A stretch of 64,000 bases of DNA, taken from positions 1,440,001-1,504,000 of the forward strand of contig CAWDVE010000010.1 in the NCBI GenBank assembly GCA_963805625.1, written 5' to 3'. Numbering within the stretch: position 1 is the stretch's first letter; each line of letters opens with the position of its first letter. Under the pieces are notes generated by a model. That model ran no database searches and was not told where the DNA came from. It saw nothing but the letters and a program-made list of their open reading frames with translations. Source of the DNA: an uncultured Candidatus Rokubacteria bacterium (GTDB lineage Bacteria; Methylomirabilota; Methylomirabilia; Rokubacteriales; DASRDR01). This document shows positions 1-64,000 of this stretch, piece after piece. The position numbers and the translations under genes were made by a program.

Positions 1-494
1 AGCCCGGGGTACAGCGTTCGCATCGCGGGGACGGTGCGCTCGTACTCGTCCTGGACCCGGACGCGAAGCTGGCGGCCGAAGGTGACGCGTTCGAGCTGCA
101 GCGTGCCCACGTACACGGCCGTGTCCCCCACCTCGAACCCGACGCCAACCCGGAACCAGACCTCCTCGGGGAACGCTTGTCGGTCCTCGTTGATGCGGAG
201 ACGCGCGATCTGGTACCGGCCCGGCGGCAGCGTGATCACGAACGGGCTCCGGATGAAGTCGACCGGAAGCTCATGCCGGAAACTGCCGTCCTCACGCGCG
301 ATGTCGAGCACGAGATGCGGCGCGTCGAAGCCCGTGATGAAGACCTCACCCACGACCGCCTGGTGACCCGGCGGTACCTCGAGCGGCGCCGCTCGGAACG
401 CGGCGCAGCCGGTCGCCGCTATCGCTCCCAGGACAAGAACGGTGAGCCATCGCCGGCGGCCCTCCCCGGATGCCCCCGACACGGGCCGTCTCAT
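1..494 (-). CDS. Putative lipoprotein, runs off the left edge (absent from the ORF track)
   Basis: ATG at 494 overlaps the nitrilase stop (ATGA). Translation MRRPVSGASGEGRRRWLTVLVLGAIAATGC-AAFRAAPLEVPPGHQAVVGEVF... stays open to the window edge: basic N-region, hydrophobic stretch, lipobox-like ATGC. Confidence 0.7.
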   Translation of the reverse strand, partial: MRRPVSGASGEGRRRWLTVLVLGAIAATGCAAFRAAPLEVPPGHQAVVGEVFITGFDAPHLVLDIAREDGSFRHELPVDFIRSPFVITLPPGRYQIARLRINEDRQAFPEEVWFRVGVGFEVGDTAVYVGTLQLERVTFGRQLRVRVQDEYERTVPAMRTLYPG

Positions 495-1558
495 TCGCTC
501 GGCTTCTTCCAGATCCCCCGCTCCTGCATGAGCCGGATCTGGCGCTTGATGACCTTCTGGCGGTACTCGGCGTGTTTCATAGGCGCGCGCTTCAGGTAGA
601 GGTTCTTCGGGTAGATGGGCTTCTCGTAGAGCATGCCATACAGCTCGGTGCGGACGTCCTTGAGCCAATTGTCCCACTGGGCGGAGCCGCGGTGGTGGCG
701 GAGCGCCTCGATGTCGACCGGCCCCGCCACGTACGTCGACCCCGCCCCGTAGTCCTGGCGGCCGACGATCCGTCCCTTGTAGTCGATGATGAAGGAGCGG
801 CCACCGAACGTGTCGATCGGCGTGGTCTCCTCGGGAAAGAGATAGTAGGTCCCCATGTTCGGCGCCACGACGTACATGTTGTTGTCGAGCGCGCGGGCCC
901 GGCTCTGGATCTCAAAGTACTCGTTCCCGGTCGCTGGGTGCGGGTAGGAGGCGCGATAAACGACCTCCGCGCCGTTCAGGGCCAGCGCGCGAGCGTTCTC
1001 CGGGTACGAGCCCTCGTTGGCCATCATGACACCGAGCCGGCCGATCTCCGTATCCACCACCGGCCAGAAGGCTTGGAGGTTCCGCCCGTACTTCTCCACC
1101 CACCAGTCGTAGACGTCGTGAGGACACACCGAGTGCTCGACCGGGAAGAGCGGCGAGACTTTGTAGTGCTGAAGGATGACCCGGCCGCGTGGATTGAGGA
1201 TGAACCCCACGTTGAAGTAGCGGTCTTTCCAGTCCGGATGGCGCGCCTTCGCCTGCGCGATGATGAAGACGTTGTACTGGCGGGCGATCTTCCCGAGCTC
1301 CTCCGTCTCCTCCCCCGGGATGTCGATGGCGCACTCCCGGGCGAAGGTGGCGTGGTCGAGGTCCAGCACCTCGTCGTTGAACGCCTGGAGCGCACCCTCG
1401 GGGAACGCGATCAGCCGGACCGGGATCGAGAGGCTCGACAGCCACGCCGCGGCCTTGACCAGATGGTGGAGGTGCTCGAGGTTGATCTTGATGTCCCGCC
1501 GCTTTCGGATCCCCCGCACCGTGGGGATGAGTCCGACCGCCATGTACGGCTTGATCAT
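491..1558 (-). CDS. Carbon-nitrogen hydrolase (nitrilase superfamily) protein with Ala at the catalytic Cys position
   Basis: AFPEG (Glu), HYKV (Lys), IGRLGVMMANEGSYPENARALALNGAEVV and RARALDNNMYVV motifs. GGGAGGG RBS before ATG 1558. Confidence 0.85.
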   Translation of the reverse strand: MIKPYMAVGLIPTVRGIRKRRDIKINLEHLHHLVKAAAWLSSLSIPVRLIAFPEGALQAFNDEVLDLDHATFARECAIDIPGEETEELGKIARQYNVFIIAQAKARHPDWKDRYFNVGFILNPRGRVILQHYKVSPLFPVEHSVCPHDVYDWWVEKYGRNLQAFWPVVDTEIGRLGVMMANEGSYPENARALALNGAEVVYRASYPHPATGNEYFEIQSRARALDNNMYVVAPNMGTYYLFPEETTPIDTFGGRSFIIDYKGRIVGRQDYGAGSTYVAGPVDIEALRHHRGSAQWDNWLKDVRTELYGMLYEKPIYPKNLYLKRAPMKHAEYRQKVIKRQIRLMQERGIWKKPSE

Positions 1559-1637
1559 CTGCCGTCCCTCCCGCGCAGGAGCTGTGGTTGACAGCCGGAC
1601 GCCCGGGCGACACCGACACATCCCCGGGGCCGAGCGC

Positions 1638-2088
1638 TCACGGACCCTCCCGCAGGGCCCGCGTCAGCCGCGCGCGCGACGTGACGCGGTCACCGCGCGA
1701 GTATTCTCCCACCAGCGTGCCATCCGCCTGCATGGTGTACACGGCCGTCGCCTGCACACGTGCGAGCTCCAGCCGGAGCGCGCCGTTCTCGATGCGGCCG
1801 CGAACGCGCGTCCACCCCGGTGAGCCCACCCCGAGCGACGCCGAGACTCCCCACGAGTACACCGCGACGACCTCCGTGATCTCGCCGTTCTGCAACTGGA
1901 GCTCGACGACCAGGACGTTGCCTATCCACCGGCCGGCGAACCGGGCGTTCTCCCACGGCACGGCGGGGGGCGGCGGCACGACCAGGAGATCGGGCGGCAT
2001 GGGCGGCACCGGCAGGGGCTTCGCGGCACGCGAGGCCCAGCTCGAGCCCGGCGAGGAGACTCCAGGTTCGACGTGCGCACCGTCTCAT
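1638..2088 (-). pseudogene. Putative lipoprotein with one +1 frameshift just after the lipobox (real or sequencing error)
   Basis: ATG 2088 overlaps the ABC ATPase stop. MRRCARRTWSLLAGLELGLAC continues as AKPLPVPPMPPDLLVV... if one C at ~2025 is removed. Confidence 0.55.
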
Positions 2089-2837
2089 GGAACGGGAACT
2101 CCGGGACCCTGCTGGCGGAGCACTTCCTCCATGATCACCTGGTTCAGGTGGTCCACAAGCGCGTGGCGGTCGCGCCCGCCGTCGTTCCGGATGAGCTCGC
2201 GCACGCGGGCCGGGCGCGCCGACATCATGACGAGCGTGGTCCCGATCGCCACTGCCTCCTCGATCGCGTGAGTGACGAACACGATGGTCTTCCCCGTCTC
2301 CGCCCAGATCCGCTTGACCTCCGCCTGCATGATCCGGCGGTTCTGAGCGTCCAGCGAGCCGAATGGCTCGTCCATGAGCAAGAGCGCCGGCTCGATCGCG
2401 AGCGCCCGGGCGATGGCCGCGCGCTGCCGCATCCCGCCGGAGACCCGGTTGGGATAGTAGCCCTCGAAGCCCGTGAGGCCCACGAAGCGGAGGTAGCGGT
2501 GGGCGGTCTCCCGGCGGGCGGCCTGATCGAGACCCTGCGCCTTCAGCACGAGCGCGACGTTGTCGGCCAGCGTCATCCACGGCAGCAGGCGGTCCTCCTG
2601 GAAGACCACGCCCACGTGCAGGTCGCCGTCGCCGTCGTAGGTGACGGGGCGCCCGTCGAACCGCACCTCGCCCGCTGTCGGCGGCTCGAGACCGCCGAGG
2701 ATCCGGAGAAGCGTCGTCTTGCCGCACCCGTTCGGGCCGAGCAGGCACACGAACTCGCCCTTCTCGGCCTGCAGCGACACAGCGTCCAGGACGGGGATCG
2801 CGTACCGCTTCGAGACCTCGTGAACGTCCAGTCTCAT
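2085..2837 (-). CDS. ABC transporter ATP-binding protein, TauB/SsuB-like
   Basis: Walker A GPNGCGKT, signature VSGGMRQR, LLLMDEPF, VTH. Confidence 0.95.
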   Translation of the reverse strand: MRLDVHEVSKRYAIPVLDAVSLQAEKGEFVCLLGPNGCGKTTLLRILGGLEPPTAGEVRFDGRPVTYDGDGDLHVGVVFQEDRLLPWMTLADNVALVLKAQGLDQAARRETAHRYLRFVGLTGFEGYYPNRVSGGMRQRAAIARALAIEPALLLMDEPFGSLDAQNRRIMQAEVKRIWAETGKTIVFVTHAIEEAVAIGTTLVMMSARPARVRELIRNDGGRDRHALVDHLNQVIMEEVLRQQGPGVPVP

Positions 2838-2904
2838 GGGAGCTTCATCGTACCGTACCGATCGACCCCCACGGAGCTTTCGGGGCGCCGTGCGCCGGAC
2901 AAGG

Positions 2905-3675
2905 TCAGCGCCATCGCTCGAGCCGGCGCGTCAGCGAGTCGAAGACGAGCTTGTCGGCCACGAGCATGATGGCGACCATGACGAGGGCCCAGACGAACAC
3001 CATCTGGGTCGCCAGGATCTCCCGGCTGTAGTTCATGATGTAGCCGATGCCGCTCGTCACCCCGAAGATCTCGGCGACCACCGAAACCTTGAGCGCGAGA
3101 CCGAAGCCCACCTTCATGCCGGCAACGAGGTGAGGGATCGTCGACGGGATCACGATCGACCGGAACTTCTCCCACCCCGAGAGCCGGTACACCTGGCCCA
3201 TCTCGAGAAGGCGGCGATCGACCGTCGCGACGCCCTCCACGACGTTGGCCGCCACCACGGGCAGCGTGATCATGAACGTCGTGAAGATGGGCGCCATGTT
3301 GGTCAGGCCAAACCAGATGAGGGAGACGACGATCCACACGAACACCGAGGTCGAGTTGAGGACGGTCACGACGTCGGCGACCGCGATTCGGGCGGACCGC
3401 CACAGGAATGACGCCAGACCCATCAGCACGGCGACGACGAGCGCGCTCCCGAACCCGACGACGATGCGGAAGAGTGATGCCCCCGCGTGCGTCCACACCT
3501 CGCCGGTGAGAACGACCGTGACCAGGCCCCGGACCACCGCTCCGGGGGAGGGCATCACGTACGCGCCGTAGCGGCGCGCCACCGCCTCCCAGACGACGAG
3601 AACCACCGCCAGGACGACGAGCGAGGGCAGCCGGAGTCGGTCGCTCCAGTTCGTCGCGGCGCCCGCTGGAATCAC
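2905..3675 (-). CDS. ABC transporter permease, TauC/SsuC-like
   Basis: Multiple TM segments, MPSPGAV, VVAEIFGVTSGIGY. GTG start overlaps the TGA of the stranded SBP 3' end (GTGA). Confidence 0.92.
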   Translation of the reverse strand: MIPAGAATNWSDRLRLPSLVVLAVVLVVWEAVARRYGAYVMPSPGAVVRGLVTVVLTGEVWTHAGASLFRIVVGFGSALVVAVLMGLASFLWRSARIAVADVVTVLNSTSVFVWIVVSLIWFGLTNMAPIFTTFMITLPVVAANVVEGVATVDRRLLEMGQVYRLSGWEKFRSIVIPSTIPHLVAGMKVGFGLALKVSVVAEIFGVTSGIGYIMNYSREILATQMVFVWALVMVAIMLVADKLVFDSLTRRLERWR

Positions 3676-3678
3676 CCG

Positions 3679-3704
3679 CGCCAGAAAAACTCCTTGGTGA
3701 CGCG
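3679..3704. repeat. att-like direct repeat, left copy (original SBP 3' end, RVTKEFFWRG*)
   Basis: CGCCAGAAAAACTCCTTGGTGACGCG vs CGCCAGAAGAACTCCTTCTTGATGCG at 13843-13868; 4 mismatches. Confidence 0.85.
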
Positions 3705-3768
3705 CTGCGAATACCGCGCGAACTTGGGGGACGGTGGGTTGCAGAACACGGCAAATCGTGGCACGACC

Positions 3769-3786
3769 CGCAACCTATCCGCAACC
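3769..3786 (+). repeat. Putative integrase arm-type site pair, left
   Basis: CGCAACC-TATC-CGCAACC, plus an inverted partial copy GGTTGCA at 3737-3743. Same arrangement at 13783-13800. Confidence 0.65.
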
Positions 3787-3938
3787 GGCAGCGCCTGTCG
3801 TTCACGGCCAAGGCTCGGCCCGTCGCGACCGCTACCCCGCCCTAGGCAGCCCCGCCCGGGCACCTTTGCGCTGGCGGGAGCCTCATCCCGCACCGTGAGG
3901 CCCTAACTCCAGGTCCAACCGACGCCGCCTGACTCGCC

Positions 3939-4132
3939 ATGCTCGATCTGAAGGCCCTCGCGCGCCGTTCCGCTACCCCGTGGTTCGCGACACCGAAGGA
4001 CTCCCCGTCATCCCGGGCCGGCTCGGGCAGATCGAGCCCCACGACGGGCAGGCGCTCGCGGTCCACACGGCGCGGCCGCGGGTCTTCGCCCGACTCTGGG
4101 CGGTGCCGAGGCCCAGCGGCGACGCCTCCTGA
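3939..4132 (+). pseudogene. Frameshifted and truncated small hypothetical gene (island cargo)
   Basis: MLDLKALA followed in another frame by the protein-like PFRYPVVRDTEGLPVIPGRLGQIEPHDGQALAVHTARPRVFARLWAVP. Confidence 0.4.
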
Positions 4133-4348
4133 CCCCGGAGGCGGCCCGAAAACGCTCCGGGCTCCCCACAGTCAGGGGAACTTCAGGACCCTAGGAGCCC
4201 GTCTGGCGCCTGGGGCCGCCTTCCTGCTAGGGTCAAGGCTGCCGTGCCCCCCGGAGAACGCTGGGACGCCCCGCCCCGGCGGCTGTCGGGGGGTACCGTG
4301 ACGCCTATCCAGGCCGCCAGCCCTGACCCGGATCGGGAGACGCTCAGG

Positions 4349-7300
4349 ATGCACTGTCCCCGGTGCCAGCACGAGAATCGTCCGCAGGCGAAGTTCTGCG
4401 AGGAATGCGCCAGCCCCTTCACAGGGGCCGCCCCCACCGCGCGGTCATACGCCGATCTGAAGAGTGAGGTCGAAAGGCTCGGCGGAGCGCTCACCGAAGC
4501 CCTGGAGCAGCAGACCGCGACCGCCGAGATCCTGCGGGTCATCTCCAGCTCGCCGACCGACGTCCAGCCCGTCATGGACGCCGTGGTGGAGAGTGCGGCG
4601 CGCCTCTGCGAAGCGACCGACGCCGCGATCTTTCGCGTGGATGGGGAAGTCCTTCGACTGGTGGTCTCGCGTGGCCGGATACCGATGATCGTGGGCATCG
4701 GCGATGCAATTCCGATCTCGCGCGGCTCGACGTCGGGCCGTGCGGTTGTCGATCGACGGACGATCCACGTCCCCGACCTGGTCGCGGAGTCCGAGGCGGA
4801 GTTCCCGGAGTCCAAGGCCCGGGCCCAGCGCGCAGGGGTACGAACCCACCTGGGCACGCCGCTCCTCCGGCAGGGGGTCCCCATCGGGGTCATCGTGATC
4901 CGGCGCACGGAGGTTCGGCCGTTCACGGAGACACAGATCAAGCTCCTCGAGACCTTCGCCGATCAGGCCGTGATCGCGATCGAGAACGCGCGGCTGTTCA
5001 CGGAACTGCAGGAGAAGAACAGTGCACTCACGCAGGCACACGCGCAGGTGAGCGAGTCGCTCGAGCAGCAGACCGCCACGGCCGAGATCCTACGGGTGAT
5101 CGCGAGTTCGCCGACCGATGTCCAGCCGGTGTTCGACACGATCGCCGGCAATGCCCTCCGACTGTGCGACGCCACGTGGAGCGCGGTTGTGCGATTCGAC
5201 GGCGAGTTGCTGCACCTCGTCGCATTCCACAACCTAAGTGACCCCATTGGGATCGAGGCGCTCCGCAAGGCGTTCCCCAGGGCGCCGAGCCGGGGTGGCG
5301 TCACGGACCGGGCAGTCCTCACCCAGTCTATCGTCCACGTCCCGGACGTGCGGGAGGATCCCGAGTATCGGTTCCAGGAACTGGCACAGGCGGCGGGGTT
5401 CCGGAGCCACGTCTCCGTGCCAATGCTCCGCGAAGGACAACCCCTCGGAGCCATCACGCTCGCCGGTGCGTTGCCTGGGGCTTTCTCACAGCGGCAGGTA
5501 GACTTGCTCCAGACCTTCGCCAACCAAGCGGTCATCGCGATCGAGAACGTCCGGCTGTTCACCGAGACGAAGGAGGCGCTGGAGCAGCAAACAGCCACGG
5601 CCGAGATCCTGCGGGTGATCGCGAGTTCGCCGACCGATCTGCAGCCGGTCATGGATGCCGTCGCCGAGAACGCGGCCCGGGTGTGCGGGGCGACGGATTC
5701 GTCGATCTTCCGCCTGGAAGGGGAGCATCTGCGTCTGGTGGCGCAGCCTGGATCGCTCCGGCGATCACTGGCGATCGGAGCCACCATCCCGGTGAGTCCC
5801 CACACCGTAGTCGGACGGGTTGTGTGCGACCGGCGGACGATCCTCGTCGAGGACATCCTGGCGGCCGAGGCGGAGTTCCCGGCCACCGTGTCCCGCATGA
5901 GGCAGACCGGGTCCGCCACCCGGACAATCCTGGCGACACCGCTGCTGCGCGAGGGCACGCCGCTGGGCGTCATCATGATCACTCGGGGGCCCGCGGTCCA
6001 TCCCTTCTCGGCCAAGCAGATCGCGCTCCTCGAGACGTTCGCCAATCAGGCGGTGATCGCGATCGAGAACGTGCGGCTGTTCCAGGAACTGCAGGCCCGC
6101 AACCGCGACTTGACCGCGACGAGCGAGATTCTGCGAGTGATCGCCGGTTCCCCGACGGACCTTCAACCCGTGTTCGACACCATCGCTGAACGCGCGATGC
6201 GACTCTGTGAGGCGTCCTTCGGTTGGGTCTTGACGTTCGACGGCGAAGTGATGCATCTCGGTTCGCTTGCCAACGTGAGCCTCGAAGGAGCCGACGCCAT
6301 ACGCAAGGTACTGCCTTATGTACCGAGCCGAGGGACCGCGGCCGGTCGAACCATCTTGACCGGTGACGTCGTCCAGGTTCCGGATGTCTTGGCCGATCCT
6401 GAGTACGAGTTGAAGGGAACCGCGCAGGCGACAAATTATCGGAGCGTGTTGACAGTCCCGCTGCTCCACCAGCGGCATCCGATCGGGGTGATCGCGGTCA
6501 GCCGACAGGAGCCACGGGCGTTCTCGGCGGAGCAGATCCAGCTTCTGGCGACCTTCGCCGACCAGGCCGTCATCGCGATCGAGAACGTGCGCCTCTTCAA
6601 GGAACTGGAGGCGCGGACGCGGGAGCTCACACGTTCGGTGGAGAAGCTGACCGCCCTGGGCGAGGTGGGCCGCGCGGTGAGCGCCACGCTCGACGTCGAG
6701 ACGGTCCTCCAGACGGTGGTCTCGCGCGCCAGCCAGCTCGCGGCGGCCGACGGCGGCTCCATTTTCGAGTACGACGAGGGAAGCCAAGAGTTCCGCCTGC
6801 GGGCCACCTACGCCTACGCGCCGGAGCTTGCCGCGGCGCTGCAGGAGACGCCCATTCGGATGGGCGAGGGCGTGATCGGCGGGGCGGCGGCACGGCAGGA
6901 GCCCATGCAGGTGCCCGACATCGTCCGGGAAGGCGCGTATCAAACCCGATTCCGAGACATCCTCCTCCGGACGGGGTATCGCGCCCTGGTGGCGGTGCCC
7001 CTGGTCCGGGAGGGCCAGGTGATCGGCGCCCTGTCCGTCAATCGCAAGGCACCGGGGGAGTTCCCGCCGGAAGTCATCGAGCTCCTGAGCACCTTCGCCA
7101 CCCAGTCCGCCCTGGCCATCCAGAACGCGCGGCTGTTCCGGGAGCTCGAGGCGAAGAGCCGGCTGCTCGAGGCGGCCAGCCGCCACAAGTCGGAGTTTCT
7201 CGCGAACATGTCGCATGAGCTGCGGACCCCCCTGAACGCCATCCTCGGGTTCTCCGAGGTCCTGGCCGAGCGGATGTTCGGGGAGGTCAACGAGAAACAG

Positions 7301-7915
7301 GCCGAGTACCTGCAAGACATCCTGTCTTCCGGCCGGCATCTTCTCTCCCTGATCAACGACATCCTCGACCTGTCCAAGGTGGAGGCCGGACGGCTCGAGC
7401 TGGAGCCCGGTCGGTTCCATCTGCCCACCGCCCTCGACAACGCCCTGATCCTGGTCCGGGAGCGGGCGACCCGGCACGGGATCACGCTCACCCGGAGCGT
7501 GGACGAGCGGCTGGGCGACATCGTCGCCGACGAACGGAAGATGAAGCAGATCCTGTTGAACCTCCTCTCCAATGCCGTGAAGTTCACCCCGGAGGGGGGC
7601 CGGGTCGGCCTCACCGCGACGGCGGACCGGGACCTCATCACGATCGCCGTCAGCGACACCGGGATCGGGATCGCGCCCGAGGACCAGGCGGCCATCTTCG
7701 AGGAGTTCCGCCAGGTCGGCCGCGAGGACGCCCGCAAGCAGGAAGGCACGGGGCTCGGGCTGACGCTGGCCAAGAAGTTCGTGGAGCTGCACGGGGGACG
7801 GATCGGGGTCCAGAGCCAACTGGGCCAGGGATCGACGTTCACCTTCACGCTGCCCGTGCGGCCTGACAGCGGGAGTGCGAGCGACCAGGGAGGCAGCGCG
7901 CCGCCACGGCCATGA
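4349..7915 (+). CDS. Soluble sensor histidine kinase: zinc ribbon + 5 GAF + HisKA + HATPase
   Basis: CPRC..FCEEC N-terminus; repeated [25 protein letters not shown] units; [10 protein letters not shown]-box, [21 protein letters not shown]. No TM segment. Confidence 0.95.
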
Positions 7916-8457
7916 CGTGTCCACAGTGCCGGCACGACAACCCCGGCGACGCCGTCTTCTGCCAAGAGTGCGGGACTCGACTCGAGGCGGCCTGCGCGCG
8001 TTGCGGGACTGCGAATCAGTTGGGCGCCAAGTTCTGCAAACAGTGCGGTCAGCCGCTCAGTGGACCCCAGGCCATGGAGGCGGTGTCTGGCCCGCGATTC
8101 GGCTCACCTGAGAGCTACACGCCCAAACACCTCGCCGAGAAAATCCTCAGCTCGAAGGCCGCCCTCGAGGGGGAGCGCAAGCAGGTCACCGTGCTCTTCG
8201 CGGACCTCAAGGGCTCGATGGAGCTGCTCGCCGATCGCGACCCCGAGGAGGCGCGCAAACTGCTCGATCCCGTCCTCGAGCGGATGATGGAGGCCGTCCA
8301 CCGCTATGAGGGGACCGTCAACCAGGTCATGGGCGACGGGATCATGGCGCTGTTCGGGGCGCCCATCGCTCATGAGGACCACGCGGTGCGGGCGTGCTAT
8401 GCCGCGCTCGACATGCAGGGGTCAATCCGACGCTATGCCGAAGAGGTGCGGCGGACC
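7912..8457 (+). pseudogene. Truncated double-zinc-ribbon class III adenylate/guanylate cyclase
   Basis: Four CxxC pairs, ERKQVTVLFADLKGS, MGDGIMALFGAP..HEDHA. Family similarity stops after EEVRR (~8457), before the second half of the cyclase domain; the ORF runs on in unrelated sequence to 8739. Confidence 0.85.
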
Positions 8458-8740
8458 TCCGTCCCCGTCCGTTTGCCGGGCCGGGGGGCAGGGCCCGAGC
8501 CCTACTGCGCCCACCTCCCGCCGCTCTTGCCGGGCGTGCCAGCGACGCGCTCTCGTTCGGACGCCGCGCGAGGCGTGGCCGACGCCGCGAGCGGGGGGGC
8601 GGAGCGCGGAGGACAGGACGAAAAGGTGGCTAGGACCTCCTACGTTTCTCAAGCCGGTCTCCCGGCACACGAGGTCGTGGGCTGGAGCCGTGCTCACTGG
8701 GGTTCCTCCGGAGCTTACAGGCGAGCCGGGCGCCACTGAA

Positions 8741-11700
8741 TCAGCGGCCTTCGTTCCGCTCGACGACCAGTACGCCAACGAGAACGCGTCCATGATGCGC
8801 GATGTTCTCGCCGGCCGACACCTTCCACCTCTCTTTCGTCGCGAGATCGTAGACACCCAACAAGATCCGATACGTCCCGGGAGTGGCGTTCGCCGGGACC
8901 CGGATCCATTCGTCCTGTATGAAGGTCTCATCCTCGAGTACCGGCCATATGGCCCCTTCATGCCTGTCGAGAAAGTGGAAGTCGCCTTGAAATCTCCGCT
9001 CCCCGTTCTCGATATGGACAAAGACACCGATCGCATGCCTTGGACCGGGATCGCGCTTCACCTTCCAGAAGTATCTAACCCTGACATCCTGGCCAGGCCT
9101 TGCCGGCTCGGGCCCGAGAGTGTAACCGCGAAACTCCAATGTCTTCTGAAACTCGACAGACGTCCTCACTCGAGGTTCGGTCAAGTCTTTCAGCATCCGT
9201 GACTGCTCGGCGGCCTCTTCCGTACGGCCGAGCCTACTGAGCGCGTGGATCAGCACTTGCCGCGCTTTGCGGTTGACCTCGTACGCACCCGCGGCCCTTC
9301 CGGAGAAGTCAAGGGCTCGATCAAAGCTCCCTTGGTCATATGCTTTTTGCGCCACCGCCGTGAGGTAGCGACTCTTGTCCTTGCGATCGGTGTTCAGGGC
9401 GCCCAGTCCGTTCCACCACCATCCAGGATCACCCTCCACCGCGTCCAGAGACGCCGCAGGCGCTTTGCAATGGAACAGAACCCACCGTCCGATGTCTTCG
9501 CGAGTCAGATCGTGGATACCTTCCTCTCTCATCAGGCGCTCAAATTCATCCGCATCCGAGTCTTCCAGAACGAACCCGGTCCTATCGCTCCATTGAATCA
9601 CCCGGCTCTTCAATCTCACGTAGAACTCCGGTATAGCGACGGTGAAGGGCGTGACCGTCTCGATTCTCTCTTGCGAAGCCTCCGATATCTTCGCGCTCAT
9701 CCACCGGTCCGCATACACTCTGCTTAGCCCCAAGTCGCGAATGCGCTGCAGTACATCCTGATCGCCAGCGCCCGCAGCAGCCCTCACACCCAAGTCCTCA
9801 TAGACATAGGCCTCGGCAATCATCCAGGGAAAGCGCGCATCATTCTGGTACTGGGTAATCCTTATGAGGCGGGCCGCGATGGGGGCGAATCTCGCCTCCC
9901 ACCGGTAGCCCCACTCCCATGCATACACTCTGGGTCCGCTCCAGTAGAGGTACTCCATCGGTGACCGTGTGACGACTTCGTGCCACACTCGTCCGTCCAC
10001 ACTTGTCTCGACACGAACGTCCATCGCGTAGGTGCCATGGTGCTCCCCTTTGTTCCAGAGACGCACCAATCCCACGTTGAAACGCGCGCCGAGATCGAAT
10101 TGGACCCACATCCCAGGTCTCTTGAGTTCGCCGCTCGTCCAAGACGATTCCATGTCGCGATCGAGGGCGTATCGCATGGCGTGGGTTTCGTGAGACGCGG
10201 AGGCTTGGAGACGGGTCACTGGAATCTGCCGGTATCGGCGATCCATCGCGTGCACATGGCGAACGAGGTCATAGGCCCCCAGGGGCTCCGTCTCATACGA
10301 TGCGCCGAGCACCTTCAGCGTTGGTCCAAGGCCGGGAGCTTCTCGCGGATAGAGAAAGGCGGGCTCCGGCGCTCGTTCCAGGGCATCAATATTGGGGGCA
10401 TATCTCTCAGCGATCATCTGCGAGGCGATGACGCGTTCGCGGGCGTAGAAGTTGAGGAGCTCCGAGCCGGGCGTGGAATGCACATAGAGGTGCTTTACTC
10501 CCTTGGCCTCGAGACTACGGACCAAGGCCAGATGGCCTTGCGTGAGCGCTTCGGCCCGCGGCGCATTGTTGACGACCCACGATGCGGTGGTCCATCCATG
10601 AAGCAGGAAGACTGCCGCACACCCGGCCCCGGCCACGAGCTTCCAGGCGCGGCGCGAGTGCACCAGCCAGAAGCCCACGGCCACGGGGAAGAGGGCGGAG
10701 AGTGGAATCGCATATGTAGGAGTACCTCTGCTGATATGAACACTTCCCGCGAAGAGAAGAGCGCAGATGAGGAAGAAGACCGGGAAGATGGCGGCATCCC
10801 TTAGGGGGTGCCGCCCGCTGAACGACCTGCGAAGGTGCCACAGGAAGAACAGCAGGGCCCAGCCATAGACGCCTGCAGCCAGCCAATGCGTGAAGGGGAT
10901 GCTCGATTGAAAGAGATCCCAGTCAAGATACTGCGGCACACGCTCGAAAAAGAGCAGATACAGACCCTCGGGAATAAGGGCTAGTGCATAACCGCCGCCC
11001 ATATTCAGAACGTTCGAGTAGGGATCGATGGCATAGAAGTAGAAGAATGGAGCTGCGCCAATGAAGAACGCCGGCAACGACAGGATGGTGCCTTTCAAGA
11101 CAGCGGGGGACCGTTCTCTCAACACCACGTAGGCGGCACCAGCCAGCAGTTGGTAGATCACGAAGGGGCTGGTCCACCATCCCACCCCGCCGGCAAGTCC
11201 CAGAAGGGCATACTGACCGGCCTTCCCCCAGGGCCCCTTGGCCAGGACGAGGCGGACAGACAACCAGAGGAGGACGGTGCCCAGCATCAGACCCTCGACA
11301 TACCCGCCGTGAGGCATGACGGTGTATTCCGAGAGGCGCACGGGGGTCACGATGTTCCAGGCGAGCGCCACCAAGGCGACCGCGGGGCCCAGCGTGTCCC
11401 GCGTCAGCAGGTACAATACAAGACAGAATCCTAGAAAGAACGCCAGAGGGGCGACATGGATGGACCACGGAGGAATTCCCCCCAGCACGAGAAAAACGGC
11501 CGCATGAACCATGGCCGACAGACTGCCGAACCAGTTCTGGCCGTAGTAGAAGATTGGGAACTCGCCCTTCTCGAGGATGTGCTTCCCCATCAAGAGCATC
11601 ACGGCATTGTCCGTGTGAACGTGATGCGTGCTGAAGGAGAACGCGGTTGGCGCCATCCAGATCATCCAGATGTGAGCGCCGGCGACACACAGGAACACGG

Positions 11701-11803
11701 TCGCAAAGAACAGGAGTTCGTTCCTTCTGCCCAGGCTGGCCCCAGAATCGATGGGGCGTCCGCTCGTGTCCAATCTGATGGGCTGCATCCGGGCGTCTAG
11801 CAT
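8741..11803 (-). CDS. Large membrane protein: GT-C fold (ArnT/PMT-like) glycosyltransferase + discoidin (F5/8C) domain + TPR + C-terminal beta domain
   Basis: HTDNAV first loop and FPIFYYGQNWFGS, many TM helices; ALDRDMESSWTS..PGMWVQFDLG..ETSVDGRVW..ARLIRI discoidin; TPR-like helix pair; PGTYRILLGVYD. Visibly more AT-rich than the host genes. Confidence 0.8.
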   Translation of the reverse strand: MLDARMQPIRLDTSGRPIDSGASLGRRNELLFFATVFLCVAGAHIWMIWMAPTAFSFSTHHVHTDNAVMLLMGKHILEKGEFPIFYYGQNWFGSLSAMVHAAVFLVLGGIPPWSIHVAPLAFFLGFCLVLYLLTRDTLGPAVALVALAWNIVTPVRLSEYTVMPHGGYVEGLMLGTVLLWLSVRLVLAKGPWGKAGQYALLGLAGGVGWWTSPFVIYQLLAGAAYVVLRERSPAVLKGTILSLPAFFIGAAPFFYFYAIDPYSNVLNMGGGYALALIPEGLYLLFFERVPQYLDWDLFQSSIPFTHWLAAGVYGWALLFFLWHLRRSFSGRHPLRDAAIFPVFFLICALLFAGSVHISRGTPTYAIPLSALFPVAVGFWLVHSRRAWKLVAGAGCAAVFLLHGWTTASWVVNNAPRAEALTQGHLALVRSLEAKGVKHLYVHSTPGSELLNFYARERVIASQMIAERYAPNIDALERAPEPAFLYPREAPGLGPTLKVLGASYETEPLGAYDLVRHVHAMDRRYRQIPVTRLQASASHETHAMRYALDRDMESSWTSGELKRPGMWVQFDLGARFNVGLVRLWNKGEHHGTYAMDVRVETSVDGRVWHEVVTRSPMEYLYWSGPRVYAWEWGYRWEARFAPIAARLIRITQYQNDARFPWMIAEAYVYEDLGVRAAAGAGDQDVLQRIRDLGLSRVYADRWMSAKISEASQERIETVTPFTVAIPEFYVRLKSRVIQWSDRTGFVLEDSDADEFERLMREEGIHDLTREDIGRWVLFHCKAPAASLDAVEGDPGWWWNGLGALNTDRKDKSRYLTAVAQKAYDQGSFDRALDFSGRAAGAYEVNRKARQVLIHALSRLGRTEEAAEQSRMLKDLTEPRVRTSVEFQKTLEFRGYTLGPEPARPGQDVRVRYFWKVKRDPGPRHAIGVFVHIENGERRFQGDFHFLDRHEGAIWPVLEDETFIQDEWIRVPANATPGTYRILLGVYDLATKERWKVSAGENIAHHGRVLVGVLVVERNEGR

Positions 11804-11941
11804 GACATCGATCGCTCACCGCGAGACAGTCCCGTCAAACGTTCGGTCCAGGCCGGATCCGACCGCGTGCGCTGGACAGCCGGCGCGTTGCGCCAAGTCT
11901 CCGCCAGGTACCGTGCGCTTCCTGACGCGACTTGGCCCAAG

Positions 11942-11977
11942 TGTGACCCGACCTGTCGGTCACAATTGATCACAATT
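11942..11977. promoter_or_regulatory. Candidate transcription-factor site upstream of the GT-C gene
   Basis: TCACAATT repeated at 11960 and 11970 (10-bp period), with an inverted TGTGA half-site at 11942. Confidence 0.35.
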
Positions 11978-12459
11978 CCGTCTACGCGACGGCGCGAGTC
12001 TGGACTAACCTCGCGTCACGATGCCGATGACCGCCGATGTTCCCAGGGCCGGGCGACGCCTGAGACTGCCAGTGTCGAAGGCGCCTCACTCCCTGTCAGC
12101 ACTTTTTTCACGATGCCGATGGGCCGCGATCGCGGGCACACGTGATCTTGGGTATCGTGGACGACCGGCGTGCTCGGTTCCGACCCCGCAGGTCTGCAAT
12201 CGGCGCGGGTGCGCGTCCCTGCGGAGTATCGCTACGGGCGACCGCGCACGCGACCGCACTCTTTGCGCGTGCACGGCGCGGTGCGGGACGGCCTGACCCC
12301 CACCTGAGCGACGAGCGCTTTAATGATCCGTGAGACTGTAGCGGGCCGGCCCCGACCAGAACGCTGGACACGCTGTCCAGGAGGCGCGGCGCCAAGATGG
12401 GGATGCGGGGGTCGGTGCGCTCGTCGTGATGGATGCCGCGATGTCCGCCCGGGGCGGCC

Positions 12460-12810
12460 GTGACGGCGGATCTCCCGGCACGCCGGCGCGCCGTCCGGGC
12501 GGTAGCGGGTCTCGTCCTCGTGCTGAGCCTGGCTGCCTGCGCGGCCGACCGGCTCGCCCGCGACCTCGACGCGCGCACCGGCCGGATGACGCGGGAGGAG
12601 GCGAAGCGCCGGTTCGGCCCGCCGACTCGGATCATGACGATCGCGGGCCAGGAGGTCTGGTCGTACGAGGAGCAGGCCGTGATCGGCGCGCTCCCCCTGC
12701 CGGACTCGCCCCAGGAGGCGCCCGGCCCCTTCGTCGGCCGAGCGGTCCGGCGCCAGATCCTCCTCTACTTCGACGCTCGGGGCGTGCTCATGCACTGGGA
12801 CCGTTTCTGA
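12460..12810 (+). CDS. Small lipoprotein (BamE/SmpA-like pattern)
   Basis: RRRAVRAVAGLVLVLSLAAC lipobox; GRMTREEAKRRFGPP..EVWSY..LYFDARGVL. Confidence 0.7.
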   Translation: MTADLPARRRAVRAVAGLVLVLSLAACAADRLARDLDARTGRMTREEAKRRFGPPTRIMTIAGQEVWSYEEQAVIGALPLPDSPQEAPGPFVGRAVRRQILLYFDARGVLMHWDRF

Positions 12811-12848
12811 CCGGCTGCGGCCGCGCAGCGCCCGAGACGGAGGACACC

Positions 12849-12915
12849 ATCGCGTTCAAGGATGTGCTGGTCCACGTCGGAACGAATCCGGCCTGCGCCT
12901 CGCGGATCGACGACC
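12849..12915 (+). pseudogene. Universal stress protein N-terminal remnant
   Basis: GGAGG RBS, then ATC (decayed ATG) and AFKDVLVHVGTNPACASRID, resembling the Usp start MAFKDILVH. Confidence 0.45.
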
Positions 12916-13132
12916 CCAGCGAGGCTCCTGATCCAATGCCGCCAAGCGTTGTGCCTACGCTCCGGCCGGCGGACTACAGCGGGGTCGACGAAGCGATCGC
13001 AGGCCAACACAGCCACGACGTCGTGTCGGCGAGCCGCTCGACGAAGATGGACCCGACGATCTTGATGCGCGGCGGGCTCACGGCTCAGCTATAGAGGGTC
13101 GCCCTGGCCGGCGCCGTCCTATCGGCGGCGCA

Positions 13133-13336
13133 GTGCCGCCGGAGGTCGTCCTGTGCCTCTACCGGGTGACCCAGGAAGGACTGGGCAACGTCGCCGGCAC
13201 GCGGAGGCGCGCCACGCGCGCGTGACGGTGGGACGCGAGGGGGACGACGTGGTCCTGACCATCGGCGACGATGGCCGCGGGTTCGACCTCGCGGAGGCCC
13301 GGCGCCGGCAAGGCCTGGGGCTGATCAGTCTCCGGC
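13133..13336 (+). pseudogene. NarX/LiaS-type histidine kinase HATPase fragment, frameshifted
   Basis: EVVLCLYRVTQEGLGNVA / HAEARHARVTV..LTIGDDGRGFD..GLGLISLR (N, G1 and G2 boxes). Confidence 0.75.
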
Positions 13337-13590
13337 ATTCGCTCAACGGGCCACCCTGGCTGAGGATGCAGATTTGATGATCCTCGTGGCAACCCGGAAG
13401 AGTGGGATCACGGGGCGGGTCGCCGGGTTCAAGCTCCGGGCCCGCGACGTGACGCTTCCAGTTCACGCGCTTCCGCTGCTGGCCTATGGCTGGACGGCGC
13501 TGGAGAGCCGGCGGGGGGCTCGTGGGATGTCGGCCCGCGACTGGCTGCTCGTCCTCGGGCCGGCGACGCTCGTGATGTACCTGCTCACCT

Positions 13591-13836
13591 TCCTACGCCA
13601 GCCTGCTGCTCGCCCAGGGCGAGAGCCTCGCCTACGTCAAGGATCAGCTCGGGCACGCGTCCATCCGGCTGACCGTGGACCTCTACGGACACCTGGTGCC
13701 CGGGGGGAACCGGGCGGCCGTGGACAAGCTGGATGACGTGGAGACCCCGGAGGGCTCCGAGCGCCCCGCCGGCCCCACCGGACGCAACCCCCGCGCAACC
13801 GCCTCGGGGAATCCTGTGATTGGCGGCCTTTCTTAG
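13591..13836 (+). pseudogene. Tyrosine recombinase/integrase, C-terminal remnant (absent from the ORF track)
   Basis: SYASLLLAQGESLAYVKDQLGHASIRLTVDLYGHLVPGGNRAAVDKLD: box II LGH and catalytic Tyr retained; everything up to and including HxxR is missing. Stop TAG at 13834-13836. Confidence 0.88.
13783..13800 (+). repeat. Putative integrase arm-type site pair, right
   Basis: CGCAACC-CCCG-CGCAACC, 43 bp from the right att repeat. Confidence 0.65.
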
Positions 13837-14855
13837 GCGGATCGCCAGAAGAACTCCTTCTTGATGCGATCGGGGCTATCCCAGATGTCCGACTTGAGGA
13901 ACCCCGACTCCTTGGTCAGCTTGAGCTGGAGGATCATGCTGTCGACCTGCTCGTCCGACAGGCCGTGCAGCATCTGCACCGTCTGCCCGTACGCGAACTC
14001 CACTACGTCGCGTGGCAGCTTGGTGATCTCAGTCACGATCTCGATCGTCCGGGGCTTGTTCTTGTACCAAGTATCGACGGCCTCTCCTTGCGCGTCGTTC
14101 AGGTCCTTCGGTAGCGACGGGTTCTTCTCGATGAACGCGGGGTTGACGAGGTAACAGACGTGCACGGGGTGACCGGTGGCCCGACCCGTCGCTTGCCGCC
14201 ACAACTCGATGTGCTTGACCAGATACTTTCCGGCTCCGCTGAACACAACCTGCTCGGTCGTGGGTGTCCAGCTGAGCATGGCGTCGACGGCCTTCGTATT
14301 GAGAGCGTTCACCATATCGGGCTGTCCCGTCGCGGTCACGATCTGCACGTCCTTCTGGAGATCAAGGCCGTGCGTCTTCAGCGCGAGGGTGCGCATGTCC
14401 AGAAAGGCCGTGCTCCCGACGATGGCGGCCATCCTGCGGCCCTTCAGGTTTTCCAGCTTGCTGATCCCGGCATCGCTCCGTACCACGATAGCGCCGAGCA
14501 CCGCGGTGGCGACGCCCGTGACCTTGAGAGGCACCTTGTCCTCGAACATCTTGGCGGCCAGCGCGAAGGACATGTCGATCGCGTCGACGTTGCCCGCTCC
14601 GAAGGTGGCGATGAGGGGAGCAGGGGGCCCGCCGATCACGTTGTACTCCGCCTGCCAGCCGCGCTTGCCGAGGAGATCCTCCTTGTGGATGATTTCGCAC
14701 GCCGCCCAGCCGAGCTGGAGGTACGCGAAGCGCACCTTGCCCTTCCCCTGGGCGATCGCCCGGCGCGCCGGGAAACCGCCCGCCAGGGCGGCGCCGGCGG
14801 CGGCGCCGGTCCGCAAGAAGTCCCGCCGCCTCACGTGCCGTTCCTCAGGTCGCAT
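13833..14855 (-). CDS. ABC substrate-binding protein, SsuA/NMT1-like, Tat-exported
   Basis: RRRDFL Tat motif; ISKLENLKGRRMA; VDAMLSWTP. Confidence 0.9.
   Translation of the reverse strand: MRPEERHVRRRDFLRTGAAAGAALAGGFPARRAIAQGKGKVRFAYLQLGWAACEIIHKEDLLGKRGWQAEYNVIGGPPAPLIATFGAGNVDAIDMSFALAAKMFEDKVPLKVTGVATAVLGAIVVRSDAGISKLENLKGRRMAAIVGSTAFLDMRTLALKTHGLDLQKDVQIVTATGQPDMVNALNTKAVDAMLSWTPTTEQVVFSGAGKYLVKHIELWRQATGRATGHPVHVCYLVNPAFIEKNPSLPKDLNDAQGEAVDTWYKNKPRTIEIVTEITKLPRDVVEFAYGQTVQMLHGLSDEQVDSMILQLKLTKESGFLKSDIWDSPDRIKKEFFWRSA
13843..13868. repeat. att-like direct repeat, right copy (within the current SBP 3' end, RIKKEFFWRSA*)
   Basis: 22/26 identity to 3679-3704. Confidence 0.85.
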
Positions 14856-16947
14856 CGCCTGCCCTCCCTGCTTCCATGCTCTCGGGGTTTGCCAGAACGA
14901 GCGCGTCCACGGCCACGAGCCGGCCGCCCGACGCGATCAGGGGGTTCACGTCCAGCTCCGCGATCGCCGCGTGGTCCAGGAGAAGGTCCCCGATCCCGAC
15001 GAGGACACCGGTCACCGCAAGCTCGTCGATGGCCGCGGCCCCGCGAAACCCCTGGAGCAGCGCCGCCCGCCGCCCCTCGGCGAGCATCGCGCGTGCCGTC
15101 TCGAGTGCGAGCGGCGCGAGCCCGATCGACACGTCGCGGAGGAGCTCGGCCAGCACGCCGCCGAGACCGACCAGCACCGTGGGCCCGAAGGTTGAGTCGC
15201 GTCGGCCGCCGACGAGGAGCTCGAGTCCCTGTGGCACCTCCTCCTGCACCAGGAGCGGCCCCGGGCCGACCCGCGCCTCGAGCATGCGCACCGCCCGGGT
15301 CAGCGCCCTACCGTCCGCCACACCCAGGATGACGCCTCCCGCCTCCGTCCGGTGGAGCACGTCCGGTCGCGCCGTCTTGACCACCAGAGGGTAGCCGATC
15401 TCTCCAGCCGCCAACAGCGCCTCCTCGGCCGTGGCGACGATTCGCTCGCGGGGAAAGAGCACGCCATAGGCTTCCAGCAGCGCGCGGGCGTCGGCATGCC
15501 CGAGCGACCCCCGGGCAGTGGCAAGCCGCCCGACGAGCCCGGCTGGCAGGGCGGGTGGCGGGCGGTCCACGGGAGCCGTCTCGACCCGTCGACGAAGTTC
15601 CGCGTGACGAACGAGCGCCCGGTAGGCGCGCACCGCGCGCTCCGGTCCCGGCACGAGCGGGATCCCGGCCGCGCGGAGACGGCGGTCCATGTCCGGCGTG
15701 TCGACGGTGCACGCAACCACGGGCTTCCCGGTCGCGGCCTGCGCCGCCACGAGCGCGTCTGCGTATTCGGGACGATCGAGGCCGATGTCGATCGCGACGG
15801 CGCCCGAGACCTCGGGCGCGTCGAGGACCAAGCGCACGCTCGGCTCGAAGCCGGCGGGTCCCATCTGGGGTGTCATGTCGACCGGGTTCCCGTCGGCGCC
15901 GAAATCCGGCAGGTGGGCTCGAAGCGCCCGGCGACGCTCCTCCGGGAGCGCCGGGACTCGAAGCCCCGCCGCTTCCGCCGCGTCGGCCGCCACGACCGAG
16001 GGCCCGCCCGAGATCGTCAGGACCGCGACGGCCGCGTCGCGCGGCGGGCGGCTCCCGTGCGCCTCCAGCGTCACCATCGCGTCGAACAGCTCCTCGGTCT
16101 CCTCCACCACGACGATGCCGGCTGCCGCGAAAGCGGCTCGATACGTCTCCCAGGCCCCGGCAAGCGAGCCGGTGTGAGAGCCTGCGGCCCGCCGCCCCGC
16201 CTCGGCCCGCCCGCCCTTGAGGGCGACGACCGGCTTCGCTCGCACAAGCCGGGCGGCCGCGACGAATGCCCGGCCGTCCCGGATCCCCTCAACGAAGAGC
16301 CCCACCACGCGTGTGTCAGGATCGTCGCCGAGCCAAGCGAGACACTCCGTGAACCCGAGGTCGGACTGATTCCCAATCGAGAGGAACTTGGCGACCCCGA
16401 GCGATCGCTCGCGCACCTCGCGGAAGAAGAGTCCGCCGTAGGCTCCACTCTGTGACACGAAGGAGATGCCTCCGGCCTGCCACGGGACGTCCCAGAAGTA
16501 GGAGGCGTTGAGCCGGCCGGGCACGTTGACGACCCCCATGCAGTTGGGCCCGACGATCCGCATCCCGCTCGTACGGCCGATGGTCTCGATCTCCTCCTGA
16601 ACGACCCGCCCGGCCCGCCCCGTCTCGCCGAACCCCGAGGCGAGAATGACGCACATCCGACAGCCGCGCGCGCCCAGCGCGCGGATGGCGGGCAGCACCG
16701 CTTTCGCGGGGAGGCTCACGAGCGCGAGATCCAGCCCGCGCGGGAGATCCTCGACGCACGTGACCGCGTCACGGCCGAGAATGGTCTCGCCGCTCGGGTT
16801 GACGGGAATGATGTCGCCCGAGAAGCCCGGGGTGAGGAGGTTCTGGACGAGCCGGTGACCGAGCTTCGCGGGGTTGCGCGACGCGCCCAGCACGGCCACC
16901 CCGCGAGGGGCAAAGAGCGGCGTCAGGTCGACGGTCACCGGCGGCAC
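14845..16947 (-). CDS. ADP-forming acyl-CoA synthetase (acetate-CoA ligase family, fused alpha-beta)
   Basis: PRGVAVLGAS, IVGPNCMG, SQSG, GSHTGSLAG (phospho-His), NPVD, ATP-grasp ELDVNPL. Start approximate. Confidence 0.9.
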   Translation of the reverse strand: MPPVTVDLTPLFAPRGVAVLGASRNPAKLGHRLVQNLLTPGFSGDIIPVNPSGETILGRDAVTCVEDLPRGLDLALVSLPAKAVLPAIRALGARGCRMCVILASGFGETGRAGRVVQEEIETIGRTSGMRIVGPNCMGVVNVPGRLNASYFWDVPWQAGGISFVSQSGAYGGLFFREVRERSLGVAKFLSIGNQSDLGFTECLAWLGDDPDTRVVGLFVEGIRDGRAFVAAARLVRAKPVVALKGGRAEAGRRAAGSHTGSLAGAWETYRAAFAAAGIVVVEETEELFDAMVTLEAHGSRPPRDAAVAVLTISGGPSVVAADAAEAAGLRVPALPEERRRALRAHLPDFGADGNPVDMTPQMGPAGFEPSVRLVLDAPEVSGAVAIDIGLDRPEYADALVAAQAATGKPVVACTVDTPDMDRRLRAAGIPLVPGPERAVRAYRALVRHAELRRRVETAPVDRPPPALPAGLVGRLATARGSLGHADARALLEAYGVLFPRERIVATAEEALLAAGEIGYPLVVKTARPDVLHRTEAGGVILGVADGRALTRAVRMLEARVGPGPLLVQEEVPQGLELLVGGRRDSTFGPTVLVGLGGVLAELLRDVSIGLAPLALETARAMLAEGRRAALLQGFRGAAAIDELAVTGVLVGIGDLLLDHAAIAELDVNPLIASGGRLVAVDALVLANPESMEAGRAGDAT

Positions 16948-16958
16948 CGCCGCGGTCG

Positions 16959-18287
16959 TCAGGACCGCGCGCAGCGCGTGAGCTCCGTGAGGTCCTCGAT
17001 CTCGTCGACGCGGCCGAGCGCATGCCGGAGCCGCGCGCTCTCCGCCGCGCCGAGCCGCGGCTCGGTGAGGGTCTGGAACTTCACGCCGAGCTCCCACCGG
17101 AGCCGCTCCGGGTCCCGGCCCAGTCGGAGATCTCCCACCTTCTCGTGGACAGACCCGTCCCGGAGCCGCACGACGACCCGGGCTCGCGTCTCGTCGAGCT
17201 CGGCCTGGGGAAAGAGACGCACTCGGCCCGCCAGCGCGCGCGCCGACGGATCCCGGACCGCCTCAGCGGTGAAGTGCTCCTCGCGGACGAGGCCCCGGAG
17301 GAGCGCGCTCGCGGCGCAGTAGGTGATGCTGAACTTCCCCCCGAGCCCGGTGTCGGGCTGGCGCTGATCGGCCACCAGCAAGGTCGTCCGGCACACGTCG
17401 AGGTCCACCGCCTCGATCGCCGCTGGGTCGAGGCGAGGGCCGAGGTCGAGCAGCGCCGTCAGGGCGGCGTGGGTCGCGAAGCAGCACGGGAAACGCTTGA
17501 AGAAGACCTCGTTCACGGCCCAGTCGTGCCCCAGCCCGTCGGCGAGGCGCGCCGGCGTCCAGTCCGGCGAGAGCCGTCGCGCCCACGCCGGATGGTCGAG
17601 GATGCCCGCTGGCCCCGTCATCCCGCGGGCGGCCAGCAGCGCCGCCAGAAGCCCGTCGGCCGCCGCGCGGCCAACCTGGAAGGGCTTCCCCATCGTGCCG
17701 AACGACTCGTGGATCCCTCCGAGCTGGGCCGCCGCCAGTCCGACCGCCCGGTCGATCCCCGGGCCGTCGAGGCCCAGCAGCCGGGCGCACGCGGCCGCGC
17801 CCCCGAGCCGCCCGAGCGTCGCGGTGGCGTGCCAGCCCGCGCGGTAGTGCCCCGGCGCCAGTGCGCGCGACACCCGGCACATGACCTCGACACCGAGCAC
17901 GAAGGCCGTGAGGACGTCCCGGCCGGGCGCCCCCCGCATCTCCGCGAGCGCGAGGAGTCCTGGCAAGAGCGGCGCGGTGACGTGGCCCGGCAGCGCGAGC
18001 ACGGTGTCGTCGTAATCCAGCGCGTGGGAGGCGGTGCCGTTCCAGAGGGCCGCCGTGACCGGTGAGGCCGTGCGATCCGTCCCGAGAACCGACGCTGGGC
18101 CCTCCGACTCGGGCACGGCCTCGCGGAGGAGGCGGGTCACCGGCTCGTCGACGCCGCCGACCGTGACGCCCCACCAGTCGAGCATGGCAAGGCGGCCCAT
18201 CTCGACGGCTGGCTTCGGCAGCGCCTCGAAGGGCGTCTCGGCGACCGAGGCGAGCAAGACGGCTCCGGGCGTGGCGGCACTGTTCAC
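16959..18287 (-). CDS. MmgE/PrpD family protein
   Basis: NGTASHALDYDD..GH, GWHATAT, KRFPCC..TH, GKFS. GTG overlaps the upstream stop. Confidence 0.92.
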   Translation of the reverse strand: MNSAATPGAVLLASVAETPFEALPKPAVEMGRLAMLDWWGVTVGGVDEPVTRLLREAVPESEGPASVLGTDRTASPVTAALWNGTASHALDYDDTVLALPGHVTAPLLPGLLALAEMRGAPGRDVLTAFVLGVEVMCRVSRALAPGHYRAGWHATATLGRLGGAAACARLLGLDGPGIDRAVGLAAAQLGGIHESFGTMGKPFQVGRAAADGLLAALLAARGMTGPAGILDHPAWARRLSPDWTPARLADGLGHDWAVNEVFFKRFPCCFATHAALTALLDLGPRLDPAAIEAVDLDVCRTTLLVADQRQPDTGLGGKFSITYCAASALLRGLVREEHFTAEAVRDPSARALAGRVRLFPQAELDETRARVVVRLRDGSVHEKVGDLRLGRDPERLRWELGVKFQTLTEPRLGAAESARLRHALGRVDEIEDLTELTRCARS

Positions 18288-18844
18288 GATCCACCCCCCA
18301 TCTGCGCAAAGAACGCCTGCGCCCGCCGCCCAATCTCGCGCGCCGAGAGGTTCTCCTTGTGGGTCGCGAGACCCCATTCGTGGCCGAACGGATCGGCGAC
18401 CTTGGCGTAGCGGTCTCCCCAGAACATGTCGGCAGCCGGCATCCGCACCTCGGCGCCGGCCGCCACGGCCCGCTGATAGGCCCGGTCGACGTCCCTGACG
18501 TAGATGTGCAGTGTGCCCGTGGTCCCGCCGAGAGTCTGCGGAGCGCGGCAGCCCATGTCCGGGAACTCGTCGGCCAGGAACACGATGGAGTTCCCGATCT
18601 GGAGCTCCGCGTGCATGATGGACTTGCCGTCCGGCCCGGGCATGCGCCCGCGCTCCCGGGCGCCGAAGGCACGCTTGTAGAAGTCGATCGCCTCGGCCGC
18701 GCCGCGCACGGTGAGATGGGGTGTCACTGTATGGTAGCCCCTGGGAATCGCCGACACCCTGGCCTCTCCGCGCCTCTTCTGCCGCTGTTTCGTGATGCCC
18801 CGCTTCGGTCGCGCCGGCCGCTTCCCCGTGGACGTCTTCTTCAT
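18284..18844 (-). CDS. VOC/glyoxalase family protein (PhnB-like)
   Basis: AIDFYKRAFGA..IMHAELQIG..DMFWGDRY..DPFGHEW; basic N-terminal extension. Confidence 0.92.
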   Translation of the reverse strand: MKKTSTGKRPARPKRGITKQRQKRRGEARVSAIPRGYHTVTPHLTVRGAAEAIDFYKRAFGARERGRMPGPDGKSIMHAELQIGNSIVFLADEFPDMGCRAPQTLGGTTGTLHIYVRDVDRAYQRAVAAGAEVRMPAADMFWGDRYAKVADPFGHEWGLATHKENLSAREIGRRAQAFFAQMGGGS

Positions 18845-18917
18845 GGAGTGTCCGTCCTTTCTCGACGGCCCGGCGGCCGCCTGTAACCGCTCGCCACTTC
18901 CACGGGACCTGCTCCGC

Positions 18918-20198
18918 TCAGCTTCGACCGGCGCGCCGGTCCACGACCCGGACCGCCTTCCCCACCGGCCGCGGGATCTCCCCGAGGGCCATCGGCCGGA
19001 TCTCCGGCGTGAGACTGAGCCGGTCGCTCAGTTCGCGCAAGAGCCGGGTTTCGGCGACCCGGTCGAAGGCCGGCCCTGCCTCGACGCACAGGACCAGATG
19101 GTCGCCGCGCTCGGCATCTCGGTCCAGCACGATCTGGTACTCGTGGTCCAGCCCCGGCTGGCGGAGAAGGATCTGCTCGACCTGACTCGGGTAGAAGTTG
19201 ATACCCTTGAAGATGACCATGTCGTCCGTGCGGCCGTGAAAGCGGTCGAGGCGGACGCCCGTGCGCCCGCACGCGCACCGCTCGCGCGATCGGACGCGCG
19301 TGACGTCGCGGGTCCGGTAGCGGACCAGGGGCAGACCCTGCCTCGTGAGGGTGGTCACCACCAGCTCGCCCCGGTCGCCATCCGGGAGGAGCCGGCCCGT
19401 TCCCGGATCGACGATCTCCGGCAGATAGTGGTCGTCCCAGACGTGGATCCCGTCCCGGGCCAGGCACTCGATGCCCATCCCCGGTCCGCCGGTCTCCGTC
19501 ATCCCGATGAGGTCGTGCGTTCGGACGCCCATCTCGGCCTCGATCCGGGCCCGTAGCTCGTCCGACCAGGGCTCCGACCCGAGGACGGCCACCCGGAGCT
19601 TCGTCGACCGGAAGTCGAATCCCTCCTGCCGCGCCACCTCGATCATGCGAAGCGGATACGTCGCGATCGCCGCGAGCGCGGTCGCCCGGAGGTCTCGCAG
19701 GAGCTGGAGCTGCAGGAGCGTCCGCCCCGCCCCCACCGGGATCACCATGGCCCCGAGCGCCTCGGCCCCGAAGTGGAAGCCGAAGCCGCCCGTGAACAGG
19801 CCGAAGGACGCCGTCACCAGCAGGATGTCCGCCGCGGTCAGGCCCGCCGCGACCAGCGAGCGCGCCATGATCTCCCGCCACTGGCCGATGTCGGCCTCCG
19901 TGTACGGGTTGACGATCGGCGCCCCGGTCGTGCCGGAGGACATCTGGACCCGGCGGACCGGCTCGTCCCCGTGACAGGCCATCCCGTACGGGTAGGCATC
20001 GCGGAGCTGCTCCTTCGTAAGGAGCGGCAGCCGCCGGAGGTCGTCGAGCGATGCGAGATCGGTGGCAGCGATCTCGCCCAAGTGACGGCGATAGGCCGGG
20101 TTGTGTGCCCCGATGCGGGCAACCGTCTCGCGGAGCCGTTCGAGCTGGATGGCCTGGAGGGCCTCTCGATCACGCGTCTCTTCGGCAGGCTGGAACAC
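18918..20198 (-). CDS. paaK: Phenylacetate-CoA ligase family protein
   Basis: SSGTTG, GLFTGGFG, GMTE, PLVRYRTRD, GRTDDM..KGINFYP. Confidence 0.88.
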   Translation of the reverse strand: MFQPAEETRDREALQAIQLERLRETVARIGAHNPAYRRHLGEIAATDLASLDDLRRLPLLTKEQLRDAYPYGMACHGDEPVRRVQMSSGTTGAPIVNPYTEADIGQWREIMARSLVAAGLTAADILLVTASFGLFTGGFGFHFGAEALGAMVIPVGAGRTLLQLQLLRDLRATALAAIATYPLRMIEVARQEGFDFRSTKLRVAVLGSEPWSDELRARIEAEMGVRTHDLIGMTETGGPGMGIECLARDGIHVWDDHYLPEIVDPGTGRLLPDGDRGELVVTTLTRQGLPLVRYRTRDVTRVRSRERCACGRTGVRLDRFHGRTDDMVIFKGINFYPSQVEQILLRQPGLDHEYQIVLDRDAERGDHLVLCVEAGPAFDRVAETRLLRELSDRLSLTPEIRPMALGEIPRPVGKAVRVVDRRAGRS

Positions 20199-20636
20199 GG
20201 GTAGGCGGTCCTGGATCAGCCGGACGCGCCCGGGACCTGGAACATCTGGACCGAGGCGACGGGCTCTTCAGTCGATCGCCGGCGAGGCGAGCTTCCTCCG
20301 CGGCGCGGTAGAACCCCCAGCACTCCGGGCGTGAGCCAGTGACCCAGGAACCGCATCACGGGCTCGACGGTGAGCGAGGTTCGTTCACTGGCGCTTCCTC
20401 CGCCTGATGGCCCCTGCTGGCGCCCTGGCAACATACGGCCCGCTGAACTCCCGGCCAGGAACGGCCTCCATTGTATGTCAGGACCCGGGGCGGGCGCCGA
20501 TTGGGCCCTCTTCCTGTGACCCTGCCGCCGGGGCCGGACCTCGACAGCGGCGGAATCCCGGCGCGGCCAGGACGCGTCCAATAGACGGCGTCAGAAGCCG
20601 GGCGGCTCGTCGTCCGGCCGACGCCGGGAGGATCAG

Positions 20637-20975
20637 ATGACGAACACGGCTTCCGACTCCGCCACGCTTCCACTGACGGAGCGCAACTTCTCAGAGATCG
20701 TGGCGGCGACGCCGCTTCTCCTGGTGGACTTCTGGGCCCCCTGGTGCGGTCCGTGCCGCGCGGTCGCCCCGGTGCTCGAGGAGTTCGCCCGCGCCGAGAC
20801 CGGCCGCGTGGTCGTGGCCAAGGTCAACGTGGACGAGGAGCCGACCCTGGCCCAGCGCTACGGCGTCCAGGCCATTCCGACGCTCCTCTTCTTCAAGGAC
20901 GGCCAGGTCGTCGACACCGTGGTCGGCGCGCCGCCGAAGGCCGAGCTGGCCCGCCGCCTCACCGCTCTCGCCTGA
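20637..20975 (+). CDS. trxA: Thioredoxin
   Basis: VDFWAPWCGPC, AIPT cis-Pro motif; GGAGG RBS. Confidence 0.95.
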   Translation: MTNTASDSATLPLTERNFSEIVAATPLLLVDFWAPWCGPCRAVAPVLEEFARAETGRVVVAKVNVDEEPTLAQRYGVQAIPTLLFFKDGQVVDTVVGAPPKAELARRLTALA

Positions 20976-21053
20976 CGAGAGCCCCGAGCCCGCGGGCTCC
21001 TGAGAGCCCGCGGTCGCTTCGGGTCGTGCTCAGCCGATCGTGTAGGTTTCCTG

Positions 21054-21611
21054 GTGAGCCGCACTCTGAACGTACGCTGGCAGGACTGGTCGGGCGAGGG
21101 GCTCGAGCATCTCTCCCTCCGGGACGCGCCGGACGGCATCAGCGCGGAGTCCGTGGTCCTCGGTCCTCCCGGCGTCGAGGTCTTCGCCGCCCGGTACCGG
21201 ATCCTCTGCGACGTCAGGTGGCGAGTCCGGCGCCTCGAGGTGAGCCTCGTCGGCCGGGACCGCGCGCTCGAGCTCTCGAGCGACGGTGCCGGTCGCTGGA
21301 CCGATCACTCGGGGGTGCCGCGCCCCGACCTCGCGGGGGCGATTGACGTCGACATTTCGGCGACGCCCTTCACGAACACACTGCCCGTCCGCCGCCTCGG
21401 GCTCGGGAGCGGGCAGTCGGAGACGATCCGGGTCGTCTACGTCCGCCTTCCCGATCTCACGGTCTCGATCGATCGCCAGCGCTACACGTGCCTTGAGTCC
21501 ATGCGGCGCTACCGGTACGAGTCCGTCGACTCGGACTTCACTCGTGAGATCGAGGTCGACGATGACGGGCTCGTCGTGACCTATCCCGGGCTCTTCCGCC
21601 GGACGCTCTGA
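21054..21611 (+). CDS. Putative glycolipid-binding domain protein
   Basis: GLEHL, DVDISATPFTNTLPVRRL, QRYT, VDDDGLVVTYPGLF. Confidence 0.85.
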   Translation: MSRTLNVRWQDWSGEGLEHLSLRDAPDGISAESVVLGPPGVEVFAARYRILCDVRWRVRRLEVSLVGRDRALELSSDGAGRWTDHSGVPRPDLAGAIDVDISATPFTNTLPVRRLGLGSGQSETIRVVYVRLPDLTVSIDRQRYTCLESMRRYRYESVDSDFTREIEVDDDGLVVTYPGLFRRTL

Positions 21612-21688
21612 CCGCCGCTCGAGCTCCCGGGCCACCGCCTTGCGGGCAACTCCGGCCACCCGTATCCTCGCGTCCGGAGGGAGCGCGC

Positions 21689-22954
21689 ATGAGAGTACTC
21701 GTCCTGGGGGCAGGCATCGCCGGAGTCACGGCCGCGTACTACCTGGCGAAGGACGGACATGAGGTCACGTTACTCGAGGAGCAGGACGGCGTCGGGCAGG
21801 AGGCGAGCGCCGGCAATGCGGGCATCATCGCGCCGGGCCATTCCTTCGCGTGGGCCTCCCCGAAGGCTCCGGGGATGCTCCTCCGCTCGCTCCTCGGCCA
21901 CGAGACCGCGATCCGAGTGCGTCCACGCCTGGACCCCGCCCTCATGGCGTGGGGTCTCCGGTTCCTCCGCGAGTGCACCGCGGCACGCGCGCAGCGGAAC
22001 ACGATCGTCAAGCTCCGCCTCTGCCAGTACAGCCAGGCCGTGATGACCGAGCTGGTGAGCGCCGAAGGGATCGAGTACCACGCCGTGAATCGCGGCGCGC
22101 TCTATCTCTTCCGGGACCCCCGGGAGCTGGAGGCCGGCGTCCGGAAGATGGCGCTCCTGGCCGAGCACGGGCAGCGCCAGGAAGTCCTGGACCCCGGGCA
22201 GGTCGCGCGGCTCGATCCCGCCTTCGAGCCGGTCCGGAGCAGGATCGCGGGCGCCGTACGCGACGTCGGCGACTCGAGCGGCGACTCGCGGCTGTTCACG
22301 GAGAGCCTGGCCCGGATCTGCCGCGACAAGCTGGGCGTGACCGTACGGCTCGGCGTGCGCGTCACCGCTCTCCGTGCGGAGGCGGACCGCGTCACGGCCG
22401 CCGTGACCAGCGCCGGCGTGTTCACGGCCGATGCCTACGTCCTCGCCCTCGGCGTCGGTGCGCCGCTTGTCGCACGCACGATCGGTGTCCGACTCGGGAT
22501 CTACCCCGCCAAGGGTTACTCCTCGACGTTCCCCGTCCGGACGGACGGTCTCGCGCCGACTGTCCCGGGCGTCGACGAGCAGTGGCTCGTGGGCTGGTCC
22601 CGACAGGGGGACCGCCTCCGGCTCACCTCCACGGCCGAGTTCGCCGGCTATGACCGGAGCCACACCCCGCGCGACTTCAACAACATCCTCCGACTCGCGC
22701 GGGATCTCTTCCCCACCGCTGCCGACTGGGAGCGGGGGCAGTTTCGCGCGTGCCTCAGGCCGATGACCCCGGACGGGCCACCGGTGCTGGGGCGAGGACG
22801 TCATCAGAACCTCTACTTCAATGCCGGCCACGGGCACATGGGCTGGACCATGGCGTTCGGCACGGCGCGGATCGTGACAGATCTGGTCGCCGGGCGAAGG
22901 CCCGATCACGATCCGGACGGACTCGGGCCTCGGGCGGTCGCCGGGGGGCTGTGA
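21689..22954 (+). CDS. dadA: D-amino acid dehydrogenase (FAD-dependent)
   Basis: GAGIAG, SAGNAG, PAKGYS, CLRPMTPDG, GHGHMGWT. Confidence 0.88.
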   Translation: MRVLVLGAGIAGVTAAYYLAKDGHEVTLLEEQDGVGQEASAGNAGIIAPGHSFAWASPKAPGMLLRSLLGHETAIRVRPRLDPALMAWGLRFLRECTAARAQRNTIVKLRLCQYSQAVMTELVSAEGIEYHAVNRGALYLFRDPRELEAGVRKMALLAEHGQRQEVLDPGQVARLDPAFEPVRSRIAGAVRDVGDSSGDSRLFTESLARICRDKLGVTVRLGVRVTALRAEADRVTAAVTSAGVFTADAYVLALGVGAPLVARTIGVRLGIYPAKGYSSTFPVRTDGLAPTVPGVDEQWLVGWSRQGDRLRLTSTAEFAGYDRSHTPRDFNNILRLARDLFPTAADWERGQFRACLRPMTPDGPPVLGRGRHQNLYFNAGHGHMGWTMAFGTARIVTDLVAGRRPDHDPDGLGPRAVAGGL

Positions 22955-23000
22955 GCCGTACCGGCGGCGCCGGATCCGGTTCGAATCGTGCCGGGTGTCG

Positions 23001-23292
23001 ATGAATCGGGGGACCGGCCTCGGCTTCGCCGGCGGCGTGGCGATCGCCGTTCTGGTCGCGCTCGCGCTCCGCCGGGCGCCTACAGAACAACGTCATGGCA
23101 GCCAGACGAGGTGGTGCTCGGCCCGCATGAGATCGCCATTCCTCGGGATTTCCCTCCCGGTCGGTACACCCTCCGGATCAGGCTCTGGGACCCACGAGGG
23201 ATCGAGCCCTGCGCCCGCGAGCCGAGGGGCACGGCACCCGGAGTCGCTGGCTCACCCTGACGGAGATCGAGGTCCAGCCCGTATCCCCGTGA
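23001..23292 (+). pseudogene. Internally deleted remnant of a membrane-protein gene (first TM joined to C-terminal beta domain)
   Basis: MNRGTGLGFAGGVAIAVLVALALRRAP, then other frames give YRTTSWQPDEVVLGPHEIAIPRDFPPGRYTLRIRLWD and LTLTEIEVQPVSP*. Confidence 0.55.
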
Positions 23293-23304
23293 GGGAACGT
23301 TGGC

Positions 23305-23332
23305 TTGACACGCAACATCTGATGAGTACTAT
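23305..23332 (+). promoter_or_regulatory. Sigma70-type promoter of the AlkB-family gene, probably leaderless
   Basis: TTGACA-16 nt-TACTAT, 6 nt before ATG 23339; no SD sequence. Confidence 0.65.
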
Positions 23333-23338
23333 ATCCCC

Positions 23339-23962
23339 ATGCAGGCGCTCACGGAACAAGTCAGCTTGTTCGGTTCCGGGGAACCTCGCCTGGACCCCCG
23401 TCTCCCCGGTCTCCGCCGCCTGGCACTCGGGGCGGGAGCCTGGGTGGATCACCTGCCCGGCTGGCTCGAGGGGCACGACGCGGTGTTCGACACGCTGCGC
23501 CGGACGACACGGTGGGAGCATCATCGGCGCCAGATGTACGAGCGGGTCGTCGACGTCCCGCGCCTGGTCGCGGAGCTACCGGAGGACGGTCCCGGACACC
23601 CCGTGGTCGCGCAGGCCGCCGAGGTACTGTCGCACCGCTACGGCCTCGCACTCGCCCGCATCTCTCTCGCGTATTACCGGGACGGCCGTGACAGCCTCGC
23701 CTGGCACGGCGACCGTCTCGGACGCCTGGTCGACGACACGGTGGTTGCGATCCTCTCCCTGGGAGAGCCGCGGCGGTTCCTGCTGCGCCCTGCCGCGGGA
23801 GGCGCGTCGCGCGCCTTCGAGCTTGGCTGGGGCGATCTCCTGGTCATGGGCGGCAGCTGCCAGCGGACGTGGCAGCACGCCGTCCCGAAGATGGCCCTCG
23901 CGGGGCCGCGGATGAGTGTCCAGTTCCGGCCGGACGTGGAGGAGGCGAAGGGCCGGTCCTAA
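23339..23962 (+). CDS. AlkB-family 2OG-Fe(II) dioxygenase
   Basis: YYRDGRDSLAWHGD, WQHAVPK, RMSVQFR (HxD..H..R..R). Confidence 0.92.
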   Translation: MQALTEQVSLFGSGEPRLDPRLPGLRRLALGAGAWVDHLPGWLEGHDAVFDTLRRTTRWEHHRRQMYERVVDVPRLVAELPEDGPGHPVVAQAAEVLSHRYGLALARISLAYYRDGRDSLAWHGDRLGRLVDDTVVAILSLGEPRRFLLRPAAGGASRAFELGWGDLLVMGGSCQRTWQHAVPKMALAGPRMSVQFRPDVEEAKGRS

Positions 23963-23998
23963 ACGGTCCGGGGTGAACGGCGCCCGGGTCCACGGTGG

Positions 23999-24328
23999 TC
24001 AGGCGCGGTCCACCAGTACGAACAGACAGCCCGTCTCCGAATACACGTCCTCATCGACCGTTCCGGCGCTGGCAACACTTGCCCAGCCAGGGCCCAGGTG
24101 ACGTCCAGCCTGGACGAGCTCGCCTTCCAGGATGAACAGGAACTCCGGGCCCTCGTGGGTGTGGGTCGGAAAACGCGCGCCTGGCTCGAAGCGAACGATC
24201 TGCATCTCCCATCCATCCGTGACGGCCACATCCTTCACGAGGACCCCGGCAGCCATCGTCGATGGCCGCCAGGCAAGATCGTCGGTTCGCACCGATCTGA
24301 AGCCGTCAGTCCCGAGCTCGCTCATCAT
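23999..24328 (-). CDS. Cupin domain protein (ChrR-like)
   Basis: PGARFPTHTHEGPEFLFILEG. Confidence 0.85.
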   Translation of the reverse strand: MMSELGTDGFRSVRTDDLAWRPSTMAAGVLVKDVAVTDGWEMQIVRFEPGARFPTHTHEGPEFLFILEGELVQAGRHLGPGWASVASAGTVDEDVYSETGCLFVLVDRA

Positions 24329-24393
24329 CCACTCCGTTCCGACCTACAGACGGGATTCGCCGGGCGTGAACATCGCGCCTGGTCCGGAACGGG

Positions 24394-25173
24394 TCACGCG
24401 CCCGTGAAGCGAGGCGGGCGCTTCGCGAGGAACGCGTCCATTCCTTCCCGCGCATCGGCCGTGCGGATCAGCTCCGACACGGCCTCCGCCTCGAGCGCGA
24501 GGCCCTCGTCGAGCGGCCGGCCGTACCCGCGATAGACGCAACGCTTCAGGAGGCCGATCGCGCTCGTGGGGCCGGCCGCCAGGCGCTCCGCGACATCGCG
24601 TGCGGTCTGCGGGAGGAGGCCTGCCGGCACGACCTCGTCGACGAGCCCGAGGGCGCGTGCCTCGTCCGCCGCGAGCCGGCGCCCTTCCATCATGAGCCGG
24701 AGCGCCCGCGCCGGTCCCACCAAGCGAGTCAGGCGTTGAGTGCCGCCGGCGCCCGGGAAGAAGCCGAGCCGGATCTCGGGGAACCCGATCTCCCCGCCTC
24801 GCGCCATCAGCCGGACGTCGCAGGCGAGCGCGAGCTCCGCCCCGCCGCCGAGCGCGTAGCCGTTGATGGCCGCGACCACCGGCTTCTCCATCGCCTCGAG
24901 GCCCGCCTGCACGTCCACCCATCGGCGTGCCCGGCGCTGGTTCTCCGGCGAGAGGTCCTGCAGCATGGCGATGTCGGCGCCGGCACAGAAACGCCGTTCC
25001 TGACCGGTGAGAATCACGGCCCGCACGGCGCGATCGGCGGCCAGCTCGGCGACGACCTCGAGGAACTCGTCGATCACCTCGAGGTCGACCGCGTTGACCG
25101 GCGGCCGATCGAGTGCGACGGTCGTGACGCCACCGGCCTGCGTGACGGAGAGGTGGCGAAGCGCGTCGGTCAT
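24394..25173 (-). CDS. Enoyl-CoA hydratase/isomerase
   Basis: FCAGADI, GGGAELALACD, PEIRLGFFPGAGGTQRL; both catalytic Glu present. Confidence 0.95.
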   Translation of the reverse strand: MTDALRHLSVTQAGGVTTVALDRPPVNAVDLEVIDEFLEVVAELAADRAVRAVILTGQERRFCAGADIAMLQDLSPENQRRARRWVDVQAGLEAMEKPVVAAINGYALGGGAELALACDVRLMARGGEIGFPEIRLGFFPGAGGTQRLTRLVGPARALRLMMEGRRLAADEARALGLVDEVVPAGLLPQTARDVAERLAAGPTSAIGLLKRCVYRGYGRPLDEGLALEAEAVSELIRTADAREGMDAFLAKRPPRFTGA

Positions 25174-25226
25174 CCTGGCTCCTCCTCACGCGTCCGGCCG
25201 CCTTGGGCCCGACAGGGGCCCACGCG

Positions 25227-25961
25227 TCAGACGCCCCAGCCTCCGCTCACGTGGATGTTCGCTCCGGTCACGTAGCCGGCGTCCTCGGACAGGAGGAAGC
25301 GCGCCGCGGCGACCACGTCGCCGACCTGCCCGAGGTGCCCCGCGGGAATGCGCTGGAGCAGGGCATCGAGGTCGGGACGCGGATAGCCCGGCGTCTCCAG
25401 GATCCCGGGAGAAACTGCATTCACGGTGACGCCGTGCGGGGCGAGGACCTTGGCCAGCGACCGCACCAGTATGAGCAGGCCGGCCTTCGCGATGTAGTAG
25501 GCGGTGACGTTGGGCTGGGCGGCGAGGCGGTCAGCCGTCGCGAGACCGAGCCCCAGGATCCGACCCCATCGCCGCGCTTGCATCCCTGGCGCCGCCGCCT
25601 GCGCGAGGAAGAGAAGCGGGTCGAGGTTCTGGCGGAAGGTCTCCCGCCACCGGTCCGGCGTCTCCTCGAGGAGCGGCCCCTCGTGGTACGGCCCGGCCCC
25701 GTGCACGAGGGCGTCCAGGCGCCCCCAGGCCTCCTCCACTCGCGCGACGAGCGCCCGCACCTCGGCAGCCTCGCCGAGATCCGCCTGCAGCGCGAGCGCC
25801 GGCACTCCCACGGCCTCGATGGCGGCTCGAGTTTCCTCCGCCGCGCGCGCGTCCGTCCGGAACGAGATGGCGACAGACCACCCCTGGCGGGCGAGATCGA
25901 GCGCGATGCCGCGGGCGATGCCGCGCGTCGCGCCCGTGACGAGCGCCACCCGCCCAGGCAT
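25227..25961 (-). CDS. Short-chain dehydrogenase/reductase
   Basis: TGATRGIA, YYIAK, VNAVSPG, VTGANIHVSGG. Confidence 0.92.
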   Translation of the reverse strand: MPGRVALVTGATRGIARGIALDLARQGWSVAISFRTDARAAEETRAAIEAVGVPALALQADLGEAAEVRALVARVEEAWGRLDALVHGAGPYHEGPLLEETPDRWRETFRQNLDPLLFLAQAAAPGMQARRWGRILGLGLATADRLAAQPNVTAYYIAKAGLLILVRSLAKVLAPHGVTVNAVSPGILETPGYPRPDLDALLQRIPAGHLGQVGDVVAAARFLLSEDAGYVTGANIHVSGGWGV

Positions 25962-26446
25962 CAGTTCAGGCGCCCGCGGAGCGTGTGGAGCGCCTTGCGG
26001 GCCTCGACATCAGCCGGAGCCGCGCGCACCGCGCCCTCGAACTCGCGAAGGGCGTCCCACCAGCGGCCCTGTCGGAGGTGGATCCGCCCAAGGTTCATGT
26101 AGGGAAACTGCCGCGGCTCGTAGCGTTTCGCGAGCTTGGCCTTCTCGAGCCAGGGGATCGCGTCGTCCAACCGATCGCGCTGCATCAGGTAGACGCCGAT
26201 GTCGTTGTAGGGGTTACCGAACTCCGGGTCGATCTCGATCGCCCGCATGCACTCGGCCGTCGCCTCGTCGATCTTCCCCTGGAAGCTGTACGTCCAGCCG
26301 AGGTACGTGTGCGCCTCGGCCGTCGGGTGGACCTCGATCGAGCGCCGGTAGGCCTCGATGGCCCGGTCGAGCTCGCCCGCCATCTGGAGGCGGCAGCCCT
26401 CCTGCCAGAGCTCGGCCGCTCGCCGGACCGCGTCCTCGTCGCTCAC
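25961..26446 (-). CDS. Tetratricopeptide repeat protein
   Basis: AEAHTYLGW, GNPYNDIG, PYMNLG TPR units; GAGG RBS before GTG 26446. Confidence 0.88.
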   Translation of the reverse strand: MSDEDAVRRAAELWQEGCRLQMAGELDRAIEAYRRSIEVHPTAEAHTYLGWTYSFQGKIDEATAECMRAIEIDPEFGNPYNDIGVYLMQRDRLDDAIPWLEKAKLAKRYEPRQFPYMNLGRIHLRQGRWWDALREFEGAVRAAPADVEARKALHTLRGRLN

Positions 26447-26481
26447 CAGCCTATCCTCACCATCCTGGGACGGATCGCGCA

Positions 26482-26601
26482 CGTTGGATCGGACGGACTC
26501 GATCCAACGGATCTCATCGTCTAACGAATCTCATCGGACGACCTTGATCGCACAGATTTGACTGGATCGATTGGACGGGGTTGATTGGACGGCCTTCGGC
26601 C
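26482..26601. repeat. Intergenic hairpins plus degenerate GAY-type short-period repeat
   Basis: Perfect 10-bp IR CGTTGGATCG/CGATCCAACG (26482-26509); ATCTCATCG x2; GATTGGACGG x2; GGCCTTCGGCC. Confidence 0.55.
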
Positions 26602-26648
26602 TGTGGCGGCCTGTGGGCGGCTCGGGCCGGACCGCGGCGGTTTGCGGT

Positions 26649-27620
26649 TCACGATGCGAAGTGGCAGGCGACACGGTGGGCGGTACCGAGAACACGCAGG
26701 ATCGGAGGCTCCACTCGGCAGCGGGACTCCGCGATCGGACAGCGTGGATGGAACCGGCACCCCGGCGGGATCGAGAGCGGGCTCGGCGGGTCGCCCGAGA
26801 GCACGGGCGGCCGCCAGATCACCGCCGGATCGGGCGGCGGCACCGACGCCCGGAGCACCCGCGTGTAGGGATGAAGCGGCCGCTCGAACAAGGCATCGGT
26901 CGGAGCCTCCTCGACGACCTGGCCCAGGTACATGACCGCCACCCGGTCCGCCACTTGCCGCACCACCGCGAGGTCATGGGAGATGAAGAGGTACGCGACG
27001 CGAAACTCGGTCTGGAGCTCGCGGAGGAGCGCGAGGACCCGGAGCTTTACCGTCACGTCGAGCCCTGACGTGATCTCGTCGGCGACGACCAGATCCGGGT
27101 GGAGCGCGAGGGCGCGCGCGATCGCGATGCGCTGACGCTGGCCGCCCGAGAACTCGTGGGGGTAGCGGCGAGCCGCGTCCGGCGGCAGCCCTACCCGCTG
27201 GAGGAGATCGGCGACCATGACGGCATGATCACCCGGGATCTGATGGACGGCGAGGGGCTGCCCGACGATCGCGCCCACCGGCCGCCGAGGGTTGAGCGAG
27301 GCGTAGGGGTTCTGGAAGACGATCTGCATTCGCCGGCGGAGCGGACGGAGCGCCGCTTGCGAGAGTCGCGTGATCTCCTGGCCGCCCAGGTGGATCTCGC
27401 CGCCGGTCGGATCGACCAGCCGGAGAATGGTCCGGCCGAGCGTCGTCTTCCCGGAGCCCGACTCCCCGACGAGCCCGAGGGTCTCCTGGCGCCCGAGCGC
27501 GAGGCTCACGCCGTCGACGGCGCGCAGCCACCGGGTCGGCCGGAGCCAGCCGCCGCGGCGGAAGTGCGTCCGGAGATCCCGAGTCTCGAGGAGTGGCGCG
27601 TCCTTCGTGTCGGCGCTCAC
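26649..27620 (-). CDS. Peptide/nickel ABC ATPase, DppF/OppF-like
   Basis: GESGSGKT, FSGGQRQR, HPYT, C-terminal GCRFHPRC..C..VACH. Confidence 0.95.
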   Translation of the reverse strand: MSADTKDAPLLETRDLRTHFRRGGWLRPTRWLRAVDGVSLALGRQETLGLVGESGSGKTTLGRTILRLVDPTGGEIHLGGQEITRLSQAALRPLRRRMQIVFQNPYASLNPRRPVGAIVGQPLAVHQIPGDHAVMVADLLQRVGLPPDAARRYPHEFSGGQRQRIAIARALALHPDLVVADEITSGLDVTVKLRVLALLRELQTEFRVAYLFISHDLAVVRQVADRVAVMYLGQVVEEAPTDALFERPLHPYTRVLRASVPPPDPAVIWRPPVLSGDPPSPLSIPPGCRFHPRCPIAESRCRVEPPILRVLGTAHRVACHFAS

Positions 27621-28576
27621 GAGGCTCCGTAGAGATGGCACGCGACCGCGTGACCGGAAGCGAGGTCGTGGAGCACGGGCATCCTCTCGTCGCAGACCGC
27701 CATGCGCTTCGGGCACCGGTCCCGGAAGGGGCAGGCGGTCGGTGGCGCCGCAAGCACCGGCATCAGCCCCTCGAGCCGGGCACTCGCCTCCGCGCGAACG
27801 TCGGCCCGCAGCACCTGGGTCAGGAGGCCCTGCGTGTAAGGATGCGCGGGCGCCCGGAAGAGCTCCCGGGTCGGCGCCGACTCCACGAGGCAGCCGGCGT
27901 ACATCACCGCGACCCTGTGAGCCAGGTGCGCGACCACCCCGAGATCGTGGGTGACGAAGAGCGTCGCAGCGCGGTGCTCCGCCTGGAGCTCCTCGAGGAG
28001 CCGCAGGATCTGGGCCTGGGTGGTGACGTCGAGCGCCGTCGTCGGCTCGTCCGCGATAACGAGCGTGGGCTCGCAGGAGAACGCCATCGCGATGAGGACG
28101 CGCTGCCGCATCCCTCCCGACAGCTCGTGGGGATAGCGCCGGAGCACGTCCGCCGGCTCGGGCAGGCCGAGGTGGCCGAGGAGCCGGATCATCTCGGCGT
28201 CGGCAGCTTCACGCGAGAGGCCTCGGTGGATCCGGAGCGCGTCCGTCGCCTGGAGCCCGATCCGGAACGCGGGGTTGAGCGCGGAGAGCGGATCCTGCGG
28301 AATGAGCGCGACCTCACCGCCGCGGAGGCGCCGCATCTCGGGCTCGGTGAGCGCGAAGAGGTCCCGGCCCCCGAGGCGGATCGCGCCGGCCTCCACGCGC
28401 CCGGGCCCGGGCAGGAGGCGCACCACGGCGCGCCCGACCGTCGACTTGCCGGCTCCCGACTCCCCCACGAGCCCGAGAACCTCGCCCGCCCCGAGCGTGA
28501 GGTCGACCGCCCACGTCGCGAGCCGCGCGCCGTAGCGGACGGTGAGCCCCTGGATCTCGAGGACTGGCGCGCTCAT
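27617..28576 (-). CDS. Peptide/nickel ABC ATPase, DppD/OppD-like
   Basis: GESGAGKS, LSGGMRQR, DEPTTALDVT, Cys-rich tail. Confidence 0.95.
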   Translation of the reverse strand: MSAPVLEIQGLTVRYGARLATWAVDLTLGAGEVLGLVGESGAGKSTVGRAVVRLLPGPGRVEAGAIRLGGRDLFALTEPEMRRLRGGEVALIPQDPLSALNPAFRIGLQATDALRIHRGLSREAADAEMIRLLGHLGLPEPADVLRRYPHELSGGMRQRVLIAMAFSCEPTLVIADEPTTALDVTTQAQILRLLEELQAEHRAATLFVTHDLGVVAHLAHRVAVMYAGCLVESAPTRELFRAPAHPYTQGLLTQVLRADVRAEASARLEGLMPVLAAPPTACPFRDRCPKRMAVCDERMPVLHDLASGHAVACHLYGAS

Positions 28577-28587
28577 CGAAGCCAGGC

Positions 28588-29412
28588 TCACGCGGTCGTC
28601 CGGAGCCGCGGGTCGAGGCGCTCCCGGAGCCCCTCTCCGAGCAGGTTGAAGCCCACCACCGCCACGATGAGAGCCAGCATGGGGACGCCCATGCCCCACC
28701 AGCTCACCATGAGGTAACCGCGCCCCTCGGCGATCATGGCGCCCCACGACGGGGTGGCCGCCTGGACGCCGAGCCCGACGAACGAGAGCAATGCCTCGAC
28801 GCCGACGGCGATGGCCATCTCGAGGGACACCAGCACGATGATCAGGGGGACGAGGTTTGGCAGGAGCTCCTCGGCCATCACGCGGAGCGGGCGGAGCCCG
28901 ATGGCGCGGGCCGCCTCGACGAACTCGCGCTCCCGGAGCGCCAGGACCTCGCCGCGGATCACGCGGGCGAAGCGCGTCCAATCGACGATCACGATCGCCA
29001 GGACCACCTTCCAGAGCCCGAGGCCGAGGACGGCCATGAGCGCGATTGCCAGGAGAACGGCGGGAATCGACATCCAGACGTCCACCACGCGCATCAGCGC
29101 CGTGTCGACGCGTCCGCGGACGTAGCCCGCGACGAGGGCCACCGGGACCCCGATCAGCGCCGAGATGACCGCGCTCGCCACGGCGACGACCACCGCGACG
29201 CGCGCGCCCCACAGAAGACGCGAGAGAATGTCGCGCCCGAGGCTGTCGGTGCCGAGCGGGTGCCGCCAGGCGCCCCCTGCCCAGACGGGCGGCTGGCGGA
29301 CCGAGACCAGGTCCTGCCGGTTCGGATCGTGTGGCGCGAGGGTGGGGCCGGCCACCGCAAGGAGGAGCAGGAGGAGCGCGATCGCGCCGCCCGCCCAGAG
29401 CTTCCCGTTCAT
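28588..29412 (-). CDS. Peptide/nickel ABC permease, DppC-like
   Basis: HPLGTDSLGRD, EFVEAARAIG, PSWGAMI. Confidence 0.95.
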   Translation of the reverse strand: MNGKLWAGGAIALLLLLLAVAGPTLAPHDPNRQDLVSVRQPPVWAGGAWRHPLGTDSLGRDILSRLLWGARVAVVVAVASAVISALIGVPVALVAGYVRGRVDTALMRVVDVWMSIPAVLLAIALMAVLGLGLWKVVLAIVIVDWTRFARVIRGEVLALREREFVEAARAIGLRPLRVMAEELLPNLVPLIIVLVSLEMAIAVGVEALLSFVGLGVQAATPSWGAMIAEGRGYLMVSWWGMGVPMLALIVAVVGFNLLGEGLRERLDPRLRTTA

Positions 29413-29420
29413 GCCCGCTC

Positions 29421-30431
29421 TCACTGGGCCAGGCGAACGCGGGGGTTCAGGAACACGTACGCCACGTCGACCGCCAGGTTGGAGAGGATGACCGTCACCG
29501 CGTAGACGAGCACGATCCCCTGGATCAGGGGGAAATCCCGGTACTGGAACGCCTGGAGCGTGAGCTGCCCGATGCCAGGCCAAGCGAAGATCGTCTCGAT
29601 CAGCACCGTCCCGCCGATGAGGAAGCCGAACTGGACCCCGACCAGCGTGGTCGTCGGTATGAGCGCGTTCCGCAGCGCTCGCCAGAACAGGATCCGGGCC
29701 TCGCCGAGCCCCTTCATCCGCTCCGTGACGACGTACTCCTCGCCCAGCGCGCTGAGCAGATCCGAGCGGATCGTGCGGAACACGGCCGCGAGGAGCGGCA
29801 GCGCCAGCGCGCTCGCCGGAAGGATCAGGTGGGCGAGGACGGAGCCGAGCGCGGCGGCGTCGCGCCGCAGCAGGACGTCGACGACGGCCGAGCCTGTCAC
29901 CTCCGCCGCCTCGTACTCGGGGGCGATCCGGCCCGAGACAGGCAGCAGCTGGAGGATGGCGCCGAAGACGACGATGAGCAGGAGTCCCCACACGAAGTTT
30001 GGCACGGCGATGCCGAGCATCCCCAGCGACACCGAGCCCGACTCGAGCCAGCTCCGCCGCCGCCACACGGAGCAGGCACCGAGCAGGATGCCGCCTCCCG
30101 TGGCGAGCACGAGGGCGGTGACCGCCAGCTCGAGGGTCGCCGGCAGCCGCTCCAGGATCACGCGGAGCGCGTCCTGCTGGAGCCAGAGCGAGCGCCCAAA
30201 GTTCCCGCGACAGAGGCTCAGGAAGAAGGCGCCGTACTGCGCCCACCAGGATCCGGTCAGGCCGAACTCCCGCCGGACTCGCTCGAGGTCCTGCACCGTC
30301 GAGCCCACCGGCGCCATGAGGATGGCGGGATCGCCCGGCAGGATCCGCAGGATCGCGAACGCGAGCACGCTCACGCCCCAGAGCGAGAGAATCGCCAGGA
30401 GGAGACGGCTCAGCAGGAAGCGGAGGGACAT
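29421..30431 (-). CDS. Peptide/nickel ABC permease, DppB-like
   Basis: PGDPA, RLPATLEL, HLILPA, ETIFAWPGIG, RDFPLIQG. Confidence 0.95.
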   Translation of the reverse strand: MSLRFLLSRLLLAILSLWGVSVLAFAILRILPGDPAILMAPVGSTVQDLERVRREFGLTGSWWAQYGAFFLSLCRGNFGRSLWLQQDALRVILERLPATLELAVTALVLATGGGILLGACSVWRRRSWLESGSVSLGMLGIAVPNFVWGLLLIVVFGAILQLLPVSGRIAPEYEAAEVTGSAVVDVLLRRDAAALGSVLAHLILPASALALPLLAAVFRTIRSDLLSALGEEYVVTERMKGLGEARILFWRALRNALIPTTTLVGVQFGFLIGGTVLIETIFAWPGIGQLTLQAFQYRDFPLIQGIVLVYAVTVILSNLAVDVAYVFLNPRVRLAQ

Positions 30432-30555
30432 GATCAGGGCCCGGGTCCGGGACTCGCCACGAGCATGTCGACGACTGGCCGGACTCTAGCGCAGCTCGAC
30501 GCGGGCCGCAAGGTGGGTTGTCAGCGCTGTGGGAGCCAGCATACCTTCAGTGCCG

Positions 30556-31806
30556 GTGCCTACCGAGCCCCTGCCCGTCTACGCGGTCGTTCCCTTCGCG
30601 GCGATGCTCCTCGCGATCGCCGTCTGCCCCCTCTGGATCCCCCACTGGTGGGAGTCGAATCGGAACAAGCTCGTCCTCGCAGTTGTGCTAGGCCTTCCCG
30701 TGGTGGGGTTCTACGCCGCACGCCATCCGCACGTGCTCCTCGAGACGGCCGAGGAGTACGTGTCATTCATACTGCTGCTGGCGGCGCTCTATGTCATCGC
30801 CGGCGGGATTCGCCTGACCGGCGACCTGGAGGCAACGCCCCTCGTCAACACGACCTTCCTGGCCACCGGCAGCCTCCTCGCGTCCTTCCTCGGCACCACC
30901 GGGGCGTCGATGCTCCTGATCCGTCCGGTTCTCCAGACCAACCGCCAGCGGACGCGCATCACGCACACCGTCGTCTTCTTCATTTTCCTGGTCTCCAACA
31001 TCGGGGGGCTCCTGACCCCGCTCGGGGACCCGCCGCTCTTCCTCGGCTATCTCGAGGGCGTCCCCTTCACCTGGACCTTCCGCCTCCTGCCGCACTGGGT
31101 GTTCACCGTGGCGGTCCTGCTACTGGCGTACTTCGTTTGGGACTCGGTCGCGTACGGGTGGGAGCCGGCCCAGGCCCTCGTCCGCGACGAAGCGCAGCAG
31201 CGCCCCCTGCGACTCGAGGGGACCCTCAACTTCGTTTGGCTCGCGGGCGTGCTGCTCGGCGTGGCTTTCCTTCGCGCCCCCTGGCGGGAGGCGCTGATCC
31301 TGGCTCTCACGGGACTCTCGCTCTGGCAGACGCCGCGAGAGGTGCATCGCGCCAACGAGTTCACGCCTCACCCGATGATCGAGGTTGCCGTGCTCTTCTT
31401 CGGGATCTTCCTCACGATGATCCCCGCGCTCGAGCTCTTGCGGATGCGGGGAGGCGAGCTAGGCGTGCGTGAGCCCTGGCAGTTCTTCTGGGCCACCGGC
31501 GCGCTCTCCTCGTTCCTCGACAACGCGCCGACCTACCTCACCTTCCTCGCGCTGGGCCAAGGGCTCCACCTGACCGACGAGGTCGTGAGAGTGCCCCACA
31601 CGATCCTGGCGGCGATCAGCGTCGGCGCCGTGTTCATGGGCGCGAACACCTACATCGGGAACGCCCCCAACTTCATGGTCAAGGCGATCGCCGAGGCCGC
31701 CCGGGTGCGGATGCCGTCCTTCTTCGGCTACATGGTCTACAGCGCAGGCATTCTCCTGCCCGTGTTCGCCGCCGTCACCTGGCTGTTCTTCCGAACCGCG
31801 CCCTGA
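30556..31806 (+). CDS. Ion-transporter superfamily protein (putative Na+/H+ antiporter, citrate-transport-like)
   Basis: GTTGASMLLIRP, NIGGLLTPLGDPPLFLG, SSFLDNAPTY, TYIGNAPNFMVK. Start approximate. Confidence 0.88.
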   Translation: MPTEPLPVYAVVPFAAMLLAIAVCPLWIPHWWESNRNKLVLAVVLGLPVVGFYAARHPHVLLETAEEYVSFILLLAALYVIAGGIRLTGDLEATPLVNTTFLATGSLLASFLGTTGASMLLIRPVLQTNRQRTRITHTVVFFIFLVSNIGGLLTPLGDPPLFLGYLEGVPFTWTFRLLPHWVFTVAVLLLAYFVWDSVAYGWEPAQALVRDEAQQRPLRLEGTLNFVWLAGVLLGVAFLRAPWREALILALTGLSLWQTPREVHRANEFTPHPMIEVAVLFFGIFLTMIPALELLRMRGGELGVREPWQFFWATGALSSFLDNAPTYLTFLALGQGLHLTDEVVRVPHTILAAISVGAVFMGANTYIGNAPNFMVKAIAEAARVRMPSFFGYMVYSAGILLPVFAAVTWLFFRTAP

Positions 31807-32121
31807 CTGGAAGGTAGCTCCCGGACTCAGGTGGGGACGGAGCGAGGGCAGAGGCTGTCCCCACGCCCCGCCGACGACCGCCCATCGCGTCCGCGCCTCC
31901 ACGAGCGAGGAGCCGTCCGGACATCCGGGCGGTAGAACCGGGAACGAACCAGTCGAGGCCGGGGGCAGGATACCCTCGCACTGGGCCGGCCACCGGAACC
32001 CCGAACCTTCGCAGGTCCTTGCCACCACACGTCCTCCAGGGGGTCGCCCGGTTAGTCGTCAGCCGGGGCAGGGCGATCCTGGACCCCTGGAGGCCCTCCG
32101 TCTGGGCCCTCGGACAGCCCG

Positions 32122-32862
32122 TCAGACGGCCAGGAGACGGTGCTTCAGGGCGGGATTCGCCTCGAGCTCGGCGGCGGGGCCCGCGTGGACGATTCGGCCG
32201 TCGTCGATGACGTACGCGCGATCGGCGAGCCCGAGGGCCATCGAGGAGTTCTGCTCGACGAGCAGGATGGCGATCCCCTCGTTCCGCATCTCCTGGATGA
32301 CCGCCATGATGTCCTCCACGATCCTGGGGGCGAGCCCCTGGGACGGCTCGTCCATGAGGACCAGCCGCGGGTGCATGAGGAGGGCGCGGGCGATCGCGAC
32401 CAGCTGGGCTTCCCCGCCGGAGAGGTGCTCGCCGATCCGGTGCCGGAGACGTCCCAGGATCGGGAAGCGCTCGTAGACCCGCTCGAGTGTCCAGGCCCGC
32501 ACCGCCTCGCGCGGCGGAAGCGCGCGGTTCAGCGCCATGGCGAGGTTCCGCTCCACGGTGAGCGTCGGGAAGACCCGGCGATTGTCCGGCACCCAGGCGA
32601 TCCCCCGGCGCGCGACGAGATGGGTCGGCAGCCCCGTGACGTCGGTACCGTCGAAGGCGATCCGCCCTCGCCGGACCGGGACGAGCCCGAGGATGCTCTT
32701 GATCGCGGTCGTCTTCCCTCGCCCGTTCCGGCCGAGGAGGCAGACCGTCTCGCCCGCCTGGACCTCGAGCGACAGCCCGCGCAGGATCTGGGCGTCTCCG
32801 TAGAAGGTGTCGATCCCCTCGACCGTGAGAAGGGCCGACCCGGGCGAGGGTGGACCGTTCAC
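32122..32862 (-). CDS. livF: Branched-chain-type ABC ATPase, LivF-like
   Basis: GRNGRGKT, LSGGE, DEPSQGLAP, LVEQN. Confidence 0.9.
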   Translation of the reverse strand: MNGPPSPGSALLTVEGIDTFYGDAQILRGLSLEVQAGETVCLLGRNGRGKTTAIKSILGLVPVRRGRIAFDGTDVTGLPTHLVARRGIAWVPDNRRVFPTLTVERNLAMALNRALPPREAVRAWTLERVYERFPILGRLRHRIGEHLSGGEAQLVAIARALLMHPRLVLMDEPSQGLAPRIVEDIMAVIQEMRNEGIAILLVEQNSSMALGLADRAYVIDDGRIVHAGPAAELEANPALKHRLLAV

Positions 32863-33662
32863 GCGCGCGCCCCCCGCGGTGCCGGCGCCCCGAGACGTCC
32901 GAGATAAGCCTCGCGGACTTCGGGGTGGTCCCGGATCGCCGCCGGCGGACCCTCCGCGATGACCTGGCCCCGGTGCAGCACCGTGACGTGGTGCGAGAGC
33001 GTGAGGACGAAGTCCATGTCGTGCTCGATCACGACGATCGTGAGCCGCGCGGAGAGCTGCTGGACCAGCTCGCGGAGCGTCTCCATCGGCCGCATCCCGA
33101 GTCCGCTCGTCGGCTCGTCGAGGAGGAGCAGCTCCGGCTCCCCGGCGAGCGCGACGCCGATCTCGAGCAGGCGTCGCTGGCCGTAGGAGAGATAGCGGGC
33201 GGCAACGCGCTCGCGCCCGGCGAGCCCGATCAGGCGCACGATCTGCGCGGCCCGGTCCTCCGCCTCGGTCACGGAGTCAGCGGGCGTCCAGCAATCGAAG
33301 CCTCGCGCCCGCATCGCGGGCACGGCCACCCGCACGTTCTCGAGCACCGTGTCGTCGTCGAAGAGGTTGAGGACCTGGAACGACCGGCAGATTCCCAGCC
33401 GGGCCCGGCGATGCGGGGGCAGGCGGGTGACGTCTCGCCCCTTGAATCGGATCTCGCCCGCGTCCGCGGCGAGGAAGCCGGTGAGGAGGTTGAAGCACGT
33501 CGTCTTCCCCGCTCCGTTCGGCCCGATCAGGGCCGACAGCCGGCCTGGCTCGAAGGCGAGGTCCACGCCATCGAGGACGACGTGACCGCCGAACGCCTTC
33601 CGGAGGCCGCGCGTCTCGAGGACGGGCGTCGCCCCGGATGCCCCGAGCGAGGCGCCGGTCAT
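32859..33662 (-). CDS. livG: Branched-chain-type ABC ATPase, LivG-like
   Basis: GPNGAGKT, LSYGQRRLLE, IEHDM, VREAYLG. Confidence 0.9.
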   Translation of the reverse strand: MTGASLGASGATPVLETRGLRKAFGGHVVLDGVDLAFEPGRLSALIGPNGAGKTTCFNLLTGFLAADAGEIRFKGRDVTRLPPHRRARLGICRSFQVLNLFDDDTVLENVRVAVPAMRARGFDCWTPADSVTEAEDRAAQIVRLIGLAGRERVAARYLSYGQRRLLEIGVALAGEPELLLLDEPTSGLGMRPMETLRELVQQLSARLTIVVIEHDMDFVLTLSHHVTVLHRGQVIAEGPPAAIRDHPEVREAYLGRLGAPAPRGARA

Positions 33663-34697
33663 GACTCGCGCTCGTCGGGCACGCCCCGGGGGGCGGGCGC
33701 CGAGGACTCGCGCGCGCGGGCCGCCTGGGCCACGCCCGTGTCATGGAACCCGGCCGGCTGGCGGAGCCGCCGCACGACCCCGAGGATGCCCTCGGGCATG
33801 AAGAGGATGACCGCCATGAACAGGACGCCGTAGGCGAGCATCCAGTGGTCGGTCAAGGTCGACAGCACGTCGCGCAACACCAGGAAGACGACGACGCCGA
33901 GGACCGGCCCGTAGAAGCTCGCGAACCCCCCACCGATCAAGCACATGAGGACGACGTTGCCCGACTGCGACAGGCTCATCGGCTCGGCAAAGGCCCCAAA
34001 CCGTGCCAGCGCGTAAAGCCCCCCCGCCAGGCCGGCGAACCCACACGAGAGCGTGAACACCGCCCACTTGTACCGGGCCGCGTCGTACCCGACGGCGCGG
34101 GCGCGCGTCTCGCTCTGCCGGATCGCCCGGATGACCTGGCCGAACGGCGAGTTGACGATCCGCCAGAGGACGACCGTCGCGCCGACGAACCAGGCGTAGA
34201 CGAAGTAGTAGAAGGGCACGTTGTCCCGGAGCGCGTAACCGAGGACCGTCAGCCGGTTGATACCGGTGAGCCCGTCCTCGCCGCCGGTCCACGTGTCGAA
34301 GACGAAGACCATGAACCAGAACATGACGCCGAAGGCGATCGTGAGGAGGGAGAAGTAGATGCCGCGCCGGCGAGCGACGAAGAGCGCGACGACGGCGCCG
34401 CAAGAGGAGCGTCCCCGTTGCCGCCACGGCGAGCGGGAGGGCAAGCCCGCCGGTGACCCACTTCTGGGACATCCCCAGAAGGTAGCCGCCGATCCCGAAG
34501 AACGCCCCGTGGCCGAAGGCCGGGAGGCCGGTGTAGCCGAGCAGCAGGTTGTAGCCGAGGGCGAAGATGGCAAAGATCATCACCTCGGTGCCGAGGTACG
34601 TGTAGCCGAACCGAGGCAGGACGGTCGGCAGCAGGAGGAACAGGGCAAACATCGCCAGCATGGGAGGCGGCGCCCAGCGGGCGAGGACGGTGCCCAC
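33659..34697 (-). pseudogene. livM: LivM-like permease with a +1 frameshift at ~34402 (possibly a sequencing error)
   Basis: LLGYTGLPAFGHGAFFGIG in one frame; GIYFSLLTIAF..TGGEDG..GGFASFYGP in the next. CTCTTGCGGC has one extra T. Confidence 0.85.
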
Positions 34698-34703
34698 GGG
34701 GAA

Positions 34704-35579
34704 CTAGAGCTCCAGGACCGACTTCTGGCCCATGAGGCCGCGGGGGCGCCAGAGCAGGATGACCGCCATGAGAACGTACATCACGAGGATCGAGCCCCGC
34801 GGCACCACGAGGTTCGAGAGCCCGCTCACGGTACCGAGCAGGAGACCGCCGATGACGGCACCCCAGAAGGAACCGATCCCGCCGATCACCACCACGATGA
34901 ATGCGGGCATCACCGCCTCGGCACCCACGGTGGGCTTGAGGCTCCACATCGGCGCCGCGATCACGCCGGCGACGCCCGCCATCACCGTCCCGAGCGAGAA
35001 CACGAGGCTCCGCAGGCGGCCGAGGTCGATCCCGAGCGCCCGCACCATCTCGCCGTCGTGCGCGCCGGCCTTCATGATGGCGCCGTACGGCGTCTTCTCG
35101 AGGAACCACCACACGAGGGCGAGGAGCACGATCGCGAGGACCGCGACGAGGATCCGGTATCGCGAGTAGACGAGGAATCCCCACTGGAAGCGGCCCGCCA
35201 CGAACGCAGGCGCGGAGATCGTGTACCCGCGCGGGGTCCACACGATCCGGATCACTTCCTCCAGCGCCAGCGCGGCGCCGAAGGTGAACAGGAGCCCGAA
35301 GAGGGGATCCTTTCCGTAGGTCCGCCGGACGCCCCGCTCGAGCGCGAATCCGACCAGGCCCACGCCGAGCGGCGCCAGCAGGAGCGCGCCCCACCACCCG
35401 ACGCGCGGCTGGAGCGCGAGCGCGAAGTAGCCGCCCAGGGCGAAGAGGACGCCGTGGGCAAAGTTGATCACCTCCATCGTCCCCAGGATCAGCATGAACC
35501 CAAGCGCGATGAGGGCGTAGAGGAGCCCCAGCACGAGGCCGTTCAGCAGCTGCGTGACGAGCTCGGCCAGCCCCGGCAT
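34704..35579 (-). CDS. livH: Branched-chain-type ABC permease, LivH-like
   Basis: QLLNGL..YALIALG..INFAHG, GGIGSFWG, RPRGLMG. Confidence 0.92.
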   Translation of the reverse strand: MPGLAELVTQLLNGLVLGLLYALIALGFMLILGTMEVINFAHGVLFALGGYFALALQPRVGWWGALLLAPLGVGLVGFALERGVRRTYGKDPLFGLLFTFGAALALEEVIRIVWTPRGYTISAPAFVAGRFQWGFLVYSRYRILVAVLAIVLLALVWWFLEKTPYGAIMKAGAHDGEMVRALGIDLGRLRSLVFSLGTVMAGVAGVIAAPMWSLKPTVGAEAVMPAFIVVVIGGIGSFWGAVIGGLLLGTVSGLSNLVVPRGSILVMYVLMAVILLWRPRGLMGQKSVLEL

Positions 35580-35882
35580 CACCACCTCACTCGCGTGACT
35601 CTGAGAATGTCGGAGCGTGTCCGCTGGCGTCCGGCATGGCGGCGATCACGACGAAGGCGCGCTTCTCATGGAAATCATGGGGGGGCCACCGAGGTGGCCG
35701 ATCCGCCTCACGTGACCCAGCACCCTCGGTACAGGTCGTCCGCCCCGTGATGTCGTCGGTTTCGAGATGGATGGCGGTCACTCCCCGCCGGGGGAAGCCC
35801 CGCACGACCGCCCGGGTTCGGGGGCGGAGGTTGACGATCCTCACCGATCGCCGGCCTCCGCCCGGGCGCGAGCCAGGGCGCT

Positions 35883-37170
35883 CTACCCGCCGTACACCGG
35901 GGTGTCGGCGAGCGACTGCATCTTGCACTTCGAGAGATCGCGCGGCGGCGACACTTCCTCCGGCGAGAGGTCCGCGATCAGCTCGATCAGGTCGTACTTC
36001 TCCTTCATCTCCTTCTCTTTCTTCGCCCGAGCGAGGAAGAGCATCTGGCCGACCAGGTGGTCCCACTCTCTGATCGTCGACGGGTACTTGCGGAAGTTGT
36101 CCTTGATGACGTGCCCCTCGAGCGCCTTGATGACCTCGTGGTTCCGCGTCGTCCCCGCCCGCTCGATCGCCCGGAACAGCTCGCGGGTCGCGATGTACCC
36201 GTTGCACGAGACGTTGTCGGGCACCTCGATCGGCGCGCCAGCCCAGCGCTTGCGGAACCGCTGGTACGAACTCCTGCGCCCCGGGATCCGTCAGGTTGTA
36301 GTGCCACGTCGTCGTGAAGTAGCCGAAGGCCTTCTTGGCGCCGAGCGCGAAGAGGTCGGGGTAGTCCTGCTGCGGGAACACCCAGTGGGCGTCCTTCTCG
36401 GAGCCGAACTCGTTCGCCTGCTCCCGGAGGGCGGTCTGCTCGATGCCCGCCACGTTCGCGAAGACGACCTCGGGCTTGGCGCTGCGGATCCGGAGGAGCT
36501 GGGCGCTGAAGTCACGCGTCCCCTGGGGGACCATCAGCTCCCCTACCTCCTCGGCGCCGACCTTCTTCATGATGTCGCGCGTGCCGGCGGTGACGTTCTT
36601 CCCCCAGACGTAGTCGTGCGTCAGGATGAACCACTTCTTTCCGAGGTTCTTGGCGACGAGCGGCCCGAGCGCCTGGTTGAACATGTAGCCGTTGGCGTCC
36701 CACACGAAGTTGACGCGCTGACACTTCTCGCCGGAGACCGTGTCGGCGCTCGAGTTCGAGTTGAAATAGACGATCCCGTACCGCTGGGCGAGCTCCGAGA
36801 GGGGCGCCGCGACGCCGCTCGACAAGGCGCCGATCATGAAGTCGATCTTGTCGCGCTCGATGAGCTTCTGCGCCTTCCGTACCGCCACCGACGGGTCGGT
36901 CTCGGTGTCCTCCCAGCGGGCCTCGATCGGACGGCCGAGCACGCCGCCGCGGGCGTTCTGCTCCTCGATGGCAAGGATCATCCCGCGCCGGTCCGCCTGG
37001 CCGCTGTCGGCGAAGGTGCCGGTGGCGTCGCAGGTGAGGCCGATGATGAGCGGTTTCTTCGCCTGGGCGCGGGCCCAGCGCCAGTTCCCGATGAAGCCCA
37101 CCCCCGCCCCGAACGCCGCCGCGCCCCTCAGGACCTGCCGTCGGCTCGGTCGCCAGCCCTGGTCAGCCAT
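35883..37170 (-). pseudogene. LivK-like Tat-exported binding protein with a +1 frameshift at ~36264 (possibly a sequencing error)
   Basis: SRRQVL Tat motif, GGVLGRPIE..ED, DYVWG. GAQEFV continues as QRFRKRWAGAPIEVPDN after removing one base. Confidence 0.85.
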
Positions 37171-37209
37171 CGTGCCCCTCCTTGTCTTCCGGGTGGTTGT
37201 TCATCCGCG

Positions 37210-37989
37210 TCACGTCGTCTCGGCCAGTCGCTCCATGGCCCGCAGGCGGTGCGTCTCCACGGCCCGGGTCGCCCGGGGCCAGTCGGCCGCCTCGAGGGCC
37301 CGCAGGATCTCCTCGTGCTCGGCGAGCGACTCGGCCGCGAAGCCGCCCCGCCGCGCGTGCATGATCACGCGGTAGTATTCGCCCCGGTCCCAGACGTTCT
37401 GGAGCAGCTGGAGCACCTGCTTGAGGCCCGAGGCCTCCCAGAGCCGCCGGTGGAACTCGCTGTCCGCCGCGACCGCGAGCGCCGTGTTGCCGGCGCCCCG
37501 GGCCGCGATCATGTCCTTTTGGAGCCCGCGGAGCCCGGCCAGGAGCGGCGGGGTGATCCGGCCTGCGGCCTCGCGCAGGCACAAGGCCTCGAGGGCGGCC
37601 ATCAGGAGGAAGCGCTCGCGGAACTCCCCCGGCGAGAGGCCCGCCACCACCACGTCCTTGTGCGGATTGATCCGGACGAAGCCCTCGCTCTCCAGGCGCC
37701 GGAGCGCCTGGAGCACCGGGATGCGGCTGATGCCTGCCGCCTGGGCGACCGCGCCGGCCACGATGCGCTCACCGGGCGCGAGCCGACCCTCGACGAGGGC
37801 CTGGCGGAGATGACGATAGGCGAGCTCCTCGAGCGTCTGCCGGCGGATGGGCTCCTCGAAGAGGGGGCGGCGGGCGCCGTCGCTCGCCTTGCCGGGCCTG
37901 GATCGCCGCGCCGGAGTGGCGCGCGGCGGCGCATCACGGGACGTGCGGCGCGTCGGCACGAGGGCGGCCCGGCGGGCCCCGGCCTTCAT
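37210..37989 (-). CDS. GntR-family regulator (wHTH + FCD)
   Basis: LAPGERI..GISRIPVLQALRRLESEG; DSEFH, EHEEIL. Confidence 0.92.
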   Translation of the reverse strand: MKAGARRAALVPTRRTSRDAPPRATPARRSRPGKASDGARRPLFEEPIRRQTLEELAYRHLRQALVEGRLAPGERIVAGAVAQAAGISRIPVLQALRRLESEGFVRINPHKDVVVAGLSPGEFRERFLLMAALEALCLREAAGRITPPLLAGLRGLQKDMIAARGAGNTALAVAADSEFHRRLWEASGLKQVLQLLQNVWDRGEYYRVIMHARRGGFAAESLAEHEEILRALEAADWPRATRAVETHRLRAMERLAETT

Positions 37990-37993
37990 GGAC

Positions 37994-38026
37994 TGTATAC
38001 AATATGCATGTGCCCCGTGCTGTCAA
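37994..38026 (-). promoter_or_regulatory. gntR promoter with overlapping palindromic operator
   Basis: Minus strand TTGACA-16 nt-TATTGT; palindrome TGTATACA (37994-38001) 4 nt before the ATG. Confidence 0.65.
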
Positions 38027-38147
38027 GGACGATCGGCCGAAGGCTGGCGGCCTGGGGTGGCCCCTGGGAAACCGCCGAGCGGAGCTCGGGTCTCGCCGGG
38101 ATTCCGGGGAGCCCTCGACCGACGGGGCTCCCCGGGTCGGCGTGACG

Positions 38148-39704
38148 CTACATCCAGGACATCTCCTGCGGCACGAGCACGCCCGTCGGGAACGGCTGGT
38201 AGGCGAGATCCTTCTTCATGACGACCGGCTGGACCACCTGGAAGAGCGGGACGATGTAGCCCTTCTCGACGATGTAGCGCGCCGCCTTCTTCGCCGCGGC
38301 GATGCGCTTCGGCTCGTCGCGCTCGTCGAAGATCGGGTCGATCAGGGGGACGACGTCCTCCGACTCCCACACGCGGAACGGTCCCTTGACGTTGTTCTGG
38401 AAGCCCACCGAGTTGATCGGGTCGCCGGTGGGATTGGACCAGAAGTAGAGGGAGAGCGGGGCGAGATCCTGGCCCCCCTGCCCGCGGGCCGTCCGAAACT
38501 GAAACCACTGCGGGATCGTGATGACCTCCAGCTCGGCCTCGATGCCGACGTCCTTCCACATCTGCGCGATCGCGGACATGAACTCGAAGTCCTTCGCGCG
38601 GACGCCGCGGGTCGTCATGACCTTGAGGCGGAGCGGGCTGGATGCCGAGTATCCGGCCGTCTGGAGGAGCTGCCGCGCCTTCGCGGGATCGTAGGGGAAG
38701 CTGAAGGACGGGTCGTACGCGTCGTAGAGCGGCGCCTCGGTGAGCGACAGCGGCATGCCGAACCCGAGCAGCACCTTCTCGACGATCGCCTTCTTGTCGA
38801 TCGCGTGGTGGACCGCCAGGCGCACCTCTTCCTTCTTGAACGGCTCGAAGCGGGGATTCAGGAAGATCTGCGCCATGTCCGCGACCGGCTGCTTCACCCC
38901 CTTGAGGGTCGGCTGGGTCGAGAGCCGGCCGAACTCCTCGACGGGGACCTCGGACGTGATGTCGGCGTTCCCCGACAGGATCTCCGCCACCCGGGCCGTC
39001 GGATCGGTGACCATCTTGAAGACGGCCCGCTTGATGGGCGGCGCGCCCTTCCAGTAGCGGTCGAACGCCTCCAGGACGAGGGTGCTCCCGGGCGTGAAGG
39101 CCACCACCCGGTACGGCCCCGAGCCGACCGGCTTTCGCGCGAACTCCTCCCCCCGCGCCTTGTCGTCCGGGCCGAGGGACTGAAAGTACCCCTGGGGAAC
39201 GACGAAGCCGGCCAGGAAGCCGAGCCAGCGCGGGAACGAGGGATCGAACCGCTCGAAGACCAGCTGGAGGGTGGCCTTGTCGCGGACCTGGTACTCCTTG
39301 ACCTTCGCGTACGTCGCCTTGTAGATCGAGACCTCCTTCAGCCGGTTCATGCTGAAGGCGACGTCCTCGGCGGTGAGGTCCGACCCGTCGTGGAACTTCA
39401 CGCCCTGGCGGACCTTGACGGCCATGCCCATCTTGCCGTCGGTCCACTGCCAGCTCTCGATGATCTGCGGCCCGTACTTGCCCTGCCGGTCCTGCTGGAG
39501 GAAGCGGTCGAACACCGCCTCGTACATCGACTCCCGGGGGCTGTTGCGCGGAGCCGGGTGCGGGTCCATCGAGGTGACCGTCTCCGGGAAGGCGATCGTC
39601 ACCACCTGCTTCTTCTGGGCGTGGGCGAGGGTGGCGCGCACGCCGGTCGCCAGGGCGGCCGCGCCGCCGGTTGCACGCAGGAACGTCCGTCGCGTCATCC
39701 GCAT
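38148..39704 (-). CDS. Family 5 (peptide/nickel) ABC substrate-binding protein, Tat-exported
   Basis: TRRTFL; VKFHDGSDLTAEDVAFS; PVGSGPY; VRLAVHHAIDK. GGAGG RBS. Confidence 0.93.
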   Translation of the reverse strand: MRMTRRTFLRATGGAAALATGVRATLAHAQKKQVVTIAFPETVTSMDPHPAPRNSPRESMYEAVFDRFLQQDRQGKYGPQIIESWQWTDGKMGMAVKVRQGVKFHDGSDLTAEDVAFSMNRLKEVSIYKATYAKVKEYQVRDKATLQLVFERFDPSFPRWLGFLAGFVVPQGYFQSLGPDDKARGEEFARKPVGSGPYRVVAFTPGSTLVLEAFDRYWKGAPPIKRAVFKMVTDPTARVAEILSGNADITSEVPVEEFGRLSTQPTLKGVKQPVADMAQIFLNPRFEPFKKEEVRLAVHHAIDKKAIVEKVLLGFGMPLSLTEAPLYDAYDPSFSFPYDPAKARQLLQTAGYSASSPLRLKVMTTRGVRAKDFEFMSAIAQMWKDVGIEAELEVITIPQWFQFRTARGQGGQDLAPLSLYFWSNPTGDPINSVGFQNNVKGPFRVWESEDVVPLIDPIFDERDEPKRIAAAKKAARYIVEKGYIVPLFQVVQPVVMKKDLAYQPFPTGVLVPQEMSWM

Positions 39705-39759
39705 GGGTCTGCCTCCGGTGTCATTGATTCGCATGGGGTTCGGATGGGGTTCAGGGGGC

Positions 39760-42120
39760 TCAGGTTCCGGCCTCGGCGGTTCGCGCCGCCCGGAGCGCAC
39801 GGTACACGCGCTCGGGCGTCATCGGAAGCTCGGTGATCCGCACCCCGGTCGCGTCCTTCACCGCGTTCGCGACCGCGGCGGAGATGGGAATCGTCCCCGC
39901 CTCGCCGAGCCCCTTCGCCCCGAAGGGCCCGGCCTCGTCCACCGTCTCGATCAGCGTGATCAGGACCTCGGGCATGTCGGGGGCCGTGAGGAGCTTGTAG
40001 TCGAGGAATCCCGGGTTCAGCACGCGCCCGTCCCGGAGCCGGAGCTCCTCGGTGAGACAGTAGCCGAGCCCCATATGGATGCCGCCCTCGATCTGACCCT
40101 CGCAGCCGACCGGATTCAGGGCCCGCCCCACGTCGTGCGCGGAGGCGACCCGCACCACCTCGATCTTGCCCGTCGCCTCCTCCACCTCGACCAGGGCCGC
40201 CTGCGCCGCGAAGCCGTATGTCACCGACACGTTGCCCCGGAAGTCCTTGTCCAGCATCTGGGTCGGCGGGTCGTAGAACGCCTGCCCCATCAGAATCCGG
40301 CCGCCCTCGCGGAAGTGCCCCGCCCGGACGACCCGCTCGTACGCCATCCGGCGCTGGGGTGCCGCCGTAACGTACACGTACCCGTCCTCGACGTCGAGCG
40401 CCTCGGCCAGCTCGTCGAGTTGGGGGGCGCCGAGCGCGAGGAGCTGCCGCTTCACGTCCCGGGCCGCCAGGAGCGCGGCGTTTCCCGCGATGAACGTGGT
40501 CCGGCTCGCGTGGACGCCGACGTCCCAGGGTTTGACGGCCGTGTCGTTGTTCACGACGTCGACCCGCCCGAGCGGGATCCCCAGCTCCTCGGCGACGATC
40601 ATCGCAAGGACCGTCTCCGACCCCTGCCCGATCTCGCTGGCGCCGGTGATCAGCGTCACCTTCCCGAAGTCGTCGAGCTTGACGATTGCCCCGCAGCCGT
40701 CGGAGCGGTACACGCGCGCGCCACCTCCCACGTGGAACATGCCCGCGTAGCCGATCCCCCGCACCCAGCCTGGCCGGAGCGGCCGCTCGACGGGCCGGCG
40801 GATGTCGCGCGCGACCGCGTCGAAGCACTCGGCGAGCGCGCAGCTCGTGATCCGGAGACCCTGCGGCGTCACGTCTCCCGGGCGGTTCGCGTTCCGGCGC
40901 CGGATCTCCAGGCGGTCCAGCCCGAGCCGCTCGGCGAGGTCGTCCATCTGCGCCTCGACGGCGAAGGTGGACTCGAGGTTGCCGTAGCCCCGCATCGAGC
41001 CCGAGTACACGTTGTTCGTGTAGACGATCGCCGTGTCGAACCGGATGTTCGGGCAGCGGTAGAAGCCAGCGAGCGTCGTCATCATCACGTACGGCGTCGT
41101 CGACCCCCAGGACACGTAGGCGCCGTTGTCGATCAGGACCCGCGCGTCCCGCCCGATGAGCGTCCCGTCCGCCCGGGCGGCGGTACGGAGCGTGAAGACG
41201 CACGGCTCGCGCGTCGGGCTTGCGACGAACTCTTCCTCCCGGTCGAACACAATCTTCACCGGCCGGCTGACGTGCCGGGCCAGGAGCGCCGCGATGATGT
41301 CGATCGGGTAGAGATCGAGGCCCCGGCCGAAGTTCCCACCGACCGGCGGCTGGATGACGCGGATGCGGTCCCCGGAGATGCCCAGCGCCTCCGCGAGGTC
41401 GCGCTGGTAGAGGAACGGGATCTGGGTCATCGACCACATCGTGAGATTCCCGCGCGGATCCCACTGGGCGACCGCCGCCATGGTGCCGAGGCACGCGGTG
41501 GTGACGTAGTTCAGGCGGTAGGTCCCCTCGACCACCACGTCCGCCTCGCGGAAGGCGCGGTCGACGTCGCCGGCCGTGAACTTGTAGGTGAAGTTGACCA
41601 GGTTCCCCGGACACTGCGGGTGGATCCGGGGCGCCTCCGGTCGGAGCGCCGCTTCGGGGTCGAAGACCGCCGGCAGCTCCTCGTAGTCCACGTCGATCAG
41701 CCGGCACGCCTCCGCCGCGATCTCCTCGGTCTCGGCGGCCACGGCGGCGACCTCGTCACGGATGCAGCGCACGATGTCAGTCTTGAGGGCGAGGTGGTCC
41801 TTCGCGTACCCGAACGGGCGCTGCGCCACGTTCCGGCCCGTGACCACGCCCAGGACGCCCGGGAGCGCCTCGGCGCGGGTCGTGTCAATCCGGGTGATGC
41901 GAGCGTGTGGAACCCGCGTCCGCAGGATCTTGCCCCAGACCATCCCCGGCATCTCGAGGTCGGGGAGGTACTGGACCGCGCCCGTCACCTTCTCCACGGC
42001 GTCGAGCTTGGCGACGCGCGTGCCGATGACGCGGAACGGCCGGGCCGGGTGCGGGCTCGCCGGCGCGCCGGTGCCCCCGGCAATCTCGCGCGGCCCCGGA
42101 CGCCCCTCGGACCGGCTCAC
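39760..42120 (-). CDS. Xanthine-dehydrogenase-family molybdopterin subunit
   Basis: KVTG..Y, VGGNFG, MRGYG, SEIGQG, HASRT, GQIEGG, GAKGLGE. Confidence 0.95.
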   Translation of the reverse strand: MSRSEGRPGPREIAGGTGAPASPHPARPFRVIGTRVAKLDAVEKVTGAVQYLPDLEMPGMVWGKILRTRVPHARITRIDTTRAEALPGVLGVVTGRNVAQRPFGYAKDHLALKTDIVRCIRDEVAAVAAETEEIAAEACRLIDVDYEELPAVFDPEAALRPEAPRIHPQCPGNLVNFTYKFTAGDVDRAFREADVVVEGTYRLNYVTTACLGTMAAVAQWDPRGNLTMWSMTQIPFLYQRDLAEALGISGDRIRVIQPPVGGNFGRGLDLYPIDIIAALLARHVSRPVKIVFDREEEFVASPTREPCVFTLRTAARADGTLIGRDARVLIDNGAYVSWGSTTPYVMMTTLAGFYRCPNIRFDTAIVYTNNVYSGSMRGYGNLESTFAVEAQMDDLAERLGLDRLEIRRRNANRPGDVTPQGLRITSCALAECFDAVARDIRRPVERPLRPGWVRGIGYAGMFHVGGGARVYRSDGCGAIVKLDDFGKVTLITGASEIGQGSETVLAMIVAEELGIPLGRVDVVNNDTAVKPWDVGVHASRTTFIAGNAALLAARDVKRQLLALGAPQLDELAEALDVEDGYVYVTAAPQRRMAYERVVRAGHFREGGRILMGQAFYDPPTQMLDKDFRGNVSVTYGFAAQAALVEVEEATGKIEVVRVASAHDVGRALNPVGCEGQIEGGIHMGLGYCLTEELRLRDGRVLNPGFLDYKLLTAPDMPEVLITLIETVDEAGPFGAKGLGEAGTIPISAAVANAVKDATGVRITELPMTPERVYRALRAARTAEAGT

Positions 42121-42659
42121 GCTTCCCTCCGCGCCGCGCGCATGCGCTCCGCGGCGAGCTGGATGGCGCGGATGATCTTGACGTAGCCGGTGCAGCGGCA
42201 GAGGTTTCCCTCGAGACCGGCTCGGATCTCGATCTCGCTGGGCTCGGGCGTCGCCTCGAGGAGGCCCGCGGCGGCCATGATCATCCCCGCGGTGCAGAAT
42301 CCGCACTGGGCGCCGCCCTCCTCCAGGAACCCCTGCTGGACCGGGTGGAGAGACGGCGGGCGCTCATCCATCCGTGCCGAGCGCGCATGCCACCGGGCCG
42401 CCAGGCCCTCGATCGTCGTCACCTCGGCGCCGTCGACGTCGAGCGCCAGGATGAGACACGACGTGGCGGGCCGGCCGTCGACCAGGACAGTGCAGGCGCC
42501 GCAGTCGCCCGTGTCGCATGCGAGGTTCGTCCCGGTGAGGCGAAGATCGCCGCGAAGACACTCGAGGAGCGTGCGGGAGCCCGGCACTTCGCGGCGCACC
42601 CGGCGCCCGTTGACCGTCAGCTCAAGCGGGTAGCGATCCGCCACGGCCGGATCACCCAT
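42117..42659 (-). CDS. 2x[2Fe-2S] small subunit of the molybdo-hydroxylase
   Basis: CDTGDCGACTV..SC, QCGFC, GNLCRCTGY. Confidence 0.95.
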   Translation of the reverse strand: MGDPAVADRYPLELTVNGRRVRREVPGSRTLLECLRGDLRLTGTNLACDTGDCGACTVLVDGRPATSCLILALDVDGAEVTTIEGLAARWHARSARMDERPPSLHPVQQGFLEEGGAQCGFCTAGMIMAAAGLLEATPEPSEIEIRAGLEGNLCRCTGYVKIIRAIQLAAERMRAARREA

Positions 42660-43503
42660 TGGCGAGCGCCCGCCGGACCAGGGCGCCCACCATCTCGCGG
42701 CGGTACTCCGCCGTTGCCCGCACGTCGCCGATCGGCCGCGCCGCAGCCATCGCGAGCTCGGCCGTCCGCTCGACGGCGGCCCGGCCGAGGCCACCCTCCA
42801 CGAGCGCCGCCTCGGCCGCCGGGACGCGGAGCGGCGTCGGCGCCACCGCGCCGAGCGCCAGGCGCGCCTCCGCGACGCCGCTGCCGTCGAGCCGGAGCGC
42901 GACGGCTACCCCGGCGATCGCGATGTCCATCGCGCGACGGACGTCCAGCCGCTCGTAGCGCACGATCCAGCCCGCGTGCTTCCGGGGAAACTCCAGCCAC
43001 ACGAGAAGCTCGGCCGCCGCGAGCGCCGTCTGTCCGGGTCCCTGGAAGAAGCGATCGAGGGAGAGCCGCCGCGCCCCGGCCGGACCGACGATCCCGACGT
43101 CGGCGTCCAGGACGAGCAGCACCGGCGACAGGTCGGCCGCCGGCGAGGCGTTGCAGAGGTTCCCCCCGACCGTGGCGAGATGCCGGATCGCAGGCGACCC
43201 CATGTAGCGCGCCGTGAACGGCAGCACTGGGTACTCGGCCTGGATGATCGGGTGCTCGATCAGCGCCGCGAGCGTGGTGAGGGCGCCGATACGGATTGCG
43301 CTCCCGCTCACCTCGATACGGCCCAGCCCCGGGATGCGCTTGACGTTGATGACCGCGGGCGGGCGCTTCCCCCGCTGCGGCTGGCGGAGGTGCACCATGA
43401 GATCCGTGCCGCCCGCCAGGACCGCGGCGCGCGGCTCCGCGGCGAGGAGCCGGCACGCCTCCTCGAGCGTCGCGGGGCGGTGATAGGCGAACGAGGGCCT
43501 CAG
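42652..43503 (-). CDS. FAD-binding medium subunit of the molybdo-hydroxylase; apparent CTG start
   Basis: FAYHRPATLEEA..LAGGTDL lies upstream of the ORF-track start; ATVGGNLCNASPAAD; DVRATAEYR. In-frame stop at 43513-43515; the only RBS-linked start candidate is CTG. Confidence 0.88.
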   Translation of the reverse strand: MRPSFAYHRPATLEEACRLLAAEPRAAVLAGGTDLMVHLRQPQRGKRPPAVINVKRIPGLGRIEVSGSAIRIGALTTLAALIEHPIIQAEYPVLPFTARYMGSPAIRHLATVGGNLCNASPAADLSPVLLVLDADVGIVGPAGARRLSLDRFFQGPGQTALAAAELLVWLEFPRKHAGWIVRYERLDVRRAMDIAIAGVAVALRLDGSGVAEARLALGAVAPTPLRVPAAEAALVEGGLGRAAVERTAELAMAAARPIGDVRATAEYRREMVGALVRRALANG

Positions 43504-43550
43504 GCGTCCTCCTCAGCGGCTCGTCGGCGCCAGTCTAGCATCGGGTCACG

Positions 43551-44744
43551 TTAGATGATGACCCGCTGCTGACGGAGAAGGTCGATCCGCTCGAGCGAGT
43601 ATCCCAGGAGCTCCCGGAGCACCGGGTCGGTGTCCTCGCCGAGCGCGCGAGGCGGGGCGGGTCGGAACGGCGGCGCCCCGTCTGCCTTGACCGGCGTGCC
43701 GAGGGTGCTGAGCGTCCCCAGCGTCGGGTGCTCGAGCTCCACCACCATCTCGCGAAGCAGCACCTGCGGATCGCTGACGACCCGGTCCACCGTGTTGATC
43801 GGTGCGACGGGCACGCCCTCCCGCTGCAAGCGGGCAAGCCACTCGGCGGTCGTCCGCGCCGGGAACACGGCCTCGAGCCCGGGAACGAGCTCCTCGCGCC
43901 GCTCCACCCGCTTCAGGTTCGAGTCGAACCGCGGATCGGCCGCGAGCTCGGGGCGCTCGATCGCCCGGCAGAAGCTCGCCCAGAACTTCTCCGCGAACAC
44001 CGCGACCACCACGTGGCCGTCCCGCGTCGGGAACGCCTGGTAGGGAACCACCGATGCGTGGCCCGAGCCGACGCGACCCGGCACCCGCCCATCCGCCCAG
44101 AAATACTGGGCGATGTACGTCAGGAGCGAGACCTGGCAGTCGAGGAGCGAGAGGTCGAAGTGCGTCCCCTCGCCGGTCTGCGTGCGCCGGAACAGGGCAC
44201 TCGCCACGGCAAGCGCGCCGAACATCCCACCTGCCAGGTCGCCCATCGGAAGCCCCATCCGCGCCGGGGGCCGGCCGGCCTCACCCGTGAGGCTCATCGC
44301 GCCGCCCATGGCCTGGAGCGCGAGGTCAAAGGCGGGCCACTCGCGATACGGCCCTTGCTGGCCGAAGGCCGAGATCGAGCAGACCACGAGTCGAGGGTTG
44401 AGCCGGCGGAGCGTCTCCGGCGCGCACCCGAGCCGGGCCATCACGCCCGGGCGGAAGTTCTCCCACACGACGTCGGACACCCGGCAGAGATCGTGGAAGA
44501 CCGCCTGCCCCTCCGGCGTCTCGAGGTCGAGGGCGACGCTCTTCTTGTTCCGGTTGACCGAGAGGAAGTACGCGCTCTCGCGGTCGGATCCGAGGAACGG
44601 CGGCCCCATCGCGCGCATCGGGTCCCCGCCCTGCGGTTCCTCGATCTTGATGACCTCCGCCCCGAGGTCGGCCAGGAGCATTGACCCGTAGGGCCCGGCC
44701 AGCATGCGCGAGAGGTCGAGCACGCGGACGCCGGCGAGCAGCAT
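43551..44744 (-). CDS. Family III CoA-transferase (CaiB/BaiF)
   Basis: LAGPY..LADLGAEVIKIE, NRNKKS, ENFRPG, catalytic MGDLAGG. Confidence 0.95.
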   Translation of the reverse strand: MLLAGVRVLDLSRMLAGPYGSMLLADLGAEVIKIEEPQGGDPMRAMGPPFLGSDRESAYFLSVNRNKKSVALDLETPEGQAVFHDLCRVSDVVWENFRPGVMARLGCAPETLRRLNPRLVVCSISAFGQQGPYREWPAFDLALQAMGGAMSLTGEAGRPPARMGLPMGDLAGGMFGALAVASALFRRTQTGEGTHFDLSLLDCQVSLLTYIAQYFWADGRVPGRVGSGHASVVPYQAFPTRDGHVVVAVFAEKFWASFCRAIERPELAADPRFDSNLKRVERREELVPGLEAVFPARTTAEWLARLQREGVPVAPINTVDRVVSDPQVLLREMVVELEHPTLGTLSTLGTPVKADGAPPFRPAPPRALGEDTDPVLRELLGYSLERIDLLRQQRVII

Positions 44745-44754
44745 CAGTCCCGTC

Positions 44755-45528
44755 TCACCGCCGCCGGGCCAGCACGTCGTAGGAGGGCTGATCGGCCTGA
44801 AACGAGACGCCGGCGCCATCGTAGAGGTCGGTGACGACGACCACGTCGAATCCGTGGCGCCGGAGGGCCGCCTCGACCTCCTCCACCGTGTAGAGCCGCA
44901 TCACGTGGCGCTCGTGGGCGACGTGGTGCGGCGTCTCGAGCGTGAGATCGACCGAGAGGGTGCGGGCCGCCTCGTCGAACCGCCCGCGGCTGTCGGCCGC
45001 GATGCGCCCGCCCGCCAGCACCCGCGAGTTGCGGAACGTGTAGCGCCGGCGGCCGGCCGGCGTGATGAAGTCGAAGAGGAAGAGGCCGCCCGGCCGGACG
45101 CGGTCCCGGAGCTTCACGAGGAACCCGTCGAGCCCGCCGTGCTGCGCGCCGACGTACGCGACGACGTCGTCGATGGCGGTGACGAGGTCGAACGCCGGCG
45201 ACGGACGCAGACAGTCGACGGTCCCGCACACCCGGGCAAGTCGGCCTCCCGCGCCCTCGAGCCGCGCCCGCGCGAGCATCTGGTGGAGCATGTCCAGACA
45301 CACCGACCGGAACCCGGCACGCGCCCAGTACCGGCTGTACCGGCAGGTCCCCGCCCCCACGTCGAGGTGGCGCCCGGCCCGGAGCCCGGCCGCCGCGACC
45401 AGTCCCGAGGCGCCGGCGAACCATCGGCGGATCCCTCGGGGCTCGAAAAGCTGAGCGAAGTAGGGCGCGAGCGTCGCGTACGGCCGCTCGGGGAGCAACG
45501 AGGCCACCGGCGAGGACGAGGCGCTCAC
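44755..45528 (-). CDS. Class I SAM-dependent methyltransferase
   Basis: HLDVGAGT motif I, FDLVT, PGGLFLFD. Confidence 0.85.
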   Translation of the reverse strand: MSASSSPVASLLPERPYATLAPYFAQLFEPRGIRRWFAGASGLVAAAGLRAGRHLDVGAGTCRYSRYWARAGFRSVCLDMLHQMLARARLEGAGGRLARVCGTVDCLRPSPAFDLVTAIDDVVAYVGAQHGGLDGFLVKLRDRVRPGGLFLFDFITPAGRRRYTFRNSRVLAGGRIAADSRGRFDEAARTLSVDLTLETPHHVAHERHVMRLYTVEEVEAALRRHGFDVVVVTDLYDGAGVSFQADQPSYDVLARRR

Positions 45529-46253
45529 GCCTTGCGCCCGCACACGCTGAGGACGATCTGGGCGCAGACGAACCGGCCGGAGCGGTCAGCCTCGATCAGG
45601 CTCTCCACCCATCGGGTGGCGTCGGCGGGTGCGATCGCCCCGCCGGCGACGGCCCGGTCGGCCTTGTCGCGGAGCTTCAGCACCTCCTCGTCGTATGCGA
45701 TCGCGAGGGCCGCGTAGGGGGTGACCGCGATCGACCCCAGTCCCGCGTCGAGAAACAGCCCTGGGAGCTTCCGCCCCACCTGGCCGCACTCCATCCGGTC
45801 CGCGTGGTGCGCGAGGATCCGGCGGGTGAGCTCGAGATCGACCGCCTCCACGAACAGGCTGTCGTAGTCGGTATCGCACACCACCACGCGCCCGCCCGAT
45901 CTCGTCACCCGCACCATCTCGCCGAGGGCCTTCGAGGGATCGACCAGGTGGTGGAACACGCGGTCGGCCCGGCACGCGTCGAAGGTCTCGTCCTCGAATG
46001 GGATCGCGTACGCGTCGCCGACACGGAAGTCCACGGGCCGCGGCAGGCCGAGGGTCCGGGCGCGCGCCTCGCGGATCTTGTCCTCGCTCGCGTCGATGCC
46101 AGTCGCGGACACACCCGGCGCCCGGCCCGCGATGGTCCGGACGTCCTCGCCGGTGCCGCAGCCGACGTCGAGGACGTGGTCCCCACCGGCGAGGGCGAGC
46201 AGCTCGAAGCTCCGCGCCTTGTAGCCGAGCCAAGCGGCCTCAACGGTCCCCAC
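45525..46253 (-). CDS. Class I SAM-dependent methyltransferase (UbiE-like)
   Basis: VLDVGCGTG, GDAYAIPFEDETFD, EMVRVTRSGG. Start approximate. Confidence 0.85.
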   Translation of the reverse strand: MGTVEAAWLGYKARSFELLALAGGDHVLDVGCGTGEDVRTIAGRAPGVSATGIDASEDKIREARARTLGLPRPVDFRVGDAYAIPFEDETFDACRADRVFHHLVDPSKALGEMVRVTRSGGRVVVCDTDYDSLFVEAVDLELTRRILAHHADRMECGQVGRKLPGLFLDAGLGSIAVTPYAALAIAYDEEVLKLRDKADRAVAGGAIAPADATRWVESLIEADRSGRFVCAQIVLSVCGRKA

Positions 46254-46261
46254 GGCGTCCT

Positions 46262-47887
46262 TCAGAAGGCGGTCTGTTCCTTGTGCTCGCCCCACACGTC
46301 GCGGAGGGCGTTGGCCATCTCCCCCAGCGTGGCGTAGGCCCGCACCGCCTCGAGGATCGGCGGCATGAGGTTGTCGCGACCGCGGGCGGCGTCGCGGAGA
46401 CGCGCGACCGCCTGGTCCACGGCGCCCTGCTCCCGCTCGCGGCGAAGGCGCTTGAGCCGCGCGACCTGCGCCTCGGCGACCCGGGCGTCGAACGCGTAGA
46501 GCTCGATGGCCTCCGACGCGTCGCGCCCGGCATCCGGGGCGACGTGGCGGTTCACCCCAACCTTCGGGTACTCGCCGGAGAGCATCATCTGCTCGAACCG
46601 GTAGGCCTGGCGGGCGACTTCCGCCTGAATGGCGCCCGACTTGACGGCCTCGATGATCCCACCCATCCGCTCGACCCGCTCCATCTCGGCTCGGATCCGC
46701 GCCTCCATCTCGTTGGTCAGCGTCTCGACGAAGTAGGAGCCGGCCAGAGGGTCGACCGTGTCGGCCACGCCTGTCTCCTCCGCGCAGATCTGCATGGTGC
46801 GGAGGGCGATGAGCTGGGCCTTGGGCGACGGGATCGTGTACGCCTCGTCGTACGTCGGGAGCGCGCTCGTCTGACACCCGGACAGCGCCGCCGCGAGGCT
46901 GTAGTAGGCTCCCCGCACGATGTTGTTCTCGGGCTCCTGCACCGTGAAGCCGGAGCCGCCCCCGCCGATCAGGGACCGGAACATCATCGACCGGGGGTTC
47001 TGCGCCCCGAAGCGCTCCTTCATCATCTGCGCGTACAGCCGGCGGCCTGCGCGAAACTTCGCGACCTCCTCGAAGAGTCGGCCCCAGCACGTGAAGTTGA
47101 ACGACAGGCGCGGCGCGAACTCGTCGACGGGCAAGCCGCGCTTCACCAAGAGGTCGGCGTACGCGGCGACGATGAGGAGCCCGTAGGCCATCTCCTGGGC
47201 GGGGGTGCACCCGGCCTCGCGGATGTGGTAGCCGCAGACCGATATGGGGTTGACTTTCGGCGCGTGCCGCGCGCAGAACTCGGCGATGTCACAGACCAGG
47301 CGGAGCGAGGGATCGACCGGGTACACCCACGTCCCGCGGGCGACGAATTCCTTGAGGATGTCGTTCTGGGGCGTGGTCACGACCCGGTCCCAGGCGACGC
47401 CCTGCTTCTCCGCCACCACGAAGAACATCGCCTGGATGAAGGCCGCCATGGAGTTGATCGTGAACGAGATGGACACCCGGTCGGCGGCGATGCCGTCGAA
47501 CGCCTCCTCCATGTCGAGGAGGGAGTCGATCGCCATCCCCACCCGGCCCACCTCGCCCTCGGCGCGCGGGTCGTCGGAGTCGAGCCCGAGCTGCGTCGGC
47601 AGGTCGAAGGCGACGTTGAGCGCGTCCTGGCCGTGGGCCATGAGGTACTTGAAGCGCGCGTTCGTCTCTGCCGGTGTCCCGAAGCCGATGTACTGCCGCA
47701 TGGTCCACACGCGCGCGCGGTACATGTGGGGATGGATTCCCCGCGTGAAGGGGTACTCGCCGGGATCGCCGAGGTCGCGCCTGTAGTCGAGCCCCGCCAC
47801 GTCGGCGGGCCCGTACACGGGTTTCACCTCGATCCCGTCGAGGTAGGTCACGTCCCGAAGCTTCCTGTCCCCACGCGGCTCCGCCAT
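46262..47887 (-). CDS. B12-dependent acyl-CoA mutase, large (substrate-binding) subunit, atypical active site
   Basis: PGEYPFTRGI, WTMRQY, AFDLPTQLG.DSD, QNDILKE, GYHIREAG, DEA, DPLAGSY, YATLGE. Confidence 0.93.
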   Translation of the reverse strand: MAEPRGDRKLRDVTYLDGIEVKPVYGPADVAGLDYRRDLGDPGEYPFTRGIHPHMYRARVWTMRQYIGFGTPAETNARFKYLMAHGQDALNVAFDLPTQLGLDSDDPRAEGEVGRVGMAIDSLLDMEEAFDGIAADRVSISFTINSMAAFIQAMFFVVAEKQGVAWDRVVTTPQNDILKEFVARGTWVYPVDPSLRLVCDIAEFCARHAPKVNPISVCGYHIREAGCTPAQEMAYGLLIVAAYADLLVKRGLPVDEFAPRLSFNFTCWGRLFEEVAKFRAGRRLYAQMMKERFGAQNPRSMMFRSLIGGGGSGFTVQEPENNIVRGAYYSLAAALSGCQTSALPTYDEAYTIPSPKAQLIALRTMQICAEETGVADTVDPLAGSYFVETLTNEMEARIRAEMERVERMGGIIEAVKSGAIQAEVARQAYRFEQMMLSGEYPKVGVNRHVAPDAGRDASEAIELYAFDARVAEAQVARLKRLRREREQGAVDQAVARLRDAARGRDNLMPPILEAVRAYATLGEMANALRDVWGEHKEQTAF

Positions 47888-47900
47888 CGACCCGCCCTCC

Positions 47901-48305
47901 CTACGCGTCCGCCCGCCGGTACGATCGGAAGTAGGACACGATCTCGGGCAGCGGCGTTCCCATCGGGAAGACGGCGTGCACCCCCATCGCCCGGAGCGCC
48001 GCGGCGTCGCGCGCGGGAATCGTGCCGCCCACCACGACCGCGACGTCACCAGCGTCCGCCGCCCGGAGCCGCTCGAGAAGACGCCCCGACAGCGTGAGGT
48101 GCGCTCCCGAGAGCACCGACAGGCCGATGACGTCCACGTCCTCCTGGACCGCCTCGGCAACCAGCTCGTCGGGCGTCCGCTTGAGCCCCGAGTACACGAC
48201 CTCGATCCCGGCGTCCCGGAGCGCGTGCGCAACGACCTTGGCCCCGCGGTCGTGCCCGTCGAGACCCGGCTTCGCGATCAGCACCCTGAGCGGACGGTCC
48301 GTCAC
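47901..48305 (-). CDS. B12-binding small subunit of the acyl-CoA mutase
   Basis: [10 protein letters not shown] (DxHxxG), [15 protein letters not shown]. Confidence 0.95.
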
Positions 48306-48784
48306 CCTGGTGTCACGGCCGGCGTGAAGGCCGGCAGGTAGCGCGGCTGCCCCTGCGGATCGTCGGCGACCCGGACTGGCGCGAACCTGACGCGAGCGCC
48401 CACCGCGAGAGCGGCCGGATCCGCGACGCCCACGAGGGGCGCGAAGACGCGGAGCCCCGCCACGTCGATGATCGCGAACACGAGGGGCCTCGTGAAGCCC
48501 GCCGGCACGCCGGTCTCCTGGACGCTGAAACCGTGGACCCGGCCGTCCGGCGGGAGATCCACCCAGTCGAACGCGTCGGACGTGCACGCGGGACAGAAGC
48601 CGCGCGGTGGCCAGTCAATCCGGCCGCAACCCCCGCACCGGGTCGTGGTCAGGCGCCCCTCCGCGAGGTGCGTGTAGAAGGGGTGGAGCTTGTTGTGCTC
48701 GGAGGATTCGAGCGGCAGGGGGTCCACCACCCGGACGTACGGCAGCCTGGTTGGGGTGCCCGGCGCGGTGGCGGGCTCCGTCAT
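48302..48784 (-). CDS. Zn-ribbon/OB-fold protein (DUF35)
   Basis: RCGGCG..WPPR..CPAC, OB fold VGARV; TGnTAGACT extended -10 at 48806-48814. Confidence 0.9.
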
Positions 48785-48850
48785 GGGATCAGCTCTCCAC
48801 GCGGCAGTCTATCATCGCCGGCGCGACCGCAGGGACGGCCGCGAGCGAGA

Positions 48851-49381
48851 TCAGCCGGTGAGAAGGCCCCGGACGAAGGCCTCCTGAACGGGCTCCTGCA
48901 TGGCGCTCGACCGGTAGATCCGCCGGAGCTCCGTCACCGGATCAATGGCCAGCCCGTGCGCCTTCAAGACAGACGCGAGCACCACGGCCGTCCGGCCGAG
49001 GCCAGCGTTGCAGTGGACCAGGATTCCGTCGCCGGCGGCCAGACGCTCCCCGACGTCGCGGAGCAGCTGCCCGAACCCCGGCTCCTCCCTCGGCACCCCG
49101 AAGTCCGCGATGGGGTACCGGCGCAGGTCGATCCGCTCGCGCGCGAGCGCCTCGAACAGTCCCGGAGCCCGCCTCGGCACCTCCCAGTCCTCGATCAGGC
49201 TCAGGACGAGCGTGACCCCTGATTCCCGCCAGGCCCGGACACCAGAGTCCACCGCGTCGGCCCTGGGCGGCTCGTCCGGATAGCTGGGCCGCCCGGCGCC
49301 CCAGAGCCGCGCCCGACGGGGCAGGACGGGGTGCACGAGCCGGAGAGGCTGTCCGACAGGAGGCGTCTCGACGGCGTTCAC
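48851..49381 (-). CDS. Cys-based protein/dual-specificity phosphatase
   Basis: VHCNAGLGRT CX5R loop; PIADFGVP acid loop; TGCTATACT 7 nt before GTG 49381. Confidence 0.88.
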   Translation of the reverse strand: MNAVETPPVGQPLRLVHPVLPRRARLWGAGRPSYPDEPPRADAVDSGVRAWRESGVTLVLSLIEDWEVPRRAPGLFEALARERIDLRRYPIADFGVPREEPGFGQLLRDVGERLAAGDGILVHCNAGLGRTAVVLASVLKAHGLAIDPVTELRRIYRSSAMQEPVQEAFVRGLLTG

Positions 49382-49520
49382 CAGCGGGAGTATAGCAGCC
49401 GGAACCGGCACCGCCCGCGCGCCCTGAGGGGACCCGGCTCCGTGGACCGGACCGGGCCTCGCCGTCTCCCTCTCGCCGGGCGCGCGCGAACCCACCGTCA
49501 TGCGCTACACTGAAGTGACT

Positions 49521-50948
49521 GTGACGACCAGCTCGAGCCGAGACGGCGGCCGGAAGAAGACGCGAGGCACTACTTCTCGCGCGGCGTCGAGCGGACGAGG
49601 CAGCAGGAAGGCGGCCGCGTCCCCCCGTCGCCCGGTCGTAGAGGCGCCGCCGCCCGAGCCCGTCGTTCCAATCGTCCCGCAAGTCATCGACGAGCCCGAG
49701 CCCTTCCCGCTCCCGGTCTCCGCCGTCGAGAGCACGTTCGTCGCTCGCATGCCGCCGCCCGAGCCCGAGCGGCCACGGCCCCCCGGTCGGCGCGCGATCT
49801 TCCTCGACGTCGAGAACACGAGCCGCGCCCAGCACCTCGCCCACGTCATCGACCATCTGGGGGTCAATCCCTGGGACCGCAGGACCGAGCTCGTGGCCGT
49901 CGCGAACTGGCGGGTGGTGGGTCACGAGGCAGCGCGGCTGCTGGCGGCGCGCGGGGCCCATCTCGTGCACAGCGCCCCCTCGACGGGCGTCCGTGACTGG
50001 AGCGACCTGCGCATCGCCGTCGCGGCCGGGATCTGGCTGGCCTCGGCCCGACCCGGCGACATGATCGAGATCGTGTCCGACGACCGCGCCTTCGACGCCG
50101 TGGGAGACGTCGCCGCGAGCCTGGGGATCGAGTTCCGTCGCCTGTCGTATCGCCGTCTCAAGGAGGACTCGCCGGAAACGGTGTTGGTGGAGGAGGAGAG
50201 CCGGCCGCTTGCGACGGGCGTGAGCGCCTCAAGCTCGCGCCGCCGGCGTCGCCGCCGGGGGCGTGGCCCCGGTGGTCCCTCGCCGTTGCATGCCGGGGAG
50301 CGCCGGCCTGCCGATTCGCGGGAAGGCCCCCGGCATGGCGCCTCTGGCGGCCCGCGCGGCGGGCGGACGGGAGGCGGCAGGGGCCGCCCGGTCGGGTCCC
50401 ATGCCCCTCGGTCACAGCCCGACGCCCCCCAGACCACGGCTCCGCACGACGAGCTGGTTTCGGTGGTGCGCGGCCTCGTCGAGGGGGCGCCCAAGCGCAG
50501 CGTCAGCATCGACGCGGTGGCCAACGCGCTGAAGTCCCGGGGGTTCCAGCGGTCACCGGGCTCTCCCCGGCTCGTCACGCGGCTCCGCCGCATCAAGGAG
50601 CTCCTCGTGAGCCCGTCCGGGACGATCACGCTCGCCGAGGACGGCGCCCCGCCCGCGAGCGAACCGCAGGTCGAGAGCGAGCCCCGAGTCGAGAGCGCGG
50701 TGCAGATCGTGGTCAAGCCGATGGACGAGGCCGCCGAGATCGACGAGGCCGACGAGGACCGCCAGCCGGACTTTCTCCGCTCGCGAGAGAGCGAGCCCGA
50801 GCTGCCCGAGGTCGACGGCAACCGGGCCTTGCCCGCTCCCGGTCCTTCTGGCGCTCCGGCTGGCCCTCCGGCTCGTGGCCGCCGGCGTCGCCGCCGGCGC
50901 TGGCGCGGGGGTCCGCGCCAGTCGGTTCCGGGGTCCCAGCCGGCCTGA
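49521..50948 (+). CDS. NYN (PIN-like) domain protein with Arg/Gly-rich linker and HTH/LOTUS-like domain
   Basis: AIFLDVEN, DWSDLRI, IVSDDRAFD; VSIDAVANALKSRGF helical domain; poly-Arg tracts. Start uncertain. Confidence 0.7.
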   Translation: MTTSSSRDGGRKKTRGTTSRAASSGRGSRKAAASPRRPVVEAPPPEPVVPIVPQVIDEPEPFPLPVSAVESTFVARMPPPEPERPRPPGRRAIFLDVENTSRAQHLAHVIDHLGVNPWDRRTELVAVANWRVVGHEAARLLAARGAHLVHSAPSTGVRDWSDLRIAVAAGIWLASARPGDMIEIVSDDRAFDAVGDVAASLGIEFRRLSYRRLKEDSPETVLVEEESRPLATGVSASSSRRRRRRRGRGPGGPSPLHAGERRPADSREGPRHGASGGPRGGRTGGGRGRPVGSHAPRSQPDAPQTTAPHDELVSVVRGLVEGAPKRSVSIDAVANALKSRGFQRSPGSPRLVTRLRRIKELLVSPSGTITLAEDGAPPASEPQVESEPRVESAVQIVVKPMDEAAEIDEADEDRQPDFLRSRESEPELPEVDGNRALPAPGPSGAPAGPPARGRRRRRRRWRGGPRQSVPGSQPA

Positions 50949-51022
50949 CCTGGCCGGGCCGCCCGCAGACTCGGGGGCCGCGCCCCCTCCCAGTCCGCTA
51001 CGTTCCCGTCAACCGGCGCGAC

Positions 51023-52186
51023 TCAGTCACGGCCGTAGAGCATGACGACGTGCTCGCCCATCCCCGAGTTGTTGTGGGTGAGGGCGAGTCGCGCCTCGGG
51101 TACCTGGCGCGGGCCGGCCTCGCCGCGAAGCTGCCAGAAGGCCTCGGAGGCCTGGGCGATCCCAGTGGCGCCGAGGGGGTGGCCGCAGCCGATCAGCCCG
51201 CCGCGCGGGTTGACCACGACCTTCCCGCCATAGTCGGACAGGCCCTTCTCGACGAAGCGGCCGCCCTCGCCCTTCGCACAGAAGCCGAGCTCCTCGTATG
51301 CGATGATCTCCGCGATGGCGAAGCAGTCGTGCACCTCCGCGAGATCCACGTCGTCGGGTCCGACGCCGGCCATCCGGTACGCCTGTTCCGCGGCCCGCCG
51401 CATCGACGGCCAGCTCGCGTAGTCCTCGGGGAGCGAGGACAGGGTGAACCCATCCAGCGCCTGGCCGGTACCCCGGATCCACACAGGCCGGTCCGTCAGG
51501 TCCCGGGCTCGCTCCTCGCTGGCGACGATGACGGCGGCAGCGCCGTCGGTGATGGGCGAGCACATGAACAGGCGAAACGGGGTCGCGATCATGCGCGAGC
51601 ACAGCACCTGGTCGAGGGTCGCGCCCTTCTGGAAGTGTGCGTAGGGGTTCTTGCTCGCGTGGTTGTGGTTCTTCACGCTGACCAGCGCCATCTGCTCCTC
51701 GGTCGTGCCGTGGCGCGCCATGTGCGCCTGGGCGGCCAGGGCGAAGCAGGGCGGCGCGGTGAGCCCGTGGGCCGCCTCCCACTCGCGGTCGACGCCCGTG
51801 CCCATGTTGAGGAGGGCCTCGTCCGGCGTCGGCACGTTCAGCTTCTCCACGCCCAGGACCATGACGAGGTCAGCGAGGCCGGCCGCGATGAAGGCGTAGG
51901 CGTACCGGAGCCCGACGGTGCCTGAGGCGCACATGTGCTCGGTCCGGGCGGAGAGCCGGGTCGGCTTGATCCCGAGCGCCTCGGCGGCGAGCGAGGAGAT
52001 GTGGCTCTGGAACGCCGTGCGCTCCGGCATGACCGAGCCCACCACGATCCCCTCGAGATCGACCGGCCTGAGGCCGGGGACCGAGTCGAAGCACGCCTTG
52101 CCGGCCTCCCAGATGAGGTCACGGTACGTCGCCTTCCGCACGCCGAAACGCGTCATGCCCGCTCCGACCAGGGCCACCTTCCGCAT
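51023..52186 (-). CDS. Thiolase-family protein (SCP2-type)
   Basis: EHMCASG, KNH, CSPITDGAAA, EVHDCF, GHPLGATG; GGAGG RBS. Confidence 0.93.
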   Translation of the reverse strand: MRKVALVGAGMTRFGVRKATYRDLIWEAGKACFDSVPGLRPVDLEGIVVGSVMPERTAFQSHISSLAAEALGIKPTRLSARTEHMCASGTVGLRYAYAFIAAGLADLVMVLGVEKLNVPTPDEALLNMGTGVDREWEAAHGLTAPPCFALAAQAHMARHGTTEEQMALVSVKNHNHASKNPYAHFQKGATLDQVLCSRMIATPFRLFMCSPITDGAAAVIVASEERARDLTDRPVWIRGTGQALDGFTLSSLPEDYASWPSMRRAAEQAYRMAGVGPDDVDLAEVHDCFAIAEIIAYEELGFCAKGEGGRFVEKGLSDYGGKVVVNPRGGLIGCGHPLGATGIAQASEAFWQLRGEAGPRQVPEARLALTHNNSGMGEHVVMLYGRD

Positions 52187-52280
52187 GTCCCAGCCTCCAG
52201 GGCGGCGGCGCGCCGCCTCGCTCTCCCCTTATACCTCACGCGGGCGCGTCATGGGCAACGCCACCATGTATGGAGTTGCC

Positions 52281-53362
52281 TCAGGCCCGGGCTCCCGGAT
52301 CGAAACCCGCCAGGAAGAAGGCGGCGACGTGGTGCATTTGACAGAAGCTGCCCGCGCGGATCAGGGCGAGAACGGCCTCAGGCGCGACGTACTCGACGGC
52401 CACCCCGGGCTCCGGAACGAACTCCGCCAGGGGTCCGGATGCCTCGACGCGGAAGACGTGCTGGACGAGCTCGAGGCGGCCCGCGTCGGGGCGGAGCCCG
52501 CCGAGGTAGGTGACGCGCTCGGCCCGGAGACCGGTCTCCTCCAGGAGCTCCCGGCGGCACGCGGTCTCCGGATCCTCGCCCGGATCTTTCAGGCCCGAGG
52601 GCAGCTCCCACGTGTACTGCTCGACCGCCGGCCGGAACTGCCGGACGACCGCGACGCGCCCGTCCGGCGTCCGCGCGACGGCAACCACCCAGTCGAACGG
52701 CCCGAACGCGTGATAGGTGTCCGGCGCGCGGTTCGGGACGAACTCGACGTCCTTCTCGATGAGGGTGGTCCACGGCGACAGCTGACGCACTCGCCGCGCC
52801 ACGATCCGGGCCCGCTCGCCCCACCAGGTCTCGAGGAACCGCGCCGTCGGCTCCCGGCCCCGCACCCGGGCGACATCGGCAGGTGTCCGCCCTTCCGCGG
52901 TCCGCATCGACGTCTCGGCCCCGCGCAGGAGGAGCCGTGTCACCAGGGAGAGCTCCCCCCGCTCGCCGCGATGTGGAGCGGCGTGAAGCCTCCGCCGTCC
53001 ACGGCGTTCACCTCCGCGCCCGCCGAGAGCAGGCGGTCCACCAGGTCGAGCCCGGCGGTGCCTGCCAGGCCCGCGTGAAGTGGCGTGTTTTCCAGCGGGT
53101 TCCGGGAGCGAGCGCGCGGATCCCCGCCGTGCGCGAGAAGCAAAGCGACGGCCGGTGTCTCGCCGAAGTGAGCCGCGAGATGGAGCGGCGTCCAACCATC
53201 GCCCGCGTGCGTGGAGACGAGTCCTGGCGCTTCCCCGAGGAGCGCGGCAAGGCGGGTGACGTCGCCCGCGGCGGTGGCCTCGAACGCGTCGAGCACGGCG
53301 CCGCGGGCCCGCAGGAGGCCGAGGACGGCCGGCACGCGGTGGTAGCAGGCCAGGAGCGCGGG
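52281..53362 (-). pseudogene. Ankyrin-repeat-NUDIX hydrolase fusion; own N-terminus missing; -1 frameshift in a G6 run (52955-52960)
   Basis: GWTPLHLAA, NTPLHA, GFTPLHIAA, GRTPAD ankyrin repeats; Nudix box GLKDPGEDPETACRRELLEETGL. A seventh G restores LHIAASGGELSLVTRLLLRGA. Confidence 0.75.
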
Positions 53363-53614
53363 CGTCGTGCCCTCGAACAGGCCGAGCTGGTTGGCCTGGC
53401 CCGTCGCGATGGTCAGGACGAGCATGCCGTGGGCGATCCGGCCCTTCATGGGGCCCTGCCGCGCGGACTCCTCGTCGGTGTGGAGGGGATTGAAATCGCC
53501 GGAGAGCCCGGCGAAGCGGTCCACGGTCCCCTCGGTCACGGTGCGCGCGGCCGTCGTGAAGGCCTCGCCCACCGCGAACTCCTCGCAGTGCCGGCCGCGC
53601 GGGACGTAGGTCAT
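53363..53614 (-). pseudogene. MaoC-family dehydratase, N-terminal ~84 codons only, fused in frame to the ankyrin gene
   Basis: FAGLSGDFNPLH..RIAHG hydratase motif; the C-terminal hot-dog strands are absent after LFEGTT. Confidence 0.8.
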
Positions 53615-54765
53615 CCGAGACTCGGGGGGCGCTCGAGGTCGCGCCCGATGATGACCCGCAGGATCTCCGACGTCCCCCCGCCCCAGAGCAGGAAGCGAGC
53701 GTCGCGGAAATAGCGCTCGATGGGGTACTCGGTCGCGAAGGAGTAGGACGCGAAGATCCGGGAGGCCTCGTCACAGATCCGGTTCGCGGCCTCGGAGGCG
53801 AAGAGCTTGGTCATCGCGGCCTCCCGTGTGACCGGCAGCCCCTGGTCGATGGACCATGCCGCGTGGTAGACGAGCAGGCTCGCCGCGTGGAGCTGGGTGA
53901 GCATGTCGACGAGCCGGAAGGTCACCGCCTGGTGCTCGCCGATGGGCTTGCCGAACGTTACGCGCTCCTTCGAGTAGCGGAGCGCGGCGTCGTAGGCCGC
54001 ACGGCCGAGGCCGACCGAGAGGGCCCCGGTCATCACCCGGATCTCCGAGAGGATGCCCCCCACCTTCTCGACGCCGCCGGTCTCGCCGCCGAGGAGGTGC
54101 TCGTCGGGGACGACCACGTCGTCGAGGATGATCTCGCCCGTCGCCGACGCCCGCACGCCGAGCTTCTCGATCCGCTTGCCGAGCGTCACGCCGGGGAATT
54201 GCCGGTCAACCAGGAACAGCGCGATGTGCTTCATCCCGCGCTCGGGAGACGTCTTCGCGCAGACCGTCAGCATGTCGGCGACGGGAGCGTTCGTGACCCA
54301 CGTCTTTGTGCCCTTGAGGCGCCAGCCGCCCTCGACGCGCTCGGCCCTGGTGGCCAGGTTGCCGATGTCGGAGCCCGCGTTCGGCTCCGTCAAGGCGAAC
54401 GTGGCGACCTTCTCTCCCCGAAGCGCGGGGACGAGGTAGCGCTCGCGGAGCGCGTCGCTCCCGTACTTCCAGATGAAATGCGTCCCCATGAGGCTCTGCA
54501 TCGCGGCGAGCGCGGCGACCGACATCGATCCGCGGCCCAGCTCCTCGGCGAAGAGGCAGTAGGTCACGAAGTCCGCGTCCGCCCCGCCGTAGGCCTCGGG
54601 ATAGCGAAGGGCGAGGTAGCCTTGCTTGCCCAGGCGCCGGAAGAGCGCGCGGGGAAACTCCCCCGCCTCGTCGATCTCGTGAGCGACCGGCGCCACCTCG
54701 GCGTCCACGAAGCGGGCGACGGCCCGCCGGAACTCCTCCTGCTCTGCGCTCAGCCGGAAGTCCAT
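53611..54765 (-). CDS. Acyl-CoA dehydrogenase
   Basis: FALTEPNAGSD, GTKTWVTN, KLGVRAS, RVTFGKPI, IERYFRDAR..GGGTSEI. Confidence 0.95.
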   Translation of the reverse strand: MDFRLSAEQEEFRRAVARFVDAEVAPVAHEIDEAGEFPRALFRRLGKQGYLALRYPEAYGGADADFVTYCLFAEELGRGSMSVAALAAMQSLMGTHFIWKYGSDALRERYLVPALRGEKVATFALTEPNAGSDIGNLATRAERVEGGWRLKGTKTWVTNAPVADMLTVCAKTSPERGMKHIALFLVDRQFPGVTLGKRIEKLGVRASATGEIILDDVVVPDEHLLGGETGGVEKVGGILSEIRVMTGALSVGLGRAAYDAALRYSKERVTFGKPIGEHQAVTFRLVDMLTQLHAASLLVYHAAWSIDQGLPVTREAAMTKLFASEAANRICDEASRIFASYSFATEYPIERYFRDARFLLWGGGTSEILRVIIGRDLERPPSLG

Positions 54766-54772
54766 CCCTTCC

Positions 54773-54871
54773 TCAGAGATCGCGAGGGATCGGCCGCGGA
54801 CCCCCAGGGCGCACTCGGTCCACGAGGGCGCTGAGTCGGTTCCTCGCCTCGGTGAGGGTGACGGTTCTCAC
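54773..54871 (-). pseudogene. Phd/YefM antitoxin N-terminal remnant
   Basis: MRTVTLTEARNRLSALVDRVRPG matches the Phd/YefM start (T.EAK..LS.L.D.V..G); ends after 32 aa; no toxin gene. Confidence 0.65.
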
Positions 54872-54935
54872 GAGGCTAGCGGTTGTGAACCTGTTCGCGT
54901 CATCACGCGCCGAGTCGACCGCGACTGGTCTGAGC

Positions 54936-56300
54936 TCACCTCTTGACCTTCGGAAGGCCGGCCAGCGCCGCCTTCACCTGCTCCGCGGGGTACTCGAAGT
55001 CCTCGAGCTTGCCCGTCATGTAGCGCTCGTAGGCGGAGAGGTCGAAGTGGCCGTGGCCACAGAAGTTGAACGCGATGACCTTCCGGTCGCCCGAGGCCTT
55101 GCAGCGCAGCGCCTCGTCGATGACGACCCGGATCGCGTGGGCCGCCTCGGGCGCCGGCAGGAACCCTTCCGCCCGCGTGAACGTCAGCGCCGCCTCGAAG
55201 GTGGGGTTCTGGTGGACGGCCACCGCCTCGATCACCTTGTGGTCGTACAAGGCGCACACCAGGGGCGCCATGCCGTGGTAGCGGAGGCCCCCCGCGTGGA
55301 TCGGCGCCGGGATGAAAGAGTGACCGAGCGTATACATCTTGACCAGTGGCGTCATCTGCCCGGTGTCGCCGAAGTCGTAGACGTACTCGCCCTTGGTGAG
55401 GCTCGGGGCCGCGTGGGGCTCGACGGCGATGACGCGAAGGTCCTTCCGCCGCCCGCTCAGCTTGTCCTGGAGGAAGGGGAACGTGAAACCGCCGAAGTTC
55501 GAGCCGCCCCCGATGCAGCCGACGAGGATGTCCGGGCGGTCGCCCGCCATCTCCAGCTGCCGCTGGGCCTCCAGCCCGATGACCGTCTGGTGCGTCAGGA
55601 CGTGGTTCAGCACGGAGCCGAGCGAGTACTTCGTATCCTCCCGCTGGGCAGCCTCCTCGACCGCCTCCGAGATCGCCATGCCAAGGCTTCCCGGCGAGTG
55701 CGGGTCCTTTGTGAGCGCCGCGCGGCCGGCCGCCGTCTCGCGAGACGGGCTCGCCACCACCTTGCCGCCCCATGCCTCCATCATGATGCGCCGGTACGGC
55801 TTCTGGTCGTAGGAGACCCGCACCATGTAGACCTTGCACTCGATCCCGAAGATCTGACAGGCAAATGACAGCGCCGAGCCCCACTGCCCCGCTCCCGTCT
55901 CCGTCGTGATGCGCCGGACGCCTTCCTGGTGGTTGTAGTAGGCCTGGGCGACCGCGGTGTTCGGCTTGTGGCTCCCGGCGGGCGAGACGCCCTCCCACTT
56001 GTAGTAGATCCGCGCTGGCGTCCCGAGCGCCTTCTCCAGGCGATGGGCACGGTAGAGCGGCGTCGGCCGCCAGAGCCGGTAGACGTCCCGCACGGGCTCG
56101 GGGATGTCGATCCACCGCTCCTGGCTCACCTCCTGCTTGATGATCTCCATCGGGAACAGGGGGGCGAGGTCCTGAGGACCGATGGGCTGGAGCGTGCCCG
56201 GGTGGATCACCGGCGGGAGCGGCGCCGGCAGGTCCGCCTGGATGTTGTACCAGCGGCTCGGCAGGTCCTTCTCGTCTAGCAGGAACTTGGTCTGGGCCAC
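54936..56300 (-). CDS. trpB2: Tryptophan synthase beta chain, type 2
   Basis: [23 protein letters not shown] (PLP Lys), [30 protein letters not shown]; no trpA nearby. Confidence 0.95.
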
Positions 56301-56314
56301 GGGAACCTCCTTGT

Positions 56315-57220
56315 TCAGCCTGGGCGGCGTTGGCCGGGTCGCGCCGGATCCGGGAGAGTAGCCCGCGCGAGCGCGTCCGCGTACGCGTGGCGTCCCGCCT
56401 CGTCAGCGAAGAGATCGTCAGGGATGCGGTGATCGGCGAACTGCCAGAGCCGCTCGGGGTAGCGACGGTCGACGGCCAGCCCGCCACCGAGGCACGCAAG
56501 CGGCCGCGCCCGCTCACGCTCGACCTCGTCCGCGAGCGCCGCTCGCAGCCCGCCGAGCGCCGCGAGCGGCACGGCCAGCCCGAGCACGCGGTACGGCAAG
56601 AGGAAGCGCGTCGACTTCGGCGGTAGGAGCGCCACCTCCGCTCGCCGGCGCACGGCCGGCTTGTCGAGCGCCGGCGGACGCAGGACGACGACGTCCGCCG
56701 CCCCCAGCCACCCGGCGATCGCCTCGTCCTCGACGAGACGCGCCGGACGCCGGTGGCCGTTCCGCGAGACGAGCCGCTCGACCTCGCTCGCCAGGGCGTG
56801 GGGATCCGACGCCTCGGGTCCAGGCCGACCGTAGACCCGATCGCCGTAGTGACAGCGGAGCCCGCCCTCCACACCAGCCTTGAGCCCGAGCGCCCGGCGC
56901 GCGGCGTCGAAGGCGGCCGCCGGCACGCCCTCGAGCACGCGGCACCAGGTTCCGATGCGAACCTCGGGCGACTCGAGGTCGACCTGCTGAATCACGGCGA
57001 AGCGCGCACCGAAATCGCGCGCGAGGACGACGGCGCGATGGCTCCCGTCCAGGATCAGCCCGGATCCGGCATCGACGACGAGCGGCCACGACAGGACGCG
57101 CGCGGCCCCGAGGAGGTCCGCCACGCGGGACTCACCATCCGGGGACGTGGCTTCGTGCGGGCGAAGGTCCCCGAGCCTGGCAACGGCAAGACTCGCTCGG
57201 ACGTCGTCCGCTGACTCCAT
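56315..57220 (-). CDS. ParB/Srx-fold protein resembling the free L-serine kinases SerK/SbnI
   Basis: LRPHE, PLVVD, ILDGSHR, and distal LLPPKSTRF; no HTH. Confidence 0.65.
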
Positions 57221-57275
57221 TGGGCCTCGGCACGTCCTCTACTGGTGTCGGAGAACGGATCCGCGCGCGCGCCGG

Positions 57276-58592
57276 TCAGCGCCCGCGCAGCGCCCGGCGC
57301 GCTTCCTCGGTGGCGTCGCTCTCCGGAAAGTCACGGACGAGCTGGCTCCAAGCCTGCCGCGCGTCGGACTCTCGCTTCTGGGCGCGATAGGCGAGGCCGA
57401 GGCGGAGCAGGGCCTGGGGCGTGTCCTTCCCCTTCGGGGCGAGATCGATGGCCTTCCGGTACTCGAGCGCGGCGCGCTCGAAGTCGCGCGCCGCGTAGTA
57501 CGCCTCGCCGATCCGGAACTGCGCCGACGCGGCGAGTGGGTCCGACGGAAACGTCTGGACGAGCTCCTCGAACTCCAGCACGGCCTGTCCCTGCTCGCCC
57601 TTGCTCCAGTTCTCCATCGCGCGATCGAAGAGGGCACGGGCGGTAGACGATCCCGGCCCGGGGAGGGTCGTCGTCGCCGCCGTGCCGGCCTTGGCGGGGC
57701 GCGGCGGCGTCGCCCCCGCTGGGCGCTCCGGGGCCGCCGTTTTCGGCTCGACGGGAGGCGGAGCGGCCTTCGCCACGCGCGCCGCTTCGTCGGGGGCCGG
57801 GCGAGCCGGGGTCGTGGCGCGAGGAGCGTCCGGCTTCTTCCAGGCCGGGGGCGTGTCGGCCACGCGAGGGCCCGTAGAGTCGACCATGGTCTCGCGCGGA
57901 GGAGCGGGCGCCACCGCTGGGGGCGGTGTCGAGCTCCTGGGGTTGCGCGAGGACCCGAGCGTCGCCGGCGGCGTGAGGCCGGCCCCCGCCGCAGCGCTGT
58001 CCGGCGCGGAGGCCGGCGGCGTGGACTCCTCGGCGGGACGGGGGGCCGATGACGCGGCCGGCGACCGCGCGGGCGATCCGCTTCGGGCCCCGGACGCCGA
58101 TGTCGACGCAGAGTCCAGGATCCGGGCGAGCTGGCTCTCGACCCCCGTGAGGCTCATCTCGACCCGGCGCAGTACCTGGCCCAGCTCGGTCGCTCGCCTC
58201 TCCAGGAGGTCGATGCGCCGGGCCTGGGCGTCGAGCACCTCGACCTGGCGCTGGAGGTCGTGACGGGACGACGCCTCGATCGCCTTCTGGACGGCGTCGA
58301 ACTCCGCTCGCGTCTCCTGCGCGACACGATCCGCGTGCTCCGTGCCGGCGCGCTGCGAAGCCTCCACGCGCGTGCGGAGCTCGGCGACATCGGCGCGGAG
58401 ACGGTCCACCTCCTGGCGCAGAGCAGCGGGAGAGTCGGGCGGCGGCGCCTTCGTCTCGTCCGCCGGCTTCGCGCCGCGCCCGCAGCCGCCGCTCAGGCCG
58501 GTCACCAGGACCACCGCGACCGCAACAGCCGTGTCGAGCCATCGTCGCGACCGGTCGCGACCTCGGATCTCTCGTGCCTGGGCCGATTTCAC
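57276..58592 (-). CDS. CpoB/YbgF-like lipoprotein (coiled coil, Pro/Ala linker, TPR)
   Basis: LSGGC lipobox; FPSDPLAASAQFRIGEAYY, PQALLRLG, FPES. Start approximate. Confidence 0.8.
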   Translation of the reverse strand: MKSAQAREIRGRDRSRRWLDTAVAVAVVLVTGLSGGCGRGAKPADETKAPPPDSPAALRQEVDRLRADVAELRTRVEASQRAGTEHADRVAQETRAEFDAVQKAIEASSRHDLQRQVEVLDAQARRIDLLERRATELGQVLRRVEMSLTGVESQLARILDSASTSASGARSGSPARSPAASSAPRPAEESTPPASAPDSAAAGAGLTPPATLGSSRNPRSSTPPPAVAPAPPRETMVDSTGPRVADTPPAWKKPDAPRATTPARPAPDEAARVAKAAPPPVEPKTAAPERPAGATPPRPAKAGTAATTTLPGPGSSTARALFDRAMENWSKGEQGQAVLEFEELVQTFPSDPLAASAQFRIGEAYYAARDFERAALEYRKAIDLAPKGKDTPQALLRLGLAYRAQKRESDARQAWSQLVRDFPESDATEEARRALRGR

Positions 58593-58775
58593 GCGCACAG
58601 TATCGCACCGTAGCACCCGCGCCGTTTCAGGGTCAACCAACGGGGGCCCCGCTGCTGTTGCCAAATGGAAATGTCACCTCCCCTAACTGGCACCCGAGCG
58701 GCTCAGCAACGGCTGCGGCAGTCGGGTGGCTGCCGCGGGTGGCCGCCCGGCGCGGCGCCGCGGTAAGCTGGCCAT

Positions 58776-60296
58776 GTGGCCGTCGCGACGCCGTCCCGGC
58801 TCCGCGTCCGACACCCGCTCCCTCCGGCGCGCTGGCCGACGCGCGAGGAGGCCGAGCAGGCCCGCTGGTTCTCCCCGGTCCGTCTCGGCGTCCACTGCCT
58901 GGCGGCCGACCGCACGTGGGTGCCGGCGATGGTCCCCTGGCGGGCGACCGAGGACGGCCACGTCACCCCCGAGGTGCTCGAGTGGTACGGCCGCTTCGCC
59001 GAGGGCCAGCCCGGTGTGCTGGTCGTGGAGGCAACCGGCATCCGCGACGTACCGAGCGGCCCGCTCCTCCGCATCGGCAGCGACCGTTTCGTCCCGGGGC
59101 TCCGGCACCTCGTCGAGACGGTGCGGGAGCGGAGCGAGGGGCGGACGCGCCTCTTCATCCAGGTCATCGACTTCGTCGCGGTCCGGCGGCGGCCGCAGCC
59201 GGCGACATTCTTCGCGCGCTATCTCGAGATCGGGGACGACCTCCGTCGCCGCCTGGCCGAGGCGCTCGACGACGCGCGCTGGCAGGACGCGGCTGCGGCG
59301 CCGGATGCCGAGGTGCGGGCCCGCCTGGCCGAAGCCGGACGCTCCCTCGTCGAGGCCGTTCTCAGCGCGCGCGAGCGGGAGTCGCTCGACTACGGCTACC
59401 GCGAGCGGGTAGGCGACCTCCACCTGCCGCACATCCGCGACCTGCCGCGGGTCCTGCCGGGCCTCTTCGCCGAGGCCGCGCAGCGGGCGCGCGAGGCGGG
59501 CTTCGACGGCGTCGAGCTTCACTACGCGCACGCCTACACGATGGCCTCGTTCCTCTCGCGGATGAACCGGCGGACTGACGGCTACGGCGGGGCGCGCCCG
59601 GAGCGGGCGCGGCTTCCGCTGGAGGTGCTCCACACGGTCCGGAACAAGGTCGGCGACGACTACGTGGTGGGCATCCGCTACCTGGGCCACGACGTGGTGG
59701 CAGGCGGTAACGACCTCGACGACGCGATCTGGTTCGGGCTTCGCTTCGCCGAGGGTCGGGCGGACTACCTGTCGGTGTCCAAGGGCGGCCGATTCGAGGA
59801 CGCCCGGCAGCCCAAGGTCGGCGAGGCGGTCTACCCCTACACCGGTGAGTCGGGCTATGAATGCATGCCCACCGTGATGTCGGACGCGCGAGGCCCGTTC
59901 GGCCGCAACGTGCCGCTGGCGGCCGCCATCCGGGCCGGCCTCCGGGCGGCGGGGCACCAGCTCCCGGTGGTCACGAGCGGCGGCGTGTCCACCTTCGACC
60001 AGGCGGAGGGCATCCTGGCCCGCGGGGAGGCGGATATCGTGGCGGCCGCACGCCAGACCCTCGCCGATCCGGACTGGTTCCGGAAGATCCGGCTGGGCCA
60101 CGGGCACCTCGTCCGTCGCTGCGAGTTCACGAACTACTGCGAGGGCCTGGACCAGCGGCACAAGCAGGTGACCTGCAAGCTGTGGGATCGCGATCTCGAC
60201 CAGGATGACCCGGGTGTGACGCTCGCGAGCGACGGGCGACGCCGGCTCGCGCCTCCGTCCTGGCGGCCGCCGGCCGCAGCGGGCGGAGAATCCTGA
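58776..60296 (+). CDS. NADH:flavin oxidoreductase (old yellow enzyme family)
   Basis: PAMV, AGFDGVELHYAHAY, NRRTDGYGG, ARQTLADPDW, C-terminal Cys motif. Confidence 0.9.
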   Translation: MAVATPSRLRVRHPLPPARWPTREEAEQARWFSPVRLGVHCLAADRTWVPAMVPWRATEDGHVTPEVLEWYGRFAEGQPGVLVVEATGIRDVPSGPLLRIGSDRFVPGLRHLVETVRERSEGRTRLFIQVIDFVAVRRRPQPATFFARYLEIGDDLRRRLAEALDDARWQDAAAAPDAEVRARLAEAGRSLVEAVLSARERESLDYGYRERVGDLHLPHIRDLPRVLPGLFAEAAQRAREAGFDGVELHYAHAYTMASFLSRMNRRTDGYGGARPERARLPLEVLHTVRNKVGDDYVVGIRYLGHDVVAGGNDLDDAIWFGLRFAEGRADYLSVSKGGRFEDARQPKVGEAVYPYTGESGYECMPTVMSDARGPFGRNVPLAAAIRAGLRAAGHQLPVVTSGGVSTFDQAEGILARGEADIVAAARQTLADPDWFRKIRLGHGHLVRRCEFTNYCEGLDQRHKQVTCKLWDRDLDQDDPGVTLASDGRRRLAPPSWRPPAAAGGES

Positions 60297-60400
60297 CGCG
60301 CGGCTCCGCCGGAGAGCCGGCGCACGATGCGGAATCTCGACAGCCCAAGGGGGCGCCCCGATGGACGTTGGCGTCATCCCGGGGCACAAGGAGATCCTCG

Positions 60401-60739
60401 ATGGGGAGCTACTACGCGTCCGAGCACCTCGGGAAGTTCGGAACCATCGCCCAGGGGAGCCCGGACCTTGCCGAGAAGTTCTTCGCCTGGTACAACGCGG
60501 TCTTCGCCGAGGGCGCCCTCAGCGAGCGCGAGAAGGCGCTGATCGCGCTGGGCGTGGCCCACGCCGTCCAGTGCCCCTACTGCATCGACGCGTACACGAA
60601 GACGTGTCTCGAGAAGGGCTCCGATCTCGAGCAGATGACGGAAGCGGTCCACGTGGCCTCGGCCATCCGGGGAGGCGCCTCGCTGGTCCATGGCGTCCAG
60701 ATGCTCGAGCACGCGCGGCACGCGGGGATGGCGGAGTGA
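60401..60739 (+). CDS. AhpD/CMD-family peroxidase-like protein of ArsS clusters
   Basis: REKALIALGVAHAVQCPYCID, GGASLVHGVQM; AAGGAG RBS. Confidence 0.88.
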   Translation: MGSYYASEHLGKFGTIAQGSPDLAEKFFAWYNAVFAEGALSEREKALIALGVAHAVQCPYCIDAYTKTCLEKGSDLEQMTEAVHVASAIRGGASLVHGVQMLEHARHAGMAE

Positions 60740-61848
60740 CGCCACCGGGGACAGGCGCCGCCGACCCCGACCTCGCGACCCTGGCCGCGGGCCCCAAGGG
60801 AACGCGAAGCCTCCGAGCCCGGGACTCCCCGCTCGCCTCGACTGCGGCTCAACTCCGGCTCCTCGAGACGCTGCCGCTCCCCGGCGGGGATTTCGACGCA
60901 ACCCTCGGAGCGTGTGGATGGACCGAGCTCAGGCCGGCGCCGCTCGAGATCTTCCAGATCAACGTGGGCCGCCTCTGTAACATGACCTGCCGCCACTGCC
61001 ACGTCGACGCGGGACCCGACCGGCTGGCGGAGAACATGGACCGCGAGACGGTCGACCTCTGCCTCGCGGCCCTCGACCGGACGACCGCGCACACGGTCGA
61101 CATCACCGGCGGGGCACCCGAGCTCAACCCTCACTTCCGCTACCTGGTCGACCAAGCCGTGGCGCGCGGAAAACATGTGATGGACCGGTGCAACCTCACG
61201 ATCCTCCTCCTTCCCCGCTGCGCCGACCTGCCCGAGTGGCTCGCGGCGCGTGGCGTCGAGATCGTATCCTCACTCCCCCACTACCGCCGGTTGAACACTG
61301 ACGCCCAGCGGGGTGAAGGCACCTTCGACCTGTCGATCGAGGCGCTGAGACGGCTGAACGCCGCGGGCTACGGGCAGGGCGATCCCAGACGCCGGCTGAC
61401 GCTCGTCAGCAATCCTGCCGGAGCGTTCCTACCCGGCTCGCAGGCTTCGCTCGAGCGCGACTGGAAGGCAGGGCTCGCCCGCCACCACGGCGTCACGTTC
61501 GACCGGCTCTTCACGCTGGTCAACATGCCGATCAATCGCTTCCTCGACTGGCTCGTCGAAAGCGGCAACCTCCAGGAGTACATGGCGCGGCTGCTGGCGA
61601 CCTTCAACCCGGCGGCGATCCCGGGTCTCATGTGTCGCAACACGATCTCGGTCGGCTGGGACGGGACGCTCCACGACTGCGACTTCAACCAGATGCTCGA
61701 CCTCCCGGTCGAGGCTCCTCCCGGTCGCCGCCCTCACGTGCGGGACCTCGACCCCGCCTGGCTCGAGACGCGCCGGATCCGCACCGCGCGTCACTGCTTC
61801 GGGTGCACGGCGGGCGCCGGGAGCTCCTGCGGCGGCGCCACGACGTGA
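60736..61848 (+). CDS. arsS: Radical SAM protein, ArsS family (arsenosugar biosynthesis)
   Basis: QINVG.LCNMTCRHCHVDAGP, DITGGAPELN, NMPINRF, MCR..DCDFNQML, HCFGCTAGAGSSCGG. Confidence 0.88.
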   Translation: MTPPGTGAADPDLATLAAGPKGTRSLRARDSPLASTAAQLRLLETLPLPGGDFDATLGACGWTELRPAPLEIFQINVGRLCNMTCRHCHVDAGPDRLAENMDRETVDLCLAALDRTTAHTVDITGGAPELNPHFRYLVDQAVARGKHVMDRCNLTILLLPRCADLPEWLAARGVEIVSSLPHYRRLNTDAQRGEGTFDLSIEALRRLNAAGYGQGDPRRRLTLVSNPAGAFLPGSQASLERDWKAGLARHHGVTFDRLFTLVNMPINRFLDWLVESGNLQEYMARLLATFNPAAIPGLMCRNTISVGWDGTLHDCDFNQMLDLPVEAPPGRRPHVRDLDPAWLETRRIRTARHCFGCTAGAGSSCGGATT

Positions 61849-63371
61849 GCGATTCGCCGAGGCTGCTCCCGGACGACGTCCACAACCGCACGCTGATCCA
61901 GAACGTCCACCCACCCGGCTGGGAGAACCCGGAGCCGGCCCGGCGGTACAACCTCGTGGTGGTCGGCGCGGGGACGGCGGGCCTCGTGAGCGCGGCGGGC
62001 GCCGCGGGCCTCGGCGCCCGGGTCGCCCTGGTCGAGCGGCACTTCATGGGCGGCGATTGCCTGGTCACGGGCTGCGTCCCCTCGAAGGCTGTGATCCGCT
62101 CCTCACGCGTCATCGGCGAGATCCGGGAGGCCGCGACATTCGGCGTGAAGGTTCCCGGCGGGGTGGTGGTCGACTTCGGCGCCGTCATGGAGCGGATGCG
62201 ACGGGTCCGCGCGGAGATCAGCCCGCATGACTCGGCCTGGCGCTTCAGCCGGGAACTCGGCGTCGACGTCTTCCTCGGCGACGCGGCATTCACCGGGCCC
62301 GACACGTTGGCCGTCGCCGGCCGGACCCTTCGCTTCGCGAGGGCCGTCGTCGCCACCGGAGCGCGGCCCGGACACCCGCCGATCCCCGGCCTCGCCGAGA
62401 CCGGATTCCTCACGAGCGAGACCGTCTTCGAGCTGACCGAGCGGCCCGGTCACCTGGCCGTGTTGGGCGGCGGCCCGATCGGGTGCGAGCTGGCCCAGGC
62501 GCTCCGTCGTCTCGGCGCGGAGGTGACCCTCCTGAGCGACGTGGCGCAGCTCCTGCCGCGCGAGGATGCGGACGCGGCCGAGATCGTCCGGCAGGCGCTC
62601 CTCCGGGACGGAGTGCGGCTGATCCTCGGCGCCGAGATCGCCAGCGTCACGCGCGAGGCGACGCGGAAAGTCCTCCGCTACCGGGAGAGCGGGCGGGAGG
62701 GCACCGTGGCGGCCGATGAGATCCTCGTCGCGGCCGGCCGCGTGCCGAACGTCGAGGGGCTCGGGCTCGAGGCAGCAGGCGTACGGCACGCGCGCGAGGG
62801 CATCGTCGTGGACGACCACCTGCGGACGACGAACCGCCGGGTCTACGCCGCCGGTGATGTGTGCCTCGGCTGGAAGTTCACCCACGCCGCCGGCGCCGCC
62901 GCGCGGATCGTCGTCCAGAACGCGCTCTTCGGGCTCGCCGGCCGCCGCCGGGTGAGCCGGCTCGTCATGCCGTGGTGCACGTACACGGACCCGGAGGTGG
63001 CGCACGTCGGGCTCAGCGAGCGCGAGGCGGGCGAGCGCGGGCTCGGGATCGACACGCTCGTGCGCCGCCTCGAGGACGTGGACCGTGCGCTCACCGACGG
63101 CGAGACGGAGGGCTTCGTCAAGGTGCACGTACGGCGCGGCACCGACCGGATCGTCGGCGCGACCATCGTCGCCCGGCGGGCCGGCGAGATGATCAGCGAG
63201 GTAACGCTCGCCATCGTCGCCGGGGTCGGGCTCGGCCTGCTCTCGGACGTCATCCACCCCTACCCCACGCAGGCCGAGGCGGTGCGCCACGTCGCCGATC
63301 AGTACCAGCGGACGCGATTGACGCCCTTCGTGCGCGCGGCGCTCAGGGCCTGGCTCAGGTTGGCGCGGTGA
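61845..63371 (+). CDS. Pyridine nucleotide-disulfide oxidoreductase (mercuric-reductase-like, not MerA proper)
   Basis: GAGTAG, GGDCLVTGCVPSK, GGGPIG, IHPYPTQAE; no C-terminal Cys pair. Confidence 0.88.
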   Translation: MSDSPRLLPDDVHNRTLIQNVHPPGWENPEPARRYNLVVVGAGTAGLVSAAGAAGLGARVALVERHFMGGDCLVTGCVPSKAVIRSSRVIGEIREAATFGVKVPGGVVVDFGAVMERMRRVRAEISPHDSAWRFSRELGVDVFLGDAAFTGPDTLAVAGRTLRFARAVVATGARPGHPPIPGLAETGFLTSETVFELTERPGHLAVLGGGPIGCELAQALRRLGAEVTLLSDVAQLLPREDADAAEIVRQALLRDGVRLILGAEIASVTREATRKVLRYRESGREGTVAADEILVAAGRVPNVEGLGLEAAGVRHAREGIVVDDHLRTTNRRVYAAGDVCLGWKFTHAAGAAARIVVQNALFGLAGRRRVSRLVMPWCTYTDPEVAHVGLSEREAGERGLGIDTLVRRLEDVDRALTDGETEGFVKVHVRRGTDRIVGATIVARRAGEMISEVTLAIVAGVGLGLLSDVIHPYPTQAEAVRHVADQYQRTRLTPFVRAALRAWLRLAR

Positions 63372-64000
63372 GCAAGGCGGCCCCTGGGGGCCCCGGCCGG
63401 CTGGCCCTTCTCGCGCTCGGCCTGCTCGCGGCGGGCGTCCTCGCGTGGGCCCTCGGCCTCTACGACTGGGTACGGCCGGAGCGGCTGGCCCGCCTGAGGA
63501 CGGCGATCGAGGCATACGGGGCCTGGGGGCCCCTCCTGTACGTGGGCGGCTACGTGGTGGCCGAGCTCCTCTTCGTCCCCGCGCTCCCCCTGACGCTCCT
63601 CGGCGGGCTCGTGTTCGGGCCGATCTGGGGCACGGTATACACGTGGATCGCGGCCACCCTCGCGGCCGCGTCTGCATTCCTGGTCGCCCGGCACCTCGCG
63701 CGGGACACCGTCGAGCGCTGGCGGGCCCAGAGCCCCCGGGTCGCGCGGATCGACGCCGCCGTCGAGCGCCACGGCTGGCGCATCCTGATGGTGACCCGCC
63801 TCGTCCCGCTCTTCCCGTTCAACCTCCAGAACTTCGCGTACGGCCTGACACGGATCCCCTTTTGGACGTACGTCGGAGTGTCGTCGGTGTGCATGCTGCC
63901 AGGCACCATCGCATTCACGCTGGCGGGCGGCGCGCTCTCCGGCGGCGGCAATTCCACACGGATCGCGTGGACCCTCGCCGCCGCAGCCGCCCTGATCGTC
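63368..64000 (+). CDS. TVP38/TMEM64 (DedA/VTT) membrane protein, runs off the right edge
   Basis: GTG overlaps the upstream stop; GGLVFGPIWG, RLVPLFPFNLQNFAYGLT, MLPGT. Confidence 0.9.
   Translation, partial: MSKAAPGGPGRLALLALGLLAAGVLAWALGLYDWVRPERLARLRTAIEAYGAWGPLLYVGGYVVAELLFVPALPLTLLGGLVFGPIWGTVYTWIAATLAAASAFLVARHLARDTVERWRAQSPRVARIDAAVERHGWRILMVTRLVPLFPFNLQNFAYGLTRIPFWTYVGVSSVCMLPGTIAFTLAGGALSGGGNSTRIAWTLAAAAALIV

Follow-up and report, generated by a model that had tools for sequence, protein, structure and literature searches.

A likely remnant of a tyrosine-integrase island in the 3′ terminus of the gene for an ABC binding protein in uncultured Rokubacteria, and its conserved permease-side arm

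Gene-restoring elements and the choice of target

Phage 21 and e14 enter the 3′ end of icd and restore the gene, and streptococcal integrative and conjugative elements (ICEs) do so at the 3′ ends of rplL, rpmG, guaA and lysS (PMC4701971). The locus described here lies in a stretch of 64,000 nucleotides from an uncultured Candidatus Rokubacteria bacterium (contig CAWDVE010000010.1, positions 1,440,001 to 1,504,000; hereafter the window), in which about 10.2 kb separate the gene for an ABC substrate-binding protein (SBP) from its permease gene. It resembles these elements in the short direct repeat that includes a gene end, in a target gene that is left whole and in the association of the site with a PF00589 integrase of about 400 aa, but differs from them in that the targeted gene belongs to an accessory transporter and stands in the middle of an operon, the integrase is reduced to a tail, the island is devoid of conjugation or phage genes recognised by Pfam and the site is fixed across many species. 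Replacement of a gene end by mobile DNA is a known trick; the less ordinary part of the locus is that the host has likely retained an attachment arm as a promoter for the genes that were cut off.

A sequence-only reading of this DNA had regarded a protein-coding gene as an unusual target, a view that was not sustained, as 43.4% of the 1.76 million islands mapped with TIGER/Islander lie in coding sequence, as compared to 33.8% in tRNA or tmRNA genes (PMC12424338), and sister integrases of the one discussed here enter many coding genes. The target is not unusual as a class. Among tyrosine-integrase proviruses, CDS and RNA targets are balanced (PMC13626063), and completion of the entered gene is described for many attP sites (PMC12884075). 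A tRNA is found just downstream in 43 of 83 loci of the present integrase family, members of which adjoin, within the order, glutamine-synthetase-like, ChsH2-like, sigma54-regulator and radC genes as well as luciferase-like, kinase and glutaredoxin genes. The window island shares with the TIGER/Islander islands (PMC12424338) CDS entry by a tyrosine integrase, a size near their 10-kb peak and the fact that it is classifiable neither as prophage nor as ICE; pipelines of this type need a recognisable integrase gene, and the window remnant would therefore probably be missed. In a search of listings and abstracts no publication was found on an ABC or SBP target or on Rokubacteria integrases, the target possibly being listed in the 2020 TIGER tables or database, and none on coupling or leaderless rescue at att sites that concerned the SBP site. 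What the locus contributes, for an abundant uncultured soil lineage, is an att site mapped with precision together with a small clade of integrases as its probable users, at a hotspot that island finders would probably overlook owing to the loss of the integrase.

The closest precedent for a promoter within such an element is SpyCIM5 of Streptococcus pyogenes, which is stuck in the middle of an operon after decay of its integrase, while a cryptic promoter in the dead int gene rescues the downstream gene mutL (PMC3430984). The SpyCIM5 promoter is situated in the int pseudogene, where primer extension located it in a single strain (PMC3430984), whereas the candidate promoter in the window lies in an att arm, is conserved in 8 species and may in addition restore translational coupling.

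Target gene end, integrase kin and attachment arms

We hold with considerable confidence that the 10.2 kb (Table 1) are likely what remains of a tyrosine-integrase island whose attP supplied the RSA end of the SBP, that this remnant is probably immobile now and that the host probably uses its permease-side arm as a promoter. On the minus strand the SBP, which scores under the NCBIfam cut-offs for SsuA and TauA, ends in RIKKEFFWRSA (stop at 13835-13833), while a displaced end reads RVTKEFFWRG with a stop at 3674-3672 that overlaps the permease GTG at 3675-3673. Both ends had been described from the sequence alone, as had the match of 22/26 nt between the two copies, which was reproduced (3679-3704 versus 13843-13868, offset 10,164); the repeat and the displaced end are thereby confirmed as real. 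Within the 26-nt match lies a 17-nt core with a single mismatch at position 3687 (16/17 in the window). No third core copy with ≤1 mismatch is present in the 7.27-Mb genome, one further and unrelated place appears at ≤2 mismatches, and the FFWR-coding motif occurs just twice genome-wide, namely in the two window copies. The earlier placement of the crossover in one of two blocks is not supported, as the mismatch at 3687 is recent, being absent from G013, in which the cores agree 17/17, and from contigs of runs X3 and X5, in which position 3687 agrees with the other copy. It is consequently useless for placing the crossover, for which any point of the 17-nt core is possible, and a dyad-symmetry scan found no clear centre (best 6-7/11 matches).

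Table 1. Features of the window discussed in the text
Feature	Position	Strand	Basis or remark
Orphaned ABC permease (2905-3675) and ATPase (2085-2837)	2085..3675	-	Pfam
Putative leaderless frame of 25 codons that closes at the displaced SBP stop, over the permease start	3672..3749	-	predicted
Core copy, permease side, inside the displaced original SBP end KEFFWRG-stop	3679..3695		
Permease-side arm: CGCAACC pair 3769-3786, TGCC repeats of 10-bp period, inverted copy 3737-3744	3737..3786		
Promoter-like blocks: TTGCGG (3784-3779), 18 nt, TG + CACGAT (3760-3755), GTG (3749-3747)	3747..3786	-	predicted outward promoter
Remnant of a small unnamed gene, elsewhere beside integrases of this family	3932..4132	+	homologues
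Cargo: five-GAF histidine kinase and truncated zinc-ribbon adenylate/guanylate cyclase	4244..8739	+	Pfam
Cargo: 1020-aa membrane protein with F5/8 type C domain	8741..11803	-	Pfam
Remnant of the tyrosine integrase: final 81 codons, with only LGH and Tyr	13591..13836	+	stop overlaps SBP stop
SBP-side arm: direct CGCAACC pair within the integrase 3′ end	13783..13800	+	likely arm-type sites
Replacement end from the element, RSA-stop where the host has RG-stop	13833..13842	-	occupied versus empty genomes
SBP target gene, NMT1/SsuA-like ABC, TAT signal, 340 aa	13833..14855	-	Pfam NMT1_2/NMT1
Core copy, SBP side, codons K-E-F-F-W-R	13843..13859		

In 61 genomes searched, an SBP orthologue (E<1e-130) was present in 36, from which 30 loci were retrieved, 12 of them from species of the same genus with both SBP and permease and the other 18 from other genera. 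Eight of the 12 same-genus species (G000, G002, G004, G006, G008, G009, G013 and G014) have an occupied site: the SBP has an end of the RSA or RPA type, the old end survives ahead of the permease as a decayed copy accompanied by the arm, and the gap ranges from 358 bp to 10.2 kb. The empty site foreseen in the sequence-only reading, KKEFFWRG-stop followed by the permease, exists in same-genus G012, in which EFFWRG and its stop are separated by a 12-nt gap from the permease, and the search it had proposed for a contiguous SBP-permease allele also found EFFWRG followed by the permease in a second same-genus species, G007, and a permease ≤400 nt from the SBP in all 18 loci of other genera, none of which is occupied. 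The RSA or RPA ends of occupied alleles and the RG end of empty alleles and displaced copies support its placing of attB in the last SBP codons and an element-supplied C-terminus. The spacers of occupied species have little in common except their two ends. In a metagenome contig (L103), the SBP end, the arm and the integrase tail of the window recur together. The site is an old one, common to a genus, and we infer that elements have used it repeatedly.

As had also been pointed out from the letters alone, a tyrosine-integrase tail (LGH..Y) is located at the SBP-side copy, its stop lying 6 nt from the core. Pfam alone did not recognise this 77-aa tail, and the tail matches 229 longer proteins at E≤1e-10, with PF00589 in 119 of the 120 longer matches listed. 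P0001, P0002 and P0004 are 77-83% identical to it, and P0121, P0122 and P0124 are full-length cluster members. P0002 (404 aa) and P0121 (403 aa) end in IGGLS, as does the window tail, while P0004 and P0122 (429 aa) end in ATPAQP, 14 further residues and ARRTPS, an ending that corresponds, with equal spacing, to the window +1 frame through the arm and antisense over the SBP codons for KKEFFW; ARRTP within the last 60 residues was found in just these two among 238 proteins. The suggestion that longer homologues of the tail would abut the EFFWR-coding repeat is thus borne out by protein C-termini, which also provide the putative link between the window tail and the full-length enzymes. These enzymes form one clade (SH-aLRT 99 in a quick tree of 60 chosen rows), and the full-length kin carry PF00589, with R, K, HxxR, LGH and Y positions present in the alignment, residues whose roles we take to be those generally assigned to them.

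A close full-length copy of the tail integrase is absent from the host genome, whose other recombinase matches show 25-34% identity where the aligned stretch is longer and no more than 48% across 44-58 residues. At the DNA level the tail adjoins the SBP in G014 and L103, and a contig of run X3 tracks the window to 13592, exactly at the integrase cut, and then diverges over 41 letters. An SBP gene was found near the integrase gene in 0 of 83 integrase loci, and the matches from 251 genomes of the phylum and 183 of the order included no intact element at the SBP site, nor did the viral and genome contigs searched; metagenome contigs gave one match at the SBP site, again only an integrase tail.

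Counted inward from the core, the CGCAACC pair is some 43 nt away on the SBP side and some 73 nt away on the permease side, with both pairs on one strand. Exact GCAACC pairs number 6 genome-wide, 2 of them here, and a pair (≤1 mismatch) is located at the 3′ end of 41/83 related integrases. The permease-side architecture of pair, 10-bp TGCC repeats and inverted copy was matched 15 times in 183 genomes (5 at the SBP site and 10 at other targets in the order), as compared to 0 for a reversed control in the same 183 genomes. G019 has an intact 8.1-kb island of the same family in which both arms flank an 18-nt repeat, and G009 contains an additional internal arm, complete with a pseudo-permease start, that resembles the one in G002. 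By analogy with lambda, the arm repeats likely represent putative integrase arm sites and excisionase sites.

We infer that a lambda-like integrase of about 400 aa, of the clade comprising P0002, P0004, P0121 and P0124, would have had attP in the 3′-terminal part of its own coding sequence and recombined it with attB in the SBP codons for KEFFWR, so that the SBP would have been kept whole and one residue longer, while its old end KEFFWRG-stop would have been displaced by 10 kb together with the permease start. Restoration of the gene also restores attB, and related elements could therefore enter again; the SBP-side arm and the cargo have turned over, and the permease-side arm roughly follows host descent.

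The cargo differs between occupied species and includes kinases, a DDE transposase, OmpA and a response regulator. In the window, the membrane-protein region has a lower GC content (58-62%), and homologues of the small gene remnant, which has no Pfam match, occur at integrase loci L113, L115 and L130 and in four other places in the genome. Pfam identified no gene for a virion, for replication or for conjugation in the window cargo, nor in 184 spacer frames from the window, seven relatives and L103. Joints of attB or attP were absent among the matches listed for contigs of 7 runs, contigs being a form of data that drops rare forms. The element is probably a dead relic that is now immobile.

The permease-side arm and the orphaned transporter genes

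The insertion cuts the permease and ATPase genes off the SBP operon, a split that needs a second repair, that of transcription, for which the conserved permease-side arm is a candidate. The permease is 89-97% identical in the other occupied species, and in the window the nearest cargo faces away from permease and ATPase. Facing the permease, the arm has the layout TTGCGG, 18 nt, TG-n-CA(C/G)GAT, 5 nt and GTG, a spacing that is sigma70-like. Across 8 species 25 of the 28 columns of the two blocks, which were chosen after the alignment had been seen, are invariant, as compared to 2/12 between the blocks, 7/52 further on, 4/17 in the displaced core and 20/122 four-fold sites; the positions around the blocks drift at a neutral pace. 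The A of the -10 box is present in 8/8 arms at the SBP site and 0/10 arms at other targets, a pattern for which shared ancestry could account.

The GTG is in frame with the displaced SBP stop in 7/8 species, the frame comprising 25 codons in six of these and 20 in G008 owing to a 15-nt deletion; in G014 it is shifted by +1. The overlapping permease codon reads CTG in G002, G006, G009 and G012, as would befit coupling, but other in-frame starts exist. In G011 an unrelated gene follows these blocks, whose spacing is unchanged there, and its ATGA is where the frame closes once more. The absence of stops from the 25-codon frame was considered as a special property and set aside, since the permease frame too has 0 stops across the 8 species.

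We give even chances to the prediction, made from these sequence patterns, that the host expresses the orphaned permease and ATPase from a promoter in the permease-side arm. The fuller proposal, in which a domesticated att arm would have its recombination sites double as a sigma70 promoter with a transcript beginning at the GTG, and a leaderless 25-codon frame would lead from this GTG across the displaced SBP end to a stop on the permease start, so that both transcription and coupling would be restored, we consider quite unlikely. Should the promoter and the coupling frame both prove real, the arm would illustrate how an insertion in the middle of an operon becomes permanent, the gene end being repaired from attP and expression from the other arm. 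Under the full model the scar would be a regulatory module under selection, by which permease and ATPase are uncoupled from the SBP genus-wide and which is reusable before other genes, as in G011.

It is possible, if somewhat improbable in our estimation, that the conserved blocks are only integrase and excisionase sites kept by mobilisation in trans and devoid of any host function. The blocks do overlap recombination sites, namely the family arm repeat and the 10-bp repeats, and they contain no consensus promoter: a consensus scan of both ends gave 0 matches and did not call the arm blocks, each box agrees with the consensus at 3/6 positions, and the sense bias of TG.CA..AT upstream of genes is weak (40 versus 23 in 2,471 regions with rough gene calls), as compared to 60 versus 13 for the comparison class TG.TA..AT. 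Also consistent with binding sites alone, one contig of RNA run X17 equals 3688-3839 with no mismatch and crosses the predicted start, though it may be of either strand and may stem from DNA carry-over. Against such a restricted role, the blocks are intact beside a decayed core, second arm copy and SBP-side arm, so that recombination is unlikely there, and G011 retains blocks and spacing before an unrelated gene. A terminator scan of both ends gave 0 matches. Permease and SBP had no coverage in run X17, a gap that carries no weight as evidence.

One entry or several

The simplest reading of the history of the site is that of an old first entry with later renewal at the regenerated attB, followed by loss of integrase and cargo. 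The permease-side arm loosely tracks the host (rho 0.54, Mantel p=0.058), whereas no such tracking of the SBP tree is seen for the SBP-side arm (rho 0.13); G000 and its closest host, G013, are 90% identical at four-fold sites versus 60% in this arm, in which G000 is 80% identical to G014. A single ancient insertion in the ancestor of the genus, with cargo arriving by transposons or homologous exchange, empty alleles arising by excision or conversion and no reuse of the att site, appears unlikely to us. It would fit the confinement of all occupied alleles to one genus and the position of empty G007 as sister to the other 11 species (100/99), in a tree that gives no firm order for the remainder and in which a clade of occupied alleles was neither shown nor rejected (AU p=0.15). 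It would likewise fit the neutral parts of the permease-side arm, which are 62-66% identical among the eight as compared to 66% for the permease four-fold sites, and the presence of a DDE transposase among the cargo. The departure of the SBP-side arm from the SBP tree argues against it, however, as do the second internal arm with its pseudo-permease start in G009, so like that of G002, the continued existence of full-length integrases of the clade and a close strain in run X2 that diverges directly after the SBP stop.

That 3672-3704 stems from the end of a deleted SBP paralogue or matches by chance, with the integrase tail incidental, might be suggested by the shortness of the match and the fragmentary integrase, but is of nearly negligible probability and is refuted by the empty allele of G012 and the arm signature, as the likeness to the SBP ends ≤9 nt from the core, where the att-arm signature takes over, empty relatives have a single SBP directly before the permease, and the FFWR-coding motif is restricted to its two places.

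The radC element of G008, considered as a source of the SBP-site island for its similar core and arm, was rejected since its integrase is 52% identical and falls outside the SBP clade. Among the occupied alleles, a 1-nt slip changes the SBP end in G013, and the contig of G008 breaks after the displaced copy. In the two other species of the genus, G005 has an island-type SBP end with the displaced copy absent, and G001 carries another, different insertion of 0.5 kb between K and E.

SBP allele and permease start in relatives

In the SBP tree, the SBPs of the window's own genome (G000) and of three relatives (G002, G013 and G014) group together on a long branch (0.18), and this clade is absent from both the permease tree and the rpoB tree, which suggests that the SBP allele of these four genomes was acquired by replacement. 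The apparent permease start in the SBP loci L008, L037 and L039 (of G012, G009 and G002, respectively) is a CTG codon that overlaps the SBP stop as CTGA; from this CTG up to the first conserved residues of the permease, no ATG, GTG or TTG was present in any of these three loci. In G001 (L015), a 0.5 kb PF04392 fragment has entered this SBP core between codon K and codon E and truncates the SBP, and the arms are absent from this insertion.

The permease-side arm and remnants in the window's genome

A single 156-nt contig from RNA sequencing run X17, the sole long piece among the matches listed for this run, was found to align without mismatch to the permease-side arm (window 3688-3839), and could stem from carried-over DNA, from read-through or from a small RNA.

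Remnants identified in the genome of the window
Feature	Location	Context	Genome
Second, tandem remnant with the same arm type	G000:C17:294560-294830	Adjoins a transposase fragment	Window's genome
HATPase piece and small membrane ORF, as fragments	Window 13153-13600	Joined directly onto the cut integrase tail	

Other targets and neighbours of the integrase family

A related, full-length integrase is inserted mid-radC in G008 (L134:1206-1300), leaving radC truncated, and radC is intact in the window's genome; the core at the radC site differs from the SBP core at approximately 2 of 18 nt. Two distant clades of the integrase family target sigma54-type response-regulator genes (L076, L078 and L123), where insertion directly past the AAA+ domain has apparently severed the C-terminal part of the regulator. 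For several elements of the family (L334, L338 and L342), the core appears to sit on a -10-box-like sequence in an intergenic region, examples of such boxes being TGCCAGAAT, TACAAT and TAGAAT.

Glutaredoxin-like genes were observed immediately 3′ of integrase-family genes in L074, L079, L121 and L131, the integrase stop adjoining the start of the glutaredoxin-like gene, and in all four the xTUxxC-like motif contains an in-frame TGA, which we take to suggest selenocysteine.

Follow-up and report, generated by a model that had tools for sequence, protein, structure and literature searches.

At the centre of the locus are two adjacent genes on the reverse strand of the window, as we call the whole 64,000-nucleotide stretch of Rokubacteria DNA that was analysed (source assembly 7.27 Mb, 99.9% complete and 6.3% contaminated). 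The first (56315..57220), unannotated before this analysis and without a Pfam match, has an ATG start and encodes a 301-residue SerK/SbnI-like ParB/Srx-fold protein, a candidate free L-serine kinase referred to below as the kinase. The second, trpB2 (54936..56300), has a GTG start and encodes a 454-residue stand-alone TrpB2-type PLP enzyme with its PLP lysine in an SHK motif (K112). Between the TGA of the kinase gene (56315-56317) and the GTG of trpB2 (56298-56300) there is a 14-nt gap that contains an AAGGAGG ribosome-binding site (56306..56312, reverse strand), 5 nt before the GTG; this arrangement is as the initial annotation gave it, and a similar purine-rich site is found in most of the linked loci described below. 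The three kinase motifs that it had singled out were also found, all on the reverse strand: PHE at residues 21-23 (P21-H22-E23; 57152..57160), LDGSHR at residues 57-62 (D58-G-S-H-R62; 57035..57049), and PPKSTRF at residues 200-206 (P200-P-K-S-T-R-F206; 56603..56623).

A CpoB/YbgF-like TPR gene (57276..58664, reverse strand), kept in the same genus and not in other carriers, lies 55 nt upstream of the kinase, and an acyl-CoA dehydrogenase gene (53611..54765, reverse strand), which is also found 3' of trpB2 in family members that have no kinase, lies downstream of trpB2. Scans for promoters and terminators returned none of either, there was no Rfam match, and no tryptophan-sensing leader was found in the 55 nt upstream of the kinase. 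The RNA runs yielded contigs of relatives only, a small share and without transcript or strand information; one of these contigs skips 56310-57452, the pattern expected of a kinase-less relative. Elsewhere in the window, the N-terminal part of a MaoC protein runs in frame into ankyrin repeats (52281-53614, reverse strand), with a NUDIX-like frame following in another frame; this looks like a deletion scar or an assembly error, since the two parts are separated by ~1.6 kb in relatives. A 506-residue ORF without Pfam or NCBIfam match (58776-60296, reverse strand) lies upstream of the cpoB-like gene in relatives as well, and its ELHYAHAY stretch resembles, in our estimation, flavin oxidoreductases of the old yellow enzyme type. 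Further along (60361-63371, forward strand), Pfam matches indicate a small CxxC protein, a radical SAM plus DUF3641 protein and a pyridine-nucleotide-disulfide oxidoreductase-like ORF, a cluster that we take to resemble arsenic-related ones.

Searched as a single sequence, the kinase gave a faint match to the SerK model NF053625 (E 0.0055; 15.9 bits against a cut-off of 380), on which score membership of the SerK equivalog proper was rejected, and a phmmer search of the PDB returned E 0.68. Sequence searches retrieved 90 homologues, 44 of which were aligned with the query to build a first profile of 45 sequences (alignment A1). With this profile, SerK/PF0380 and SbnI chains were the only PDB matches below E 0.05 (1.9e-12 to 6.6e-10), and with a wider profile of 61 rows the E-values reached 6e-38 for SerK and 1e-24 for SbnI. 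An AlphaFold2 model (pLDDT 91.1, pTM 0.87) led to the same family: all nine Foldseek matches at E <= 0.001 were SbnI or SerK/PF0380 (E 6e-14 to 3e-11) and extended over 233-247 columns, whereas ParB, Noc and Srx chains aligned over only ~75-125 columns at E >= 0.05. The modelled fold is a ParB/Srx domain with an inserted mixed alpha/beta domain and no HTH. Both the lack of an HTH and the SerK/SbnI assignment proposed in the initial annotation are thus borne out, the latter by fold, profile and residue comparisons alike. A canonical ParB (CTP clamp) was considered and rejected, given the short ParB/Noc alignments and the lack of a Pfam ParB or HTH match; membership of the DUF1015/SerBK family was likewise rejected, there being no PF06245 match in the kinase or in this genome.

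The residue-level agreement with SerK and SbnI is extensive. By alignment, E23 corresponds to SerK E30 (PDB titles name E30A and E30Q mutants), D58-R62 to D69-R73 (DGHHR in SerK, DGVHR in SbnI), W92 to W102, and K202, T204 and R205 to K221, T223 and R224; the last motif reads SPKTTRH in SerK and PAGVTRF in SbnI, and F206 of the kinase stands in place of SerK H225, as it does in SbnI. We take E23, like SerK E30, to be the catalytic base of the HE motif, DGxHR to act in nucleotide/Mg binding, and the equivalents of W92, K202, T204, R205 and F206 to bind serine; the serine-site residues that might have been missing therefore appear, as judged by alignment, to be present. H22, E23, D58, G59, H61, R62, W92, K202, T204 and R205 are invariant in 45/45 rows of A1, whose members range down to 26% identity, and F206 is found in 44/45. 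Together these comparisons, which are of sequence and of a model, make it likely that this SerK/SbnI-like gene encodes a free L-serine kinase. The dN/dS of the kinase is 0.16-0.40 against each of the 10 relatives tested, as compared to 0.02-0.09 for trpB2 (10 pairs), and GC3 is 0.85 for the kinase versus 0.94 for trpB2. Given 90 homologues and this dN/dS range, the ORF is a real gene in GC-rich DNA, and it is under purifying selection that is weaker than that on trpB2.

The identity of the partner is, by sequence, unambiguous: the enzyme reaches 744.5 bits with NF009057, where the cut-off is 366, and 667.9 with TIGR01415, where it is 518.85, and aligns over its full length to solved TrpB2-type chains. 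Its R340 (GGLRYHG; codon 55281..55283, reverse strand) stands where TrpB1 of the same genome has Asp (AGLDYPG), and this TrpB2 arginine reportedly sets the preference for phosphoserine. The Asp-to-Arg difference between TrpB1 and TrpB2 is stated in the accessible text of Merkl 2007 (PMC1854888). TrpB2 use of O-phospho-L-serine goes back to Busch 2014, as cited in PMC11917138, and a preprint (10.1101/2024.05.08.593210) quotes a high affinity for indole in Thermotoga TrpB2; according to this preprint, a Bacteroides TrpB2 alone gave a growth benefit to an E. coli trpA mutant cross-fed by wild type. By analogy with the family, O-phospho-L-serine and indole are predicted to be the substrates of the present enzyme.

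We then consider how widely the two genes travel together. In a set of 61 genomes (this one and 60 relatives), the kinase is found in 15: this genome, 12 of 14 same-genus relatives, G023 and G058; in a wider set of 236 genomes from the phylum it is found in 16. The adjacency is not a peculiarity of this genome, as trpB2 directly follows the kinase in all 16 loci from the 61-genome set (among them one truncated kinase, in G004, and two loci interrupted where their contigs stop) and also in G231. Across the phylum, 17 of 18 kinase loci lie directly before trpB2, and the exception (L059) is a distant homologue that overlaps a cystathionine beta-synthase-like PLP gene by 4 nt (L059:1-2048). This would be another pairing of a kinase with a PLP beta-substitution enzyme, on a short contig that could be a binning contaminant. 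The genes upstream of the kinase vary among carriers (cpoB-like, or hydantoinase/oxoprolinase in L110 and L112). At close metagenome loci trpB2 is visible in 5 of 11, the other six ending <=216 nt from the aligned part.

The linkage in Rokubacteria probably had one inherited origin followed by losses, because trpB2 is found in 49/61 genomes and the kinase in only 15/61, because a same-genus genome that is 97% complete (G002) shows a clean loss of the kinase, with the cpoB-like gene joined straight to trpB2, and because a TrpB2 tree of 39 rows groups the linked enzymes in a single clade (97/87), together with four unlinked enzymes from genomes with DUF1015. The pair in G231 was possibly gained by transfer. 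Given the loss in G002, the truncation in G004 and a dN/dS above that of trpB2, the kinase is dispensable; the gene pair is real, conserved and dispensable.

Several observations made along the way concern copy number and gene context. One genome (G009; loci L005 and L016) carries the kinase-trpB2 pair twice (identity to the query 90% and 77%) in a bin with 6% contamination, so that a duplication or a mixed bin would account for them. Two close homologues of the kinase (P0056 and P0243) have PRKAT for PPKST and directly follow an NRPS tail (adenylation C-terminus and carrier domain). A search for kinase-TrpB2 fusions among longer proteins gave three matches, all from single contigs, and no true fusion: one was a frame-scrambled read-through into trpB2, another ran into the cpoB-like gene, and the third included an NRPS tail upstream; this outcome carries little weight in either direction.

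The initial annotation had described the pair as a self-contained module with no trpA, operating independently of the SerA/SerC pathway. There is indeed no trpA at the locus, but the genome carries trpB1-trpA on contig C16, a full-length serA behind a serC-like aminotransferase gene, and glyA, and most related trpB2 genes have no kinase beside them, so that the module cannot be called self-contained. A canonical serB was found neither in this genome nor in any of the 61 (0/61). As trpA is present in 58/61 genomes, including 14/15 kinase carriers, and as this genome holds trpB1-trpA and serA with a serC-like gene, the kinase-trpB2 pair is an accessory route beside normal TrpAB. Independence from SerA was overstated for this genome, with its serC-like/serA pair, but may hold in sister genomes that have no serA at its locus. 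After rechecking with the C-terminal part, serA was not found in 6/15 carriers versus 4/46 non-carriers. In G008, G009, G013 and G014 it is absent at its locus from contiguous DNA: the serC-like gene of G014 is joined to the next gene, G013 retains a remnant, and G008 and G009 share a common replacement block. In G010 the contig ends after a further ~500 nt without serA, and G007, at 71% completeness, is uninformative. Both G002 and G004, in which the kinase is lost or truncated, keep serA. Other 2-hydroxyacid dehydrogenases, with 27 matches in this genome, could substitute for serA.

A further distribution pattern involves DUF1015 (PF06245), a gene of which complements E. coli serB and is a proposed serine kinase (SerBK; GapMind 2026, PMC13759103 section 7). 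It is found in 37/61 genomes, comprising 0/15 kinase carriers and 37/46 non-carriers, and was also not found in G231; the contrast amounts to roughly three lineages rather than 16 independent cases, and the genomes of several carriers are incomplete. Related genomes are not independent, and Fisher values for the distribution of kinase, DUF1015, serA and trpB2 therefore overstate the associations. Each of the 10 genomes in which serA is missing has one or the other kinase type (9/9 among those with trpB2), and trpB2 is found in 46/52 genomes with either kinase type and in 3/9 with neither (G002, G031 and G041). The genome of the CBS-linked distant homologue (L059) holds both a kinase homologue and DUF1015. 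At 2 of 20 DUF1015 loci (G025 and G045) both flanks are adjacent in this genome, and the rest differ, which is no more than suggestive of an in situ loss of DUF1015 here. The kinase apparently stands in for DUF1015 in carriers. Such displacement is typical of two enzymes with one function and strengthens the serine-kinase assignment. The exclusion of DUF1015 and the loss of serA support a phosphoserine-making role for the kinase, and a general role in serine metabolism is allowed as well.

Beyond this order, the pairing was seen again among the sampled loci, but rarely. One of 38 distant metagenome loci (L087) has the order serS-trpB2-kinase with a 4-nt overlap, and a search of 401 Thermoproteota genomes with the L087 kinase gave 11 loci, including a kinase (L222, 37% identical) that also follows trpB2. 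From the kinase side, trpB2 was a neighbour in 0/90 Thermoproteota loci among the matches listed (90 mostly full-length loci picked from 150 listed of 320 matches). From the trpB2 side, a short kinase-like gene lies downstream in 2 of 110 Thermoproteota loci (L251 and L374) drawn from 277 matches, many of them from genomes that are probably kin; one of the two was preselected, leaving 1/109 blind, which by a rough estimate would be expected from chance in about one trial out of eight. In Bacteroidota, a kinase-like neighbour was found at 0/31 trpB2 loci. The archaeal pairings involve two other kinase subfamilies, with the order reversed relative to Rokubacteria (trpB2 before the kinase), and in a 56-row kinase tree the three trpB2-linked groups lie apart, with weak deep nodes. 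Tree position and the opposite gene order are what suggest an independent recruitment of kinases to trpB2.

The neighbours of the wider kinase family, and of archaeal trpB2, point to serine metabolism. Among the 90 listed Thermoproteota loci, neighbours were serA-like in 19, serC-like in 12 and a PALP-type enzyme in 6, and other wider-family kinase loci adjoin glyA, serB, serS or a CBS-like gene. A serA-like gene lies <=1.5 kb from trpB2 in 18 of the 110 Thermoproteota trpB2 loci, with a class V aminotransferase gene too in 11 of the 18 (loci with a short serA-like dehydrogenase are L255, L310, L311, L316, L323, L325, L335, L339, L345, L354, L362 and seven more). Six of these serA-like dehydrogenases, when scanned, scored best on TIGR01327, below its cut-off, and for three class V aminotransferases the serC model was outscored by other models of that class. 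Such gene sets beside trpB2 would represent a second, biosynthetic source of phosphoserine, of which no description was found in the literature searched.

Three other arrangements were observed. In one, which is archaeal, a SerK-like gene is followed by a ~500-residue conserved protein and then by a phosphoglycerate-mutase-like (PF10143) gene (e.g. L071:4815-6329; also L068-L072, L077, L121-L123, L190, L228 and L232, from Thermofilaceae/Thermoprotei where named); the middle protein (505 residues) has no Pfam, NCBIfam or ESM Atlas match, and a new serine-to-glycerate-phosphate step is possible. In another, a SerK-like gene directly precedes an ACT-ACT-HAD SerB-like phosphatase gene, placing kinase and phosphatase in one operon (L086, L090, L098 and L099, two of them preceded by glyA or a GcvT-GlyA fusion). 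The third is a conserved archaeal gene order, rpS17e, SerK-like gene, phosphoribosyltransferase, with rpS17e in 29/90 listed loci (L073-L076, L081-L084, L089, L091, L124, L142-L160, L182-L197, many of them).

We consider it probable that the Rokubacterial gene encodes a free-serine kinase that supplies phosphoserine to the adjacent TrpB2 for indole salvage, a reading based on the observed fold match, residues, gene order, TrpB2 identity, Arg340 and distribution patterns. With E23 acting as the base, the kinase would phosphorylate the hydroxyl group of serine at the expense of ATP or ADP; TrpB2 would bind the resulting phosphoserine through R340, eliminate phosphate at PLP and add scavenged indole to give tryptophan. 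We infer kinase activity, phosphate donor, co-transcription and flux to TrpB2, every chemical step being drawn from family knowledge. A physical complex of the two proteins would not be required. The kinase would matter when SerA yields little phosphoserine, either because serine is plentiful or because serA has been lost, and it probably covers in addition the general serine/phosphoserine function proposed for DUF1015 in relatives. A more ambitious version, to which we give somewhat less than an even chance, is that TrpB2 repeatedly recruits a phosphoserine source, be it one of three SerK/SbnI-like subfamilies or serA plus a class V aminotransferase, and that the Rokubacterial kinase represents a new subfamily of bacterial free-serine kinases, having displaced DUF1015/SerBK and let sister genomes drop serA, in which it serves as the main serine-phosphoserine link and defines a two-enzyme route from serine and indole to tryptophan.

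The same displacement also feeds a different account, in which the protein is a housekeeping serine kinase that replaces DUF1015/SerBK (serine to phosphoserine to 3-phosphoglycerate) or the missing SerB and sits beside trpB2 by descent or through loose co-regulation. The complementary distribution of the kinase and DUF1015, the complementation of E. coli serB by DUF1015 and its proposed kinase role (PMC13759103, section 7), the lack of canonical serB in all 61 genomes, and the serA, serC, serB and glyA neighbours, rather than trpB2, of most wider-family members are all consistent with it. However, all 17 Rokubacterial loci of the genome set with downstream DNA adjoin trpB2 and not serC or serA, and these include distant carriers with other upstream genes; the kinase persists in genomes that no longer have serA, whose loss removes SerB-like and catabolic routes alike; and GlyA is an alternative source of serine. 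As a replacement for the TrpB2-feeding role we regard the housekeeping account as unlikely, while noting that the two are compatible and not mutually exclusive.

It is improbable that the pair acts on other substrates, either a hydroxy amino acid different from serine or a nucleophile different from indole, to give a product other than tryptophan. The low identity of the kinase to tested kinases would leave room for this, as would the variable third position of DGxHR (S, N, T, M or A), a C-terminal extension of ~30 residues that is special to the kinase's own clade, the presence of TrpAB in the genome and the lack of visible tryptophan-type regulation, but TrpB2 is well above both cut-offs with full-length alignment to solved chains, the surroundings of the pair show no conserved genes for tailoring, transport or natural products, and SerK is described as specific for free serine in the accessible text of PMC5120207. 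Even less probable is a non-catalytic or decaying relic, such as a nucleotide sensor or passenger inherited with trpB2: the gene is lost or truncated in two same-genus genomes and shows weaker selection and lower GC3 than trpB2, yet the catalytic-motif residues do not vary among 45 homologues with identities as low as 26%, dN/dS stays below 0.41 in 10/10 comparisons, and the model has a pLDDT of 91.

TrpB2 enzymes are widespread and reportedly require phosphoserine, whose source when SerA is absent or inactive had no genomic answer, the accessible text of Merkl 2007 (PMC1854888) giving no partner genes and no conserved trpB2 neighbourhood other than trp operons. If the preferred reading, a kinase that feeds TrpB2, is true, free-serine kinases would serve one more downstream product, the third, and would occur in an uncultured soil lineage that is abundant. 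The mutual exclusion of the kinase and DUF1015 also provides independent comparative support for the proposal that DUF1015 is a serine kinase.

Among known systems, the best structural match is SbnI of Staphylococcus, which acts in staphyloferrin B synthesis (PDB 6nr6, 5ujd, 5uje; E 5.9e-14, TM 0.72-0.75 by target length). The two proteins share the HE, DGxHR, Trp and TRF motifs at 16% identity, whereas SbnI has Gly in place of Lys202 and is partnered with SbnA rather than TrpB2; there are no siderophore genes at the Rokubacteria locus. SbnI is also credited with a heme/regulator role. Phosphoserine made by SbnI is redundant with the phosphorylated pathway and feeds the PLP enzyme SbnA (PMC12414870, in the text accessible), so that in both cases, by analogy, a fold-type II PLP beta-substitution enzyme would be fed by a kinase that runs in parallel with the phosphorylated serine pathway. 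SerK of Thermococcus kodakarensis (TK0378; PDB 5x0b-5x0k; NF053625), which feeds CysK, has the same fold (E 1e-12) at 18-20% identity, but the kinase has Phe for SerK His225 and ~60 extra C-terminal residues, and is bacterial; its third motif is mixed, with Lys as in SerK and Phe as in SbnI. The accessible text on SerK reports that clear bacterial homologues were not found and mentions neither tryptophan nor TrpB (PMC5120207). DUF1015/SerBK (PF06245; PMC13759103) shares HE, DGxHR and PxKST with the kinase, is related to SbnI, and occupies a complementary set of Rokubacterial genomes; however, the likeness is at the level of BLAST-detected motifs only (E 0.003), the lengths differ (438 vs 301 residues), and the section consulted describes it with serA/serC, not trpB2. 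TrpB2 itself resembles stand-alone enzymes of the trpB2_o type (PDB 4qys, 6hte, 6hul) in passing the cut-offs, in having Arg at the TrpB1 Asp position, and in lying outside a trp operon in a genome with trpB1-trpA, and it differs from the trpB2 genes of Merkl 2007 (PMC1854888, as far as its accessible text goes) in its dedicated-looking kinase neighbour. As the initial annotation supposed, no description of a serine kinase paired with TrpB2 was found in a full-text literature search, whose coverage mostly excludes subscription papers. By analogy, the pair would extend the kinase-plus-PLP-enzyme logic of SbnI-SbnA and SerK-CysK, with the pairing to TrpB2 as the new element.
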